IMG/VR virus record: IMGVR_UViG_3300027869_000006
Coordinates: 32,001 to 96,000 of that record
Source of the DNA: a virus
Reading direction: 5' to 3' (one strand)
Length of the DNA: 64,000 nt
The first letter of the stretch is position 1; the number at the start of each line of letters is the position of its first letter. Both the position numbers and the translations under genes were made by a program. The notes below the pieces were generated by a model, which saw only the letters and a list, made by a program, of their open reading frames with translations, was not told the DNA's origin and searched no databases. Positions 1-64,000 of the stretch are shown here, in pieces.

Positions 1-5
1 CCAAC

Positions 6-1865
6 ATGATCCATGATGCCCTTGGATTCCTGGCAGGGGCGATTGGGGTTGTCTCCAGTGTACTGGGAACATTGATCGGCTGGGTTGGCGACTTCGTGGG
101 GGGGCTGGAAAAGGGCAATCCCCTGGCGGTGGCACTTGGCATTGCGCTGGTGACGGTTGGCACGGCTATTGCGGGTATCAAGCTGACGGAGTTTGTGCTT
201 GGGCTCCAGAACGCCTTTACGCAGGCTGGCGGACTCAGCGGTATCCTGGAGAAATTTATCAGTGATACCTTCCCCAATCTCGCTCGCTCCCTCGGCCTGG
301 TCAAGACGGCTGAAGTTGAGGTCGGAACCACCGCCGAAACGACGATGGCCGAGGGAGTGGCCACGGGGGCGACGGCGGCAGAGGCTTCCCTCGCGGGTAT
401 CGGTACTACTGCCGAAACCACGATGGCTGAAGGGGTCGCTACGGGGGCGGTAGAGTCAGTAACTTCGCTCGCGGAAGTCGGGACACAGGCAGAGATCACC
501 GCCGATACCGTCAAGACCTCCTCACTGAGTATGGCCGCATCCATTGGCTTGATTGGGGGCGCGATTGGACTCGTCCTGGTTGCTATCCCGCTCATCCAAC
601 AAGGGCTCGCTGCCACCAAACAGAATATGGATGATACCGCCAAAGGCTTGAGTACGCAGATTGATGCCGCTGCCTCCAAGATTCATGACTCCTTTATCCC
701 GGAAATAGCGAACGTCAATACCATGTCGGTGGCCCAGATCAGTGACATGAAAGCGAAGATCGTCAGTGAATTGGAACAAATCACCGGCAAGAGTCAGAGT
801 GATGCCGAAAAAATGGCGAATGACTGGATTTATGGGACACAACAAATGCAGACCCAGGTGTCTGCCAATCTTGCCACCATGTCACAGCAGGCCATCCAAT
901 CCGCGCAGCAACTCGTCAGTGGCGTCGAGCAGGCCCTCGCACAAATGCAGACCAATTCCGCCTCTGATATGGAGAGCATGAAGGAAGGCATCACCTCAGA
1001 ACTGATCTCAACCTACCATCTCTCCTATAGCACCGCGACCCAGATGTCAAGCCAGTGGAGCGCTGAACTGCAAAAGATGCAGAATGCCTCCCCGCAGCAG
1101 ATGGCCAGTATGCGCCAGCAGATGATTGATGAGCTTCAGAAAACGCTTGGGCTTTCCACCCAGGACGCCACGAACATGGCCGATCAGTGGATTGCCCAGG
1201 TCATGCGTGAGAAAGATCAGACCACCTATAACGTCATGCAACTGCATGACCAGGTTGCCCAACAACTCCAAGATACCGAGCACCTTTCAGCCTCAGCGGC
1301 GTCATCGATGGCCGATCAGGTCATTGGATCAGTCCAACATATGAAGGATATGGGCATCTCCGATACCGTCGCCATGAAGATTGCCATCGCGGAGGTCATG
1401 CAACAGATTACGGGCAATGCCCAGACATGGGGCGCGGATATGCTCAATGCCTACGCGGCGGGCATTGAGGCACAAATCCCCAACCTCCAACAATCGGTCG
1501 GGCAAGTCGCCCACCTGGTGCAGGCCAATCTGGGGTATTCCCTGCCAACGGAAGGAGTCCTGGCACACTCCGATGAGTGGATGCCTGACTTCGGCGACCT
1601 CCTTACACAAGGTCTGCTTGCCCAACAGCCAAAGATCAAGGCTGCCTCATCGGTGCTTGCCACCGCATTTGCTCCCCTGTTTCCTTCCGGGGGTCCTCTT
1701 CTTCCCTACCTTCCATCTATTGGAGGATACCAGGCAGCTCAGATGGCCGCCTCGAGTGGAGCAGGCGGGGTCATTGAAAATCATGTGTACATCATCCTGG
1801 ACAGCGAGCAGATTGGACACAGCGTGGTTCGCAATGCCCAACTACGGACAGGGATGAGGGTGTAG
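6..1865 (+). CDS. Phage tail tape measure protein (C-terminal part; probably starts before the window)
   Basis: Long Ala/Gln/Met-rich helical protein with periodic W residues, an internal repeat GTTAETTMAEGVATGA x2 and a TMP-like C-terminus (HVYIILDSEQIG); lies directly upstream of tail genes. Confidence 0.8.
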   Translation: MIHDALGFLAGAIGVVSSVLGTLIGWVGDFVGGLEKGNPLAVALGIALVTVGTAIAGIKLTEFVLGLQNAFTQAGGLSGILEKFISDTFPNLARSLGLVKTAEVEVGTTAETTMAEGVATGATAAEASLAGIGTTAETTMAEGVATGAVESVTSLAEVGTQAEITADTVKTSSLSMAASIGLIGGAIGLVLVAIPLIQQGLAATKQNMDDTAKGLSTQIDAAASKIHDSFIPEIANVNTMSVAQISDMKAKIVSELEQITGKSQSDAEKMANDWIYGTQQMQTQVSANLATMSQQAIQSAQQLVSGVEQALAQMQTNSASDMESMKEGITSELISTYHLSYSTATQMSSQWSAELQKMQNASPQQMASMRQQMIDELQKTLGLSTQDATNMADQWIAQVMREKDQTTYNVMQLHDQVAQQLQDTEHLSASAASSMADQVIGSVQHMKDMGISDTVAMKIAIAEVMQQITGNAQTWGADMLNAYAAGIEAQIPNLQQSVGQVAHLVQANLGYSLPTEGVLAHSDEWMPDFGDLLTQGLLAQQPKIKAASSVLATAFAPLFPSGGPLLPYLPSIGGYQAAQMAASSGAGGVIENHVYIILDSEQIGHSVVRNAQLRTGMRV

Positions 1866-1867
1866 AA

Positions 1868-4800
1868 ATGGTAGTTACCACAACAATTGGCTCAACCCCC
1901 GTCTCCTTGCTGAATGGTACGCCGCCAAGTCTGCATGATACGCTTGACCAACGCTCAACAATCCGTCTTGTGGTGATTGACAAAACAGGAACACTCCATT
2001 TTCAACCCATGCAACCCGTGACTATCACCGATAGTTACGCTGGTCGCCTGTTCACGGGCTACGTCAACGATGCGACGGAAACGAATCTCTCCCCGCAAAC
2101 CGCGATCACACATACTGTGACGTGTTTTGACCAACACTGGCTGGCCGATAAGCGCGTGGCATCCGGTGCCTCTGACGACGATGCCATGAGCAACCAGTAC
2201 GCTGGTGATAACGTCGTCTACTTGCTTGCGAACTACCTGGAAGCTGAGGGTGTCACGGCCTCGTATGCACAACGGCGCGAGAGTACGCTCACCGATTTTC
2301 AGGCAGGGACACTGACGAATGTGGTGGCGACCGACAACGTTGGTGATGGGGACCTGGAACTCTCGACGCAGGGGACGCCCGCAAGTACGACCTTTGGCAG
2401 TGGGTTCCGAGACTTTGTGACGGGCGCGACGCTCTCGAGTGTGGATTGCGCGGCAAGTGGGCAGCCCTTCTCGCAACTCAACCTGAAGGCATATAGCGCA
2501 CTCAAGTATAGCGGGACCAATGGCTCATCAAGCGCGGGCAATCTCGGCAATACCTACGCCTATTGGGAAGTGTGCAACGACGGCGCCACCGTGATTGCCT
2601 CGGGCGATACACTGCAATACGACGTGTGGATTTCCTCAACCAGTCCACTCATTCAAGGGGCCGTCGATTTCACCACCACCGATGGTATTGGCCTACGTGA
2701 CTTCCCCAATAACACGCAGGCAATGCATGACCAGAACTTTATCAAAGCGCATCCTGGCACCGATCTCTCCGGCTATGCCAACGATCAGTGGTATCACCGC
2801 ACGATTGATTTGACGCTCATGGCAGGCAAAACTATCTCGCACGTTGATCTCGCCTTTGAGGGCGATACCGGCGGCACGTACCTCGCCTATTTTCGCAACA
2901 TCTTCGTGTACAACAACAGTGGCGGCGTCAAGAAGACGGTCTTCGATAGCTCGCAACACGCCTATTCACCGCAACAACAGAGCATCAGTGGCAACTACCT
3001 GACGACTGATAATGGCTATACCAACCTCTCAGTGATGTTTGTGACGGTCTATGACCAAGTGGGGACCTGGATCAGTCCGGCTCTGAGTATTGATGCCGCC
3101 AAACTGGTGCGGGCAAGCCTGCTCAGTTGGACAACGAGCATGGCGGCGACCACAACTGCCGCGAGTCTTGCCAGTGGCATGGCTTCCCCCAATGTGCCTG
3201 CCGGTACTACGCTCACCTTGTACACGAGCATCGACAATAAGGCGACGTGGCAGGCAGCAACCTTTGAGTCTCCCATTCCAAATCTCTCTGGTGGCTTCAA
3301 CGTGACCAATAGGAGTATGTACGTCAAGGCGGTATTCGCCATCGCCAACCCAAGTCCTGAACTCTCACCGATCCTCACCGCTTTGCAAGCGACCGTTTCG
3401 AGTTCCTGGTCGCAAGTGAAAACCGATAGCATCACGACCGCAGGAGTCCAGGGAGATTTCAACACCGGCAACTATACGAATACCGCCTGGTATAGTGACC
3501 CGGGTGGGGCAAATACGAACCTCTTTCCATCGACTGATGTGGGTGTCACGCTCTCCGGCTATTGGACGGGATGGGATCGGCCTGATGGCACGATTGGCAA
3601 TGTGACGATCTATACGGCCCTTGCCACCACGAATGTCTATACGTGGTATCGGCAACTCAACATCTATGCGATATCCGGCGGGGATATCCGCGTGAAGCTC
3701 AACAATGCACCGAACCTGCAAAACTTTACGGCACAACTGAGTGTGGCTGTGCGTGAAGATGTGAGTCGGGAAAACGGCGTGGGTTTCGTGTATCGCACCA
3801 CGAACTGGGCCAATGCCAACGAGACGTGGGCCTATACGGTGATGCTGGAATTTAACGCGGGGATGGGTTCCACCTTTTCAGCCACGCCCTTTGTGCATGT
3901 GCAACTTGGACGGGCGAATAATGCCGGGACGACCACCGGGACCTATGTCAGTATTGCCGATGTGCTCCTCCCCTTTGTACCCAAAATCAATACCGTCTAT
4001 ACACTCAAAGTCGTCGTGAATGGGAACTCCCATAAGGTCTACGTCGATGACGTGCTGTGGATCAACGCGACCGACAGCACCTGGACAGCCTCCGGCGGAT
4101 TTGGCATTCGCTACTACAACGCCAGTGGGAATGGCTATACCGGCATCTATGACAACTTTGGGGTCGTGCAAAGTCTGTCCGGCCAATGGGATAACGGCTC
4201 AGGTATCGTCCTTGGCTCAGGCATTGGCACGGTCGGCAATTCCCTGGTTGCCTGGGATGCGGATGTACCGTCGGGTGGGACGCTCTCCGCGCTCACCAGC
4301 GTGGATGGTGGGGCTACCTGGCAATCGGCGACCAGTGGCAGCGCCATCCCCAACCTGGCACCAGGGACCAATACGGTGGGGAAATCCGTGCGGATCAAGT
4401 TCCTCCTTGGAGCCAACGCGCCCATTGTGACCCCCATTCTGAAGGGATGGACCATCTGGCTCACCAAACAAACCAACGCAGCAGGGAGCAGAGTCTCCCT
4501 TGGCCTTGACCTCTCAGCCGCCGGGCGTGCCGGGTCCACGCTCGTCAATTGGAATGGGGCAACCCCGCCTGGAACGAACATCTTCATCGATAGTGCGCCT
4601 GATAACACCACCTGGACGAACCTTGGCAGTGGCGCACAAGGCAACGCCCAAATCGCAGGCATACAGAGCCAACTCGACCCGATAGATGATACCTTTGACA
4701 GCAATACGAGTGGCTTCTATGTCTCGACCTTCCAGACCAATGGGACCACCGCCACCTGGGACTTCTCGACGGCGGTGCCTGCCACCTCATATATCAGTGC

Positions 4801-6283
4801 ATCAGGTGGGACGAATGCGTTCCTCTTGTATAACAGCCTGGTTGCCGATGATATCGACCTGGTGACCGACATGGGGCTCTCCGATGCCGGGGGTCTCGTG
4901 TGGCGCTTCGTCGATAGCAACAATTTCTATGACCTGGTGATTGGCGATGCCAGTTCCCCGACACCGAACACCGCGACACTCTGCAAAGTGACCAACACTG
5001 TGCGTGCGACGCTCGCGACCGCGACGCTCTCATGGGTACGTGGCGTGCCGCACAGGATATGCGTGCTGATGCTCGGCGGGTCCATGACGGTTTCCTTCGA
5101 TGGAGTACAACTGCTCACCTACACCGATCACTTCCCACTGGCAGTCGGGCAATGCGGACTGCGTACCAGTACGGTCTCCGGGGCATCGGCGGCGCTCTTC
5201 TATCATTTCCGCGTGACGGCCCTGGGCGATAGTGTGGAGGGACTTGTGGCCTGGACGCAGGTACGTCTCACCAGCACCGATCCGACTGCCACGCCGCAAC
5301 TCTACGATATAACGACCTCGGTGCGTTCTCCCAACATCGGGACAGGGGCGCTCATTCCCAGCACCACGTATAGCGTGCTGAATGGCTCAACCAACACCAT
5401 TGCCACCGATGTAGATGATATGGCCAAACAGAGCAATTCCTGGTGGAAATTACGGTATGATCCCCTCACCGGTGCATCTGCCTCGATGTTCTTCCAATCG
5501 CACACGGCACAACTGGCACCCTTCCTGATTACTGGTGCCGATATTCTGCTGTCAAATAGTCCGGTCACCGTCAATCGTTCCGGTTCGCTCTATCGCAATA
5601 CGCCCTGGATACTCGGCGGCACGGATACGAGCCTCGTTGCGCCCGAAACCTTCAGGACGGATGGCTTTCGCCGCACGTTTACCTTGCAACATCCGGTCTC
5701 CTCACTGGTGGATATTACGGATGGCACGAAGGACTACACCTTTGGCGTGGCCGGTATCGATGTGGGCCGTGACTTCTACTACACCGTTGGCTCCTATGAT
5801 GTCCCGCAAGATGCAAGTGCATTGACACTTGCCCCTGGTCTTCAGTTGACCTTCACCTATAACGGGCAAACCAATGTGGTCGCCACGGTGAGCAATGCCT
5901 CAGAGATTGCCGCACAGGCGCAAATTGAGGGATCAGGCACCGGCATTGTGGAGGTGGCAGAGACGGCGCAAGGACTGACCAGTGCCGCCGCCGCCGCACT
6001 TGCCGCTTCACGTGAAACCATGTACACCGCCAAGCCCACGACGATCAACTTCACGACTCCACGAGGAGGGCTGGCGGTGGGACAACTCACGAGTGTCTTC
6101 CTGCCTCAACATGCACTTGTCGATTTTGAGTGTCTCATTACAGATATAGTCGTGACGTGGCGCAAGGACAACGGGATACCGGATCGTGGTTTTATCGACG
6201 CAACCCCTTACTTTACGATCACGGCAAGCAGCGGCTATCTGATGAATTCGTGGCAAACGACCCTTGCAGGGCTCGGTAGATAG
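1868..6283 (+). CDS. Large tail/baseplate-hub protein with inserted carbohydrate-binding beta-sandwich domains
   Basis: 1471 aa, directly after the TMP; hub-like N-terminus (LFTGYVNDATE) and C-terminus (GLAVGQLTSV, CLITDIVV); internal lectin-like segments (YTLKVVVNGNSHKVYVDD; GGFGIR). Confidence 0.65.
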   Translation: MVVTTTIGSTPVSLLNGTPPSLHDTLDQRSTIRLVVIDKTGTLHFQPMQPVTITDSYAGRLFTGYVNDATETNLSPQTAITHTVTCFDQHWLADKRVASGASDDDAMSNQYAGDNVVYLLANYLEAEGVTASYAQRRESTLTDFQAGTLTNVVATDNVGDGDLELSTQGTPASTTFGSGFRDFVTGATLSSVDCAASGQPFSQLNLKAYSALKYSGTNGSSSAGNLGNTYAYWEVCNDGATVIASGDTLQYDVWISSTSPLIQGAVDFTTTDGIGLRDFPNNTQAMHDQNFIKAHPGTDLSGYANDQWYHRTIDLTLMAGKTISHVDLAFEGDTGGTYLAYFRNIFVYNNSGGVKKTVFDSSQHAYSPQQQSISGNYLTTDNGYTNLSVMFVTVYDQVGTWISPALSIDAAKLVRASLLSWTTSMAATTTAASLASGMASPNVPAGTTLTLYTSIDNKATWQAATFESPIPNLSGGFNVTNRSMYVKAVFAIANPSPELSPILTALQATVSSSWSQVKTDSITTAGVQGDFNTGNYTNTAWYSDPGGANTNLFPSTDVGVTLSGYWTGWDRPDGTIGNVTIYTALATTNVYTWYRQLNIYAISGGDIRVKLNNAPNLQNFTAQLSVAVREDVSRENGVGFVYRTTNWANANETWAYTVMLEFNAGMGSTFSATPFVHVQLGRANNAGTTTGTYVSIADVLLPFVPKINTVYTLKVVVNGNSHKVYVDDVLWINATDSTWTASGGFGIRYYNASGNGYTGIYDNFGVVQSLSGQWDNGSGIVLGSGIGTVGNSLVAWDADVPSGGTLSALTSVDGGATWQSATSGSAIPNLAPGTNTVGKSVRIKFLLGANAPIVTPILKGWTIWLTKQTNAAGSRVSLGLDLSAAGRAGSTLVNWNGATPPGTNIFIDSAPDNTTWTNLGSGAQGNAQIAGIQSQLDPIDDTFDSNTSGFYVSTFQTNGTTATWDFSTAVPATSYISASGGTNAFLLYNSLVADDIDLVTDMGLSDAGGLVWRFVDSNNFYDLVIGDASSPTPNTATLCKVTNTVRATLATATLSWVRGVPHRICVLMLGGSMTVSFDGVQLLTYTDHFPLAVGQCGLRTSTVSGASAALFYHFRVTALGDSVEGLVAWTQVRLTSTDPTATPQLYDITTSVRSPNIGTGALIPSTTYSVLNGSTNTIATDVDDMAKQSNSWWKLRYDPLTGASASMFFQSHTAQLAPFLITGADILLSNSPVTVNRSGSLYRNTPWILGGTDTSLVAPETFRTDGFRRTFTLQHPVSSLVDITDGTKDYTFGVAGIDVGRDFYYTVGSYDVPQDASALTLAPGLQLTFTYNGQTNVVATVSNASEIAAQAQIEGSGTGIVEVAETAQGLTSAAAAALAASRETMYTAKPTTINFTTPRGGLAVGQLTSVFLPQHALVDFECLITDIVVTWRKDNGIPDRGFIDATPYFTITASSGYLMNSWQTTLAGLGR

Positions 6284-6292
6284 GAGAACACT

Positions 6293-7045
6293 ATGTTTAC
6301 AATTGCACGCTACGGTTGGCGTCCCGATGTGCCCGACCAAAGAGATCATCTCTACCGCGCCAAGCCACTGGTAGCACTCCCACCAAGCATCGATATGCGG
6401 GGGATGTGCCCGCCTGTCTACGATCAGGGGCAACTCGGCAGTTGCACGGCGAATGCCATCGCGGGGGCCATTGAGTTCAATCAGATCAAACAGAGCCTCC
6501 CGGAGTTTACCCCGTCACGCCTCTTCATCTACTTCAATGAGCGAGTGATTGAACATACGATCCACAGTGACGCGGGGGCCTCACTGCGGGATGGCATCAA
6601 GACGATTGCGAGTACGGGCGTGTGCGATGAGAAGGAGTGGCCCTATGTGATCCGTAAGTTTGCCAAACGCCCGATCCCTGTGTGCTACACGCTCGCCAAA
6701 ACCGACCTCGTGACCGGCTACACGAGGCTCGACAATACGCAACTTGACCAACTCAAATCGTGCCTGGCTTCGGGCTTTTGCTTCGTATTTGGGTTCACGG
6801 TCTATGAGAGCTTTGAAAGTCAGGTAGTCGCGAGTTCCGGCATCGTGCCTCTCCCCGCGTCCCAGGAGACAGTACTTGGCGGGCATGCTTGTGTGGCGGT
6901 CGGCTATGACGATGCGACCGGTCGGTTTACCGTGCGCAACTCATGGGGCGCGAGTTGGGGCACGGCAGGCTACTTTACCATCCCGTATCAGTATCTGAGC
7001 AGTAGCACACTCGCTGCTGACTTTTGGCAAATAAGCAGCAGCTAG
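6293..7045 (+). CDS. C1A papain-family cysteine peptidase
   Basis: Motifs DQGQLGSCTANA (catalytic Cys), GGHACVAVGYDD (His), VRNSWG (Asn); RBS AGGAG. Confidence 0.92.
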   Translation: MFTIARYGWRPDVPDQRDHLYRAKPLVALPPSIDMRGMCPPVYDQGQLGSCTANAIAGAIEFNQIKQSLPEFTPSRLFIYFNERVIEHTIHSDAGASLRDGIKTIASTGVCDEKEWPYVIRKFAKRPIPVCYTLAKTDLVTGYTRLDNTQLDQLKSCLASGFCFVFGFTVYESFESQVVASSGIVPLPASQETVLGGHACVAVGYDDATGRFTVRNSWGASWGTAGYFTIPYQYLSSSTLAADFWQISSS

Positions 7046-7062
7046 GAAGAGGAGGGGAACGC

Positions 7063-10000
7063 ATGACTTCAGTCATACACGGCTGGCCAACAATTGACGA
7101 TAATCCACTGGGGATCACCCACGGCGCATTTACGACGAAGCTGATTAATCCGCAACTGTTCACCGACGCGGTGGCACTCGGCGCGTCGCGTGTGCGGTTG
7201 CAGTTATCCATGATCCTGATCGAGCCGTCCAGTCTTAATTTCAATTGGGCCTATACCGATGATGCCTTCCAGAAGGCCAACGCCGCCGGGTTGCGGATTA
7301 CCTTTCCCTTGCGTGAGTTGAATGTCAAAGGCCCGACCAGCCCATCGTGGGCGGATTATTCCTCTCCGTGCAATCCTGGGGTCTCGTACTGGTTTGGCAA
7401 GGAGAGTAATTGGGCCGACTTTGCTGCAAAGTTTTGCCGCCGCTATAGTGGTGACGGCAACCCAGAAAACGCGATAGCGAATGATGGAAGTAAGCGACCC
7501 ATCTGGGTGGACAACATCGAAGTTGGGAATGAAGATTTCGATACCCACGGCGATCTGGTGAATTGCCGTAACCCCATGCGCTACGTGCTGATGGCGAGAA
7601 CCGTTGTGCCACGCATGCGCCTGGCTGTCTCGGCGGGCGGCGGCGGTTGGACACGAAGAATTGGGACATGGGGATGCTTCTGGCAGGATCAGACGCACAT
7701 CAAAAACGTGTATAACACCCTCGTCAATCCACCCACTGATGCCACCTACAATCCCGGCGGGGATCATACCGATGTACTCACCCTCTTTGATTATGTCAAC
7801 TTCCACAATTATCAGGTACCGGCCTACGGGGGAGGCTCCGCCCCCTATCGCATCGATACGGAACTGGACGACATCCGCGCGATCCTGAACGCCAATGGGC
7901 ATGCCCTCATGCCGATCTGGTGTACCGAGTTTGGGCAAACCGGCCCAGCCGGTGGGGCATCGCCGCAATCGCAGTCAGACTACTACAACACGAGCGGCGG
8001 CCTGGGCGCGCTCCGGACCCTCAAAAATCATGGTGCGCAGCACGCCGATCTCTACACATGCTCCTATGACGCGCCAAATGGTGGCTATCTCGGTGATACC
8101 AAAAGTATTGCCTGTCTCACCAGTGGCGGGACGCCCGTCCGTTTCCAGGCGTTCAGTACGGTGCAGACCTTCCTCAAAGTCGATAACGGCGCATGGGCCG
8201 CACGCGCCATTCCGCTCGGCTTTGGGAGTAGCGGCGGCGGCGGAACGGGCAGGTTTACCCTCACGCCCTCGACACTCTCCTTTGCCGCGACGGTCGGGGC
8301 GGGCAATCCCGCATCGCAACCCATCACCATCGATACTACTGGCACGCTCGACGGTACCTGGGGATTGGCAATCACCGGCGGCGCATGGCTCACGGCCTCC
8401 TCCTCGTCTGGTGCACTGAACGCGGGCGCAAGTACGAGCGTGAACCTCACCGCCGCAACAGGGAGCCTCACCGCCGCAACCTATACCGAGACGGTGACCG
8501 TGACCTTTACGCCAACGGGGCAGTCGCCGCTCACCGCGACCTGTACCGTCACCTTTGTGGTGTCGTCCTCCAGTGGCACGGTCTACTTTGCGAACCCGGG
8601 TGATAACCTCGTGACGAAGATCAACGCGCTAGTGCCTGGCGATACGCTCAACTTGAACGATGGAAGCTATACCGAAACACATTTGATGCTGATCTCTGGC
8701 GTGCATGGGACATCTGCACACCATATCACCATCCAAGCAACCAATGATGGGAAAGCCGTGGTTGACGGAAAGAACACCGGGTCGAATTATCCCTTGTATA
8801 TGGCAGATAGTACCTATGTCGATGTGCAGAGCATTATCTTTCAAAATTCTGGACCTGGCTCCGTCTATGAGTTTTTCGGCGCGACAGGCGGCGGCGTGAG
8901 CAATGTCAACATCCGGCGCTGCTCCGGCTATCACGCGGCTGGTGGCAACGACCACATCTATAACTTACTTGGCCCTGGCCTCAGTAATATCCTGATAGAA
9001 GATGGGGTCGCAAGTGGCCCTGGTCGCTATATGTTTTCGACGTATCACAACTCGACCATCATCTTCAGGCGCTGCTTTGCCTACTGGAATAAAATTACCG
9101 ATACCGCGCAAGAACCACGCTCGTGTTTTAATACCTATGGCAGCGATCATGTGACCTGGGAAAACTGTTATGGCATCAATGCCATCCCCTATCAAGCTGA
9201 AGCCCAACAAAATTATTACTCCGCGACCTTTCAAACATCGGATTCGACGAGCTTGCCAGATACAGCAACACAAGTGCTTGGCTGCATTTTCGTCAACAAC
9301 TACGAAGGCTATTACTTGAACGATCTAGGCGTTGGCAGTACGACCTTCAAGGATTGTTACTTTGAAACGCCGCCACCGGCCAATACGAGCTTCACGAACA
9401 AAGTCTTCGGAGACGGTTTCTATGACAATGGCAACGCGGGTAGCCATACGATCACCAATTGCACGTTTCGCAACTGCGTCACCGGGCTCAATCTCGCCTC
9501 CGGCAGTCAAGCCATCCCAGTGCTGAACAGTGTGTTCGTCGGCAACAAGACGGCCATCACCAATGACAACAGTCATACCTTCTGCGATTTCTTCGATAAC
9601 ACGGCCAACGGTGTCGCGCTCGCTGCCTCTGACCTCTCCGTTGATCCTGGGTACAACATCACGCTCTATGGACGCGGCGGCGCACTCTTTATTCCGAGCA
9701 GTTCGGCACTGGAAGGCGCGGGATCGGGCGGCGCGGATATCGGCGCGAATATTCTCTACCAGTACGTGAATGGGACACTCACGACCACGCCACTCTGGCC
9801 GTGGCCAATGGAAGGCCGGATCATGGCGGAACTCGGGATCAGTCCGACGTTTGCCGCAAATGGGGGCCTCTTCCTCACACTGTCAGGGCTCTATACGGGG
9901 GGTAGCGGTGGAGGTGGAGGAGGGAGCGGAGGTACCCTGACTGGCGCATTCACCGCCCTTGGAGCCGGAACCAGTGTCAATCTGACGGCGCTTGGTACGG

Positions 10001-10218
10001 CTGATTGGATGCATACCGGACTCACGAGTGCGTCCAGTGTGGATCACAAGAGTACCGGCGGATCGCAGATTACCGCGCCATCCATCGTCGGGAGCGGCAC
10101 GCCGGTGCAGAATACCATGGCCATCGTCTCGGCATCCTGGTCCGATGGCACACCTGATAGTAGCGCGGCCAGTACGACCACCGGGAGCAAAATGCTGCCA
10201 GGGCCTATTACGGGCTAG
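7063..10218 (+). CDS. Modular protein: clan GH-A glycoside hydrolase + BACON-like domain + right-handed beta-helix + half of a beta-sandwich domain
   Basis: EVGNE acid/base and PIWCTEFG nucleophile motifs; TLTPSTLSF...W-LTAS BACON-like segment; LVPGDTLNLNDGSY beta-helix start; start moved to ATG 7063 behind GAGGAGGGG. Confidence 0.7.
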   Translation: MTSVIHGWPTIDDNPLGITHGAFTTKLINPQLFTDAVALGASRVRLQLSMILIEPSSLNFNWAYTDDAFQKANAAGLRITFPLRELNVKGPTSPSWADYSSPCNPGVSYWFGKESNWADFAAKFCRRYSGDGNPENAIANDGSKRPIWVDNIEVGNEDFDTHGDLVNCRNPMRYVLMARTVVPRMRLAVSAGGGGWTRRIGTWGCFWQDQTHIKNVYNTLVNPPTDATYNPGGDHTDVLTLFDYVNFHNYQVPAYGGGSAPYRIDTELDDIRAILNANGHALMPIWCTEFGQTGPAGGASPQSQSDYYNTSGGLGALRTLKNHGAQHADLYTCSYDAPNGGYLGDTKSIACLTSGGTPVRFQAFSTVQTFLKVDNGAWAARAIPLGFGSSGGGGTGRFTLTPSTLSFAATVGAGNPASQPITIDTTGTLDGTWGLAITGGAWLTASSSSGALNAGASTSVNLTAATGSLTAATYTETVTVTFTPTGQSPLTATCTVTFVVSSSSGTVYFANPGDNLVTKINALVPGDTLNLNDGSYTETHLMLISGVHGTSAHHITIQATNDGKAVVDGKNTGSNYPLYMADSTYVDVQSIIFQNSGPGSVYEFFGATGGGVSNVNIRRCSGYHAAGGNDHIYNLLGPGLSNILIEDGVASGPGRYMFSTYHNSTIIFRRCFAYWNKITDTAQEPRSCFNTYGSDHVTWENCYGINAIPYQAEAQQNYYSATFQTSDSTSLPDTATQVLGCIFVNNYEGYYLNDLGVGSTTFKDCYFETPPPANTSFTNKVFGDGFYDNGNAGSHTITNCTFRNCVTGLNLASGSQAIPVLNSVFVGNKTAITNDNSHTFCDFFDNTANGVALAASDLSVDPGYNITLYGRGGALFIPSSSALEGAGSGGADIGANILYQYVNGTLTTTPLWPWPMEGRIMAELGISPTFAANGGLFLTLSGLYTGGSGGGGGGSGGTLTGAFTALGAGTSVNLTALGTADWMHTGLTSASSVDHKSTGGSQITAPSIVGSGTPVQNTMAIVSASWSDGTPDSSAASTTTGSKMLPGPITG

Positions 10219-10230
10219 AGGGAGAGAACG

Positions 10231-13200
10231 ATGCCGCCACATGTCATGATCTGCGCACTGGAAAACCACTCCTATACCCAGGTGATCGGGAACAGCAACT
10301 TTCCCCACATCACAGCGCTCGCTGCTGCCTATGGCAATTGCACCAATTACTTCGCGGTGACCCATCAATCACTGCCAAACTACATGGCGATCTGGTCGGG
10401 CGATGATCAGTGCGTGGAAGATTCCTTTGTCCCCGGTGCCGGACTCGCGGGCGCGACACTTGCCGATAGCCTGGACGCGGCGGGGATTGGGTGGAAACAC
10501 TATGCGGAGAACTTACCGAGTGCCGGGTATATTGGCCCAGATAGCGGCGGATTTGTGCAGCATCACTGCCCCTCGGCCTATTTCAAGAGCTTTATTGGCA
10601 ATACGACCGCCTATAAGCAGGCGCACCTCGTGAACTACACCAATCTTACCACCGATCTCACTGCCGGGACGGTGCCACCATTTGTCTTTATCCAGCCAAA
10701 TAACGCGCACAACGGGCATACCGATCCGACCAACTCAAGCGACGGGTGGGTGCAAGGATTTGTGACGCTGGTGCAAGGCTCGTCCTGGTATGCAGCGGGT
10801 GGCATGATTATCCTCTGGTATGACGAGAGTCACCCGGATACTGACAATGCAGGCATCGGTGACAAGGGATGCGCAAGTGCCTATCCGGGTGGCGGGAAAA
10901 CCGTGTGTATCGTCATTTCTGCTGCCAACGCCAGCATCGCCCCCATGACCTCCAATATCAATTCGTACGGCATCCTGCGCGGTATCGAAAAGCTCTATGG
11001 CCTGCCCTTCCTCTTGAAGAGTGCTCACACGATTGACGGCGATCTCTCACCACTACTTGGTGTGGGTGTGTCTCCACCTCCACCACCTCCACCCCCACCA
11101 CCGCCAGCAGGCTTTACCGTGACCCCGACCGCGCTCAACTACACCGCGACCGTGGGTGGTGGCAATCCGGCCAACCAAAATCTGACACTGCACAATACGA
11201 GCAGTTCAGTGAGTGGCACGTGGGCACTTGTCTTCTCTGGCGGATCGTGGCTTTCTGCTGCAAGTACATCCGGCACGCTGAATGCGGGCATCTCGTTTGT
11301 GGATGCCGTGAGCGTGAGCATTACTGGTCTCACTGCCAACACCTACACCGAAACGGCGACCTTTACGTTTACACCGTCGTCTGGCGCACCCATTGTGGTC
11401 CCGGTGACCGTGACGCTGTTCCTCTCCACCACACCACCGCCGCCACCGCCGCCACCCCCACCGGCGACCGTTTCAAATCTTGGCAACGGCTTCACCTTGA
11501 CCGCGCCCGCCGATACAACGCCTCGCACGCTCGAGGTGTACTGCGATGTCGATAGAGGCACGGCCACCTTTGCGGCCTCGCTTTCAGATGGAAGTGTGCC
11601 CGACTTTTATGATAGCTCGCTCTCCAATATGTCCGGTGTGTCCGCTGGCCAGTATGCGCTTTCCTACCAGGCGGGGAGTCCAGGGAAACTCCTCTCGGTG
11701 ACCTACGTGCTGGAAAAAGGATTGACCACTGGTGTGGGAGTGTCCTCTGATACCTATAACCGAGCCAATCAAAGCGGACTCGGCACGGCGTCTGACGGCG
11801 AAACCTACAGCCTGGTGAGTGAAAACGGCACGCCCGCCTGGAGCATTGTGGGCAATGCGGGACAGATGGCAGGGAGCGCCGCCAGTAGCGGGATTGCACT
11901 GCTTGGCACGCACACCCTACAGGACGGCGAGGTGCTTGGTATCGTGAATCTTTCCAATCTCGCCAATTCTGGCGGCCTGGTGATGCGTGCGACGGCAGGT
12001 GCCGCTTCCTACTACGCTGCCGTACTGACAGGCTCGACGATACAACTCATCTATATGACCGGCGGCGATGCCATCGTGCTCACCAGCCAGCCAGCCACGC
12101 TCAAGGTGACCACGTCGTATCTGCTGCGGTTTCGCATTGCGAAAAACTGCCTGTGGGCCCGCTACTGGCCAAATGACGGGTCGTCCGAGCCAAAGAAGTG
12201 GTCGGCATTCAAGGTGGACAGCCATCTCACACAAGCCGGACTCTCCGGGCTACGTGGGAGTATCGCAACCAGTTCTGATACCGTGCTCTTCGATACCTAT
12301 AGTACCCTTGACCTCTCGACTCCTGGCGATCCGTCGTCAGTCTCGCTCTACTCGGCGGCGCTTGCGGGTGCACCCATGAACTCGCCCGGGACGCTTCCGG
12401 GGCAAGTCTTTGTGAACGGGGTGTCGAACTACATCTTTGGCACCAATATGAGCACCGACTTTGCCGCCACTACCGTGCGCAATACGCCTGCCATTCAGAG
12501 TCAGATCAAGGCGGCAGGCTTCACGATCATGCGCTGCGCCATCCCCAACGGCTCAAGTAACGCCTATATCGACCTCACCGCAGCCGCGTGCAACGCCTGC
12601 GGGACGGTCATGCTGGTCATTCTCTCCGATACGGATAATGTGTGGAACCAGAGTCTCGTCACCTATCTTGGTAGTCGCTGCTTGTTGTATGAGTTTGGCA
12701 ATGAGCCCGATCTTGCCATTGCCGGAGCCACCTACCTTGCGAACTGGAACAGTTTCATTCCGGTGTTACGAGCACTCAACACCGGTGCGGCCTTCATCGG
12801 ACCTGCCCTTGGTGTCTTTGCCAACGTCAACACCTATCTTGTCCCCTGGCTCCAGGGGTGCGTCACCAGTGGGGTGATGCCATCGGCTATTTCCTACCAC
12901 GTCTATCCCTGCACCAGTTCCACGTGCGATCAGACCTGCTGTACCCCGCTCTCCGGCAATTTTGCGCGTGATGCCGCGACGCTACGAGCGGCGATTGCGA
13001 CGGTCACGCCACTCTCTCTCCCGATTTGCTTGACCGAGTGGAACATCGATGCCAGTAACCCGCAGAAAGCCTATACGCAGCAGAACCCCTTCAATACGAC
13101 CTGGACGGAAGCGGCGATGGAGAGTATGGTCGCCGGGCACCTGGATATGGCCTGCCAGTGGGACGCGGCGGGCAACGCGGGCGGCGGCACCGATGACTTG

Positions 13201-16200
13201 ATCTCGACGCAATCGCCCTACCCACAACAGGTGCAGTACGCGCCGATGGTGGTCGAAATCGCGAAATACCTGGGCAATAGTTCGCCCCCGCCCGCGAACG
13301 GTTCGCTTGCGGTCACCTCCACCACGCCCACCGGGTCGATCAATCTCACCCTTGAGACCGGTGATTGGGCCCACTGGGGCTATCCTGGCGCGTTTGCGTA
13401 TGAGCATAAAGCGGGAGTCACCCCCACCATCAGCAATTTTACGGAAATCGGCAGCAGTGCCATGAGTCAGGATACCGCCACGCCGATCACCTATGTGTGG
13501 ACGGATGGGACCCCGGACGGCAGTGTGACGACGACAACTGGGTGTACGGTCGTGGGCGTGGCGAACGGCTTCTACCTGACGGCGCCTGCAGATACCACCT
13601 CGCGCACCCTGGTGCTCTACGTGGAGGCAAAACTCGCACAAGGGCAACTCACCGCGACACTTTCCGATGGCAGTGCCGCTGCCTTCATCGACAGTTCGCT
13701 CAACGATACCGGTGGGGGTGGCTCTATGCTGCGGTACGTGATCGTCTACAATGCGGCAAGTCTCTCGCAAACGCTCACCGTGCAGTGGACGATGCTGATG
13801 GATTACGGCGTGGCAAGTGGACTCACGACCTATTCAAGCGATACGATGACCCGCGCCAATCAAACCAATTGGGGCACCTCGTCCGGCGGGGAAACCTGGA
13901 CGAAGACCGATGTAGTGGGGACGACAGCAGCCTCCATTGTGAGCAACATGGGGCAAGTCACCGCCTCCTCCGGCAGCCCGTCAGAGGTCGCGCTGTTGGG
14001 GACACAAGTACAAGCGAATGCCGAGAGTTATGTCGAGTGGGAAGTCTCCAGCATCCTTGATCAGCCAAGCCTCGTGCTGCGTGCGACGGCGACGAACACC
14101 TTCTATCGCGCCTGTGTGACCGGCGGCAATACGCTGGAACTTGATCGCAATGTGGCGGGCGCGGTGAATATGCTCAAGAACACGGGTGTTGCCATCAGTC
14201 CGAATACGCTCTACGCCATGCGTTTTCGCATCAATGGCTCTAATTATTATGTCAAGCATTGGCTGAAAAGTGGGAGCGAACCGGCGGGTTGGTCAATCAC
14301 CGGCACCGATAGCGGCGCGACTGCCATTACCGGCGCCGGGCAATGGGGCATCAGAACACGCGTCAACGCCCCATCCGATACGATCAAGTACCAGAATTTC
14401 AGTGTGACCAACTTTGGGACGGGTGGTGGTGGAAGTGCCGGAAGTATTGGATTGCATGCAGCGACAGCGCCAAGCGTCGTGGTGAGTCCTCCACCGCCTG
14501 GGCCACCTCCTCCACCTCCACCTCCACCGCTTCCCCCGCCGCCTGGACCACCTCCCGCGCCCGTGGTCGCGATTGTGGTGAATGCGACTGATGCCAGTTC
14601 GCAGCCGTTTAAGGGCTTTGGCGTGCAGCAGGATGCGTATAACGGGTCCTGGCTGCATGTGGCAAACGGGCAGATCGTCAACGATGCGGGAAAGCCTGTC
14701 TTCTTGCGCGGACTCAATACGGCAGGGTTGGAATATGGGAATGGGACGGCAGGTTTCACCCAGGCCCGCATCAACGCCTTTGCGAGCAATTTTTCGATGA
14801 ACCTCTGGCGCGTGTGTATCAACGTCTCCTGGTGGAACAACAACGTGCTGATGCCTGATGGGATCACGCACTATAAGGATTGGATACAGACGGTCATTGG
14901 GTGGATGAAGGCGGCGGGGAACTACGTTGAGATTGACCCGACCAATTACTGTACCATTCCACCGCAACAGAGCGGGCAGCAGTGTAGTGATCTTGGCAAT
15001 CCGCCTTATTCGACCTCCGATATGTTCAACCGCGCAAATGCTACAAGCACCTGGGGGACGGCTTCCAGCGGGAAGGTATGGGTACAGAAGGCTGGGCTCA
15101 GTAGCTATCTCTCTCTCAGTAGTGGAGAGGGGGTCATTTCGACTGGTGTGTTTGACTTTGTTGACATGATCCTGGGAACAGAGACGATTGCTGATACTGA
15201 AGCACTCGTGCGCCTGGCAATCAACGACCCGACGAATAACCCGTTCGCCGGTATTCTGCTCCGCTATACCGACGAGAATACCTACTACTGGGCACAGATC
15301 AATGGCGGTCATACGTGGCTAGGGAAGCTGGTAGCGGGAGCGAATACCACTCTGGCAAATTCGGCTCTTACACACACGAGCGGCCAATTCTACTGGATGC
15401 GTTTCAACGTCACGGGTACGACACTCAAGGTCAAGACCTGGCCCGACGATGGGAGCCCAGAGCCAGGAAGTTGGGAGATCACCGTGACGGACAGCGCACT
15501 CACATCGGGATATATGGGCCTTACTGCATCCTCGAGCGTTTCGCCCAATGGGGCGCAGTTTGATACCTTCACAGCAGGCACACCGGTCACTGCCTGTATT
15601 ACGAGCCAGGATACACAGAATAATCCACCCTGGACGGATGCGCAAAAACTGACGGCAACTACTGCCTTCTTTAGCGACTTCATTGCGAACTATTACCCGA
15701 GTGATCCCGCCATTCTGTTTGACTCGCTCAACGAGCCGACCGGCTTTGCAGACCAATACAGTGCCAACGGGACGGTGATTGCTGCGATCAGGGCACTTCA
15801 GCCACATTCGCTCATCTTCATCTATTCGGCCTCCCTTGCCGGTATCTACGCCGGGGCAGAGCCAGATTACCCTGAGCCCGACCTGGTATGGGATTATCAC
15901 CTCTATGACGATTACCCGTCAAATACCTGGCAGAACAAGATCATCAATAATGAAGCGAGTGGCTGGCCGTTTGCCCAGGCACACAATAGAGGCGTGAGTA
16001 TCGGGGAATGGAATGCCAACATCACCAATGACCCGGGTGGGTTTGCGGCAGCCATTGCCAGCCTTGCCACCACCTCTGGCTTTGCGACGACGTACTACCA
16101 GGCGGGCAACGTCCTCTCTGGCGATAATGTGACCGTGACCGCCGAGGGCCTGCTTGTGCAAACACCGGCCTTTGGAGCTATTGCGACTGCCGAGGCGGAG

Positions 16201-16590
16201 GTGGCACCAGCATCCGGGACCGGCGTGTCGTCTGGTCCCGCGTCGCCGATTTCACCCACGCAGCGTGCCCTCATCAATAGCAGGCTGGCCTTTATGAACC
16301 CACCGATCATCAGGACAGCAGCCACCTCCGTCGCCTGGTGGTGCCCCACCGGCGTGGTCGGTACCTATGATTTCACGAATGCGCTGATGCAGGAATGGTA
16401 TGCCGTCTTTGAGAATGCCCAGGCCCAAGGTATCGATGTGATCGTGAGCGTGAACTCGCCCGCGCCCTTCACGCTCTTATCAAGTGGCTGGTGTACGGCC
16501 TTTGCCGATTTGATCGATCACCTGGTCAACACGCGTGGCTACACCTGTATCACGTATGTGAGCGGGCTCTCTGAGCCGGATACGTTCTGA
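10231..16590 (+). CDS. Giant modular protein: phosphoesterase + BACON + 3 lectin-like modules + GH-A hydrolase + GH5-like hydrolase + N-half of a GH30-like hydrolase
   Basis: HVMICALENHSY / SLPNY phosphoesterase motifs; YEFGNEP and LPICLTEWN; LHVANGQIVNDAGKPVFLRGLN...DSLNEP...SIGEWN (GH5-like); poly-Pro linkers. Confidence 0.7.
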   Translation: MPPHVMICALENHSYTQVIGNSNFPHITALAAAYGNCTNYFAVTHQSLPNYMAIWSGDDQCVEDSFVPGAGLAGATLADSLDAAGIGWKHYAENLPSAGYIGPDSGGFVQHHCPSAYFKSFIGNTTAYKQAHLVNYTNLTTDLTAGTVPPFVFIQPNNAHNGHTDPTNSSDGWVQGFVTLVQGSSWYAAGGMIILWYDESHPDTDNAGIGDKGCASAYPGGGKTVCIVISAANASIAPMTSNINSYGILRGIEKLYGLPFLLKSAHTIDGDLSPLLGVGVSPPPPPPPPPPPAGFTVTPTALNYTATVGGGNPANQNLTLHNTSSSVSGTWALVFSGGSWLSAASTSGTLNAGISFVDAVSVSITGLTANTYTETATFTFTPSSGAPIVVPVTVTLFLSTTPPPPPPPPPPATVSNLGNGFTLTAPADTTPRTLEVYCDVDRGTATFAASLSDGSVPDFYDSSLSNMSGVSAGQYALSYQAGSPGKLLSVTYVLEKGLTTGVGVSSDTYNRANQSGLGTASDGETYSLVSENGTPAWSIVGNAGQMAGSAASSGIALLGTHTLQDGEVLGIVNLSNLANSGGLVMRATAGAASYYAAVLTGSTIQLIYMTGGDAIVLTSQPATLKVTTSYLLRFRIAKNCLWARYWPNDGSSEPKKWSAFKVDSHLTQAGLSGLRGSIATSSDTVLFDTYSTLDLSTPGDPSSVSLYSAALAGAPMNSPGTLPGQVFVNGVSNYIFGTNMSTDFAATTVRNTPAIQSQIKAAGFTIMRCAIPNGSSNAYIDLTAAACNACGTVMLVILSDTDNVWNQSLVTYLGSRCLLYEFGNEPDLAIAGATYLANWNSFIPVLRALNTGAAFIGPALGVFANVNTYLVPWLQGCVTSGVMPSAISYHVYPCTSSTCDQTCCTPLSGNFARDAATLRAAIATVTPLSLPICLTEWNIDASNPQKAYTQQNPFNTTWTEAAMESMVAGHLDMACQWDAAGNAGGGTDDLISTQSPYPQQVQYAPMVVEIAKYLGNSSPPPANGSLAVTSTTPTGSINLTLETGDWAHWGYPGAFAYEHKAGVTPTISNFTEIGSSAMSQDTATPITYVWTDGTPDGSVTTTTGCTVVGVANGFYLTAPADTTSRTLVLYVEAKLAQGQLTATLSDGSAAAFIDSSLNDTGGGGSMLRYVIVYNAASLSQTLTVQWTMLMDYGVASGLTTYSSDTMTRANQTNWGTSSGGETWTKTDVVGTTAASIVSNMGQVTASSGSPSEVALLGTQVQANAESYVEWEVSSILDQPSLVLRATATNTFYRACVTGGNTLELDRNVAGAVNMLKNTGVAISPNTLYAMRFRINGSNYYVKHWLKSGSEPAGWSITGTDSGATAITGAGQWGIRTRVNAPSDTIKYQNFSVTNFGTGGGGSAGSIGLHAATAPSVVVSPPPPGPPPPPPPPPLPPPPGPPPAPVVAIVVNATDASSQPFKGFGVQQDAYNGSWLHVANGQIVNDAGKPVFLRGLNTAGLEYGNGTAGFTQARINAFASNFSMNLWRVCINVSWWNNNVLMPDGITHYKDWIQTVIGWMKAAGNYVEIDPTNYCTIPPQQSGQQCSDLGNPPYSTSDMFNRANATSTWGTASSGKVWVQKAGLSSYLSLSSGEGVISTGVFDFVDMILGTETIADTEALVRLAINDPTNNPFAGILLRYTDENTYYWAQINGGHTWLGKLVAGANTTLANSALTHTSGQFYWMRFNVTGTTLKVKTWPDDGSPEPGSWEITVTDSALTSGYMGLTASSSVSPNGAQFDTFTAGTPVTACITSQDTQNNPPWTDAQKLTATTAFFSDFIANYYPSDPAILFDSLNEPTGFADQYSANGTVIAAIRALQPHSLIFIYSASLAGIYAGAEPDYPEPDLVWDYHLYDDYPSNTWQNKIINNEASGWPFAQAHNRGVSIGEWNANITNDPGGFAAAIASLATTSGFATTYYQAGNVLSGDNVTVTAEGLLVQTPAFGAIATAEAEVAPASGTGVSSGPASPISPTQRALINSRLAFMNPPIIRTAATSVAWWCPTGVVGTYDFTNALMQEWYAVFENAQAQGIDVIVSVNSPAPFTLLSSGWCTAFADLIDHLVNTRGYTCITYVSGLSEPDTF

Positions 16591-16617
16591 GAGAGAGGAA
16601 GAAAGGAGGAAGCAAAC

Positions 16618-19125
16618 ATGTCGTATACACTCTTACCAGGGCAGTCATTCTTGCCATCGGGCATTTCCAACTATGCGTTAGGCATGGTCACCACCGGCCC
16701 CTATCTCTCGCCGAACTTCCTGGACTCAAGCGCGATCCAAAGCCTGGTCAAGGCGGCAGGCACGACCGTGGTGCGTGTCTTCACCGATGACCTGGGCACA
16801 GACTCGGATGCGACACTCGACACCTACTACACCGCCATCACTAACGCGGGATGTGTGATGCTCGTGAACCTGCAACATCCGTGGGATGACGCCCGCTGCC
16901 AGCATATCGTCACCCACTACGGGTCGCGCTGCTTGTTGTATGAATTTGGCAATGAACCAAGTCTCTACACGTCCCCAACGGTCTCAACCACGCAGTATAA
17001 CTCGTACTGGACTACCACCATCCCGCATTTACGTTCGATTAACGCGGCGGCAGCGTACATGGGTCCGGCCATCATCGTGGGGGACCCTGGTGGCTACCTG
17101 TCCAGTTGGCTGACTGCCGTCGTTTCTTCGGGTATCCTCCCTGATGCCGTCAGCTTCCATATGTACTGCTCAGATACCTCGGAAACAAAGGAGATGGCAC
17201 TTGCCGCCTATTACTATGTCTATACCGAGGATATCCGGCAGCAGGTGACGACGGCACTTGGACACGAGGTAGCGATCTGCCTGACGGAATGGAACTTCGA
17301 TAGCGGGTTTCCCCCTGGCGCATGGGGGACTGATCCCACGTTCATGATCCCTTTCACAACGAACGCCTGGGGGGCTATCACAGCGGCAGGCCCGGCCCTT
17401 GCCTGCATCTTCAATATCTGTAGCGGCGCGGGTGGAGGTGGTGGCCTGCTTGACCTGATTGACTCGGTGACCCAGGCCCCACGTCCCAATGGGCAATACA
17501 GCACGCTTGCTAGCCTGTTTGCCGCTGCCCAGCATGCGCCGGTGACGCCACCGCCCGTGCCGATCAGCGCCTACGCTTCCGTCATCCAGGCTGATACGCC
17601 GCTCTGGTACGGACGCGGGGATAGCCGTGATGTGAGCGGGAACGCGCATAACGGCACGATGGTCGGGTATGTCGAACTGGGGCAAGCCGGACTCCTGCCC
17701 TACGATCCGATGACGAGTATGAACTTCGGGGGCAGTGGCTATATCAGCGTGCCCACAGCTACCCTGCCAACGGGGGCGCATGCCTGGTCAATGGAATGCT
17801 GGTTCTTGTGGCCAACACTCGAGCTCACCAACTACGATGGCTTGATGGACATGGGAACACGCGTTTCTACAGAAGAGGTCTCCTTCTATTACGACCAGGT
17901 GAGCGGCAAGCTCTCCAATGGGACATTTGGGGACGTGGACGTAGAAGCAACGCCAGCAGTCGTCGCGAACCAGGTCTACTACGGGGTCATTACCTACGAT
18001 GGAACGACGAGCACGATTGATCTGTACAGTTCGCTCGGGCGTGTGAGCACATCTGCTGCACGCACCATCAACCTGGTCCAGACCCATGCAGGCATCGGGG
18101 GGACGGCGAATGTGGCCGTGCCGTTTACCGGGCGCGGGCAGGAGTTCGCCTTCTATGGCTACGCGCTTTCGGGAACGCAGAAAGCGGCCCACTACGCGGC
18201 AGGCACGACACCGCCGCCGCCATCCTTTGGGTATGCGAACTACAAAAACATCATTGAACCCAACCTGGTGGCGGCACTTGCCGCGAAGAATCTCTTGAAC
18301 GTGGTTTCCCTCATCGGGCCGGAAACGACGATGCAAAATGATGCCTGGCTCAGCAGTGCCGCCGCCGATCTCTCCGGCACGCTGGAAGGCTACATCCGGC
18401 ATGCTTTCCCGACGGGTGCCACCGATATCAGCAGTGGGGGCATTGAGGTGGCAATGGATACTCTGGTTCCGACCATCTTAGCGCATGACCCAACAGGCAT
18501 CGTCCTGCAGGGTGAGATGGGGTCGGGCTACTACGGGCCTGGGCCGCAAGTCGCGGGCTATCAGTACGGCGTCGAAATGACCGATTTCGCGGTGCAGTTG
18601 GCACGTGCGAAGATGAGTGCCTTCATCGCCTACCTCCTCGACGATGACATGACGGGCACCATGTGGGGCATGTGGAAGCTCACCGATCCACTGGGCGGCG
18701 CTCCACTGCGTCCCTGGTTCTTCCCATGGTCGCTCTTGTGCAAGAGCATTGCCGAGGGAAGCACGCTCTACGCGCCAGCACAGCCCTCGACCAATGATCT
18801 GCGGGTGCTGGCGGCAGAGAGCCCACAAGGGGCCTGGACGTTTGTGCTCGTCAATCGTGCTGGTGGCGCCCGTACTCTCCGGCTGTCCGTTCCATTCGCG
18901 CCACCAGCCACTCAGACCTTGCAGCAGTACATCTATGCAGAGGCCGTGCCACGCGTAGTGGATGGCAATGGCTTCCCGCTACCGGCAGGGACGATCACCG
19001 CGAACCTGGCGCGTGGGTTCAGCGTACCGATGGCGGGCAATTCCGTGCTCATTTTGACGCAGCAGACGGCGACGCAAACCACGATCTATAACGTGAAGCG
19101 TCCACCCCTTCAGAAACGGAGATAG
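16618..19125 (+). CDS. Modular protein: GH-A hydrolase + LamG-like domain + C-half of a GH30-like hydrolase
   Basis: YEFGNEP / ICLTEWN domain paralogous to the one in 10231..16590; LamG-like WSMECWF segment; LIGPET...LQGEMG...WGMW...LRPWFFPWSLL. Confidence 0.7.
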   Translation: MSYTLLPGQSFLPSGISNYALGMVTTGPYLSPNFLDSSAIQSLVKAAGTTVVRVFTDDLGTDSDATLDTYYTAITNAGCVMLVNLQHPWDDARCQHIVTHYGSRCLLYEFGNEPSLYTSPTVSTTQYNSYWTTTIPHLRSINAAAAYMGPAIIVGDPGGYLSSWLTAVVSSGILPDAVSFHMYCSDTSETKEMALAAYYYVYTEDIRQQVTTALGHEVAICLTEWNFDSGFPPGAWGTDPTFMIPFTTNAWGAITAAGPALACIFNICSGAGGGGGLLDLIDSVTQAPRPNGQYSTLASLFAAAQHAPVTPPPVPISAYASVIQADTPLWYGRGDSRDVSGNAHNGTMVGYVELGQAGLLPYDPMTSMNFGGSGYISVPTATLPTGAHAWSMECWFLWPTLELTNYDGLMDMGTRVSTEEVSFYYDQVSGKLSNGTFGDVDVEATPAVVANQVYYGVITYDGTTSTIDLYSSLGRVSTSAARTINLVQTHAGIGGTANVAVPFTGRGQEFAFYGYALSGTQKAAHYAAGTTPPPPSFGYANYKNIIEPNLVAALAAKNLLNVVSLIGPETTMQNDAWLSSAAADLSGTLEGYIRHAFPTGATDISSGGIEVAMDTLVPTILAHDPTGIVLQGEMGSGYYGPGPQVAGYQYGVEMTDFAVQLARAKMSAFIAYLLDDDMTGTMWGMWKLTDPLGGAPLRPWFFPWSLLCKSIAEGSTLYAPAQPSTNDLRVLAAESPQGAWTFVLVNRAGGARTLRLSVPFAPPATQTLQQYIYAEAVPRVVDGNGFPLPAGTITANLARGFSVPMAGNSVLILTQQTATQTTIYNVKRPPLQKRR

Positions 19126-19159
19126 TGACCACGTCAGAACAAGGCGAGAGGAGAGAGAG

Positions 19160-19753
19160 ATGCCACCACAAGAAGAGTCGAGTCGAGTACTGGGTTCGCA
19201 AGACATCCGGCCAATCCCAGACCCGACCGTGCTCACAACGGCAGCGAGTCTGCGGTTGGAGGAGATGCTACGCAACTTGATACAAGTAGAGATAGCGCAC
19301 CAGGCTGCCTTGTTTACTGAGAAACTAGCGACCATCGAGACAAAGTTTGAGACACGGTTTGCGATGCTTGATACCCGCACCGCCGAGCAGAAGAAAGACA
19401 CGAAAGATGCTCTAGACGCGGCACTTTCCGCAGCCAAAGAAGCCGTCGCCTCGCAAACGGCTGCCAGCGAGAAGAGCATCACCAAATCAGAGACGGCGAC
19501 GATTGAGCGGATTAAGGCAGTCGAAACACTGCTCGCTACCTCAACCAAGGCGTCAGACGATAAGAGCGATGACTTGAAAAGCCGCATCGTCGCCATTGAG
19601 GCGGTGAAACTCGGCAATATGGAACAGACCACCGCGCAACGTGAGCGAGGTCTGGAGACACGTGGCAGCATGGCCAGCGTCATGAGTATTGTGATGGCCG
19701 TGATCGCCGTTGCCAGCATTATTATTGCGATTATTGTTGTACTCAAACCATAA
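19160..19753 (+). CDS. Coiled-coil protein with C-terminal transmembrane helix
   Basis: Charged heptad-like body, hydrophobic C-terminus VMSIVMAVIAVASIIIAIIVVL; strong RBS. Confidence 0.6.
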   Translation: MPPQEESSRVLGSQDIRPIPDPTVLTTAASLRLEEMLRNLIQVEIAHQAALFTEKLATIETKFETRFAMLDTRTAEQKKDTKDALDAALSAAKEAVASQTAASEKSITKSETATIERIKAVETLLATSTKASDDKSDDLKSRIVAIEAVKLGNMEQTTAQRERGLETRGSMASVMSIVMAVIAVASIIIAIIVVLKP

Positions 19754-19769
19754 GAAAGGAGTCATTCTC

Positions 19770-19949
19770 ATGCATCTTGACCTAGCTATCGCGTTCCAAC
19801 TCGTGATCCTGGCATTCATCGCCTTATACTGCCTACTTGGTGCGGGCTACCCAGGCTACGTAGGGCGTGGAACAGGCGGGCATGGCTACATCCTGTGGTT
19901 CATCGTCGGGATTGCCGCCATTGTGACGGGCGTCTTGCTCGTCATCTGA
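19770..19949 (+). CDS. Small 2-TM membrane protein (holin candidate)
   Basis: 59 aa, two hydrophobic helices, RBS AAGGAG before ATG 19770. Confidence 0.5.
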   Translation: MHLDLAIAFQLVILAFIALYCLLGAGYPGYVGRGTGGHGYILWFIVGIAAIVTGVLLVI

Positions 19950-20017
19950 GAGAGATTCCCTCTTTCCTTAGAAAGAGGAGAGGAAAGAAGTCAAGCAGTA
20001 AGGAGAAGAGGAAAAAA

Positions 20018-20458
20018 ATGGCAGGTTTAACGACACAGGCACAAAACAACATTTTAAATTGGATGAAAGGCACCACGTGGCCAACATCAGCCGCATGGGG
20101 CGCGGCACCGACCACTGTCTACGTCGGATTGTTCACGACCGCACCGACCACTGATGCATCAGCCTCCTATACAGGAACGGAGGTATCGGGCAATAACTAT
20201 TCGCGTGTGGCCGTGACCACATCCTCCGGCTGGTCAGCCATTAGCGGCGGCTCAACCACACCCTCGCAAATTAGCAATGCCGGTGTGATTACCTTCGCAA
20301 CCCCATCAGGCTCATGGGGAACTATACTGGCAGTCGGTATATTCGATGCCGCAACGAATGGTAATTTATTGTGGTGGGCGACTATTACTTCACAAGCAAT
20401 TGCATCAGGAGTCGTTGCCAGTTTCGCAATTGGTGCTTTAGTTTTGACAATGGATTAG
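20018..20458 (+). CDS. Conserved phage tail-fibre-associated protein
   Basis: YVGLFTTAPT...TEVSGNNYSRVAV...ITFATPSGSWGTI...GIFDAATNGNLL, a common minor tail protein signature. Confidence 0.75.
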   Translation: MAGLTTQAQNNILNWMKGTTWPTSAAWGAAPTTVYVGLFTTAPTTDASASYTGTEVSGNNYSRVAVTTSSGWSAISGGSTTPSQISNAGVITFATPSGSWGTILAVGIFDAATNGNLLWWATITSQAIASGVVASFAIGALVLTMD

Positions 20459-20488
20459 TTGATAATTAGTAGAATACAGAAGGTGGTG

Positions 20489-20659
20489 CTAGAACAGTCT
20501 ACCGCCTTCTGTCCACTCATCTAGGGGCTTGTTGCAAGTTCGTGAGGAAAAGAGTTTCCGTATGAGGAAGATGATGCCGGTGAGCGTACCCGCTAGCAGG
20601 CAGAGAATGGCGAGCCAGCCAACGAGCCAGATGCGGAAGAGTCGCGTGTCTTCGTCCAT
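20489..20659 (-). CDS. Small single-TM protein, antisense to the tail operon
   Basis: 56 aa MDEDTRLFRIWLVGWLAILCLLAGTLTGIIFLIRK...; RBS AGAAGGGA; fills the intergenic gap. Confidence 0.5.
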   Translation of the reverse strand: MDEDTRLFRIWLVGWLAILCLLAGTLTGIIFLIRKLFSSRTCNKPLDEWTEGGRLF

Positions 20660-20719
20660 GTCAGTTCCCTTCTGTGCCGTGTGTCTCGTACAGTATAGCA
20701 GTAGTGGGAAGGGGCACCT

Positions 20720-23700
20720 ATGACCGCGCTCACGACGAACGGTTCGGCACAAGCGGCAACCACGCTCGCTGCTGCTGGCAAGATGTTTGCGGCGACGGGT
20801 GGGACGGGTGGGAATACCTCAACCAAGGTCGCCAAGAACACGACCTATGTGCAGATATTTGCCATTGGTACGACGACGACACAAGCGGGGGTCGGGAGTA
20901 TCCCTGCGCCGACGGATAGCAATTTCGCGGGTTGGATATGGGATGTGACGACCCTTGAAGGGCAGCGCATCGCGGCGGGGACCTGGACGCCGACCTTCCA
21001 CATGCTGGCCTCCTCTGCCGGCACGATTACCCCGACCGTCCAATGGTTCAAACGGTCATCGGCGGGTGTGTATACCTCCATTGGATCGGTCACCGGGTCC
21101 TCGCTCGTGCTCACTTCTTCCGCACAGGCACTTACCTTCACGCCCCCGTCCCTGGCACTCATGGACTTTGCCGTGGGTGACAAGTTCTGCATGTGGTTAT
21201 GGGTCGATATTACCGTGGCCGGTGGGAGTAACTCTGGCACGATGTCGGTCGTGGAGGCGATCAGTGGGAGCACCACGGGTACCGCATCAGAGGCTCAGGC
21301 CGTCACACCGGGGTACGCCCCATCGCCAGTAGCACTCACGGCCACGCTTGCAGGAGTAGGGACGCTCTCATCGTCGTGCTATCGCACCACGATCCTGGCC
21401 GATAACCCGCTGTACTACAACCGCGCTGGCACGGCTGACTTGGGAAGTCTGGGACATACCGCCACCATCCACGGCGGCGTCACGACCGGGCAGGCAGGCC
21501 TCCTGGTCAGCGATGTGCAGTCAAGCGACCTCTTTAATGGCTCGACCGGCTTTCTCACCGCGTCAGATACGGGGTTGCCGACAGGGGCCAGTCCGTGGAG
21601 TATCGAGATATGGATACAGTCTACCAATTTAACAGGTGACCATTCTATTCTCGACTTTGGGACAAGTTCGGGACTCAATTGGGCGGGTATCTATAGCGCC
21701 GCCGATCAATTCGTGGTGGGATCGTGGGCAAGCGGAGTCAATGCAAGTGCGCATGGCATCACGACTGGAACGACGTACTACGTCCTTGGCACATTCGATG
21801 GCACGAACACCTCCCTGTACGTGGGCAATCTCTCGACAGGGGCATTCAGTACCTACGGGCCTGTCGCCATCGCGTTCAGTGTCGTGCTCTCTGGTCTCAC
21901 CATTGGCGCAGATTCCGGTGGCGCCTATATCAGCGGGAATGCGCAAGAACGCGCCATCTATGGCGCAGCACTCACCGTCACGCAGGCAACGGCACACTTC
22001 CTTGCTGGCATCCAGGCGTTCACCCTCTCAACTGCGCTCGCCGACACCCTTGCTGGCGTGGGGACACTCACCGGGACGCTGTCGTTGTTAGGAGTAGCAC
22101 TCACAACGACAGCGGCCGGGACTAGTCTTCTGACCGTCTCTTCCCCAACGCTTGCCACCGCGCTCACGACGACAGAGGTCGGCAGTGGGACGCTTACCGG
22201 GACACTGTCGACCTCATTGACCCTGGGCGGTGCCACTGCCACCGGCGGTGGCACGCTTGCCGGCACGTGCTCGCTCTTCACGGCCCTCTCTATGACGATC
22301 ATACCGGGTGCGGGCATCCTCACCCCAACGATGAAAGCCGCCTACACGCTGAGTGGGGGCACACTCACCGGGTCGGGAACGTTGTCGGTCTCCGCCCCGA
22401 CTCTTGCGACAGCCCTCGCGGTCGAGTGCGATGGGGTGAGCAATCTTACCCCAACCATGATCGCGAGTTTTACCTTATCCGGTACCACGTTGCCAGGCAT
22501 CGGTCAGCTTTCCATCTCCGCACCATCCCTTACCACTGTACTGGCAGGTGAATGTGACGGGAGTGGAGCACTGTCCGGGCAGCTTGACGCTACCTACATG
22601 ATGAGCGGTGGCACGATGGATGGTATGGGGCAACTGTCCGTCACGGTCCCCACACTCACAACAGCACTCTCCGTTGAATACGATGGGGTTGGGATGCTCT
22701 CACCGACCATTTGGGCGAGTCTCTCGCTCGCTCTTACAGAGATAGATGGCATCGGTATGCTCTCTGTCGCTGCGCCTGCACTCACGCCGCCGCTCATGGT
22801 GGAATGTGATGGGATTGGAACGTTCTCCCCTACACTCTCGGCTTCGTACACACTCTCCGGTGCGGAAATGGATGGAGTTGGCACGCTCACGTGCATCACC
22901 AGCCTCTCGGCTGCACTGGCGGGTGAATGCGACGGCGTCGGGGCATTTCAGGCGACGCTGTCGGTCTCAGGGAGCAGTATCGCGCTGTCAGCTGAGTGTG
23001 ACGGGGTTGGGACGCTTGTGGGCACGCTCTCCGCGACGGTTGCACTTGCGATTGAGTGTGACGGTAGCGGGACGCTTTCGGCCTCGCCTTCCCTCTCCAC
23101 GGCACTCATGAGCGAATGTGGTGGGGTGGGTCGGCTTTTCGCCATAGTAGCAGTGACCACCGCACTTGCAGTCGAGTGTGATGGCATGGGGACCTTCACC
23201 CCGATACTCGAGGCATCCGTCCCGCTCAACCTGGCACTCACTGGAAGCAGTGCGCTCTTCCCCACGCTCTCACTGACGACCATTCTTTCCGTCAGTCTCG
23301 CGGGTGAGGGGATACTTGCCGGGACGCTCTCACTGCTGACCGCTCCACTGGGTATGACGCTTGCCGGGACTGGCACACTCGCAGCCACGCTTGAAGCATC
23401 AACCGCCCTGACCGCGCTCATTTCAGGCAGTGGGCAGCTTGCCGGAACGCTTGCACACATCACGGCACTCGCCTGTCTGTGCGCGGGAGTGGGCACACTT
23501 ACCGGGACATACTCACTCTCGGTTGCACTGTTCCTCACGTGCGCCGCTCGCGGGACGTTCGCCTTCATGGTCATTTCCAGGACGGGTGTGCTTGCCCAAG
23601 GCAGGAGTGGAAGTGGAACAGCGACAGGTCAAAGTGGAGTGCCTGGCGTGAGCAGTATCGGTGGGAGTGCTACGGCTCGTGGGCGCGATGGGAGTGAAAC

Positions 23701-23731
23701 CGCTCTCGGTCGTAATGGCATACTTCATTAG
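20720..23731 (+). CDS. Tail fibre/adhesin with LamG-like domain and many ~20-aa (E)CDGxGTL repeats
   Basis: LamG-like insert (TILADNPLYY...WSIEIW); repeated LAVECDGVGTL-type units ~22000-23560. Confidence 0.65.
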   Translation: MTALTTNGSAQAATTLAAAGKMFAATGGTGGNTSTKVAKNTTYVQIFAIGTTTTQAGVGSIPAPTDSNFAGWIWDVTTLEGQRIAAGTWTPTFHMLASSAGTITPTVQWFKRSSAGVYTSIGSVTGSSLVLTSSAQALTFTPPSLALMDFAVGDKFCMWLWVDITVAGGSNSGTMSVVEAISGSTTGTASEAQAVTPGYAPSPVALTATLAGVGTLSSSCYRTTILADNPLYYNRAGTADLGSLGHTATIHGGVTTGQAGLLVSDVQSSDLFNGSTGFLTASDTGLPTGASPWSIEIWIQSTNLTGDHSILDFGTSSGLNWAGIYSAADQFVVGSWASGVNASAHGITTGTTYYVLGTFDGTNTSLYVGNLSTGAFSTYGPVAIAFSVVLSGLTIGADSGGAYISGNAQERAIYGAALTVTQATAHFLAGIQAFTLSTALADTLAGVGTLTGTLSLLGVALTTTAAGTSLLTVSSPTLATALTTTEVGSGTLTGTLSTSLTLGGATATGGGTLAGTCSLFTALSMTIIPGAGILTPTMKAAYTLSGGTLTGSGTLSVSAPTLATALAVECDGVSNLTPTMIASFTLSGTTLPGIGQLSISAPSLTTVLAGECDGSGALSGQLDATYMMSGGTMDGMGQLSVTVPTLTTALSVEYDGVGMLSPTIWASLSLALTEIDGIGMLSVAAPALTPPLMVECDGIGTFSPTLSASYTLSGAEMDGVGTLTCITSLSAALAGECDGVGAFQATLSVSGSSIALSAECDGVGTLVGTLSATVALAIECDGSGTLSASPSLSTALMSECGGVGRLFAIVAVTTALAVECDGMGTFTPILEASVPLNLALTGSSALFPTLSLTTILSVSLAGEGILAGTLSLLTAPLGMTLAGTGTLAATLEASTALTALISGSGQLAGTLAHITALACLCAGVGTLTGTYSLSVALFLTCAARGTFAFMVISRTGVLAQGRSGSGTATGQSGVPGVSSIGGSATARGRDGSETALGRNGILH

Positions 23732-23752
23732 AGAGAAAGGAAAAAGAAAACC

Positions 23753-24076
23753 ATGCCCATAAGTCCGTGGTATAAAACCACCCATGTCACCCAGACGGCT
23801 CCACTCTGGACAGAGAACATTGTCACTGATTCAGGAACCGAGAACCTGTTCGGTCTTGATGACGATGATCTCTCTCTCTTTTTTACCAATACCAGTAACG
23901 GAGTCGAGACGCAGGGCGCGGGTACCCTGCACATCACCCAGGCCAATCCTGGCATCGTCACCTACCAGGTGGCCAGTGCCGATGTCGTGGTCGGGATGTA
24001 CCGCGTCACGCTCTGGATCACCTTTACGAATGGCCCCCAGCCTTTCCTATTGGGCATCTGGGATGTCATAGCATAG
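23753..24076 (+). CDS. BppU-like baseplate/fibre accessory protein
   Basis: GIVTYQVASADVVVGMYRVTLWITF motif typical of the BppU N-terminal domain; follows the fibre gene. Confidence 0.55.
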   Translation: MPISPWYKTTHVTQTAPLWTENIVTDSGTENLFGLDDDDLSLFFTNTSNGVETQGAGTLHITQANPGIVTYQVASADVVVGMYRVTLWITFTNGPQPFLLGIWDVIA

Positions 24077-24125
24077 TGCTGTTATGAAAGTCAAATACCC
24101 CATGAATAAATTCAGGGGCTTGCAG

Positions 24126-25205
24126 CTAGGCGCGTCCTGCTACAGTAGGCACTTTGACGGGTGCCCGAGAGATATTGATGGCAGCATTGATGTCAGCGTT
24201 CATCGACATGCCGCACTTGACACAACAGAAGGAGACTTGACTCTTGCGGTTCTCTTTCGCACAGTGCCCACAAGCAGAGCACGTTCGAGACGTATTGCGG
24301 GGGTCTACCGTGTGTAACGACACACCAGCAAGAGCAGCCTTATACGAGAGGAATTGACGAAGTTAAGCAAAGGCCCAGGATGTAAAGCGATTGCGCTGAG
24401 AACGTCTAACCGTGCTATCGGTGCGTTTCCGAATGTGCCTGAGTTCTTCAATCGCTATTCCTTGTTTGTTGGCCTTTGCTTTCGCAATGATCCGTTTGGA
24501 GATCACATGATTGGTATTGCGCTTGAACCTGGCTTCTTTGCCAGAGAGCTTCTTGAGATGCCGTTTGGCGGATTTCGTGCCGCGCTTTTGCAAACGTTGA
24601 CGCAAGGCGTGCATACGTGTACGCACCTTCTCAACCTGCTCACCGCTAAAGGTGTCCCCGTCACTGTCGGTCGCCAGGTTGACGATGCCAAGATCGATGC
24701 CAAGCGTCTCAGTCACTTCATCGGGCGTAGGTTCTGGAACATCAAGCGTGACAGCCAGGTAGAAGGTACCATCACGCCAAATCAAATCGGCCTGTCCTTT
24801 GATCTTGTCCATACGGGCTTGCTGATAGCCACCAATGCGGAAGGGCACAAGTACCCGTCCAGTGGTTGTCAAGAGGGAAACGGTAGTGAGTCCTTTGAAG
24901 GACATCACGCGGGGATCATAGACAATGGCACCTCTGGCATCAAACGTTGGCATGATACTCTTGTCGCGCTTGTAGGCTTCGGTCGCTTTGCTAATACAGC
25001 GGATGGCGAGTTGAGCAGGCAGATTGTACCACTTGCGCAAATAGCCATAGACCAGCTTTTGCAGTGCAAACTTATTGGCACTCTTCTCCAGAAAGGCGAT
25101 TTGCGCCACATAGTTTGCCCCTGCATTGAAGCAATCCATCGTCAACAACAAGGCTTTGTATTGTTCTTCAGTTGGGGCAAGCTTCAAGAGCATCGTTTGT
25201 TTCAT
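24126..25205 (-). pseudogene. tnpB: TnpB interrupted by one in-frame stop at 24363-24365
   Basis: RuvC-I LGIDLG and RuvC-II IAIEEL, then WAFA*LRQFLSYKA continuing in frame to the zinc finger (CSACG/CVKCG) and NADINAA. Confidence 0.9.
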
Positions 25206-25211
25206 AGACAT

Positions 25212-25240
25212 ATTGTAGCATCATTGATGAAAGTTGTCAA
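25212..25240 (-). promoter_or_regulatory. sigma70 promoter, probably leaderless tnpB mRNA
   Basis: TTGACA-17nt-TACAAT-6nt-ATG. Confidence 0.7.
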
Positions 25241-25382
25241 TAGGCGAGATGATACCCAACCCATCTTGCCCATAAGGAAGGGCTTGCTTACCCCATGCTT
25301 AAAAGACAGGGACTTCCGCAAGCCCGATTGGTGAGAGAGACCTCCCTTGACAACCACGTACAATGGGAAGAAGGAGAGAAGT

Positions 25383-26426
25383 ATGCCTGATTACCCCCTG
25401 GCTGAGGAACACTTTGTACCTCGATCATATATGTTCGATAGCAATGCATGCAAAGTTTTGGTAATTCACAAGACGGGTGGAGACGCAACCCCTGCGGCGA
25501 TCCTTCAAACGTTTCTCACGAACCCGGATCGACCATCGGTCCATTATGGCGTAGGCACAGATGGGAGTATCTGGCAGTACGTCCCTGAAGCACTCGGCGC
25601 GGGCGGGAACTGTTGCGTGGAACCGGGCTATGACCCATTCTGGGCACAATTTAACCCGATGGCTGTTGGGTCATCTTCTGGAACCAACCTGAATACAGTC
25701 ACACTCTCTCTTGAGCATTGCGATGCGGCACTTGACAATAGTACGCCACTTACCCCAACTCAGCAAGATGCGAGCTTCAAACTCATTGCCTACCTGGTCG
25801 CCAAGTATAGCATCCCCCTTTCACACATCAAGGGCCACAATACAATTGACCCACAGAGTCGCGCCCGTTGCCCAGGTAACTACCCCTGGCCCGCGTTATT
25901 TGCCTATCTACAAAATGGAGGGAATATGGCAGGAGTACCAATCGGCTGGCAATACGACCAGGCGACGCAAACATTGACGGACCCCAACGGTGGGAAGGTA
26001 GGTCCACCCTATAGCGCACACGTGTTAGCAAGTAACTGGGACCCGCATAACTTTCTTTGGATCGCCGCCTACCATACCAATCAGCTGGAAGCAGCGAACC
26101 CTGGCCTGGGTGCGGGGACACAAATCATCTTCTATGAGTCCATGCTGTGCGTGCCTGATAATCCCCCAGACCCGAACCTTGCGAACCTGAAGGGAAAAGT
26201 GGTCACGGAATATGTCGGGATTGAAGCGGCCTATGCCCGTAGTCAGTGGACCCGCTATTCGGGAATAGCCCAACAGTTTCAAACACAATTCACAGAGGAG
26301 CAGACAAAAAATACGGCCCTGACTGCCCAAGTCGCACAACTGGAAGCACAGATCGCCGCGCTCTCCCAACCCACGGCGGATGCACAGGCGATTGTGCAGA
26401 TCAAGCAGATTGTGGCGGCGCTATGA
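25383..26426 (+). CDS. Endolysin, N-acetylmuramoyl-L-alanine amidase (Amidase_2) with C-terminal coiled coil
   Basis: VIHKT, SVHY, SLEH, IKGH, CPG zinc-amidase motifs; RBS AAGGAG. Confidence 0.85.
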   Translation: MPDYPLAEEHFVPRSYMFDSNACKVLVIHKTGGDATPAAILQTFLTNPDRPSVHYGVGTDGSIWQYVPEALGAGGNCCVEPGYDPFWAQFNPMAVGSSSGTNLNTVTLSLEHCDAALDNSTPLTPTQQDASFKLIAYLVAKYSIPLSHIKGHNTIDPQSRARCPGNYPWPALFAYLQNGGNMAGVPIGWQYDQATQTLTDPNGGKVGPPYSAHVLASNWDPHNFLWIAAYHTNQLEAANPGLGAGTQIIFYESMLCVPDNPPDPNLANLKGKVVTEYVGIEAAYARSQWTRYSGIAQQFQTQFTEEQTKNTALTAQVAQLEAQIAALSQPTADAQAIVQIKQIVAAL

Positions 26427-26560
26427 AGTGGTTTTTCAGATGGGTCCATCAAGTGATGTCTTTGTTACACAAGAGGCGCAGCTATAGCGAAACGATCCTG
26501 GCTGAGAAGCCGATCCGTTACTATCGACTCGATGGAAGTGACACAACACGTGAGCAATGA
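26423..26560 (+). CDS. Small ORF ending in a truncated LamG-module N-terminus
   Basis: ATGA overlap with the amidase stop; YSETILAEKPIRYYRLD resembles YRTTILADNPLYYNR in 20720..23731. Confidence 0.4.
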   Translation: MKWFFRWVHQVMSLLHKRRSYSETILAEKPIRYYRLDGSDTTREQ

Positions 26561-27275
26561 AGAGTGCAAACTGATTGCATACCAACTCTATGATGGTGAT
26601 CTCCCCATGCAAATCGTTCCGGCACCGCGCAAACGGCAGTGGATGGATCAGACGCCACAGAGTTTTGCGAACCGTTGCCTCCCGCTCTTACTGGGAAATG
26701 CGAGCGGCTGGTGGCTCTTGAACACGCACGAGATACAGGTGACCTGGAACGGCGGCACTGATCTCTCCGCGCTCACCATCGCGGGTCGGGGTAGTTCGGA
26801 GACCGGCTATGCACTGAGCCATTTTGGTAACGGTCTCTTAACTTGGAATATTCCCCTGCTCTTTTCCACGCCCCCTGGATATAATTTGCTGGTACGTGGC
26901 CCTGCAAACTGGCCCAAAGACGGGGCATACGCACTGGACGGGCTTGTGGAGACAGATCACGCTGTGGCGACATGGACCATGAACTGGAAGATGACGCGGC
27001 CTGGCCTGACCGTCACCTTTGCCAAGGGCGAACCGATAGCACAAATCGTGCCACAGAAGCGTGGAGAACTAGAGACATTCACCCCGCAAGTACGGAACAT
27101 CAGAGAGGCACCAGAGTTACAAGCTGCATACAATGCGTGGGCATCTAGTCGCTCAACATTCAATATGGAACTGAAGAGACCAGGGTCAGAGGCAGTGAAG
27201 CGGCAATGGCAAAAGGATTACTTCCAAGCATCCCATCAAACAAAGGTCGCATTGAAGGAGTTCACAACTCCATGA
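26532..27275 (+). CDS. DUF6065 family protein
   Basis: PAPRKRQWMD...FANRCLPL...GW...LLFSTPPGYNL.VRGPAN.PKDGA..LDGLVETD...TMNWKMTRPG. Confidence 0.75.
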   Translation: MEVTQHVSNEECKLIAYQLYDGDLPMQIVPAPRKRQWMDQTPQSFANRCLPLLLGNASGWWLLNTHEIQVTWNGGTDLSALTIAGRGSSETGYALSHFGNGLLTWNIPLLFSTPPGYNLLVRGPANWPKDGAYALDGLVETDHAVATWTMNWKMTRPGLTVTFAKGEPIAQIVPQKRGELETFTPQVRNIREAPELQAAYNAWASSRSTFNMELKRPGSEAVKRQWQKDYFQASHQTKVALKEFTTP

Positions 27276-27311
27276 CATCTCTCTCTCATTTCTTAGACAG
27301 TTGGAGGACAT

Positions 27312-27896
27312 ATGGCAACGACACCGACAAAAACCCCGAAGCAGCAAGCCTCACTCGCAGGCGTCTGGCAGGGCATTGAGGCACCAATCATCGGTATCCT
27401 CCTCTCCCTTGCCGTAGCTATTCAGCAGTATTTTAGTACCCATAGTGCCCCAAATTGGGGAGAACTGGGAATGATCCTGTTCCCGACCGTCATTGTTGGT
27501 ATTGTGCAAGCACTCAAGCAGTTCAATGCAACACTCGGGCAGGCATCAGTTCCCATCGTCACCGTCCCGCCGCCCGCACCGGTTGTCTCACCATCCGACA
27601 TTGCGGCAGCGATACGACAGCAGGTACCAGGACTGGTCATACAACAGCCACCGGCACCACCGTCGTTCATTGCGCCGTCAGTGCCACCAGGAGGATACGA
27701 TACGACGCTGGTCCAACCCCTCTCATTCGCCCCTCTGACCACGCCTGCCCAGCCACAACAACCGTACACGTGGTCACAGCCAGAACCATCCCCGACACTC
27801 ACGACACCTGCGCCAGTAATTACGCCGGTATTGTCACTGCCAAGTACGTTTCCGCAAACACTCGATTTACCAATCGTACGACCACAAATTGAGTAA
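27312..27896 (+). CDS. Holin-like membrane protein with Pro-rich C-terminal tail
   Basis: Two N-terminal TM segments, long Pro/Thr-rich tail; RBS GGAGG; lysis region. Confidence 0.55.
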   Translation: MATTPTKTPKQQASLAGVWQGIEAPIIGILLSLAVAIQQYFSTHSAPNWGELGMILFPTVIVGIVQALKQFNATLGQASVPIVTVPPPAPVVSPSDIAAAIRQQVPGLVIQQPPAPPSFIAPSVPPGGYDTTLVQPLSFAPLTTPAQPQQPYTWSQPEPSPTLTTPAPVITPVLSLPSTFPQTLDLPIVRPQIE

Positions 27897-27897
27897 T

Positions 27898-27935
27898 AAT
27901 AAAGGGTACTACATCTGCATGTAGTACCCTTTATT
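27898..27935. terminator. Bidirectional terminator-like hairpin
   Basis: Perfect 17-bp inverted repeat AATAAAGGGTACTACAT-CTGC-ATGTAGTACCCTTTATT between convergent units. Confidence 0.8.
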
Positions 27936-27936
27936 C

Positions 27937-28129
27937 ATCCCATACCATACCGCATCCCGCCGGACTGCACCCCACCCAGCCTTGCCAGACATTACCCCGC
28001 ATCGCCACGCCTTACCCCACCGAACTACACCTTACCAACCAGACCATGCCGAACCCGACCGGACCACGCTATACCGTACCTTACCTTACTGAACCCAGCC
28101 AAGCCGGACCTCACCATACCTACCGTGCC
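27937..28129 (-). repeat. (GGY-NN) pentamer array 1, 39 units; putative guide RNA locus
   Basis: Minus strand GGC AC GGT A GGT AT GGT GA GGT CC GGC TT...; 31/39 triplets are exact GGY and the rest are one mismatch away; two 4-nt phase slips; starts 1 nt after a stop codon and ends at the terminator. Confidence 0.9.
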
Positions 28130-28130
28130 A

Positions 28131-28349
28131 TTAAGCGTATCGTGTTTGGTCTGTCTCCCAGTTCACTAAACGTACAGGTGTCACATCTAAGTCTGTGATA
28201 GGAATGCCATACTTTTCTTCAGCTAAACTCAGTCCTTCCTGAGCATCACTAGCGGTTATCTCACCCACTATAGGCACCTGCTGCTTTCTTAGCTTGGCAT
28301 GCACGGTAGTGTCATGTCCCTTATACCAAACATCGAACCTATGCAACAT
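28131..28349 (-). CDS. Small hypothetical protein (72 aa) translationally coupled to the Cas7-like gene
   Basis: TAATG stop/start overlap at 28347-28351; MLHRFDVWYKGHD... Confidence 0.65.
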   Translation of the reverse strand: MLHRFDVWYKGHDTTVHAKLRKQQVPIVGEITASDAQEGLSLAEEKYGIPITDLDVTPVRLVNWETDQTRYA

Positions 28350-28897
28350 TACTTCACCTTTTCCCATGACACAAGAGCAAATCTCCCATACGGCCCTTTC
28401 TTTGCAGGACGGAAGTCACCAATGCCAACAAGTCGCCCTGCATCGGTGAGTATGTCACGGATAAGACGTTCACCAACTAGATCGGTATCAATCTGAACAT
28501 CAAACTCCATATTCCACTCATCGAACATTGGCCTGTGGCGTAGAATACGCCCCCCAGTCGCTTTAATGACAACAGCCCGTGAGTCCACATGCCATTCCCC
28601 TACCAGAGGAATTTCAAATGGGCTAACATAGACCCCTGCCGCTACATCAGTTGTCGCAGCCCTCCGTCCAATTTTGTGTCGTGATGCTGCTGCAATCATT
28701 GACTGCCGAATATTCTCAGCCGGATAGAATGGGCTATGTTCATTGGTATACAGGCGACTTGCCGCATCTTCATGAGGAGCCGGATATTCTTTCCGACCAT
28801 GTGTTCCTGAAGTTGCTTCCTCTGCCGCTGCCTCATGAAAACGATTCACGATGAGCGGCGTCAAACTCGTAATGTTGACCTTGTACGTTACAATCAT
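28349..28897 (-). CDS. Solo RAMP/Cas7-like protein (Vipr-like), 182 aa
   Basis: RAMP hallmarks: first strand YKVNITSLTPL, YPAENIRQSM helix, WNMEFDVQID strand, C-terminal Gly-rich loop AGRLVGIGDFRPAKKGPYGRF; RBS AAAGGA before ATG 28897. Confidence 0.8.
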   Translation of the reverse strand: MIVTYKVNITSLTPLIVNRFHEAAAEEATSGTHGRKEYPAPHEDAASRLYTNEHSPFYPAENIRQSMIAAASRHKIGRRAATTDVAAGVYVSPFEIPLVGEWHVDSRAVVIKATGGRILRHRPMFDEWNMEFDVQIDTDLVGERLIRDILTDAGRLVGIGDFRPAKKGPYGRFALVSWEKVK

Positions 28898-28926
28898 GTG
28901 TGTTATCCTTTCTGTGTGAGTAACTT

Positions 28927-28962
28927 GTGTGGTGCCCTGCCCCAGTGGTAGGGCTACCACGC
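28927..28962. promoter_or_regulatory. GC-rich hairpin between array 2 and the Cas7-like gene
   Basis: GTGTGGT-GCCCTGCC-CCAGT-GGTAGGGC-T-ACCACGC imperfect inverted repeat at the 3' end of array 2 (minus strand). Confidence 0.55.
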
Positions 28963-28977
28963 GAAACAAAATGAACA

Positions 28978-29370
28978 AAACCATACCAGACCGGACCTCG
29001 CCAAACCCGGCCTTGCCAGACCGGGCCTTGCCAGACCGGGCCAAACCCGACTACACTAGACCTCATCATGCCACACCTCCCATACCATACCCATCCTTAC
29101 CGAACTGCGCCAGACCGCAACGTACCAGACCGCGGCAAGCCGGGCCGGACCCAACCTAACCTATTCCTCAGCAAACCATGCTATACCCCACCTGACCGTA
29201 GCACTCCTTCCAAACCGCACCATACCCAACCAAGCAGGACCCCGCGTCACCGCACCTGATCGGGCCATACCCCACCTGACCAAGCCGTGCCTACCTTGCC
29301 GCACCAAACCTCACCTCACTCAGTCTTGCCTCGCTGGACCTAGTCGCACCGAACCTGACCTTGCCGTGCC
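28978..29370 (-). repeat. (GGY-NN) pentamer array 2, 79 units; putative guide RNA locus
   Basis: 58/79 triplets are exact GGY and the rest are one mismatch away; phase slips at 29078-81, 29162-67, 29208-11, 29292-95. Confidence 0.9.
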
Positions 29371-30005
29371 ATAATCCTGCTATAGGCCAATTTCACGCAG
29401 AACTCAACGTCATTCCATACCTGGGAGCCAGTGAAGCGAAGAACGTACCAGCCTTGATCTTCAATCGTATGCTGTCGCATATAGTCTCTATTTCGGTCTC
29501 TCTTGTGACTATGGAACGCTTGCCCATCAAGTTCGATTACTATCTTTGCTTCAACATGGGCAAAGTCTACACGATACTTACTAATCCGATGCTGTCGCTC
29601 AAGAGGGATATCTGGATACAGCAGGCACCATGCTTCATAAAAGGCTTCCTCGATGGGACTTCCATTCTTGACGGATTGCTGAATTTCCCGTAAACGATTA
29701 CGAGCCTCATTAAGTGCAGCCTCACGTTGTTGATTAGCAAGTCGCAAGGCTTCTACTCGCTCTGCTTCTAGTGCTTGACGACGTTCTAGGGCCTGCTCTC
29801 GCTTCTCCCGAATGGTTGCTACTTCAATCTCTCTCTGGACAGATTGCTGATGCTCATTCGCACGACGCTTCAACTCCCTAGCTTCCTGAATCATACTAGC
29901 TTTCTCTGCCGCAAGTTGACGTTGTATGGCAAGTTCATGCTCTCTGTCAGCTTGAAGTTTTCGTTGTTGTTCTTGATAGTCGTTGAATGCTTGCCAGTCC
30001 ATCAT
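29340..30005 (-). CDS. Coiled-coil + DUF559/Vsr-like (PD-D/ExK) endonuclease
   Basis: SPIEEAFY...ERQHRISKYRVDF...IVIELDGQAFH...RNRDY.RQ..IEDQGWYVLRFTGSQV. Confidence 0.85.
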   Translation of the reverse strand: MMDWQAFNDYQEQQRKLQADREHELAIQRQLAAEKASMIQEARELKRRANEHQQSVQREIEVATIREKREQALERRQALEAERVEALRLANQQREAALNEARNRLREIQQSVKNGSPIEEAFYEAWCLLYPDIPLERQHRISKYRVDFAHVEAKIVIELDGQAFHSHKRDRNRDYMRQHTIEDQGWYVLRFTGSQVWNDVEFCVKLAYSRIMARQGQVRCD

Positions 30006-30007
30006 GC

Positions 30008-30181
30008 TTATTGTTCTCGTTTTGTAGGCTTTTGCTGTTTCTGTTGTACTCGTTCTAATTCTTGGTTCGCTAAACGGTCAAGAAGACTCACGATACTCTC
30101 CCCTGTGATGGCATGAAGCATACGCAAGGTGGTAAGTGTCCTTGTCCAGATGCGAGTTGTTTTGTAGTCATCGGTAGCCAT
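30008..30181 (-). CDS. Small RHH-like DNA-binding protein (57 aa, absent from the ORF track)
   Basis: Hand translation MATDDYKTTRIWTRTLTTLRMLHAITGESIVSLLDRLANQELERVQQKQQKPTKREQ; strand-helix-G.S-helix pattern. Confidence 0.6.
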   Translation of the reverse strand: MATDDYKTTRIWTRTLTTLRMLHAITGESIVSLLDRLANQELERVQQKQQKPTKREQ

Positions 30182-30187
30182 GAAGTT

Positions 30188-30216
30188 ATTTTACTACAAA
30201 CAAGTGTTCTTGTCAA
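30188..30216 (-). promoter_or_regulatory. sigma70 promoter of the array/Cas7-like cassette (leaderless)
   Basis: TTGACA-17nt-TAAAAT-6nt-ATG(30181). Confidence 0.75.
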
Positions 30217-30276
30217 GAGGAAAAGAAGACGCCCTTGACACAAGCATATACTAAGAGCAGAAGGGGGAATTTTTCT

Positions 30277-30837
30277 TTGGAACGCGGGTCCGTTATTCTT
30301 TTTGAGAAGGATGGCAGTCTCTTCAATTGGCTCATCACGAAAGCAACTCATGGTCCCTATGTCCATGTGGAAATTTGCCTGGGCGAGGAACGCCTGATCG
30401 GTGCTCACGGTAACCGTCGCGGCATCTATGAGCGTGATTGGGCCGATGCACCTTCGTTAGTGACGGAGGTCTCTCTCTCCCCCTATGCCGATGAAGAGCA
30501 CATCGAGCAGGCCCTTACCTGGGCGCAAGAGCAACAGGGGCATCCCTATGGATGGTGGGATATCGCCAGTCAGTCCATCAAGTTCTTGTGGCCAACGACA
30601 CCGCTCCGGTTCAGCAAGTCAGACGCATGGGGGTGTGCAGACTATGTGACCCGCTATCTGATACAAGCAGGGGTGGCCTTGCCAGAAGACTTCATGGACC
30701 CTGGGAAAAACTCGCCCAACGATATTGGACGGTTGTTCCATCTCGTTCCACAACGGCCACAACGCATCAGAAAACGGGAGAGAGAGTTGAGGAAAGGTCA
30801 TGCCATTGCCGCATTTGCCGCCTCCAGACGAGGATGA
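30277..30837 (+). CDS. Permuted papain-like (YaeF/YiiX, NlpC/P60 superfamily) amidase
   Basis: G.VILF...THGPYVHVEI (His first)...GHPYGW...WGCADYV (Cys later); TTG start 7 nt after AAGGGGGAA. Confidence 0.7.
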   Translation: MERGSVILFEKDGSLFNWLITKATHGPYVHVEICLGEERLIGAHGNRRGIYERDWADAPSLVTEVSLSPYADEEHIEQALTWAQEQQGHPYGWWDIASQSIKFLWPTTPLRFSKSDAWGCADYVTRYLIQAGVALPEDFMDPGKNSPNDIGRLFHLVPQRPQRIRKRERELRKGHAIAAFAASRRG

Positions 30838-31036
30838 CATCTATCTCACATCGGCGGAACTCGAGCAATTACTGGCCACGACCAAAGAAGTGGAGCAATT
30901 GCAAGAGGGTAATCCGACCGTCACGCAGGCACTTGCCGCCGATAGACAGCGCCGCAAACTCTTACGTCGTCTGCTCCACGGTGTTGCCAGGCAATGGCGT
31001 CACACGCTATCAAGTACCGAGCCAGGAAAGGACTAA
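30800..31036 (+). CDS. Hypothetical protein
   Basis: ORF with RBS, in an operon context. Confidence 0.5.
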   Translation: MPLPHLPPPDEDDIYLTSAELEQLLATTKEVEQLQEGNPTVTQALAADRQRRKLLRRLLHGVARQWRHTLSSTEPGKD

Positions 31037-31039
31037 CTC

Positions 31040-31423
31040 ATGTACAATCTCTTTGCTCACATCAAGTCTTTGTTCGCACACACACCAGCATCCGTCGTCC
31101 CCATGCCTGCCACCCCCTCGACAGGAGCCCTGACCACTCCTGTCTCTTCCCCTGACCTCGTTTCTGATCCCACCCCTCCTTCGATGAGAGATGATTTGCA
31201 CACACGTCCAGCAGCCTCCACTTCGGCAGCCTCGCCCTTGTCGTTACCGGAGACAGAGGCGTCTTCCGTGCAGGTACCTGCTGTTGTGTTGGATGAGCAG
31301 CAGGTGACGACGGCTCCCATACCAGAGACAGTCAAACCGAAACGAGCGAAACGACCACGCAAGCAGCAGATCGTTCCCATCATCGAGAGGGAAGAGTCGC
31401 CGCCGACTCGGCTAGGACTCTGA
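31040..31423 (+). CDS. Hypothetical low-complexity protein
   Basis: RBS AAGGA; Pro/Ser/Thr-rich, basic patch near the end. Confidence 0.55.
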   Translation: MYNLFAHIKSLFAHTPASVVPMPATPSTGALTTPVSSPDLVSDPTPPSMRDDLHTRPAASTSAASPLSLPETEASSVQVPAVVLDEQQVTTAPIPETVKPKRAKRPRKQQIVPIIEREESPPTRLGL

Positions 31424-31459
31424 TCTCTCTCTCCCTTTCTCGTTTGCCCGTCAGATTAC

Positions 31460-31715
31460 TTGACAAGCGGGTGCAGAGCTGATAGAATAGCCGAGGTTCC
31501 CATCCATTACATACATGCCCAGCATCGCCTCGTCTTCACAAGGGTGCTGGGCATGGTTATGTTGGTGCCGGTGGCAGGAAATGAGCCTGCGCCTCCGGGT
31601 TTGTAGCCCGGCGCTCTCTGAGCTTCACCGGCATAGGCTCTCCTCACCCCAGGTACAGGTAGAGGAACGCGAGCACCGTGCGGAAGACGCCCCGCACAAA
31701 CTCAGTAGGGATGCT
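31460..31715 (+). ncRNA. Candidate structured ncRNA with its own sigma70 promoter
   Basis: TTGACA-17-TAGAAT (31460-31488) followed by several stems (31514-26/31543-55; 31566-73/31626-33; 31678-83/31692-97); no convincing ORF. Confidence 0.45.
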
Positions 31716-31795
31716 ATGCGGCCAGACGAGATACAGCAGAGTGAGAAGGATCAAGGTGATCCAGTACCAATAACGACGCAAAACTCCACGCATGG

Positions 31796-32233
31796 TTAGA
31801 CTCCTTCCTGAGCAGGTGCTACTTCATCATTCAGTAGTTCAATACCTGCTTGTACGTATGCCTCTATCCAAGCAACTTCACGCCATCTAGGATTGACACC
31901 TTCATCGACAACTTCTAACGTTAACATCCAAGGAAGCATATGGGCATCTAAAATGGCTTGTATCCTAGCATGCTTGCGTTGATTATTATCAGAGAGCAAG
32001 AGGTGTTGCTTAAAACGAAGATAGAGGTTATTCGTCAATCCGATGTAGAAAACTTGATGGTCTCTTGGGTCAATGATCCCATAAATCACAGTGACATTTT
32101 CTTGGTAATATGCCCCTGTATTACCAGTAGATGCTATGCGACTATTGACACGATCCGATTTGTGACCATCATAGAAGGAAAGTTTTTTAATGGGGTGCTT
32201 GCCATCCTGGGCATGAGGTGATAGAGTTGTCAC
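31796..32233 (-). CDS. GIY-YIG-like nuclease domain protein
   Basis: VIYGIIDPRD..VFYIGLT..L..RF.QH...REVAWI...LLN; start uncertain. Confidence 0.7.
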   Translation of the reverse strand: MTTLSPHAQDGKHPIKKLSFYDGHKSDRVNSRIASTGNTGAYYQENVTVIYGIIDPRDHQVFYIGLTNNLYLRFKQHLLLSDNNQRKHARIQAILDAHMLPWMLTLEVVDEGVNPRWREVAWIEAYVQAGIELLNDEVAPAQEGV

Positions 32234-32331
32234 GATGCATCTCCGATCTTTAGTCAGATGTATCAACCGTCTTGAAGGCGTACTCTCGCCTTCAAGACAT
32301 AACAATTTACCCTCTCATTCTATCACATCGA

Positions 32332-32697
32332 TCAAGCTCCCTCGGCTTCTGAGGCGATTTCATTGGCAACCTCCGTTAATGGAAAATCAAAGCCTTCTGT
32401 AGAACAGAACTGCCAGAGAGTGTTGACAAAGTCCCGCCTCACTTCGAGAGGCCACACGGTAATATCTACGTCCTCTACCTCAGCCATTTCAGAGGCAAAG
32501 GCGTGAAACTGTTCAGGGGTACATGTCTCAACATCAAACGTTTGTTCCTGTCCTTCGAGACTGAAGGTCAATCGGTGCAGGTCCATGAGACTGAACTTTT
32601 TTATGTTTGCGGACTTTGCGGAAGTATTCTGGATATTCCCGTCGGTAGTATCGTCGCATTTGGTCTGAGACGTAGTTGTCATGAGGCCATACTCCAT
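32332..32697 (-). CDS. Hypothetical acidic protein
   Basis: ORF in a minus-strand gene run. Confidence 0.5.
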   Translation of the reverse strand: MEYGLMTTTSQTKCDDTTDGNIQNTSAKSANIKKFSLMDLHRLTFSLEGQEQTFDVETCTPEQFHAFASEMAEVEDVDITVWPLEVRRDFVNTLWQFCSTEGFDFPLTEVANEIASEAEGA

Positions 32698-33361
32698 TTC
32701 TAGACTGAACGAACGTTAATAAATCGATCACTTCTGCCTCTGTACGCTGTCTCCCCTTCTTCCCTTTAAACTGCATTTTTTTTGGCAGTTTATTCGCAGT
32801 CGGCGCGGGTGAAAAAATTAACGAAAAATTATCATCTTGAGGCGGCGGTGTTAAATTCTCATTAATTTTTTCATTTTCAGGGTGTTTAACGAGCGTTAAT
32901 TCTTTTTCATTAACAGGCGTTAAACTTTTTTCTTCTGGCAAGCGTGGAAGAATGAACGGGTGCCTGGAACGCCCAACTTCCGGTTTCGGTGCGGAAGCCT
33001 CGTGCGGAACTTCCGGTACAACCGAATGTACGATATGAATCTCACGTACCGGGTGCTGCTCCATAATATGTACAAGGTGAACAGGTTCCGTCTGTTGTTC
33101 CACTGGCCGGAATGGTGGTACGACCGGTCGAGGAGGGGGCAGAGGTTCCCGTTGCGGCCGTGGTGCTGGGTCGAACGTGCGCTCCTGGACCGGACGTGCG
33201 GGTGGGTGGGTCAGAATGTCCGGTCTGCGTTCGGGGCCTCGGCCTTCCTCTCTTTCCAGCGGTGTTAGTTCCGGTGGCCGTTCTGGTGGCTCAGTTGGTC
33301 GGCCTGGCTCAACTGAGCGTCCTGAAAATCCCGTTGTCCAGTCTCCCGTGTGCGTTTCCAT
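32534..33361 (-). CDS. Hypothetical Pro-rich protein
   Basis: ORF track; overlaps both neighbours, ends uncertain. Confidence 0.45.
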   Translation of the reverse strand: METHTGDWTTGFSGRSVEPGRPTEPPERPPELTPLEREEGRGPERRPDILTHPPARPVQERTFDPAPRPQREPLPPPRPVVPPFRPVEQQTEPVHLVHIMEQHPVREIHIVHSVVPEVPHEASAPKPEVGRSRHPFILPRLPEEKSLTPVNEKELTLVKHPENEKINENLTPPPQDDNFSLIFSPAPTANKLPKKMQFKGKKGRQRTEAEVIDLLTFVQSRNGVWPHDNYVSDQMRRYYRREYPEYFRKVRKHKKVQSHGPAPIDLQSRRTGTNV

Positions 33362-34122
33362 GTCTCCGGCTTGAAGATGTTGTGTGCCATGCCTGTGGCG
33401 CGTTCATGCTGCTGCCGGGCTTCTTCATCAATGCGGCGGCGGACAAGTTCTTGTGTCGTTCTTTCCGCTTCCTCTTGTTCCTGGGCGCGGCGGCGTCGCT
33501 GCTCTTTCAGGTACTTTTCCTCCGCGACTTCCTCAACGGCGGAGGTATCACCGGCGACGAACCGTGCCTTTTGTTCGGGTGTCATATCATCCATGTAGTC
33601 AATCGCGTCTTTGACCAGGGAATGGCCAGCCCGATGCTGTGCGGCCATGAGGTCGTACTCAACCGGGCGATTGACACTGGCGTGGATTACCTTGGCCTGT
33701 GCATAGGCATACCAGAGGGCCAGACCACCGAAGACGCCGACGACGGTCGCTTGCAGATACTGCCCCTGGCCGATGACCACCAGGCAGCGGAAGGCGAGGG
33801 AGGAGACTTCCAGCCCACCGACAATCCACTGGATCGCCTTCCAATTGCGCAGATACGAACCATCACCCTTCGTGGTGGCCTCATAGGCGTTGACATGCTC
33901 CCGCATGTACTCCCCAAGCACAAAGGCTTGAAATGCCGCGCCAAAGATGAAGAGGGCCAGTATCCACGCGCCAATCGTCTGTCCACTTTTCCCGAGCACG
34001 ATCTCGCCCAGGAACCCACCCAGCAGCAGCGCTCCGAAGGCAAACAGGCCGTGGACGACCAGTTCGACGATGATGGCCCATGCCAGGGAGACATGCTCAT
34101 TGTGCAAAAGTTTCACGTTCAT
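33265..34122 (-). CDS. Membrane protein (about 4 TM) with C-terminal coiled coil
   Basis: Hydrophobic N-half, charged helical C-half; RBS GGAAGGA. Confidence 0.65.
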   Translation of the reverse strand: MNVKLLHNEHVSLAWAIIVELVVHGLFAFGALLLGGFLGEIVLGKSGQTIGAWILALFIFGAAFQAFVLGEYMREHVNAYEATTKGDGSYLRNWKAIQWIVGGLEVSSLAFRCLVVIGQGQYLQATVVGVFGGLALWYAYAQAKVIHASVNRPVEYDLMAAQHRAGHSLVKDAIDYMDDMTPEQKARFVAGDTSAVEEVAEEKYLKEQRRRRAQEQEEAERTTQELVRRRIDEEARQQHERATGMAHNIFKPETWKRTRETGQRDFQDAQLSQADQLSHQNGHRN

Positions 34123-34843
34123 TTCCTTCCTGTACCGTGTGTCTGGTACACTTCCGAAGAGGGAGATGACCTTGACGCATCAAAAGTCGCAAGGTCACTC
34201 CCTTCTGTGCGTCTATGAATTGACAGACTACTTCAACACTGTTGGCGAGACTGCCAACAACAAGAGAATGACCACCGCGAGCAGCACAAGCAGGAGGACC
34301 ATATTTCCGGCCTGCGTACTCTGCCGACTGCGGTGGGAACGATGCTTCCGGTATCTCGTTCCGAATGTATTCCAACTTCTGGGTGGGATATATGGCATAC
34401 TCCTCCTCCTCCTTATGCCTGCCATTCTGCGTGGAAGGCGACGGCTGTGCGCCAGCCCGCGAGAAAGCCCTGGGCGAACTCCTCTTCTGGATCGAGATAG
34501 GCCCATCCCCGTGCGAGCAGTTCGTCACGAATGCGATGGGCTTCCGCCAGAATAGTGTCAGAATCGACTGCTTCCAGGGGGTTGCTCTGCTGGTTCGCCT
34601 GCTCCCCACCGGCGACGACCCCGCGATACTCCGCTGTCATGGCCATCTCTCCCTCCTTTCTTCTCTAGGAAAAGTAGAACAAACGGTCTATAAAATGTCC
34701 TTATTTACAGAGTTGCTTGACGTATGACAGTAGTACATGGTATAGTAGAAACGTAGACAGTGTATAGTGTAAGTGATACTCTGCCCTTTGTCAAGAGAAG
34801 AGGAAATCAGGTCTATCATTTCACAGAAGCGAATGAGGAATGT

Positions 34844-35710
34844 ATGCCAGAACTGCATGGGCAACAGCGGTCTCGTGGTCATATCAAGACCGCTCCACCC
34901 GGATTTTATACAGCATCACAGGCGATGAAGTTACTCGGTCTGGATCGACGATCATTTTACAATTATGTCAATGCTGGGAAAATCAAGAAGCATATTCCCC
35001 CACTTAAAGTTGAGGGATTTTATTTAAAGAAGGAGATCGATCAATTGGCTGCTGAAATCGCTTTATTCTTTTCTACCCACGAGGAAGAGGAATCCCATAC
35101 TGAAACACACATCGCAACCCCAGAAGATGCACAGGGTATTTATGACGTGCTCGAGAGCATGGGATGGAGGACAGCGAGTGTTGAGCAGCGCAAGAGGTGG
35201 TACCGAGCGAATCCACAGATCGACTATGTGGTCACTTCTAATGGGATCGTTCAAGGATACGCCGTGGCCATCCCTTACACTCCCTCTGCGCTCTTTGCCA
35301 TTATGCATGGGGACAAACGAGCCTGGGATATGACCCCCGCTGATATTCTCCCCTACCAGGCTGGCCGAACCTATGACGTCTATACTGGTATTGCGACGAG
35401 GAAAGATAGCCCGCGCCGTACCTGGATCGGGTTCCGTTTGATCGCCGGGTTCCTCTCTTTCCTGGAAGAGTTGGCGACCCGGCAAGGAGTCTACATCCGA
35501 CAACTGTGCGCCGTCAGCGCGGAGGAGGACGGCAAGAAACTGTGCCATGCTCTTGGCTTTGTCGAACAACCCGATGAACCAGAGGATGATCATTTTCCCG
35601 ATACGACGTGGAAACGCTATATACTTAACCTGGAAACCTCTGATTCATCCTTTGCCCTGCGCTATCGGGAGGCCGTTCGTCAAGCAAACGGGTCGGCAGG
35701 AGCGTCGTAG
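34844..35710 (+). CDS. HTH_17-like DNA-binding domain fused to a GNAT-like domain
   Basis: FYTASQAMKLLGL...YNYVNAGKI; IATPEDAQGI...GKKLCHALGF GNAT motif. Confidence 0.7.
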   Translation: MPELHGQQRSRGHIKTAPPGFYTASQAMKLLGLDRRSFYNYVNAGKIKKHIPPLKVEGFYLKKEIDQLAAEIALFFSTHEEEESHTETHIATPEDAQGIYDVLESMGWRTASVEQRKRWYRANPQIDYVVTSNGIVQGYAVAIPYTPSALFAIMHGDKRAWDMTPADILPYQAGRTYDVYTGIATRKDSPRRTWIGFRLIAGFLSFLEELATRQGVYIRQLCAVSAEEDGKKLCHALGFVEQPDEPEDDHFPDTTWKRYILNLETSDSSFALRYREAVRQANGSAGAS

Positions 35711-36688
35711 GTCCGCCCTTCCTCCAAGACTCGCTTCACTCTCTCCCAAACCATATCACAAAACTCTTCCATTGAACTCTCTGGAAAGAGCACCGCCTTG
35801 TCATGGTCTACCAGGAAGTTCAACATCTGGGCAATGGACAAGAGTGGCAAGGACACCCGTACCCACGCGCCTTCTTCCAGCGTGACAAACTCTGCTGGTC
35901 CTTCCAGCAACCGCGTCGAGGACCATTCCGCCAACTGTAATCGTGCCGTATGCGAGAGACTTGCGACTTGCTCCTGGGTAATGTGTTGTTTCATGACTGT
36001 CTGTTCCTTCCTTGACCCGAAGGTCATCTTCTGTGTTCAAAATAAAAAGAGAGAGAGATTCTGGGTAGGGTGGCACGGCTGCTGGTCGCATGTGTAGCCT
36101 CTGAATGGCTATAGGCAATGTTGGGGTGTCCTGATGACCGCTCATGCTCTGCTCCTGTTCCATCTCCACCACAGTGTTCCGCTAATGACGAAGAGACAAA
36201 ACAATGCCGCACCTATCGGCGGGAGACTCACCGCGAGGATGAAGGCCACCAGTACCAGCATAATGAGGAAGCCACCGGTGACGAGTTGGAGAAAAGCACA
36301 CAGGTACTCTCTCATGGTGTGCTCTCCCCTTCGTCATGGGCAACCGCTTCCCGATAACAACGGTTGAGGTGTGCTATGCCACGCTCCTTCTCAGCATCAG
36401 ACAATGCCGCATCTTCACGAATCAGCACCATATTCTCGATGGTGTCATCTATACGCCTGATGCGACTTTCTAGCACGCGTAACTGTTGAGAAAGCCGGAA
36501 GTAGCGCACTGCGTGGAAGATAAGCAAGGGGAGCGAGAGACTGATTTGCATACCAAAAGGAATGATCCATAACCACGGGAGATGATGCAGTTCTCCCTGC
36601 CATCCGAACAACGGAATGAGTGGCAGCATGGCAATGCATACCCACTGGAAGATGTCAGAGCGTTTGCGCTTCATAGCCGATATCTCTC

Positions 36689-37297
36689 TCACGAATGCCT
36701 CATTCCGTTCACTGCGGAGGCCATCACTTCTACCTGCGTGGTGAATTGTCTCTGTTGTTCCTCTTGGTACTGCCTCTCTTGTTCGGCTGCTGATGCATCA
36801 AGCAGAAATGTACCCTGCTCCCATTCCTCATGAAGTCTACGAAGGAACTTCCGTTCGTCATAACGCAAGCGACTAATATCATCGCGCTCCTTGACGGGTA
36901 AGGTGTGATCTCCAAGTGGAGTCATACACTGTGTCTCCCAGAGATATGGGGGCGTAGAGCGTGCCTGCCCCCGTAGACGTTCTTCAAGCAGAGCCATTTT
37001 TGTCTGTGGCCGGAGCGATGGGCTAGGTCCTTCTTGTAGGGGTGCCGGTTGCTTTACTACAGGCGTCACCGTGACATGCGGTTTATCGAGCCATCTCGTG
37101 ATTTGTCCGACGCGAGCAATGGCAGTGATCCAGGTCTGTGGGTCGGTTAGATCAGATGCCTCATCTTCTTCGATGGCTCTAAGCAAGAGCCGACGGAAAA
37201 TTTCAGCATCTACCTGAATAAGGAGTAATCCTTCGTACTTGCCCGTTGCCTGATTCAATGAGAGTATCGGGGGAGTTTCCTTGTGCTGACTACTCAT
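36689..37297 (-). CDS. Hypothetical protein
   Basis: Start re-assigned to MSSQHK behind AGGAAAGGA. Confidence 0.5.
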   Translation of the reverse strand: MSSQHKETPPILSLNQATGKYEGLLLIQVDAEIFRRLLLRAIEEDEASDLTDPQTWITAIARVGQITRWLDKPHVTVTPVVKQPAPLQEGPSPSLRPQTKMALLEERLRGQARSTPPYLWETQCMTPLGDHTLPVKERDDISRLRYDERKFLRRLHEEWEQGTFLLDASAAEQERQYQEEQQRQFTTQVEVMASAVNGMRHS

Positions 37298-40200
37298 GTG
37301 TTTTTCCTTTCCTGTTGTCCTGCTGTCGGTAGGATGTTCCCAAGATGTCCCCAGGATACTGCCGGAATGTCCCCGGAATGTTCGACCAGGGTCACCACGA
37401 TAATCTCCCTTGACCCAGGAATAATCGCCACCGTCTCCGGGGTGATGACTTCCCGTACCCGTACCGGCGTGGGGTACGTCGCAATGGTGACCTGAACCTG
37501 CGAAAATGCCATACCGTCTCCTGTCTAAAAGAGCGAGTGTTCCCACGATTGTTTCTTCGTCCTTCTCTGTTGTAGGGGCTTCTTACATAGAAAACCAGTC
37601 AGATGTCCCACAAGATACCTCTCTTTGATTTTCTATGCATGACACACACTACACACGTCAAAAACGCTATGCGAGAAGATAGGCATCACTCTTCCCCAAC
37701 GAACCGTTCCCGATTGGTTTCATGTGGGTGCTTTTTGCGCCATCGCCTCTGTGACTCGCCATCAATCACAGAGATTACTTGTAAGTCACGTACAGCATAT
37801 TCTTGCGCGATCTTCCCGAGAGAGAATTTGCTCCCAAAGAACAGTTCCCAAATTCTCTCGACATCGGCCTGTGTCAGCGTTGGCTCAATACGTTGATGTC
37901 CTTTTTCAAATGCCATGATTGTCCTGCTTCTTGTCCTGTCATTTCCGTATCCAAAAGTCATGCAATGTTTCTCGCTTGGGTGGAATGACGGCCAGTACTT
38001 CTGGTTCCGTCACTGCATACCACGTCCAAAAGCAGGTACAGAGCCATCTCTCCCGATCCTCGCAAAAATCCCAATCTCTTCCATAACACCGAGCACAGGG
38101 TGGAAACTCATCAAGTCGTGCTGGCCACTTACCCGCCATAATCGTCTCCCTCATGGAGTAACGGATGATCGACGAGCCAGTACTGCCCTTCTAACTCCGT
38201 CTCACATTCATTGCACCGTTCCCCATCCGCGCTTTCCAACGAGAGATGCGTACAGGTATACGTCTGGCAATTCGGGCAATAGAACACTTGATCGGTCGTC
38301 TGTGTATAGGGGGTAGATTTGCTACAGAGCTCACACAGCGTGTCATGTCCTCTCATACTCTTTCCCTCCTCAATTCCAAGCAGGCCAGTACATTATCCAG
38401 CCGGGCACACCATCCCTGGCGCACCGATGCCGCAAGGTGAAACATCTCTGGGTTGAGTTGCAAGCAGAGTTGCAATTCCCGTACGGTGAGCAGTGCCATC
38501 GAGACATTGGGCACCGGAGCGAACCGCAGATGGTGCGCAGGGATAGGCATATATTTCTTGTGGTTCATATGGTCATCTTCACCCCTTCTCGGCTTGCCGT
38601 CCGTTTGATGCGGCGCTTCCATTTCCACCGTGCCCGTTCGATGAACTTCCCATCCTCGCACCAGGAAGCCGTGCTCTCATCGAGAACGCAACACACGGAA
38701 CATCCCCATTGGTGTTCCCAGAGGTGATGCGTGTTCAATTCAAGCAAGCCAATCGCTTGCTTGAGTGTGTAGTCAGGGATGGACAGGTGCTTTGTGTTGC
38801 TCATAGGTCTCTCTCTCCTACAACTTTTCCCTGCATAAATTGTTGGGCAGCAGGTTTCATTTCCCGTGCTTCAACCCGACTAATATGGGCTTTTCCAAAG
38901 GCAGGGACACTATGAGAATAGAAGGTCAAGGCAAACAAGACGGCACTTTCACCATCATGCAACTCGACGATATACTCTTTCAGTCCATACTCACCTCGCT
39001 TGGTCACAGTCAGTATCTTTATTTCTGGCGCGTCCTGTCCGCTCATCATCTCTCTCCTTCTCCAAACAACGCAGGTTGGGAAATCGTTCCTACCTTCTTG
39101 AGTGGTTGTCCTTCAAGCACCCGCATGCCAACAACCGTTGGATGGAACTTCGCGACATGTACCCGCCAACACGTCCCACACATGACGCCCCGATGTTCCT
39201 GCCCGAGTGTACCACCACAGAAATTGCAGCACCTGGCCATGACATTCGAGGACGTGGCAGTATCCCGACAGGCAGAGCACACCAGTCCTTCGAGAAGGGT
39301 AGCCGCACAGTGGATACAAAAGTACTGCATCGTCTCTCTCCCTTGCTCATAGCAATGCTGATGCCAGCAGTTTCCTCGCATCAGCAGGCTTCGGCGGGGA
39401 GTACAACAACCACGCCTGCCCGTTCTCTGTCGTCGGCTCCATCACCGTCACCTCAACGCCCTCGCGTGCGAAGGTCTGCTGATACCCCGTCAGGTAGTGC
39501 TGTGTCTTAGTGACCAAGGTGAGGAACGGGACATGGAATGGCTCCACGTAATAGATACCACAGCCGCCATCGCCACGTGGTACAACCACGAAGCCACTTT
39601 GCTCCTGTCCACGGTCGGTCGTCATGCGTTCCTTCCAGCCATCACGGAACAGGGTATCGCGCAAAATCTCACACAATTCTTTCCATCGTTCATGCATCAG
39701 AGCGTTGTCTCTCCTTTCCCTAGATGCCAGGCCGGGGTATGTTCCTGCCTGTCCAGTGCGACAAACTGCTGCGGGGTCGTGATCTCTGGCTTAACCAGTG
39801 CGCATAGCCCCAACTCCGGGTTGGACAGGCGGTGCCACTGGATCAGCGTGTAGTCGCCGCGCCGCACTCCATCAAGGACAACCGCGAGTTCCTGCTTTTC
39901 TTTGGTGTTGAGGAACTGCGCGAGCCAGTAGAGTTGGTGTTCCTTGCATGAGTAATCAACCTGGTGGACGACGTAGTTCCCCACCATCTGTTCGCGCATA
40001 GTATGCTGCCAGATGGTGTCCTCAAGGGCGGTCATGTCGATAATACCCCCGCGCTCGAATGCCTCCTCGATCAGTCGCTTATCCTCGTACTCCTCGATCA
40101 GGAAGGCAGCAGGCCGCGTGCACTGGTGGCGTTTGCATCCCTGATGTGGGTCGGTGCAGGGTTTGATCCAGGCCAGGATGAGCGGCAAGTCCTCCTGGTG

Positions 40201-40663
40201 GGGGATGGTATGGGTCATAGGTCTCTCTCCCTCTCCTCTGGCTGCTTGCTCCAATCGTATGGCTCCCACGTACCGTTCCAATCGGGCAAGGTCTCGCGCG
40301 TTGGGTAGATCAGGCCAAGGGCGACCCCATTGCATGATTCCCACCGTGGGCTCCCACGCTCATTCAGCGCCTGTGCTACGCGAAGTGTCCGCAACTCTGC
40401 ATCCTCCCCATAGTAGACGCCATCAACAATCCGTGAGAGCACGCGATCATAGACCACATAGCCATCCCCGCTATTGTGCAAGTGAAGGGCGGCGAAGCGG
40501 CAGAGGCTAACTGAAGGCTCTCTCTCGTGGGGCAATTCTAATTGTAACTCAACCTTTACCCATACGTCATGTCCTTTGTTAGGACGCTTGTAGAGTCGCA
40601 AGGACTCCTGGTAACGGGCAACACCATGCTCATCTGTAAGAATACCATCATGACTACTCATAG

Positions 40664-42076
40664 CTAGTCAACCTCTCTCTCTTCTTCAAAGTCATCTGCA
40701 TAGGGTCGTGCTACATGCGGAGGTGGTGGGGCAATACCCATCACGGACAGTGGGAAGAACCGCGTTGTCTCCTCCTGGAAATAGAGGGAGAAGGTCTCCT
40801 GCGGTCCCATACGGAACTTGGCCACGATCAGTTCCGCGATGTGCGTTGGAGTATAATTCTGGCGTCCTTCCTGCCTGGCATAGTGATCCTCACGGTAGAT
40901 AAACCACACGTTCGAGGCATCCTGCTCGATGGTACCGCTCTCTCTCAGGTCGGATAACTGCGGGCGCTTGTTGGAGCGCTTCTCGTTCTCCCGGTTCAGT
41001 TGCGCCAGCGCGAGCACGGGTCGGTCGAAGGTGCGGGCGAGAGCGAGCAACCCCCGGCTAATCGCGGAGACCTCCTGCACGCGGTTCTCATAGCGTTTGC
41101 CCTCCGTCTCAGGGGTACCAATGAGTGAGAGGTAGTCCACCACGATCAAATCGGGCATGTTCCCCTCACTGGCCATGCGCTGTAATTTCATCTGCATACT
41201 CACGAGGGGGCTCCCGGTCGTGTCATCGATCCAGAGGGGGAGGGAGGCCAGTTCCATCCGGGCCGCGATGATACGCTCCCACTCGTGATCCTCGATGTAG
41301 CCGTTGCGCAGCCGCACGGTATCTACCTTAGAGAGCATAGAAACAAGCTTCAGCCCAAGTGCCTCCGACCCCATCTCCAGACTGAAGATGATCACCTTGT
41401 TCCCGCGTTTGGCCGCGTTATAGGCCATGCATACCCCTAGGGAGGATTTACCGAGTCCAGGACGGGCTGCCAGGATCGTGACCTCTTTCTTCTGTAAGCC
41501 ATTGGTAAGCGTGTCCAGGTCATCGAAGCCCGTCGGCACGCCCAGGATGGTACCCCGATGCTCGTGCGCGTAGTCCAGGTTGGCCATCACGCGGTCAAGG
41601 ATGAGGTCAATATGCTCCGGCCCCTTAGCTGAACACCGTAGCCCGATATCGAGCACTAACTGGTTCGCCTTCATCAGTGCCGTATCGGCATCCCCCTCCT
41701 CGTAGGCAATGGCCGCGATCTGGCCTGCCGCCCAGATGAGCCTGCGTAGGATGGCCGTGCGCTCCACGATGCGCCCATAGTGCTCGACGTTTCCGCTCGT
41801 CGGAACGTGGTTGATCAATCCGGTGATGTAGGAGGCCCCACCTACGTCATCGAGCTTGCCGCGACGTTCCAATTCGTCACAGATCGTGATAAAGTCAGCA
41901 GACTCGTGTGCATTGAAGAGGGCGATGATCACCTCAAAGATGGCACGGTGGGCATCACGGTAGAAGTCCGCCGGGCGCAAGAAGTCACCCACCTGTAAGA
42001 CGGCTTCCGGGTCAATGATGATGCTGCCAAGCACCCCTCGCTCAGCTTCGACATTCTGTGGGAGCATTTTTTCCAT
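40664..42076 (-). CDS. dnaB: Replicative DNA helicase
   Basis: LPQNVEAERGVLG N-domain; AARPGLGKS Walker A; IVVDYL; LAQLNR; DLRESGTIEQDA; VAKFRMGP. Confidence 0.95.
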   Translation of the reverse strand: MEKMLPQNVEAERGVLGSIIIDPEAVLQVGDFLRPADFYRDAHRAIFEVIIALFNAHESADFITICDELERRGKLDDVGGASYITGLINHVPTSGNVEHYGRIVERTAILRRLIWAAGQIAAIAYEEGDADTALMKANQLVLDIGLRCSAKGPEHIDLILDRVMANLDYAHEHRGTILGVPTGFDDLDTLTNGLQKKEVTILAARPGLGKSSLGVCMAYNAAKRGNKVIIFSLEMGSEALGLKLVSMLSKVDTVRLRNGYIEDHEWERIIAARMELASLPLWIDDTTGSPLVSMQMKLQRMASEGNMPDLIVVDYLSLIGTPETEGKRYENRVQEVSAISRGLLALARTFDRPVLALAQLNRENEKRSNKRPQLSDLRESGTIEQDASNVWFIYREDHYARQEGRQNYTPTHIAELIVAKFRMGPQETFSLYFQEETTRFFPLSVMGIAPPPPHVARPYADDFEEEREVD

Positions 42077-43305
42077 TAGCCGCCCCCTTCCGCTTTCGCG
42101 GTATAGTGCGCACGGAGGGCGGCCATGCGCTGCGATCCCTCGGTTGGCCCTATGAGTGGAGGCGCGTGCCTAATGCCCTGCACCTTCGCCTTCTCAATTT
42201 TCTCCAATTGCTCTTTGATGGCCCCGGCAACCTCACAGATATCAATGCTCCGCTGACACCAATACTCATCAATAGTCAACATGCGGGTACGGGCGGCAAT
42301 CACCTCAGCCTGTGTATAGTTTTTCACCATGCGATAGGCACATGTATTCGCCTGGGCAATTTGCCGATCCGTCAGTAACTCCTTGCCCCCGCGCCACATC
42401 TGGAAGAGGTGCAGGCAGGCAGGAACATCCCACTTCACGGGTGATGGGGCAGTAACAGGTACCCCATCCCGCAGGACCGTGTGCTTGATACCCCCTGTCG
42501 GTTGCAAGGAAGCCGCGAGCGACACAGCTACCTGCTTGTCCGTCGGTGGCCCTTCGTCTTCTCGCTCCTCTTCGGTCTCAGGTACAGGGGATGTATCTTC
42601 AAGAGGTGAGAGAGGGAGAACAGGCTCAAGTTGTGAAAATGTTGGAACAACCGGAATCTCTCTCTCTAAGTCTAAAGAAGATTCTGTAATAGATTCTAAT
42701 AAGAGGTTAGAATTTTCAACCTCCCCAGGTTCAAAATCTGAAGGTGGGATGTCCGAATTTTCAACCTCCCCACTTTCTAAATTAGAACCTGGGAGGTTCG
42801 GAATTAGAACCTCCCCCCCACCTTCGGAATTAGAACCTCCCTTGAGGAAGAAGCTAAATGTATCCTTGGGTAACTGGCTCATTGCCTCTTGAATGAGTGG
42901 ACGGTTGAGGGTATAGAGCGGCGCACCAAATTCCTCCCCTGGTTTACTCCGTGTATAAATCAATGTCTTCTTAATGAGGGAGTTGATAGCCAGGCGGAGC
43001 GTCGTCTTCGAGAGAGAAAGGGGATGCTTTGCTCCTACTTTTTTAGAGTCGAATCGGTAGAGTCGGGCCAGGATTTGTGTATAGGAGAGACGTACCCAGT
43101 AGACCTTTGGTTCAGGTGGGGGAGTGCGTTTTTCTTCAACTGCCTTCGCTACGCGGGTTTGCCAGTTCTCTTTCTGCTTGACCATATCATATTCAATGAT
43201 ACGCATAATCTTGGCTTCCAGTTCGTCCTGGCAAATGAGGACGAACTCAAGTCGCTCCATAAGAAAAAGGTTAAAGGGAAATTCAAAGACCGTTGCTTCA
43301 CTCAT
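42076..43305 (-). CDS. Phage replication initiator-like protein
   Basis: N-terminal wHTH-like segment (SKTTLRLAINSLIKKTLI), repeat-encoded middle, coupled to dnaB. Confidence 0.65.
   Translation of the reverse strand: MSEATVFEFPFNLFLMERLEFVLICQDELEAKIMRIIEYDMVKQKENWQTRVAKAVEEKRTPPPEPKVYWVRLSYTQILARLYRFDSKKVGAKHPLSLSKTTLRLAINSLIKKTLIYTRSKPGEEFGAPLYTLNRPLIQEAMSQLPKDTFSFFLKGGSNSEGGGEVLIPNLPGSNLESGEVENSDIPPSDFEPGEVENSNLLLESITESSLDLEREIPVVPTFSQLEPVLPLSPLEDTSPVPETEEEREDEGPPTDKQVAVSLAASLQPTGGIKHTVLRDGVPVTAPSPVKWDVPACLHLFQMWRGGKELLTDRQIAQANTCAYRMVKNYTQAEVIAARTRMLTIDEYWCQRSIDICEVAGAIKEQLEKIEKAKVQGIRHAPPLIGPTEGSQRMAALRAHYTAKAEGGG
42660..42841. repeat. Iteron-like repeats and AT-rich stretch: putative replication origin
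   Basis: GAATTTTCAACCTCCCCA at 42710 and 42755; TTCGGAATTAGAACCTCCC at 42797 and 42823; AATTAGAACCT at 42780. Confidence 0.65.
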
Positions 43306-43733
43306 TTCACATCCTCCACCACAGTAAATGAAGTCATTTCTTCACTGAAACATTCTTGGAAAGTCTCTGTGTTCTCATAGAAAATCCCTTCCTCATAGAC
43401 TTCTTGAAAATAGGTCTGATCGTCAATGCTTAATGCAGCTATGGCTGGTGGGAGAATTTGTTCAAGGTCTATCCATCCATGTGGTCTGTTAGATTGATAC
43501 TCTGCTAATAGCGATTTATCCCAGTGATGAGTACCATTCTCAAACCAGCTCGAAAGGAGATAACGACAATAGGCATTAAGAACATGTTCATTGTTGAGGA
43601 CAGCTAGGAAGAGGCGGTGTTGCCGCTCATTGTAGGTGTGCTCATCACTATCAGCGCCCGGTGGTATGGCATCTTCATCGATGGTGATAGTAAAGTCGAG
43701 GGTAACGCGAAAGCGTTTTGTTGTTTTGCTCAT
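43302..43733 (-). CDS. Hypothetical protein
   Basis: ATGA overlap with the initiator gene; RBS GAGGAG. Confidence 0.55.
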   Translation of the reverse strand: MSKTTKRFRVTLDFTITIDEDAIPPGADSDEHTYNERQHRLFLAVLNNEHVLNAYCRYLLSSWFENGTHHWDKSLLAEYQSNRPHGWIDLEQILPPAIAALSIDDQTYFQEVYEEGIFYENTETFQECFSEEMTSFTVVEDVK

Positions 43734-44073
43734 CCCGCTCCTCACTTTCCCATCCACAAAAGAGCATCGAACTCTAGTACACAATACGGGTACTGTAACG
43801 TTTTACTCATAGATACCCCTTCTACTCACCCACGCCCTTGACCATACCTGAAATTTCAGGTACACTTAGAGCAGAGTGAGACCGTAATAACGTCTCAATG
43901 ACCGTGAGCAAAAGTTTTGCCGACCGTAGCTCGCGGTCAAACGCATTTTGGAGACATACTCTTTCTTGTCTCGTGTTTATAACCATTTTAGCACATAATT
44001 TCGCAAATTGCAAGCCATTGGTACAATTTGATACAGTAGTTATCTTGATATTATTTGCTTTTTGTTGTATGCT

Positions 44074-44319
44074 ATGAAAAAGGCTGACAGGAAGGCGGAG
44101 CATTTTATGAAAACACGATTGGCATACTGGCGCAAGAAACGGGTACTCTCGATACAAATGTTGGCAGATCGAGCTGGGGTTTCCCCAGCTACTATCGTCA
44201 ATATTGAAAAGCAGAAACACGATCCGAATCCCGAAACACTCCATAAACTGGCAAATGCCCTGAACATCACCATAGATGAACTGGTTGTGGATGAGAGCGA
44301 AGCGGTACCTGCCGCATGA
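44074..44319 (+). CDS. XRE-family HTH regulator
   Basis: LAYWRKKRVLSIQMLADRAGVSPATIVNIE...TLHKLANALNITIDEL. Confidence 0.88.
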   Translation: MKKADRKAEHFMKTRLAYWRKKRVLSIQMLADRAGVSPATIVNIEKQKHDPNPETLHKLANALNITIDELVVDESEAVPAA

Positions 44320-44749
44320 CGTATGATTGTTCATGAAGGATTGAGAGAGAGACCCCTGGCCCCGTGTGCTGGCGCCTGCCCCTGCAGGTGGTGTGGTCAT
44401 GGTGTCTGCTCCTGTTCTGTGCTGTCCCTTCCTCCTACCCAGCGCTGCGGACTCGTCACCATTACCGTGACATCATCGGCCAGGAGAGGACATCCTACCT
44501 CATCGAGTGTCGCGTCCACTTCTGCCTCGCTGAGAGAGAAGGTGCGTGCAATATGCTGGACCATCCGTGTGCGCTGCTCCGGTGTGAGCGTGGTGAGATC
44601 GACCTGGTAAAACAGGCCAGCCTCGACACCAGGCGCCTGTGCCCATACTGGAATGGGTGAGAGGATCGGCACCATTCTCCCACCGAAGACGCGCATCCAA
44701 GCGACTGCTCGCTCGCTTGTCTCGCGGATGGTCGCTATATACTCATTAC

Positions 44750-45181
44750 TCATGGTTCACCTCGCAAGAGTAAGGCATTGACATCGATGACGGCTGTTGG
44801 TCGCTTCCAACTGGCATCGAATGAAAATTCCGAGGCCGTCACCGGACGCCGGACGACCCACCAGTGCTCAGGTTGCCCGAATGCCTCAAGATCGGCAACG
44901 ACCTCTTTAGGTGCCCTCTGTCGAATATCCCTCCACTGGACTACTGCCTTACACTGCACGCGATACCGATAGGTCAGGCGGTCGCATGTCACATACATGG
45001 ATTGCAGTCCCACGCTCTCCGGTGTAGGTGGCTCCGCGAAATCAGTCAGCCAGAGCACGGGGCCGAGTGCAGGCATGAAGGGATGCAGGTTGGGCAGCAG
45101 TGTCCCTGTTCGCGTGATCCCGGTGTGTCCGTGGTCACAGGTAAAATGATAGAGCGTGGGTGGCACGTGTTTGCTGTTCAT
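44750..45181 (-). CDS. Hypothetical protein, possibly ADP-ribosyltransferase-like
   Basis: N-terminal LYHFT and VLWLT strands. Confidence 0.4.
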   Translation of the reverse strand: MNSKHVPPTLYHFTCDHGHTGITRTGTLLPNLHPFMPALGPVLWLTDFAEPPTPESVGLQSMYVTCDRLTYRYRVQCKAVVQWRDIRQRAPKEVVADLEAFGQPEHWWVVRRPVTASEFSFDASWKRPTAVIDVNALLLRGEP

Positions 45182-46274
45182 GGCATATCCTCTAGGCTTG
45201 TTTTGACTTCCCACAGTTCGGCCATGATTGCACGTGCCTCTGCTTCCTCCTCGGCCTCTGTTCGCTGTAATTCCCACAGCACCTCTTGTGGGGGAGCAGG
45301 CCAACCCCGTGCCTGTCTCACCGGATCAACATCTTCGGGTCGGTGGAAGGTGACGATGAGTTTGACCCGTTTCTTCTGCTTGCCAATGATCTCGAGTCGT
45401 TGGCTATAGAGCATGACCCCGATGCGACCAGGAACCTCTTGCTGTTTCTCATGACTGTAGGTGGCAGGCCACACTTGCCAGAGCCAGCCACGGGTTGGTT
45501 CCCAGATACGCGCTTGCCCATAGAGCGGGAGCGAGGGAATGACCTCGACTTCGCCGACCTCGTGGCCCAGATACCAGCTCTGGGTGCGGGCAGTAGAGGC
45601 ATATCTCTGGACGGTGGCCTGCTGCCTTTCAAGTAATGTCAGGGGCATGGTGTCTCTCCCTCGCTTTCCTCTTCCGGTGTTGCGGGCAGGGGATGTTCGA
45701 TGAAGTCACGTATGCGCAGCCAGGCACAGAAGACGGCTGGTTGAATGTGAAACCCACTCAACTCTGTGAGGAGATCGAAGAGAGGAGACAGATGAGGCAA
45801 GGCATGCCACTGCTCCTCGGCAATCTCAAGGAACGCGGTAAGGTGTCCATTGTGGACACCTAAGTCATACCAGATGAGAGCGAGAGAGAAATCATGGTCA
45901 TCCTCCTCGCTCGTGATGAAGACCTTGTGCCGGATGTTCCCGACCGGCCAGGGGACGCTCGTGAAATACAAGTGGTCACTCATAAAGTCTCTCCTTTACG
46001 TGCTTTGGCCATGCCGACCAACGTCTCGTGTTCGCGTGCCAGCCACACGAGTGCGTGCAGTGCCTCTTCTGGCGAGAGGAAGAGATAGCCATACTCAACA
46101 CTCTCGATGAGAATGCCGTCGCCACCTGGGGCGTAACGCAGGGTGTAACGGTTCTTGGGTACTGTGCGTTTGGGTGTGGTCATGGGAGTTGCCCATTCCA
46201 GGGTTCGTAGAGGAGCAGGTGACCGGGGAGGTACCACACGGCCCATGGCCCTACAATGATGTAATACATGAGAG

Positions 46275-46628
46275 TCACAGCGCAGACACCTCACTTTCTT
46301 TGGGGAGAGCGAGTGCATCGAGAAAGGCACGCAGTTGCACAAATGCCTCGTGCCGGATGGAATAGTAATGCTCGGAGCCTGATGATGTCTTGTGACGTTC
46401 ATAGGTGACTAATCCCGCACGATATAAGTGCGAGAGATGGTACGAGAAGGTTGATTGTGCCATGAGTTCCTCGCTCCCGGCTTTCCAATAGGTCTGGAGA
46501 TAGCGTTCGATCAATTTGTATTGCGAGAGCATTCCGTCACTCTGGTGAATCAGGGTGAGGATGCGGACGCGTTCGGGCGATCTGATCGCATCGAGCATGT
46601 GGGCAATGCGTGTCTCATCATCGGTCAT
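46275..46628 (-). CDS. ArsR-like winged-helix regulator
   Basis: SPERVRILTLI...QSTFSYHLSHLYRAGLV...YYSI. Confidence 0.75.
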   Translation of the reverse strand: MTDDETRIAHMLDAIRSPERVRILTLIHQSDGMLSQYKLIERYLQTYWKAGSEELMAQSTFSYHLSHLYRAGLVTYERHKTSSGSEHYYSIRHEAFVQLRAFLDALALPKESEVSAL

Positions 46629-47179
46629 CAGGCCGCCTCTCCTTCCGCAAAGTAGCGTTGTGCATCGTGCAGCCAGTAGTAGATTGTTTTGGGACTGACC
46701 CCAAAGGAAGGTGCAATCTCACGGGCGGTATACCCGGCGGCTCGTAACTCGATGACGTGTCGGTAGTGCCTCGGCATCTCTGCGAGAATGAGAGAGAGAT
46801 CGTGCCGTGCCCCTGCTTCTTCTGGGGTACCGGAGAGAGCGACCTGTTCTTCAAGGACAGCGGTCCAGCCATCCTCTGTTAACTGGGGGCATAACTCATA
46901 GCCATAACTTGTCCCATGCCGTTTTGCATCGAGGGTGACGCGGATGGCGATGGTGAGGAGCCACTTGAAGAGTGTTCCCTGCTGCTTCACCGTCCCCCAC
47001 CCTTTCCAGGCCCGCAGGTAGGTTTCCTGTGTCAGGTCACGCGCCTGCTCGCGGTCATGAGTCGTGCGGTAGAGGATCAGGTAGATTTGCCAGTAAAACC
47101 GCTCGACCAACTGGTCATAGGTGATATTCGTATAGCCACCAGGGACTACATCCTCAGTCCGTTCTTGTGTTGTCTGCAT
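46628..47179 (-). CDS. ECF-type RNA polymerase sigma factor
   Basis: ARDLTQETYLRAW...KWLLTIAIR (region 2); GYTAREIA..FGVSPKTI (region 4). Confidence 0.88.
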   Translation of the reverse strand: MQTTQERTEDVVPGGYTNITYDQLVERFYWQIYLILYRTTHDREQARDLTQETYLRAWKGWGTVKQQGTLFKWLLTIAIRVTLDAKRHGTSYGYELCPQLTEDGWTAVLEEQVALSGTPEEAGARHDLSLILAEMPRHYRHVIELRAAGYTAREIAPSFGVSPKTIYYWLHDAQRYFAEGEAA

Positions 47180-47230
47180 AGTAGTTTCTCCTCATCCTTC
47201 CCCCGCCTGGTGTCTCTGCTGTCCTGATGC

Positions 47231-47259
47231 TTGACATACCATGATACATCTGGTACAGT
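47231..47259 (+). promoter_or_regulatory. sigma70-like promoter antisense to the surrounding operon
   Basis: TTGACA-17nt-TACAGT followed by a hairpin. Confidence 0.5.
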
Positions 47260-48050
47260 GGAGACAAAGAGGGGAGTTCCTTGAACAGCACTTCCTCTTT
47301 GGAAGCAGGTGTATGAGCGACCTTCTCTTCCCCGGAGGTCGCTCTTTGCTATAACTCGCCTCGTTGCTTCTTCCCATAACAGGATGGGCAATGCGTGCGG
47401 AGTGCGATACAGGGACTCATATACTCATGTGTATGCCTCTTACAAATAACCTTCTCGCATGCTTCACACTCGGTGTAATGCCGTCCGCCACAAATGTAGC
47501 AGGCTTCTTCCTCCGGGGCTTCTACCTGTTCGGGGAGTACCTCGACTTCGGGCAGAGCGATGACGGGTACTCTAGTAAGGGTTGCTGTTGTCAAAATAGG
47601 TTTCCTTTCTCTTTTAGAGTAGTGGTGTCGTCAACAGTTTCACGACCGTCGCGACATTCACCGTGTCCAGTTGATCTTCCCGTAGAACAACGGTGACTCC
47701 CGCGCACCAGAACACGTGGTCCACCCACTCCCACGGTCGTCGATAGGGAAATGCGGGTGTCCCGACCGCGACCGCGCTGACCATATTCACATCCCAGGTA
47801 TGGGCTTCATGCGGGAAGGAGCGACCCAGGATCGGCGTCATGTCAAAGATACCCCACGCCGTTGTTGGTTCGCTGTCAAGCGAACGGTTCTCACGCGCCG
47901 CCTCGCGCACCAATGCACATAATGCCTCCTCCTCAGTGGGTAAGGTCATTGGCCCAGACTCAACACCGATCCCGCCAATCTTCTGCATCATGCATTCCTC
48001 GCTTTCTCTCCCGCACTTCCCTCTTGCATAAAACAAAATACTATGGTATC

Positions 48051-48122
48051 ATTATACGGTAACAACGTGATAATGTCAAGATACTCCTGAATATTGACGA
48101 AAGGAAGGAAAGAAGGTACCAT
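48051..48122. promoter_or_regulatory. Divergent sigma70 promoter pair
   Basis: Minus: TTGACA-17-TATAAT (48079-48051); plus: TTGACG-17-TACCAT (48094-48122). Confidence 0.7.
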
Positions 48123-48164
48123 ATGAACATGATAAGAACGCACCATATTTTTATTGGAGGTCTT

Positions 48165-48374
48165 ATGAGTTCCGAAGACAGTATGGGTGGACAGGAAACA
48201 GCAGACTACCTCGGTGTCAGTTATGCCCGTTTGTATACCTTGATGCGAGAGGGAAAGCTGACCCGTTTGGATGAACCCGATGCACTCCACCGTAAGGCAC
48301 CATTGCGTTTTCAACGTTCCGAGGTGGAGAAGTTGAAACGCAACGCTGGAAAAAAAAGTCCTGATGCGGCATAG
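48165..48374 (+). CDS. HTH_17/excisionase-like DNA-binding protein
   Basis: ETADYLGVSYARLYTLMREGKL...LRFQRSEVE; RBS GGAGG. Confidence 0.8.
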   Translation: MSSEDSMGGQETADYLGVSYARLYTLMREGKLTRLDEPDALHRKAPLRFQRSEVEKLKRNAGKKSPDAA

Positions 48375-48389
48375 TGAGAGCACATTTCT

Positions 48390-48986
48390 ATGTACTTCAT
48401 CTATGCACTTGCTGATCCTCGCACTGGCATCATCTGGTATATCGGTATTACGACGGACATGCATCGACGCTTTATGCAGCATGTGGGGTGTCAAGGGAAT
48501 AATCTTGAGAAGAATACATGGATACGAGCATTGAGAAGTGAAACCTTGCTGCCTGCATTGAAGATTCTTGAGAGTGTCCCGACCAATCAACAAGCCAGGG
48601 AACGAGAAGACTATTGGATACAATGGTACCTGGGGGAAGGGATGCCTTTGACAAATATTCTGCAAGAAAAAGGCGAGCAGCAATCTTCCATGAAATCTTC
48701 CCCAAAGACTCCTAAAAAGCCAATCATGAAGTCGGTAGAAGAAGAGGATAGAAAGAAACCGGAACTCAAAGAGACGCAGCGACGGCTTCACTACTGGCGC
48801 ACGAGGCGATTTTTTTCGATGGATGACCTGGCAGAACGTTCGGGAGTAGACAAGGGTACTATCTACAAGATTGAAACGAAGGGTGGTAGACCCAGATATG
48901 AGACGGCTGAGAAACTGGCGAAGGCATTGGGTATCACACTTGACGAATTGTACGGCGACGAGGGTCAGGAAACGAACAGCGCCTAA
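48390..48986 (+). CDS. GIY-YIG-like domain fused to an XRE HTH
   Basis: FIYALADPRTG..WYIGIT...REDYWI...PLTN; C-terminal LAERSGVDKGTIYKIE..KLAKALGITLDEL. Confidence 0.75.
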   Translation: MYFIYALADPRTGIIWYIGITTDMHRRFMQHVGCQGNNLEKNTWIRALRSETLLPALKILESVPTNQQAREREDYWIQWYLGEGMPLTNILQEKGEQQSSMKSSPKTPKKPIMKSVEEEDRKKPELKETQRRLHYWRTRRFFSMDDLAERSGVDKGTIYKIETKGGRPRYETAEKLAKALGITLDELYGDEGQETNSA

Positions 48987-49072
48987 ATTGTGAGAGAGAT
49001 TCCTGTTGGGGCGCATCGAATGATGCCCCATGCTCTGTGCTTGTGTTCGCTGTCGTCTCTCTCTCAGTTGCT

Positions 49073-49345
49073 TCATGCGCTTTCCTCTGCTCGTTTTCTT
49101 CGTGTGGCACTGCCCTTTTTTCCGGCTGCCGAGGCTTCTTCTTTCGTCCAGCAATGCGCGGTACCAGCAGCATGTGAGGCTGCGCCGCCCATTGCCGCGA
49201 TCCTCTTGCGCTGTTCGACGGAGAGTGCAGCAAAGCCCTTGTGCAGTTTTCCTTGTGCTGCCGATGGGGGGGAAAGCATCGGCACCGGAGGAATGTCCTG
49301 GGATGGGTCGTGTGGGCGTGCTTTCGTAAAAAATGGTAACTTCAC
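49073..49345 (-). CDS. KGG-motif (general stress protein-like) protein
   Basis: GFAALSVEQRKRIAAMGG...HCWTKEEASAAGKKG. Confidence 0.75.
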   Translation of the reverse strand: MKLPFFTKARPHDPSQDIPPVPMLSPPSAAQGKLHKGFAALSVEQRKRIAAMGGAASHAAGTAHCWTKEEASAAGKKGSATRRKRAEESA

Positions 49346-49830
49346 GTGTTTCTCTGCTCCCTTGCCACATGGCTTGAATTGTCTCTAGGTGTCCTGTTGT
49401 AATTCGGTAAGTATCCCTTTGAGGAGTTCCAGTGCGAGTTTTCCTGCCTCTTCTTTGCTGAAGGTGAAGCGTGCGACGGCAGTAAACAGATCAAGGCTGG
49501 CATCCTCGACCAACGGGACACACGTCGGGAGTTCCGTGAGATCGATCAGTTTCCCAATCTCGCTCGCTGCCTCTTCAGCGATGAGGATATCCAGGCGTTT
49601 GCCTTGCTTCTTCAGCAGTGTGAGGTGATCGGGATGTAGAGCGATTTCCTGTGCCCAGAAGCCCCAACCCTTCAGAAAGAGACCAGAGAGACGTTGTACC
49701 TGCCGATACATACTGGTTTCGTCTTCTTTGTTGCGAAGGGTGAGGAGCAGCTCGTCTCCCGGCTCAATCGTGTATTTGTGTAAACACATCGCGACGAGTT
49801 GTGTATACGTGAGTTTTTGTCTCATTTACC

Positions 49831-50352
49831 TCAGATGGTTCCTTTCTTGTTGTTGTGTTGTTGAGAGGCAGTTCGTGCCTCCATCGGCGTCGCGTAGACC
49901 GTGAACTTGACCTCGTGCTCCGCGAGCAAGTTGAGGAGTGCCCATCGTTCTTCTTTGTGCCAGGTCGGACCCTGTTCCTGGATGTCCCACAGTGCCCGGA
50001 AGAGTGCAAGCTTTTCCTGGCCCGTTCCCCTGGAAGAGAAGAGTGCCTCCTCGACCAATGGTTGAGTAAAGCGAAGCCAGTCTCGTGGCAGTGGGGAATC
50101 ATACATCTGGATATCCCACAGTGCCCGGAAGATGTCTACCCTGCCGTTCATGGTCAACTTGGAGAAGAACAGTGCCTTTTCCAAGAGTGGTTTCATCCAA
50201 TTGAGCCAATCCGTACGCGTGCAATCACGCACGCGCCGAGGTGTCCCGTCTTCCCCCAAAAAATACCAGCGTAATTGTTCCTGTGGAAATGCAACGGTAA
50301 TCCCTGATTCCTTGAAGTATCCACTCCTCGGTTGCTCAATTTTCGTAATCAT
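49831..50352 (-). CDS. Hypothetical protein with internal repeat
   Basis: DW...PL.E.ALF....FRALWDIQ x2; RBS AAGGGGGAAG. Confidence 0.6.
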   Translation of the reverse strand: MITKIEQPRSGYFKESGITVAFPQEQLRWYFLGEDGTPRRVRDCTRTDWLNWMKPLLEKALFFSKLTMNGRVDIFRALWDIQMYDSPLPRDWLRFTQPLVEEALFSSRGTGQEKLALFRALWDIQEQGPTWHKEERWALLNLLAEHEVKFTVYATPMEARTASQQHNNKKGTI

Positions 50353-50447
50353 CGTATCCTTCCCCCTTGTGATACACTAGCAGTCCCTTTGGCTTGTCAG
50401 GCCGCTTTACTCTTGACATGAACTCCACTATATGGTACAATAGTTCT

Positions 50448-51599
50448 ATGAGAACGTATGAATACCGTCTCTATCCGAATAAAAAGCAGTACCACTTGCT
50501 CATGCAGTGTTTGATGGAGTCTCGCATGCTCTATAACGAGATGTTGAAGACAATCAAGGCACAGTATGAACAGGATGGTACATTTCCAAGTAAATATGAT
50601 TTGGATAAACTGTTTCAAGGATGCAGTGGGGAGCATGTCCCTGCTAGTACGGTACAAATGCTTTCTGACCGACTCTCCAAGTCCCTTAAACGCTTTCTTA
50701 AAGCCCGTGAGTTGGGTATTCCTGATGTAGGCTTTCCGCGATTCAAGAAGCCGAATCGGTGGCATTCCATTCAATTGCGACAATACGGTGATAAACAAAG
50801 ACATCGTAATGTTTGGCTGGATGAAGAGAAGAAACGCTTGTGGGTTCCTAAGAAATTGGGAACCTCTCTGAAAATTAAGTTGCACCGTAAGATCGAGGGG
50901 ACCCCCAAAACTGTCCATCTCGTACTTCGTGCAGATGGGCACTGGTATGCCCTGATCGTCTGTGAAACAGAGCCACAAACAGACCGTCTTCCAAGCACGT
51001 GCGAGCATCCTGCTATTGGTATCGACGTGGGCTTGAAGTCTTTCTTGACTGATAGTGAAGGTCATACCATAGCAAATCCGCGCTATTATCGCAAAAGTCA
51101 ATGCACGCTTCGACGCAAACAACGCACGATGTGCCGACGTAAGAAGGGTTCTCACCGCCGCCGCAAAGCTGCAAAGAGTACGGCACAAACCCATCTGAAG
51201 ATTAAACGACAACGCCGTGACCATCATTTCAAGGTTGCCAAACAGTATGCAGAGTCCTACGGGCATATTGCCGTGGAAGACCTTCAGATTTTCACTATGG
51301 TGCAAAACCATACTCTTGCCAAGAGCATTATGGATGCTGGCTGGGGACAATTCCTTCGTATTCTTGAGGCCAAGGCTGTAAGTGCCGGACATCAAGTCAT
51401 TCGAGTGAACCCCCGCTATACCACACAGGCATGCAGTAATTGTGGGGAACTTGTTCACAAGTCCCTCAGTGTTCGTACGCATATCTGTACCTCCTGTGGC
51501 TATATTGCTGACCGTGATGTCAATGCTGCACAAAACATTTTACAACGGGCCGGGCACGGCCTTCAGGGACGGTCTCCGTTGGGAGTCCGGTTGAACTGA
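50448..51599 (+). CDS. tnpB: TnpB RNA-guided endonuclease (intact)
   Basis: RTYEYRLYP HTH, GFPRFK, AIGIDVG, IAVEDL, CSNCG/CTSCG, DRDVNAA; promoter TTGACA-17-TACAAT-6nt-ATG at 50413-50441. Confidence 0.93.
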   Translation: MRTYEYRLYPNKKQYHLLMQCLMESRMLYNEMLKTIKAQYEQDGTFPSKYDLDKLFQGCSGEHVPASTVQMLSDRLSKSLKRFLKARELGIPDVGFPRFKKPNRWHSIQLRQYGDKQRHRNVWLDEEKKRLWVPKKLGTSLKIKLHRKIEGTPKTVHLVLRADGHWYALIVCETEPQTDRLPSTCEHPAIGIDVGLKSFLTDSEGHTIANPRYYRKSQCTLRRKQRTMCRRKKGSHRRRKAAKSTAQTHLKIKRQRRDHHFKVAKQYAESYGHIAVEDLQIFTMVQNHTLAKSIMDAGWGQFLRILEAKAVSAGHQVIRVNPRYTTQACSNCGELVHKSLSVRTHICTSCGYIADRDVNAAQNILQRAGHGLQGRSPLGVRLN

Positions 51600-51642
51600 G
51601 AAGCCCGTAAGGGAGTTGCCACCAGCGTAACCGCTCCTGTGG
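51480..51642 (+). ncRNA. Putative TnpB omegaRNA/reRNA with 3' guide
   Basis: Typical 3' motif GGGCACGGCCTTC...GAACTGAGAAGCCC...GGGAGTTGCCAC, then flank-derived guide from ~51623; 5' boundary approximate. Confidence 0.55.
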
Positions 51643-51717
51643 GAAGGCGACCGTGCTCCCGCCGTCCTTGAAATAGCCTGTTCGTGGTTGTTCGATGTCT
51701 CGTGATTCTGCTGCCAT
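51623..51717 (-). pseudogene. Orphan N-terminus of the 49831..50352 gene, cut off by the tnpB cassette
   Basis: IEQPRTGYFKDGGSTVAFPQERLRW vs IEQPRSGYFKESGITVAFPQEQLRW; same AAGGGGGAAG RBS. Confidence 0.75.
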
Positions 51718-52260
51718 TGCTCTTCCCCCTTTTGGCAATGCTGACTGACAGAAGTTAGTGGTCCATGTGCTCCTCTACGGGTCCTCCGATTTCTGTAGCA
51801 AACACCACCCGCCGCTTTTCCGTTTGTTCCGGGTCAATCTCCTCCTCATAGACCTCCCAGGCGTCTAATTCCACGACCTCGACCTCCCCAGTATCACAGA
51901 GAAGAGAGAGAGATGCTGGTGTTGGGATAGGTACCACCACGGTCTCGGTCTCTGCCAGGTCGCCGCGCTGCTGGTGTTCCTGCCAATCGGTGATAGGATT
52001 GTCGGTCGTTGGCCCACCGGGGCGAAACCAGAGACGCTCGGCCATGCGCAGCGGGTCACTCGGCGCAAGCTCCTGTCTGCGTGGATAGAGGAACATCTCC
52101 CGGTGGATCGCTCGGTAGTAGTCGCCCGGGTTCTTGACGTAGTCCGGGAGTCCAAGTGTCTCTTGTATGGCACGCCAATGTGCGCGGCCTGATGCACTCT
52201 TCCAGTAGAGCGCACGGGTCTCTTCCGGCAACATGGCCGGATCAAGTGCATATCGTTGCA

Positions 52261-52764
52261 TTACCTGTTGCCCGCAAGCGCGGGTTTCCCCTTTCTTCGT
52301 GAGTGTGGGCGAGCTACATCTGGGGGGAGAGGACGTAGCTCTAGGATGTAGAGAGTGATTTCAATGCGCGGATTGGCCTTGTCGATACGACGGTCAACAT
52401 GCGCAGTTTCAAATTTATTATCATTGAATCCAAGAACCGTTGCGATCAAGTCAAGGGTCGCCTTCAGCCGATTGAGCACATCGCTTCTTCTTGAAGGCAC
52501 ATACACCCAGGCATCACATCCAAGCACGGAGGCCCGCGCCCAATCAGGATGGTATATCCCTTGACTGAGGAGAATGTAGCCAGCATCGTGTTGCCAATCG
52601 CGGAGCTTTCGGCTGCTAATGAAGCGGGTCCCCAGTGAGCCATCCTTTTTCCTGAAGGAGATAGGAGTGTACATCTCATTCTCGGAAGGCGGCAATGGGA
52701 GCTCGAAGGTTGCCTCCTTCAAACGAAATCGTGTGAGAGGTGCGTTTGGAAGAATGAGCTTCAT
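52261..52764 (-). CDS. rusA: RusA-like Holliday junction resolvase
   Basis: LPLPPSENEMY...RRSDVLNRLKATLD.....GFNDNK...PRIEITL; start approximate. Confidence 0.75.
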   Translation of the reverse strand: MKLILPNAPLTRFRLKEATFELPLPPSENEMYTPISFRKKDGSLGTRFISSRKLRDWQHDAGYILLSQGIYHPDWARASVLGCDAWVYVPSRRSDVLNRLKATLDLIATVLGFNDNKFETAHVDRRIDKANPRIEITLYILELRPLPPDVARPHSRRKGKPALAGNR

Positions 52765-53732
52765 TGGTTGAACTATGATGCGTACTCCCTTCTTTCCCTC
52801 GCCCGTCTCCGTTGTCGTGCCCGTACTCGCATGATGATCCAGGTGATCCACAGGAGGATCAGGATGATCCAACTTGACGCATACACGTACAGATAGCCAA
52901 CATCGTCGTGCCATTTCATCGGACCGTCTCCTCCTCTCCCCTATCCATTGTTCCAGTATAGGCAGCCTGATAAATCTTGTGAGCAGCCGAGAGCGAAGGG
53001 GGCACAGAGAGGCCAAGATCATGGGAAAACAGCAGGCGATACTCGTCATACCACGCGAGAAAGTCCTCCGCTTCTTGCAGCTCTTCACTCACCGCTTGCC
53101 GCTCGCTTGCTTGCTGTGATGAAGCAGCAGAGGAGATAGGTATGCGCTTGCATGTGCTTTTGACAAGGGGAACGAGCCAATCGAACAGGAGCAGGAAGAC
53201 AATACCCAGACCCAGGAGGAAGCCAAACATGAAGAGTATGAGAAGTCCACAGAGCGTCAGGAGCAGGCGCTTTGTCCTGTGAAGAGAAGATGAAACGCGG
53301 CGCGACCGACGTTCAAACGGTGTTCCATGGAAAACGTTCCACATTACCCCTCCCCCTCCCCTCATCGCTTTCTCGCTCACACCTCCTGCTCTGATGGCAT
53401 ACCCGTCGCGTTCTCGTGTAAATACGAACTCAACCATACCAGAAGAGCAACAGTGGAGTTACCCAAATTATAGAGAATACATCGTAAAATTACAAGCCTT
53501 TTTTCTGACAATTCTTTCATAATTTATACGGTGGAGTTCATATTGCTACTTCTCTCATATCACGTGCGTATTTACAGTAGAGTTCGTCTTGTACAACATG
53601 GACTCACTTCAATTACGAAAGCAATAGAGCAGAGATGGCATGACGGGCCAGGCATCAGCAAAAAGGTACAAAGGTTACTTATGTCACAAAAGGGTATGTT
53701 ACACTGAAAAGAGAACAAAAGAAGTGTAACAT

Positions 53733-53755
53733 ATAGATGCTATTTTAGCATCTAT
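53733..53755. promoter_or_regulatory. Palindromic operator-like site
   Basis: ATAGATGCTA-TTT-TAGCATCTAT immediately before TGTGGTAGAAT (extended -10) of the 53782 gene. Confidence 0.55.
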
Positions 53756-53781
53756 TGTGGTAGAATAGGAAAGGAGTACTA

Positions 53782-54123
53782 ATGGCTGATGTCGGTCGCA
53801 AACAAGAAAGGGAATTAATTTTGTTTGGGCGCTATATGCGAGTTGCCAGTAAACTCAAGGCCAGGAAACTAGGAGTCAGTCGCTATACCTGGGAACAGAT
53901 CAGCCTAGAGACTGGAAAAGACCCTTCCTTGCTAGTAAAGGCAGTCAGCGGTGAAACAAAAAGACCGGCGGTTGAAAACGTCTGGGCATGGATCAGAGTC
54001 CTTGAACCTGGAGAGAGATTGGAACGGCTTATTTGTAGTAGTTTGAGGTACTCAACCGAGAAGGATTTCACTGATGCTGAGACCTCTATCGATGCTTTGG
54101 AACAGGAAGAAGATATCCAGTGA
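53782..54123 (+). CDS. HTH repressor-like protein
   Basis: YTWEQISLETGKDPSLLVKAVSGETKRP; RBS AAGGAG; divergent from the leftward operon. Confidence 0.6.
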   Translation: MADVGRKQERELILFGRYMRVASKLKARKLGVSRYTWEQISLETGKDPSLLVKAVSGETKRPAVENVWAWIRVLEPGERLERLICSSLRYSTEKDFTDAETSIDALEQEEDIQ

Positions 54124-55860
54124 GAGAGACGAGATAAAATATCTATGAAAGTGTGTGAAATTATGTACAGAAGATATGTATCATAGCCTTGCATAGGGAA
54201 GAGCGAGATGGTATGCTTCCCCTTGTCCCCTCCAGGGGGAGACCGTCCAGGTGCGTAGGTACGCGAAAATGTATACACAACGGAGATGGTGCGTACTGAA
54301 TGCCTGGATGCCGGGCTAGGGGTGGAAGTACCATTACCACACTCCTAGAGCTACCGGAGAGAAGGCTAGAAACGTAAGATCGACGTTTCTAGCCTGTATC
54401 ATTTTTGGGGTATTTCTGCTACACTAGAAGTCCAGCACAACCGCCGCAGGAGGTTCACCAGAACCGTAAGTACGGCAAAGCCTCCTGCACCCACACATCT
54501 CATGACGCCTGTTCCCCCTGCAAGCATTCGAGCGTGATGCTCCGTAACTGATCGACTATGTGCGAGAGGCCGACGCGGTTGTTGCTATACTTGGTATACG
54601 GCTCGCTCACCTCTACGGCATAGAGTCCGATGTCTGCATTGAGTGAGGTGAGGGTGACGGTGATCCCCTGCGTGCCCAGGTAAGCAACCAGCCTCGTGAT
54701 CTCGTTGAGCCAGCCTGTGAGCTCGGCGGTGCGTGCCTGCTGGCGAGGCGGATGGACGGGTGAAGGTGAGAGGGATCGGCGCGAATACTTCGATGGCATG
54801 ATCTTTCTCTCTCTCAATGACACCACCCGTACAGAGATGCGCGTGCCTGCTCGATGGTTACACCACGCTCGCCTCTGCGTAATTGCGCCACATCCTCATC
54901 AGTTTCATCGGCCATCGGCTGACTCAGGATGCGGCAGGGACACCATGCCTCTGTGCAGATGTGCGTTCCACCGTAGACGGCCTCAAAGACTGGGCCTGTC
55001 AGGGTCCGCACGAGATCAGCGAACGTGCCAGCGCGGTCCGTGTACCATTCCTGGATCGGGAGATATACTGCTGTTTGTGATCCCTGTTGGCAGGATTCCG
55101 CGATGACAGAACAGATGAAACCCGTAAACACCGTTTGTCGGAGATCAAGCACCTCTACCAGTACATCAATTTGTGCCTTGATCTGGGCGCGATTGTCTCC
55201 TTCCGCATCATAGGGATAATTGGCGAGATAGCCTTCCGTGTTATCATAGGCTAGAAACAGTTCTCGCAACTTTGCCTCAATACGCTCTTCAATTGTCATG
55301 CTTGCTCCTTCTTTTCTGTAAAGTCTTGCGGGAACGTCACCCTGATAATGGCTTCAGATTCCTGCTCTAGCGCTGCATGGTACGCCTTGACTGCCGTAAT
55401 CCGCTCGACGGGCCAGCAGCCATGTTTGTAACCAGGGAGGGCTTCAATCTCAGGAGGCAACGGGCGGGTTGTGAAGCTGCCGAGCCACTGTCCCTCATAG
55501 GTCGTCATGGTCGAGTGTCCTTGATAGGGCTCATAGACCTCGTAGGCCACGATGGGTGTCCCGATGATATCGAAACGGTGGGCGATCTTCCCATCTGGGA
55601 GCCTGACCCACTCGCTGATATCACTATGGGTCGGGTTGATGTTTCTCGTGAGGTTCATGCCACCTGGCTCCCTTCTCTCAAGGCGGGGACGAGCACTAGT
55701 GCCTCGGCATAGGTGCTGACTCGGTACAACGTGCGACTGACGATCCCTCGAAGGGTCGAGGTAAAGCGGACAACTTCAAACAACCCCGAACTTGGCTGAT
55801 AAATAGTTTGGTATCTCATGCTTGTTTCCTTCCTCATAACGAACGCTCTTACTACTATCT

Positions 55861-55889
55861 AGTATAGTTCATTTAAAGAGCAAAGTCAA
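55861..55889 (-). promoter_or_regulatory. sigma70 promoter
   Basis: TTGACT-17-TATACT. Confidence 0.6.
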
Positions 55890-56371
55890 GAGGAAAAGGG
55901 GGCAAAACGTACGAGTTTTAGGCAGGTCCAGAAACTGCCTGTTGCTTTCGCTCTCGGTAGACTTTCTGGAGTGATTTGGCCCGTTTAGGAATAAGGCGTA
56001 TGGTAAACGGTTCACGGTAGGGGAAGAGTGAGGTACGCAGGTGAGGTTTCCCATTCTTCGGGTTGACTGGGTGTCGAGCGTGTAGCAATTTCTCGTTGAC
56101 ATGGTGCTGCACGCTCTTATTGGTGTACTTTACATCAGGTACCTGGTACTCATGCTCTGCTCGCCAGGTATAGATAGCCGCAACGTCATGTACGGTAATC
56201 TCTCCGCCTACCGGCTCGATATGCAGATCAGCGAGAATACCCCGTATTTGCTTCTCGTCATAATAATGCATGGTGATCTCCCTCTTTCAAAAACGAGTAT
56301 TGCTCCTTTATAGCACAAACTATGAATTTTCCGCAAGGGGTGAAATTTCCTACAAACTCATGGGAAAACAC

Positions 56372-56400
56372 TTGACTTTGAGCCTTATATAAGCTATAAT
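56372..56400 (+). promoter_or_regulatory. sigma70 promoter of the rightward early operon
   Basis: TTGACT-17-TATAAT. Confidence 0.7.
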
Positions 56401-56730
56401 TGAACTTAGAAGATGAGAAAAGAAAGAGCGAGTCACAACGACCCGCTCAGACATCCAAAGCGAGAGGCACCGAAACCTTCACGTGTAAGTACCTCTCCAC
56501 CTGAAAGGATTGTAACACAATGAAGACAACGATGACACAAGCCATCCGCACAGAGCAGACAGCGACCAGTGGGTATGTGGGTCGGTTCCTCCGTGAGCGG
56601 CAGGAGGCCGAACGATTAGAGCGCGAGTACGCCGTACAGTTGGCCTGGTACCAGAGCCTCTCGGAAGAGCAGCGCCGGGCGTACCATGTACAGTTAAATA
56701 GCATTTACTGTTAAGAGAGGGAGAGAAGCA

Positions 56731-57567
56731 ATGTATCAATACAGTATCAGTGATCCACGCGGGTTAGAGGAGGAACAGATTCGGCGTATCGCTCCCTCGG
56801 TGTTTGCAGGGGCTGCGCATGAGAGCCGATCAACACGCTATGCCTACATCCCAACCAGCATGGTGTTGGCGGGATTGGCCCAAGAAGGATTTGTCCCGAC
56901 CGCTGCGATGCAATCTCAGTCTCGCATTGAAGGAAAATCTGAGTTTACGAAACACCTCCTGCGGTTGCGACACCGCGATGACCTGGGCATGACCAAGCCT
57001 GATGTGCTTGAAGTCGTCCTCGTCAATGCTCACGATGGTTCATCGGCCTATAAGCTCTATCATGGTATCTTTCGCATGGTCTGTTCCAACGGCCTGATCG
57101 CCGGGGACTTCAGTGATACCATGAGCGTGCGCCATACGGGCAATGTGGTGGATGAGGTCATTGAGGGAACGTATAAACTGGTAGAAGAGGGTGAAAAGGT
57201 GATGGGTCACGTTGAGGAAATGAAGCAGATTGAACTCGACCGACCTGAACAGTTGCTTCTTGCTCAGTATACCCTGAAAGCCCGTTTTGACCTGGACGAC
57301 TCCGAGGATGGTGAGCAAAAGAAAGAAGTCATCTATGAGCCATCCGACTTCCTGCGTCGCCGTCGATCAGCCGACGTGGGAGATGATCTTTACACCGTGA
57401 CCAATGTGGTCCAAGAAGCCGCGATCCGGGGTGGGGTGAAACGTCTCGATGGTCAAGGTCATCGCCATAGTACTCGCACTATCCACGGAATTGATCAGAC
57501 AGTTCGTCTCAATAAACTCGTCTGGCAGTTTGCTGAGGAGTTGCGGAAGTTCAAACATAGTCAGTAG
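56731..57567 (+). CDS. DUF932/DUF945 family protein
   Basis: APSVFA...HESRSTRYAYIPT...FTKHLLRLR...VNAHDGSSAY....GIFRMVCSNGLI. Confidence 0.9.
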   Translation: MYQYSISDPRGLEEEQIRRIAPSVFAGAAHESRSTRYAYIPTSMVLAGLAQEGFVPTAAMQSQSRIEGKSEFTKHLLRLRHRDDLGMTKPDVLEVVLVNAHDGSSAYKLYHGIFRMVCSNGLIAGDFSDTMSVRHTGNVVDEVIEGTYKLVEEGEKVMGHVEEMKQIELDRPEQLLLAQYTLKARFDLDDSEDGEQKKEVIYEPSDFLRRRRSADVGDDLYTVTNVVQEAAIRGGVKRLDGQGHRHSTRTIHGIDQTVRLNKLVWQFAEELRKFKHSQ

Positions 57568-57901
57568 TGCCATGTTTGACGAGGAGGATGAGTTGCTCCT
57601 GGTAGAAGATTACTTCTTATCAGGAGCAGCCTATGAAGACAGCGAGGCTGTGATGACGATATGGAGTACAATCATGCCAAGTGAGTGCTTAACACTCCTA
57701 GCATTCCTCAGAGAAGGGAGAAAACAGATGCATACCTATGACATCTATTACGAGCCAGCGGATACCGATGATCCGCGTATTCCCCTTGGTACCATACAGG
57801 CTGAGAGTATCAGTGATGCACTTGACAAGGCCGCACAATGGTTTGAATATGATTCTGCCGATTTAGTGGCTGTATTCGTTGTGAAAGAAGAGGAGTAAGT
57901 C

Positions 57902-58687
57902 ATGAGTGCGCAACAGGAGACAGAAGAGAGAGCACGCCCACGTGCATTCAATCCACGAGAGCACCTCATCGAGATTAAGAATCGGGGTGGAAGTGCTGAA
58001 TATCTTCCTGTCCAATACCGCCTAGTCTGGTTCCGAGAGCAGCATCCGCAGGGCACGATAGAGACTGAAATCGTGCAACTTGACCTTGACCGTGAGACTG
58101 AGGAGGAAGTCTTTGCCTGGAATAATGACACTCGCCGCAGTGAGAAAGTAGTGAAACGTGCCAATGGCTTTGTGATCTTCCGGGCAGTCGTCAAAGATGG
58201 CAAGGGTGGCATGGCAACCGGCACAAAATCAGAGAAGGCGGCAAGTTTTCCAGATTATCTCGAAAAGTGCGAATCGGGCGCGATAGGCAGAGCTTTAGCA
58301 GCACTTGGATACGGCACACAATTCGCCCCAGAGCTCAATGAGGAACATCGTATTGTGGACTCCCCGGTTGATCGGACTCCCTCGTTATCTGATGGGGTCC
58401 GTGCCTCCATTCACTCGACCTCCTCAACCGAGGATCGCAGCGCGGGTGGACCTACCCCTGATGGGAACGGTCGCAAGCCCCTGGTGAGTGTGAGCGTGAC
58501 CCCACCTACCGAACAGAAATCCCCGGATGCCAGGGCGACTGAGCAGCAATTGACGAGTATTCGTAAACTTTGTCACAGTTTGGGCAAACCTGAGCCTGAG
58601 AACCAGGAAACCATGACGTATCAGAGTGCGCGTGAACTCATACAACGCCTGAGCATTGACTATCGGCAGTCCAGAAAAGCAAGTTGA
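57902..58687 (+). CDS. Rad52/Sak-like single-strand annealing protein
   Basis: YLPVQYRLVWFR...IFRAVV...ATG...EKCESGAIGRALAALGYG; C-terminal ATEQQL motif. Confidence 0.7.
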   Translation: MSAQQETEERARPRAFNPREHLIEIKNRGGSAEYLPVQYRLVWFREQHPQGTIETEIVQLDLDRETEEEVFAWNNDTRRSEKVVKRANGFVIFRAVVKDGKGGMATGTKSEKAASFPDYLEKCESGAIGRALAALGYGTQFAPELNEEHRIVDSPVDRTPSLSDGVRASIHSTSSTEDRSAGGPTPDGNGRKPLVSVSVTPPTEQKSPDARATEQQLTSIRKLCHSLGKPEPENQETMTYQSARELIQRLSIDYRQSRKAS

Positions 58688-59236
58688 GAGAGAGATGTAC
58701 CATGCCACAACTGACCGGGGAACTTGTCTATCGTGCCTTCGTCTTTGGGGTGTCTCATCGCGTTCCTGCCACACCCACGAAACGCTGGCTGGAACTGACT
58801 GATGGGGGCCGCGCACTCTATGAGGGAATGGCCGCCTGGTTGAACTCTCTGCTCGAAGAGGCCGAGGGAATTGAACGTCTGGAGCAGATCACTGATAGTG
58901 AGGCAGAGCAGGTATCTTGATCTAAGCCCAATTGCTAGAAGTCAAAACAAGGAAGGAAAATACGGTGAATGACCATGAGGAGCCGAAGGAGCGAACCTTT
59001 ACCTTTACGGGGACATCTGCTGAATTACAACGTCTCCAGGAACTGGTGTGGGAACTACGGGAAATCGAGACGATGCCTCTTGATGCTATTCCCCCACGTA
59101 CCTTGTTCTATGATGCGTGGAGGAATGTCTATGTTCTCCTCAACGGGGAACAGTTGACCCCAGAGCAGGTACTACGAACAGGGATGTTCTTCGGCATGGT
59201 ATCAAAGATGCTCAAGGAACAGAAAGAAGGGAGAGT

Positions 59237-59995
59237 ATGACAAAGAAGCAGTTTATTGCAGAGGTGGCCTCTCTCTCAAAAGAGGTGGAGTATGTCGCAG
59301 CTGGTGGAGGTAGTCTCTTTGACCCTGGGGAGATTGCAGTCCGTGTTCTGCCCAACCTGCGCGGCGGACAACTGGTCGCTTACCTCTTCCGGCGCTTCGG
59401 GTATCCGAGTTGGAGATGGGATGAGTACAAGGAACTTACTCACTATCTCATTACGACGCCTATGAAAGATGTGTTTCTAGAAGTCCGTCCCTACATGGGC
59501 GGTGATTCTCCGCAACCATCTTCCTTTGACCATACCGTCCTTATGTTTGGCTATTGTGTGGATAAGGCTATCGAAGAGGAGAGTTACTACCCGCTTCTGA
59601 TGGAGGGAAAGCGAAATGACTGGTATGAACATCCTCGCTACAAGGAGTGTAACCAGGCATTTGAAGCAGCGATGCGCGATCTCTTGCGCCCGGTCTACGT
59701 GCGTGATGTCCCTATCAATTGCTATGGGTTGGTTCTCGATGACGACTTGGGAACATGCCCATCGCACGTCGAGCCATATCATGCAGCGGGCTACCCTATT
59801 CCGCAAGCCTTTCTCAGGGATACTGATCGGTATGTACAATTCACCGATGCGCTCTCTACCCTAGGTGACGGTTCTATGGACAAGGGCATCGACCGCGTTA
59901 TCAAGAATGCGGCGACGCTCAAACTGTACACGAGTGCGACGAGAGCAGAAATAGAGGCCGCCCTCGAACAGGAAGGAACGGAAGAACATGGATAA
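59237..59995 (+). CDS. Hypothetical protein
   Basis: Start at MTKKQ behind AAGGGAG, ATGA overlap. Confidence 0.55.
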   Translation: MTKKQFIAEVASLSKEVEYVAAGGGSLFDPGEIAVRVLPNLRGGQLVAYLFRRFGYPSWRWDEYKELTHYLITTPMKDVFLEVRPYMGGDSPQPSSFDHTVLMFGYCVDKAIEEESYYPLLMEGKRNDWYEHPRYKECNQAFEAAMRDLLRPVYVRDVPINCYGLVLDDDLGTCPSHVEPYHAAGYPIPQAFLRDTDRYVQFTDALSTLGDGSMDKGIDRVIKNAATLKLYTSATRAEIEAALEQEGTEEHG

Positions 59996-60743
59996 GCCAT
60001 TACACTCCGTCCAAAGTACGCTTACCGACTCTGAGTGGGTGAGCCTGATAAACAAAGAGAGAGGGGGTTTACCTGAGTGCTGCGGGAATATCAGCGAACT
60101 CCGTGATCGCGTGATTGCTCTTGCTCGTGAAGGTGGATTGCTTCCTGCATGGGATAGTATGATGCTTCTACGTGCCTATCGGGTGGCACGTGATGGGCAC
60201 GATTTTACTGAGGAGGAGCATCCTGCCTTGCTCAAGTTGGTACGGGAAGTAGCCGAAGCATCGGGGTACACCTTAGAGCAGATACACGAGTTCCCTCATG
60301 AAGGAAATGGAGAAGTATGAGTAGGGTAGAATTGTTATTGACCCGGCGACTCGCCGCCATGTGGGAACAGATTGAAACACTTGACCTGCTACGGAACCTT
60401 GAACCCACACCGACACAGGAAGCATTTGAGGAGCAACGGAAGCGTTGTCTGAAGGAGATACGTGCTGCCCGCTCTATTTTCAAGGATATTGAAGGGCAGG
60501 TCAAGTTCTTGCAACTTCCTGCAAAGTCGCCTGTCGAGCAGGAATTTACCATCGGTCAACAGGTACGCATTACCCGATCTGAGACCTGGCAGGGAGATAT
60601 CTGTACCATCACCAAAAGGAGCAAGCGCGACCCGCATATGTACTGGCTCAAGGAACATGGGTGGCGAAGGTCAGATGAGATTGAGCCCGTCGAGCCTGTG
60701 TAGTTCTATGCTGATTGAGCAGTAAACTAAGGAAGGAAGCACG

Positions 60744-61325
60744 ATGAAGAAGCTAGCAATAATCGATATGGATGGGATTGTGGCGAACCGTGATGCTCGT
60801 CTGGAAAAGGCACGGCAAGCCTATCTCGAACGCATGGAAGTAGAAGGAAAGACACCGGAACCTCTCTCGTACAGAGGGGGCTTTGAGTATGACGTGCTAT
60901 TTGATCCGGTACTTGTGGAGTTGGATACATTGATTGACGGCGTGAAAGAGGCGCTAGAAACGCTACGCTATCAGTATGATTATGCTCTCCTGTTTTTGAC
61001 GAGTAGGCCAGAACGAATGCGAGAGGCAACGATAGCATGGCTGTTTGCACACAACATTCTGTTTTATCAGTCGAATGGATTGCCCGCATTGGTGACAAAG
61101 CCACCTGCCTTCCAGTACATGAAGACGAGGGTATGGAAAGCTGGTATGGTGCAGACGTTGGCAAACTGGTATGGTGCAAGTATTGTTAAGTTCATTGACG
61201 ACCAGGAAGAGAATTGGCAGGAACTCTTGAAGCACACACCCTATACAGCATACTCACTTGAGTGGTGCAGTTCACTGGCACAGACTGTTGATCGCCTGCG
61301 TGAGGGTGCTCAAGAGAGTCTGTAG
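60744..61325 (+). CDS. HAD-superfamily phosphatase (PNKP phosphatase-like)
   Basis: IIDMDG (motif I), LTSRP (II), K (III), FIDD (IV). Confidence 0.8.
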   Translation: MKKLAIIDMDGIVANRDARLEKARQAYLERMEVEGKTPEPLSYRGGFEYDVLFDPVLVELDTLIDGVKEALETLRYQYDYALLFLTSRPERMREATIAWLFAHNILFYQSNGLPALVTKPPAFQYMKTRVWKAGMVQTLANWYGASIVKFIDDQEENWQELLKHTPYTAYSLEWCSSLAQTVDRLREGAQESL

Positions 61326-61383
61326 AGTCAGTTTACCCATATGCGCGGAAACTAGTAGTTCAGAAAAAAGGGAGAGAGAAAAA

Positions 61384-62724
61384 ATGGAACGTAACGTACT
61401 ACTTCAGGGAGACGCTCTCTCTCTTTTGAAAACCTTGTCAGATGCAAGCATTCAGTGTTGTATTACCTCGCCTCCCTATTACGCGCTTCGTGATTATCAA
61501 ACGGAGCCACTTCTCTGGGATGCCGATCCATCCTGTACTCATGAATGGGAGACCATTCTCCAGAAGGACGATCACGGTGATAACGGGATGAATGGTTCTG
61601 GTCTCAAGGGAGGATTGGAAACACAGGGGCAAACACGCTTTGAGAAGCGATCTGCTTTCTGTCTTCGGTGCGGTGCATGGCATGGTAGCTTAGGATTAGA
61701 ACCTACCCCTGATCTCTATATCTCTCACCTCGTTCAGATTTTCAGGGAGGTCCATCGCGTGTTGCGTAAAGACGGAACGCTCTGGGTAGTCATCGCAGAT
61801 AGTTACGCGGGATCGTGGGGGAACTATGCCCCCGGCGGTATTAAAGGGATACAACGAAAGCGAACAGAAGAGGGAGAGCGGTGGGATCGTCGAGCCTATA
61901 GTGATACGACTTTCTTACCTCCATCGGCAAAGAGCTCGAGTATGGGTCTAAAAGATAAGGATTTAATCGGGATTCCGTGGATGCTTGCTTTCGCTTTACG
62001 GGCTGATGGTTGGTACTTACGTCAAGACTTGATCTGGAATAAGCCCGCGTGTATGCCTGAGAGTGTTCTGGATCGATGTACAAAATCCCATGAATACATT
62101 TTCCTCCTGGCAAAGAGTGAGAGATACTATTATGACACTGAGACAATCAAGGAACCTGCACGCAATTGGGGTACCCGGGACCGCTCTCACTTCCGTAATG
62201 GCACAAACGATCCATTCCTCAAACATCACGGTTTAACCGATTCCAATAGTGAAGCGACAGGGAGAAATAAGCGGTCTGTTTGGACGGTGAATCCGCATCC
62301 ATACAAGGAGGCTCACTTTGCTACATTTCCTCCTAAGCTAGTGGAGCCGATGATACTTGCAGGAAGTTCACCTCGAGCGTGTGAACAGTGTGGTGCTCCG
62401 TGGAAACGGGTGATAGAACCTACTGGACATATGAATCACCGTGAAGCAGCTCACGTCCCGAACAATACGCCAACGAAGGTAGATAGTACAGGATGGGCAC
62501 CAACACGAATAGCCACGGCTAACTTTCAACCGACCTGCTCCTGCAAGATGAATACAGGGACGGGAAAATGTGTGGTTCTTGACCCATTTGCAGGAGCAGG
62601 AACAACCTTACTTGGTGCCTCACAGTTTGAGAGAGATTGGGTAGGGATTGAATTGAACCCGACCTATGTGAAACTGATCCAGAAACGTATTGCTGAGGTG
62701 CAGCCCGTACTCTGGTTAGAATAA
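61384..62724 (+). CDS. Site-specific N4-C/N6-A DNA methyltransferase (beta class)
   Basis: ITSPPYY; GIPW.LAFALRADGWYLRQD.IWNK; HFATFP; VLDPFAGAGTT; GIELNP. Confidence 0.93.
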   Translation: MERNVLLQGDALSLLKTLSDASIQCCITSPPYYALRDYQTEPLLWDADPSCTHEWETILQKDDHGDNGMNGSGLKGGLETQGQTRFEKRSAFCLRCGAWHGSLGLEPTPDLYISHLVQIFREVHRVLRKDGTLWVVIADSYAGSWGNYAPGGIKGIQRKRTEEGERWDRRAYSDTTFLPPSAKSSSMGLKDKDLIGIPWMLAFALRADGWYLRQDLIWNKPACMPESVLDRCTKSHEYIFLLAKSERYYYDTETIKEPARNWGTRDRSHFRNGTNDPFLKHHGLTDSNSEATGRNKRSVWTVNPHPYKEAHFATFPPKLVEPMILAGSSPRACEQCGAPWKRVIEPTGHMNHREAAHVPNNTPTKVDSTGWAPTRIATANFQPTCSCKMNTGTGKCVVLDPFAGAGTTLLGASQFERDWVGIELNPTYVKLIQKRIAEVQPVLWLE

Positions 62725-62887
62725 AGCTCGAGCTGTGAGAGTGAGAGAGATAGGCTTCGCCCCTCTCCCCAGGTGGCTTTATCTATCTTATGATATCGGT
62801 GCTTCTGATTACTTAGAATACCTGAGCTAGAACGTAAATGAGTTTTCATGAGTTGCTGAAAACTGGTGTCAAAATGGCTAAAATCAC

Positions 62888-62916
62888 TTGACATTATTAT
62901 GGATATACATTATAAT
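62888..62916 (+). promoter_or_regulatory. Consensus sigma70 promoter
   Basis: TTGACA-17-TATAAT. Confidence 0.8.
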
Positions 62917-63391
62917 TAAGTATAAGAACAAAACAAATATGAAGGAGATCAAAGAGATGACAAAGCGACAGATGGAAGCACTTGATAGGCGTGAAGAGCA
63001 GATCGCAGCAAAGAGCAATCGCACAAACTATAGTCAGGGTATTATCGGCGGACACTATGCAGGGTGCAAGGCTGCTGCCTACATCAAAACGCATACCCGT
63101 TGCACAAAGGGGCATGGCTGGACCGTTCGTAGTGAGTTTGGCGGCTGCGCAATCTGCGAACAGGAGGAGGAATAAATGCAGCAAACGACTTCTCTCATTA
63201 TCCGCAATATCCCGTCCATTGATGAACTCAGAACGGACATCAATGGACTCATCGGGCGGGGTATCGCCCATTGGACTGAGCCAAATATGGTTATTTATGA
63301 CGTGCGCTCGGTCGCAGTAGTTCCGCATAAGTCTGATGATGCATTTGATGTCCTGGTTCTCGTTTCTTTGGAGCCAGAAAGCGAGGAATAA

Positions 63392-63613
63392 ATGCCAGAA
63401 CAGCAAGCAAAGCGATCTGTAGGACGCCCTCCAATTGAGGGCAAGGAACCGATGCAGGATATACACTTGCGTATTCCAGTCAAACTTGTAGAGGCTATTG
63501 ATGGGTCGAGAGGGAAGAAAAGCCGCACAGAACTGATTAGGGAGGCAATTGAGTTACACGGTGATATCTCTCTCTGGATACGCTATTATGGAAAGAAGCA
63601 GGCGAATGGTTAG
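63392..63613 (+). CDS. RHH/CopG-like DNA-binding protein
   Basis: GRPP...IHLRIPVKLVEAID....SRTELIREAIE. Confidence 0.75.
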   Translation: MPEQQAKRSVGRPPIEGKEPMQDIHLRIPVKLVEAIDGSRGKKSRTELIREAIELHGDISLWIRYYGKKQANG

Positions 63614-64000
63614 GTACGTCTAACCGCTCTACAGGCTTGAGTAGACATATTCGACGTTATCATGAGTAACACAGCCTGGGGAGCAGAGCGAGGACAGTCT
63701 CTTTCACTCTCCAAAGAAGGAAGGAACACGACAATGACACAGGGAACAATGAAAGCCGTTGTTGATTTTGGCTATGGAACCGGAGCACCGAAAGAGGTCG
63801 AACTCTACAATTTGCAACCCACCGGCATCCCAGGGACACAGTTTGCCCAGATTGTAGGGATGCCCTCCTTACGAGCAGTGCAGCAGGAAAGTGGAAAGTG
63901 GGTAGCACAAAGAATCCCAGATCACAGACCACATACGAAGTGGTCCCATCGTGATATCGACTATTAGTAGCGAGAATGACCAGGCCCTTTACCTGGTCAT

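Follow-up and report, generated by a model that had tools for sequence, protein, structure and literature searches.

In an uncultured soil phage of ~110 kb, we found an intact tnpB gene within an operon on the minus strand. It is antisense to the operon and is flanked on one side by a complete 173-aa phage gene and on the other by 32 codons from the start of that same gene. The locus is part of a 64,000-nt window, the whole stretch of DNA analysed here. On balance we favour a history in which an insertion that split the gene would later have been rescued by recombination with a diverged allele, leaving a nuclease aimed at the allele that was displaced, and we consider this account somewhat probable.

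The resident gene (49831-50352, minus strand) is an open frame whose codons 1-29 (50266-50352) make up the left copy of the gene start. The displaced fragment (51622-51717, minus strand) has its start codon at 51717 and ends with a Trp codon at 51622-51624, beyond which its frame runs for 33 out-of-frame codons into the element, producing a 65-aa ORF that ends at 51520. Both copies have a minus-strand ribosome-binding site, AAGGGGGAAG, located at 50359-50368 for the resident gene and at 51722-51731 for the fragment, the latter 23 nt past the stop of the neighbouring 168-aa gene (51755-52261). A preliminary description of this DNA had reported an intact antisense tnpB between two copies of one N-terminus (starts at 50352 and 51717), the left copy in frame with the rest of the gene and both with a ribosome-binding site, and our analysis agrees with it in all of these points. 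Upstream of both ribosome-binding sites, the DNA of the two copies is no more alike than shuffled sequences are. For the resident gene, the best minus-strand promoter candidate (9/12, at 50454-50427) is no better than those in shuffles, and transcription is assumed to occur by read-through from the operon.

The host gene is an orphan. It was searched for in viral contigs, in 5.8 billion proteins and, by exhaustive HMMER, in 1.8 billion representatives; the only real hits were self-matches and the truncated ORF of this window (P0124), and the remaining weak matches were to repeat proteins. The protein has no Pfam domain and belongs to no PHROG family. A search of viral contigs with the neighbouring 168-aa gene likewise yielded no relatives of the host gene.

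The tnpB gene (50448-51599, plus strand) encodes a 383-aa protein with the Pfam domains PF12323 (HTH_OrfB_IS605), PF01385 (OrfB_IS605) and PF07282 (Cas12f1-like TNB). It matches ISDra2 TnpB (8BF8/8EXA) with E = 1.9e-47; residues D191, E278 and D361 align with the D, E and D of that protein, and both CxxC pairs of the zinc finger are present. The closest relatives are 77-78% identical, those with names being annotated as Ktedonobacteraceae/Chloroflexota, and tnpB copies of ~75% identity occur by the hundreds in Chloroflexota genomes. The element is a tnpB-only (IS1341-type) member of the IS200/IS605 superfamily from a lineage abundant in Ktedonobacteria. The same phage carries two other IS1341-type elements with complete ends, one of which has an in-frame stop in its tnpB, showing that the phage does get colonised by such elements.

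At the left, the element survives as a remnant that holds the tnpB promoter (50402-50447, plus strand). In an nhmmer alignment to the family left-end profile, similarity begins at ~50402 and covers profile positions 74-133 only; positions 1-73 of 134, which comprise the tip and the hairpin, are absent, in keeping with the missing left-end hairpin noted earlier. The promoter consists of TTGACA, a 17-nt spacer and TACAAT (50413-50441), with a TG preceding the -10 box; it fits the consensus at 11 of 12 positions and is conserved in relatives. A Y1 transposase gene (tnpA, PF01797) was not detected in the phage record (109.8 kb, with a completeness of 85%), and the initial impression that tnpA was lacking is confirmed on that scale. 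Lacking tnpA, its left end and part of the hairpin at the right, the element appears to be structurally immobilised and should be unable to transpose. What TnpB depends on is retained in full, from the promoter and the reading frame to the catalytic residues and the guide-RNA scaffold.

The omegaRNA (guide-RNA) scaffold (51516-51622, plus strand) overlaps the 3′ end of tnpB and terminates in the conserved GAGTTGCCAC. A covariance model derived from 21 relatives matches it over the full length (positions 1-120; 80.4 bits, E = 1.6e-21), with a score similar to those of other phage-borne scaffolds that were kept outside model building (77.6-99 bits), and the stems show compensatory changes across the family. 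The boundary between right end and guide (51622/51623) was set by alignment with the 21 relatives, all of which have GTTGTCAC or GTTGCCAC as their last letters and lose similarity beyond them; the terminus in the window aligns with their GAGTTGTCAC. By this alignment the gene fragment is cut exactly at the end of the omegaRNA, as had been proposed. The right-end hairpin, which had been described as collapsed, is indeed reduced: it measures 21 nt, with compensatory changes, in 21/21 relatives and 10 nt here (CCC-GTAA-GGG, 51604-51613, plus strand), where 3 bp and GTAA should still form a mini-hairpin according to the folding prediction. In ISDra2, an engineered guide RNA that has a GAAA linker in place of one stem is still active (PMC13639567). 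An exact probe for the shortened-hairpin right end, with which a sister cassette was sought, gave no match.

That the ISDra2 guide is taken from the right flank is established (PMC8612924). Here, the first 20 nt past the right end (51623-51642, plus strand) correspond to codons ~26-32 of the displaced allele in antisense. The resident copy contains a near-target (50267-50286, plus strand) that agrees with this guide in 17/20 positions and departs from it at guide positions 9, 10 and 12, precisely as first described; no other near match to the 20-mer exists in the 109.8-kb phage record. Double mismatches within guide positions 1-12 abolish cleavage by ISDra2 TnpB (PMC13639567), and we infer that the resident copy is shielded by its three mismatches within this critical stretch. 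By our own reading of the letters, an in-frame gene with a perfect target would be restored if 50267-51622 were excised, its 1356 nt being divisible by 3.

The resident near-target is immediately preceded on its 5′ side by the TAM-like motif ATAC (50263-50266, plus strand), which is 181 nt away from the tnpB start codon, on its upstream side; the TAC core of this motif fits the family, and position -4 is an A. The family motif is YTAC, as defined by its presence in 22/23 copies, by covariation with the left-end DNA guide and by IS608-like spacing. CTAC occurs with GAG-G and TTAC with AAAG, which indicates that the transposase, at least, reads position -4. At the residues that separate the CTAC and TTAC subgroups, the TnpB in the window is mixed, being CTAC-type at one position and TTAC-type at another. 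An empty-site comparison for one family member, L004, did not reach the motif: its left flank has a homologue in another genome that ends 92 nt short, with the right flank missing. In our reading of the frame, YTAC at the site in question would produce a stop codon in the gene because of the Trp-Tyr codons located there, and a functional uninterrupted allele therefore cannot carry the consensus motif. That the resident copy has a TAC core at the corresponding position, for which the chance is 1/64, fits motif-directed insertion.

The off-consensus motif favours a competing reading that we consider unlikely but deserving of weight, in which the locus is an inert scar: a dead-end insertion remnant with the wrong motif and hence no cleavable target, its intact frame reflecting recency and its expected fate being decay like that of the second tnpB of the phage. 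Strict motif dependence has been reported for TnpB (PMC8612924; PMC10055086), and Meers et al. argue that the protein is strictly motif-dependent and more permissive of guide mismatches (PMC10055086). The in-frame stop in another tnpB of the same phage and the outcome of our searches, which did not find the target allele, point in the same direction. A scar accounts less well for the survival of the 383-aa frame, the 11/12 promoter and the whole scaffold while two separate deletions took only parts needed for transposition; hairpins are deletion-prone, so a 'clean' truncation need not reflect selection. Furthermore, the TAC core at the junction suggests that a mismatch at -4 was tolerated at least once, and matching single-stranded DNA is cut by TnpB without any motif (PMC8612924). 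We judge the odds that A or G at motif position -4 is acceptable to this TnpB to be roughly one in three.

The relationship between the two gene starts bears on how the duplication arose. Over 25 common codons, which read as quoted in the preliminary description, they share 20/25 residues (80%) and 53/75 nt (71%), with a local tblastx E = 1.4e-12. Third codon positions account for 16/22 nucleotide differences; 11 codons differ synonymously only, and 5 change the residue. This third-position bias and synonymous excess indicate that both gene starts evolved as parts of working genes. The 20-nt target is their least diverged part, with 3/20 differences versus 20/55 elsewhere, and thus gives no sign of recoding aimed at the guide. 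Targeted recoding, which had been suggested for the resident copy, does not agree with a third-position-biased divergence that extends over the whole common stretch; the gene starts appear to be old, separately selected alleles.

These data also weigh on the idea that 50267-51622 is a discrete, evolved 'home-and-rescue' cassette that carries the rescue gene start as cargo and spreads by cutting the uninterrupted allele, with copying by repair. The layout is the one such a cassette needs, in that the guide equals the displaced allele, the resident copy is mismatched in the critical region, the gene is whole and the length is divisible by 3. Both deletions are confined to transposase-specific parts, a locus with the same topology (L039) exists in another phage, and published work discusses 'non-restorative homing', for which no transposase is needed, between plasmids or phages in co-infection (PMC13565253). 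We nonetheless think a purpose-built cassette rather unlikely: its left boundary lacks independent support, its target region is the least diverged, its motif is off-consensus and forced to be so by the reading frame, and it is a singleton, no second genome with the cassette or with an empty allele having been found. The preliminary description had drawn such a cassette, with a recoded N-terminus, from 50267, but this position is only where homology to the fragment stops, and element DNA begins at ~50402. A composition break at codons 29/30 was considered as the cassette boundary and rejected. GC3 is 0.45 in codons 1-29 and 0.66 in the rest of the gene, a difference that is not significant, and values as low as 0.45 occur in 18% of 29-codon windows and 26% of gene starts of this phage.

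Phage-type and element-type DNA are separated by a spacer (50369-50401) that the left-end profile stops short of and that does not significantly resemble the DNA upstream of the displaced fragment (29% of shuffles score equally well). We place the putative recombination junction in this spacer. Recombination with a relative is not the sole source of a second gene start, since the element might have hit the upstream one of two long-diverged tandem paralogues, with an adjacent deletion then taking the rest of that paralogue together with the left end. Such a history makes co-infection unnecessary and trivially explains why homology starts where the fragment ends, and synonymous-biased divergence suits old paralogues as well as old alleles. 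It shares the motif problem of the other readings, and no further paralogue of the gene is present in the 109.8-kb phage record. Tandem paralogues and recombination with a relative are indistinguishable on the data at hand; we regard the former as improbable.

We scored flank duplication in related loci. The layout did not recur in 20 chromosomal relatives, in 18/19 phage-borne relatives or at the two other tnpB genes of this phage, giving 2/22 phage loci versus 0/20 chromosomal ones in what is a small sample. The exception is L039, in which a ~250-nt copy of the right flank lies upstream of TnpB and is preceded by the motif-like TTTAAC. The same layout may recur in other phages.

The preliminary description had called for relatives with the uninterrupted gene. 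None emerged from protein, viral-contig or metagenome-contig searches, which included searches with the host-gene protein and a degenerate probe for the peptide common to both copies, and neither a sister cassette nor a second genome with the cassette was found in the collections searched. The DNA itself occurs in one soil sequencing run, probably that of the source sample, in the form of contigs, one of which spans the whole locus. The remaining contig pieces in that run are short and <90% identical; five stem from other tnpB copies and one (49883-49921) falls inside the host gene. No junction that skips the cassette was seen among the contigs of this single run, a type of data in which rare variants cannot appear. 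We regard the absence of an element-free allele from databases as weak evidence.

Taken together, rescue of a split gene by recombination would have proceeded in a small number of steps. An element would have inserted beside a TAC core in a small phage gene, splitting it after codon 32. Recombination with a long-diverged allele, supplied by a co-infecting relative or, less likely, by a tandem paralogue, would then have put a complete gene copy on the left, and the same event would have deleted the left tip and left hairpin of the element. A second small deletion would have trimmed the right-end hairpin. From that point a TnpA transposase could no longer have moved the element.

In the favoured account, the complex of TnpB and guide RNA would still be made, with the guide fixed on the displaced allele. 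The sole perfect target would be a cassette-free genome with that allele, either a related phage or a deletion derivative of the phage itself, which would arise by recombination between the two gene starts. The locus would act, independently of any transposase, on the principle 'cut the empty allele, keep a rescue copy', a function that works only if TnpB tolerates A or G at -4. TnpB is known to retain its transposon at the donor site, which it cuts once emptied; transposase-free spread between co-infecting phages has, to our knowledge, only been proposed so far. As to the domesticated homing nuclease of the preliminary description, immobilisation, intact TnpB parts, a guide equal to the displaced allele and a mismatched resident copy all stand. 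The homing part has ATAC instead of YTAC against it, along with the failure to find an uninterrupted allele; on sequence grounds we regard homing by the TnpB locus as plausible. It is doubtful that the locus is a natural RNA-guided 'home-and-rescue' phage gene drive, one whose TnpB would neither need nor tolerate a transposase any longer and that would cut cassette-free alleles both in relatives during co-infection and in deletion derivatives of its own, be copied in by repair with a resistant spare gene start, and spread without costing the phage a gene.

If that proposal were true, the resistant rescue copy would remove the fitness cost that normally purges gene-splitting TnpB insertions, and the locus would be to nature what home-and-rescue drives are to engineering. 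Even as a mere scar, it clearly illustrates how phage mosaicism can repair the damage done by a transposon. The locus shows which IS605-type parts, namely the left tip and hairpin and the distal right hairpin, are dispensable when only nuclease and guide RNA matter, and this pattern of loss bears on how TnpB modules become fixed genes.

Like IS1341-type elements, for which ISDra2 TnpB is the paradigm (Karvelis 2021, PMC8612924; Meers 2023, PMC10055086), the locus has the TnpB domains, the catalytic triad, a scaffold that overlaps the 3′ end of the gene, a conserved right terminus followed by the guide, and the family promoter. It departs from them in the absence of left tip and hairpin, in a hairpin of 10 nt, in ATAC for YTAC and in the diverged copy of a gene start where the left end belongs. 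The free-standing homing endonucleases of phages and their 'intronless homing', as exemplified by T4 SegF, SegG and MobE (PMC13565253), offer a second parallel, since there too a nuclease gene is wedged in a phage operon, the phage's own allele is a few substitutions from the presumed target, and spread or exclusion in co-infection is expected (PMC13565253). Unlike the T4-type enzymes, the present locus is predicted to use guide-RNA recognition, its target is its own displaced flank, it has a duplicated gene start, and it is known from sequence alone.

IStrons, which combine an IS605/IS607 TnpB with a group I intron (PMC10690162), resemble the locus in that they are TnpB elements sitting within a gene and have a means of preserving the function of that gene. 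They differ in that their rescue occurs by RNA splicing, whereas here it takes the form of a spare gene start at the DNA level and tnpB is antisense to the host gene. No Rfam match, group I introns included, was obtained at E <= 1 in 50200-51800. TldR proteins (Wiegand et al. 2024) are reportedly nuclease-dead TnpB-like repressors in prophages that are paired with a replacement flagellin gene. The likeness lies in a relative of TnpB that is immobilised and has a guide against one version of a gene, a diverged version of which is present in its own genome; the differences are that the TnpB described here keeps D, E and D, that its guide is the native flank and not a retargeted one, and that its target is a rival allele instead of a host promoter. 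Synthetic 'home-and-rescue' and 'cleave-and-rescue' drives direct a nuclease against the wild-type allele and carry a cleavage-resistant rescue copy inside the drive. Unlike these constructs, the phage locus is natural, probably a recombination accident, and has a function that is only predicted; the logic of cutting one allele and keeping a resistant copy of it is the same in both.

The tnpB gene (383 aa, 50448-51599, plus strand), which carries the three Pfam domains of IS605 OrfB/TnpB, is surrounded by a minus-strand gene run in an IMG/VR phage record of 109,768 bp, rated 85% complete, of which the window is bases 32001-96000. Genes of this run include, on one side, a RusA-like resolvase (52261-53088, minus) and a 168-aa orphan (51755-52261, minus) and, on the other, a 146-aa orphan (49385-49825, minus). 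Left of tnpB lies the resident gene, an open 173-aa frame (49831-50352, minus); right of it is a displaced gene-start fragment of 32 codons (51717 to 51622, minus), which has a start codon of its own and shares the ribosome-binding site AAGGGGGAAG with the resident gene. The elements described at the outset (tnpB, two gene starts and a 17/20 guide match) are all present, and that observation is confirmed; its interpretation as a domesticated homing nuclease cassette is in part supported. About 1.4 kb left of the locus, a 198-aa fusion of a GIY-YIG nuclease domain and a Cro/C1-type HTH is encoded antisense to its neighbours (48390-48986, plus); it is possibly a further nuclease of this operon, with a selfish or a regulatory role.

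The TnpB family is very large (about 7,600 matching proteins); the relatives nearest to the window protein, at 77-78% identity, are annotated as Ktedonobacteraceae or Chloroflexota where the source names them. The window protein aligns with ISDra2 TnpB (E = 1.9e-47), has aspartate, glutamate and aspartate at the three catalytic positions, and keeps both CxxC pairs. A covariance model made from the last 120 nt of relatives gave a full-length match to the guide-RNA scaffold of the window (80.4 bits); phage-borne copies outside the model-building set scored 77.6-99 bits. A 378-aa open frame also runs antisense through tnpB (50397-51533, minus) in the codon-aligned frame, co-directional with the phage operon and ending 45 nt before the start of the resident gene. 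In 20/21 relatives this frame contains 0-4 stops, and the other two antisense frames 8-24. Codon bias could account for this, or the frame may be an overlapping gene; for a cyanophage tnpB, a preprint describes translation of an ORF on the reverse strand (10.64898/2026.02.14.705889).

Both element ends were aligned from 27 fetched chromosomal loci, with 21 usable relatives for the right end. All 21 relatives have CTGAGAAG, a 21-nt hairpin and GAGTTGTCAC, with complete divergence beyond; the window has CTGAGAAG, CCC-GTAA-GGG and GAGTTGCCAC, followed by the gene fragment. Because the relatives share this pattern and diverge past it, the boundary between right end and guide (51622/51623) is exact. 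The hairpin shows compensatory changes among relatives and is reduced from 21 to 10 nt in the window only. Replacement of a stem of the ISDra2 guide RNA by a GAAA linker preserved activity (reviewed in PMC13639567), and the natural GTAA-capped stub is at least compatible with function. The left end of relatives consists of YTAC, about 17-20 nt, a hairpin, a TTGACA/TAnAAT promoter and ATG. In the window, the match to a profile of this end begins only at about 50402 (profile positions 74-133): the left tip and hairpin, about 73 profile positions, are missing, and the tnpB promoter is retained (11/12, with TG). No Y1 transposase was found in the phage record, which, together with the 10- versus 21-nt hairpin, bears out the absent tnpA and collapsed right end noted in the preliminary description. 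Since frame, residues and scaffold are intact, both deletions removed parts needed only by the transposase and kept what TnpB and its guide RNA require. The locus is best described as a TnpB module of IS1341 type that has become immobilised, with a spare gene start probably derived by recombination.

Over 25 shared codons, identity between the gene starts is 80% at the protein level and 71% at the DNA level (local tblastx, E = 1.4e-12). Third codon positions hold 16/22 nucleotide differences; 11 codons differ only synonymously and 5 change the residue. This bias indicates that both starts diverged mostly as parts of working genes, and a fresh duplication was rejected on the same grounds. To judge from their substitutions, the starts are old alleles or paralogues brought together. 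The replacement N-terminus had been thought recoded, but no recoding aimed at the guide is apparent, the 20-nt target being the least diverged stretch (3/20 differences versus 20/55). Homology is limited to the coding part and ribosome-binding site, and upstream of the ribosome-binding sites it does not rise above shuffled sequence. A left cassette boundary at 50267, as first proposed, is without independent sign; homology must end at the truncation point because the left copy is a full-length gene and the right copy is truncated. The GC3 of resident codons 1-29 (0.45 versus 0.66) was rejected as a boundary sign, since equally low values occur in 18% of 29-codon windows and in 26% of the gene starts of this phage. 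The sole physical junction that can be placed, from phage-type to element-type DNA, lies between 50369 and 50401.

Mismatches between the 20 nt after the right end and the resident copy fall at positions 9, 10 and 12, and this 20-mer has no match elsewhere in the phage record. YTAC directly precedes the left end in 22/23 family copies, a count that takes in one complete element from another site of the same phage and two from other phages; the window has ATAC. Among the family copies L002-L026, position -4 co-varies with the bases immediately before the left hairpin (CTAC pairs with GAG-G or GAG-T, TTAC with AAAG) and is therefore read, at least by the transposase. Pairing of the motif with bases 5′ of the left hairpin is known from IS608. 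Two TnpB residues, near positions 47 and 67, likewise change together with position -4, and this natural CTAC/TTAC two-state switch could help to map how the motif is read. At the window site the last base of the motif, C, lies in a Trp codon; the three bases before it, read on the opposite strand, form the codon that follows, which YTAC would turn into TAA or TAG. An uninterrupted functional allele with the consensus motif is thus impossible here, and RTAC would be, from the reading frame, the best motif possible. The odds of TnpB cutting such alleles are lowered by the requirement of ISDra2 TnpB for its motif on double-stranded DNA (PMC8612924) and by the motif dependence stressed by Meers et al. 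(PMC10055086); matching single-stranded DNA is cut without a motif (PMC8612924). A TAC core lies exactly at the junction (chance 1/64), which points to a motif-directed insertion that once took place despite a mismatch at -4.

The phage has been colonised by IS1341-type elements, since two more are present, each with left and right hairpins. One, before the window start (genome 6268-7389, plus), is an intact tnpB of 376 aa, 38% identical to that of the locus, in a complete element with TTTAC before its left end, a TTGACA/TAAAAT promoter and a right end closing in GAGTAGTCAC; its flanks (genome 6120-6270 and 7360-7410) show no duplication. The other (window 24126-25220, minus; 27% identical) carries an in-frame stop that leaves parts of 285 and 78 aa, and its scaffold matches the family model weakly (34 bits, 24090-24194). 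The most economical history would be that insertion split the gene, and that a diverged allele later recombined with the locus, making the gene whole again and removing the left end of the element. Tandem paralogues with an adjacent deletion would also place two diverged starts side by side, but this origin is less likely, as the phage record holds no other paralogue.

A right flank copied upstream was found in 0/20 chromosomal and 1/19 phage-borne relatives. The exception, L039 (IMGVR_UViG_3300032431_000001), is a complete 188-kb phage with four tnpB copies, in which a TnpB 38% identical to that of the locus is flanked by a direct repeat of about 250 nt (87% identity) of non-coding DNA, terminator hairpin included (2184-2432 and 3731-3957). 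The downstream copy begins exactly after the element end (GAGTGTCAAC); TTTAAC stands before the upstream copy, whose first 29 nt are identical to the guide position. The topology is that of our locus, but the L039 duplication is recent and not 'immunised'. A second phage-borne relative (L030:2300-3660, IMGVR_UViG_3300025910_000137; 60% identical) carries tnpB directly behind another same-strand ORF, with a short right-end hairpin (5 bp) and no recognisable left end, left-end hairpin or family promoter; this copy, too, may be immobilised.

If a TnpB complex is made, its single perfect target would be a genome in which the displaced-type start continues into the remainder of the gene. This could be a related phage, or a derivative of the phage itself that has lost 50267-51622 (1356 nt, in frame) through recombination between the two starts. 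Double mismatches within a 12-nt region abolish ISDra2 cleavage (PMC13639567), and the double mismatch at 9-10 and the mismatch at 12 in the resident copy fall inside it. No relative of the host gene and no sister cassette were found in the collections searched, nor any cassette variants among the contigs of the only run holding locus DNA (kept as contigs). Whether the locus drives or merely persists would depend on motif tolerance. Transposase-independent 'non-restorative homing' has been discussed for phages and plasmids (PMC13565253); the tnpB locus would follow the same logic, with the addition of a rescue copy.
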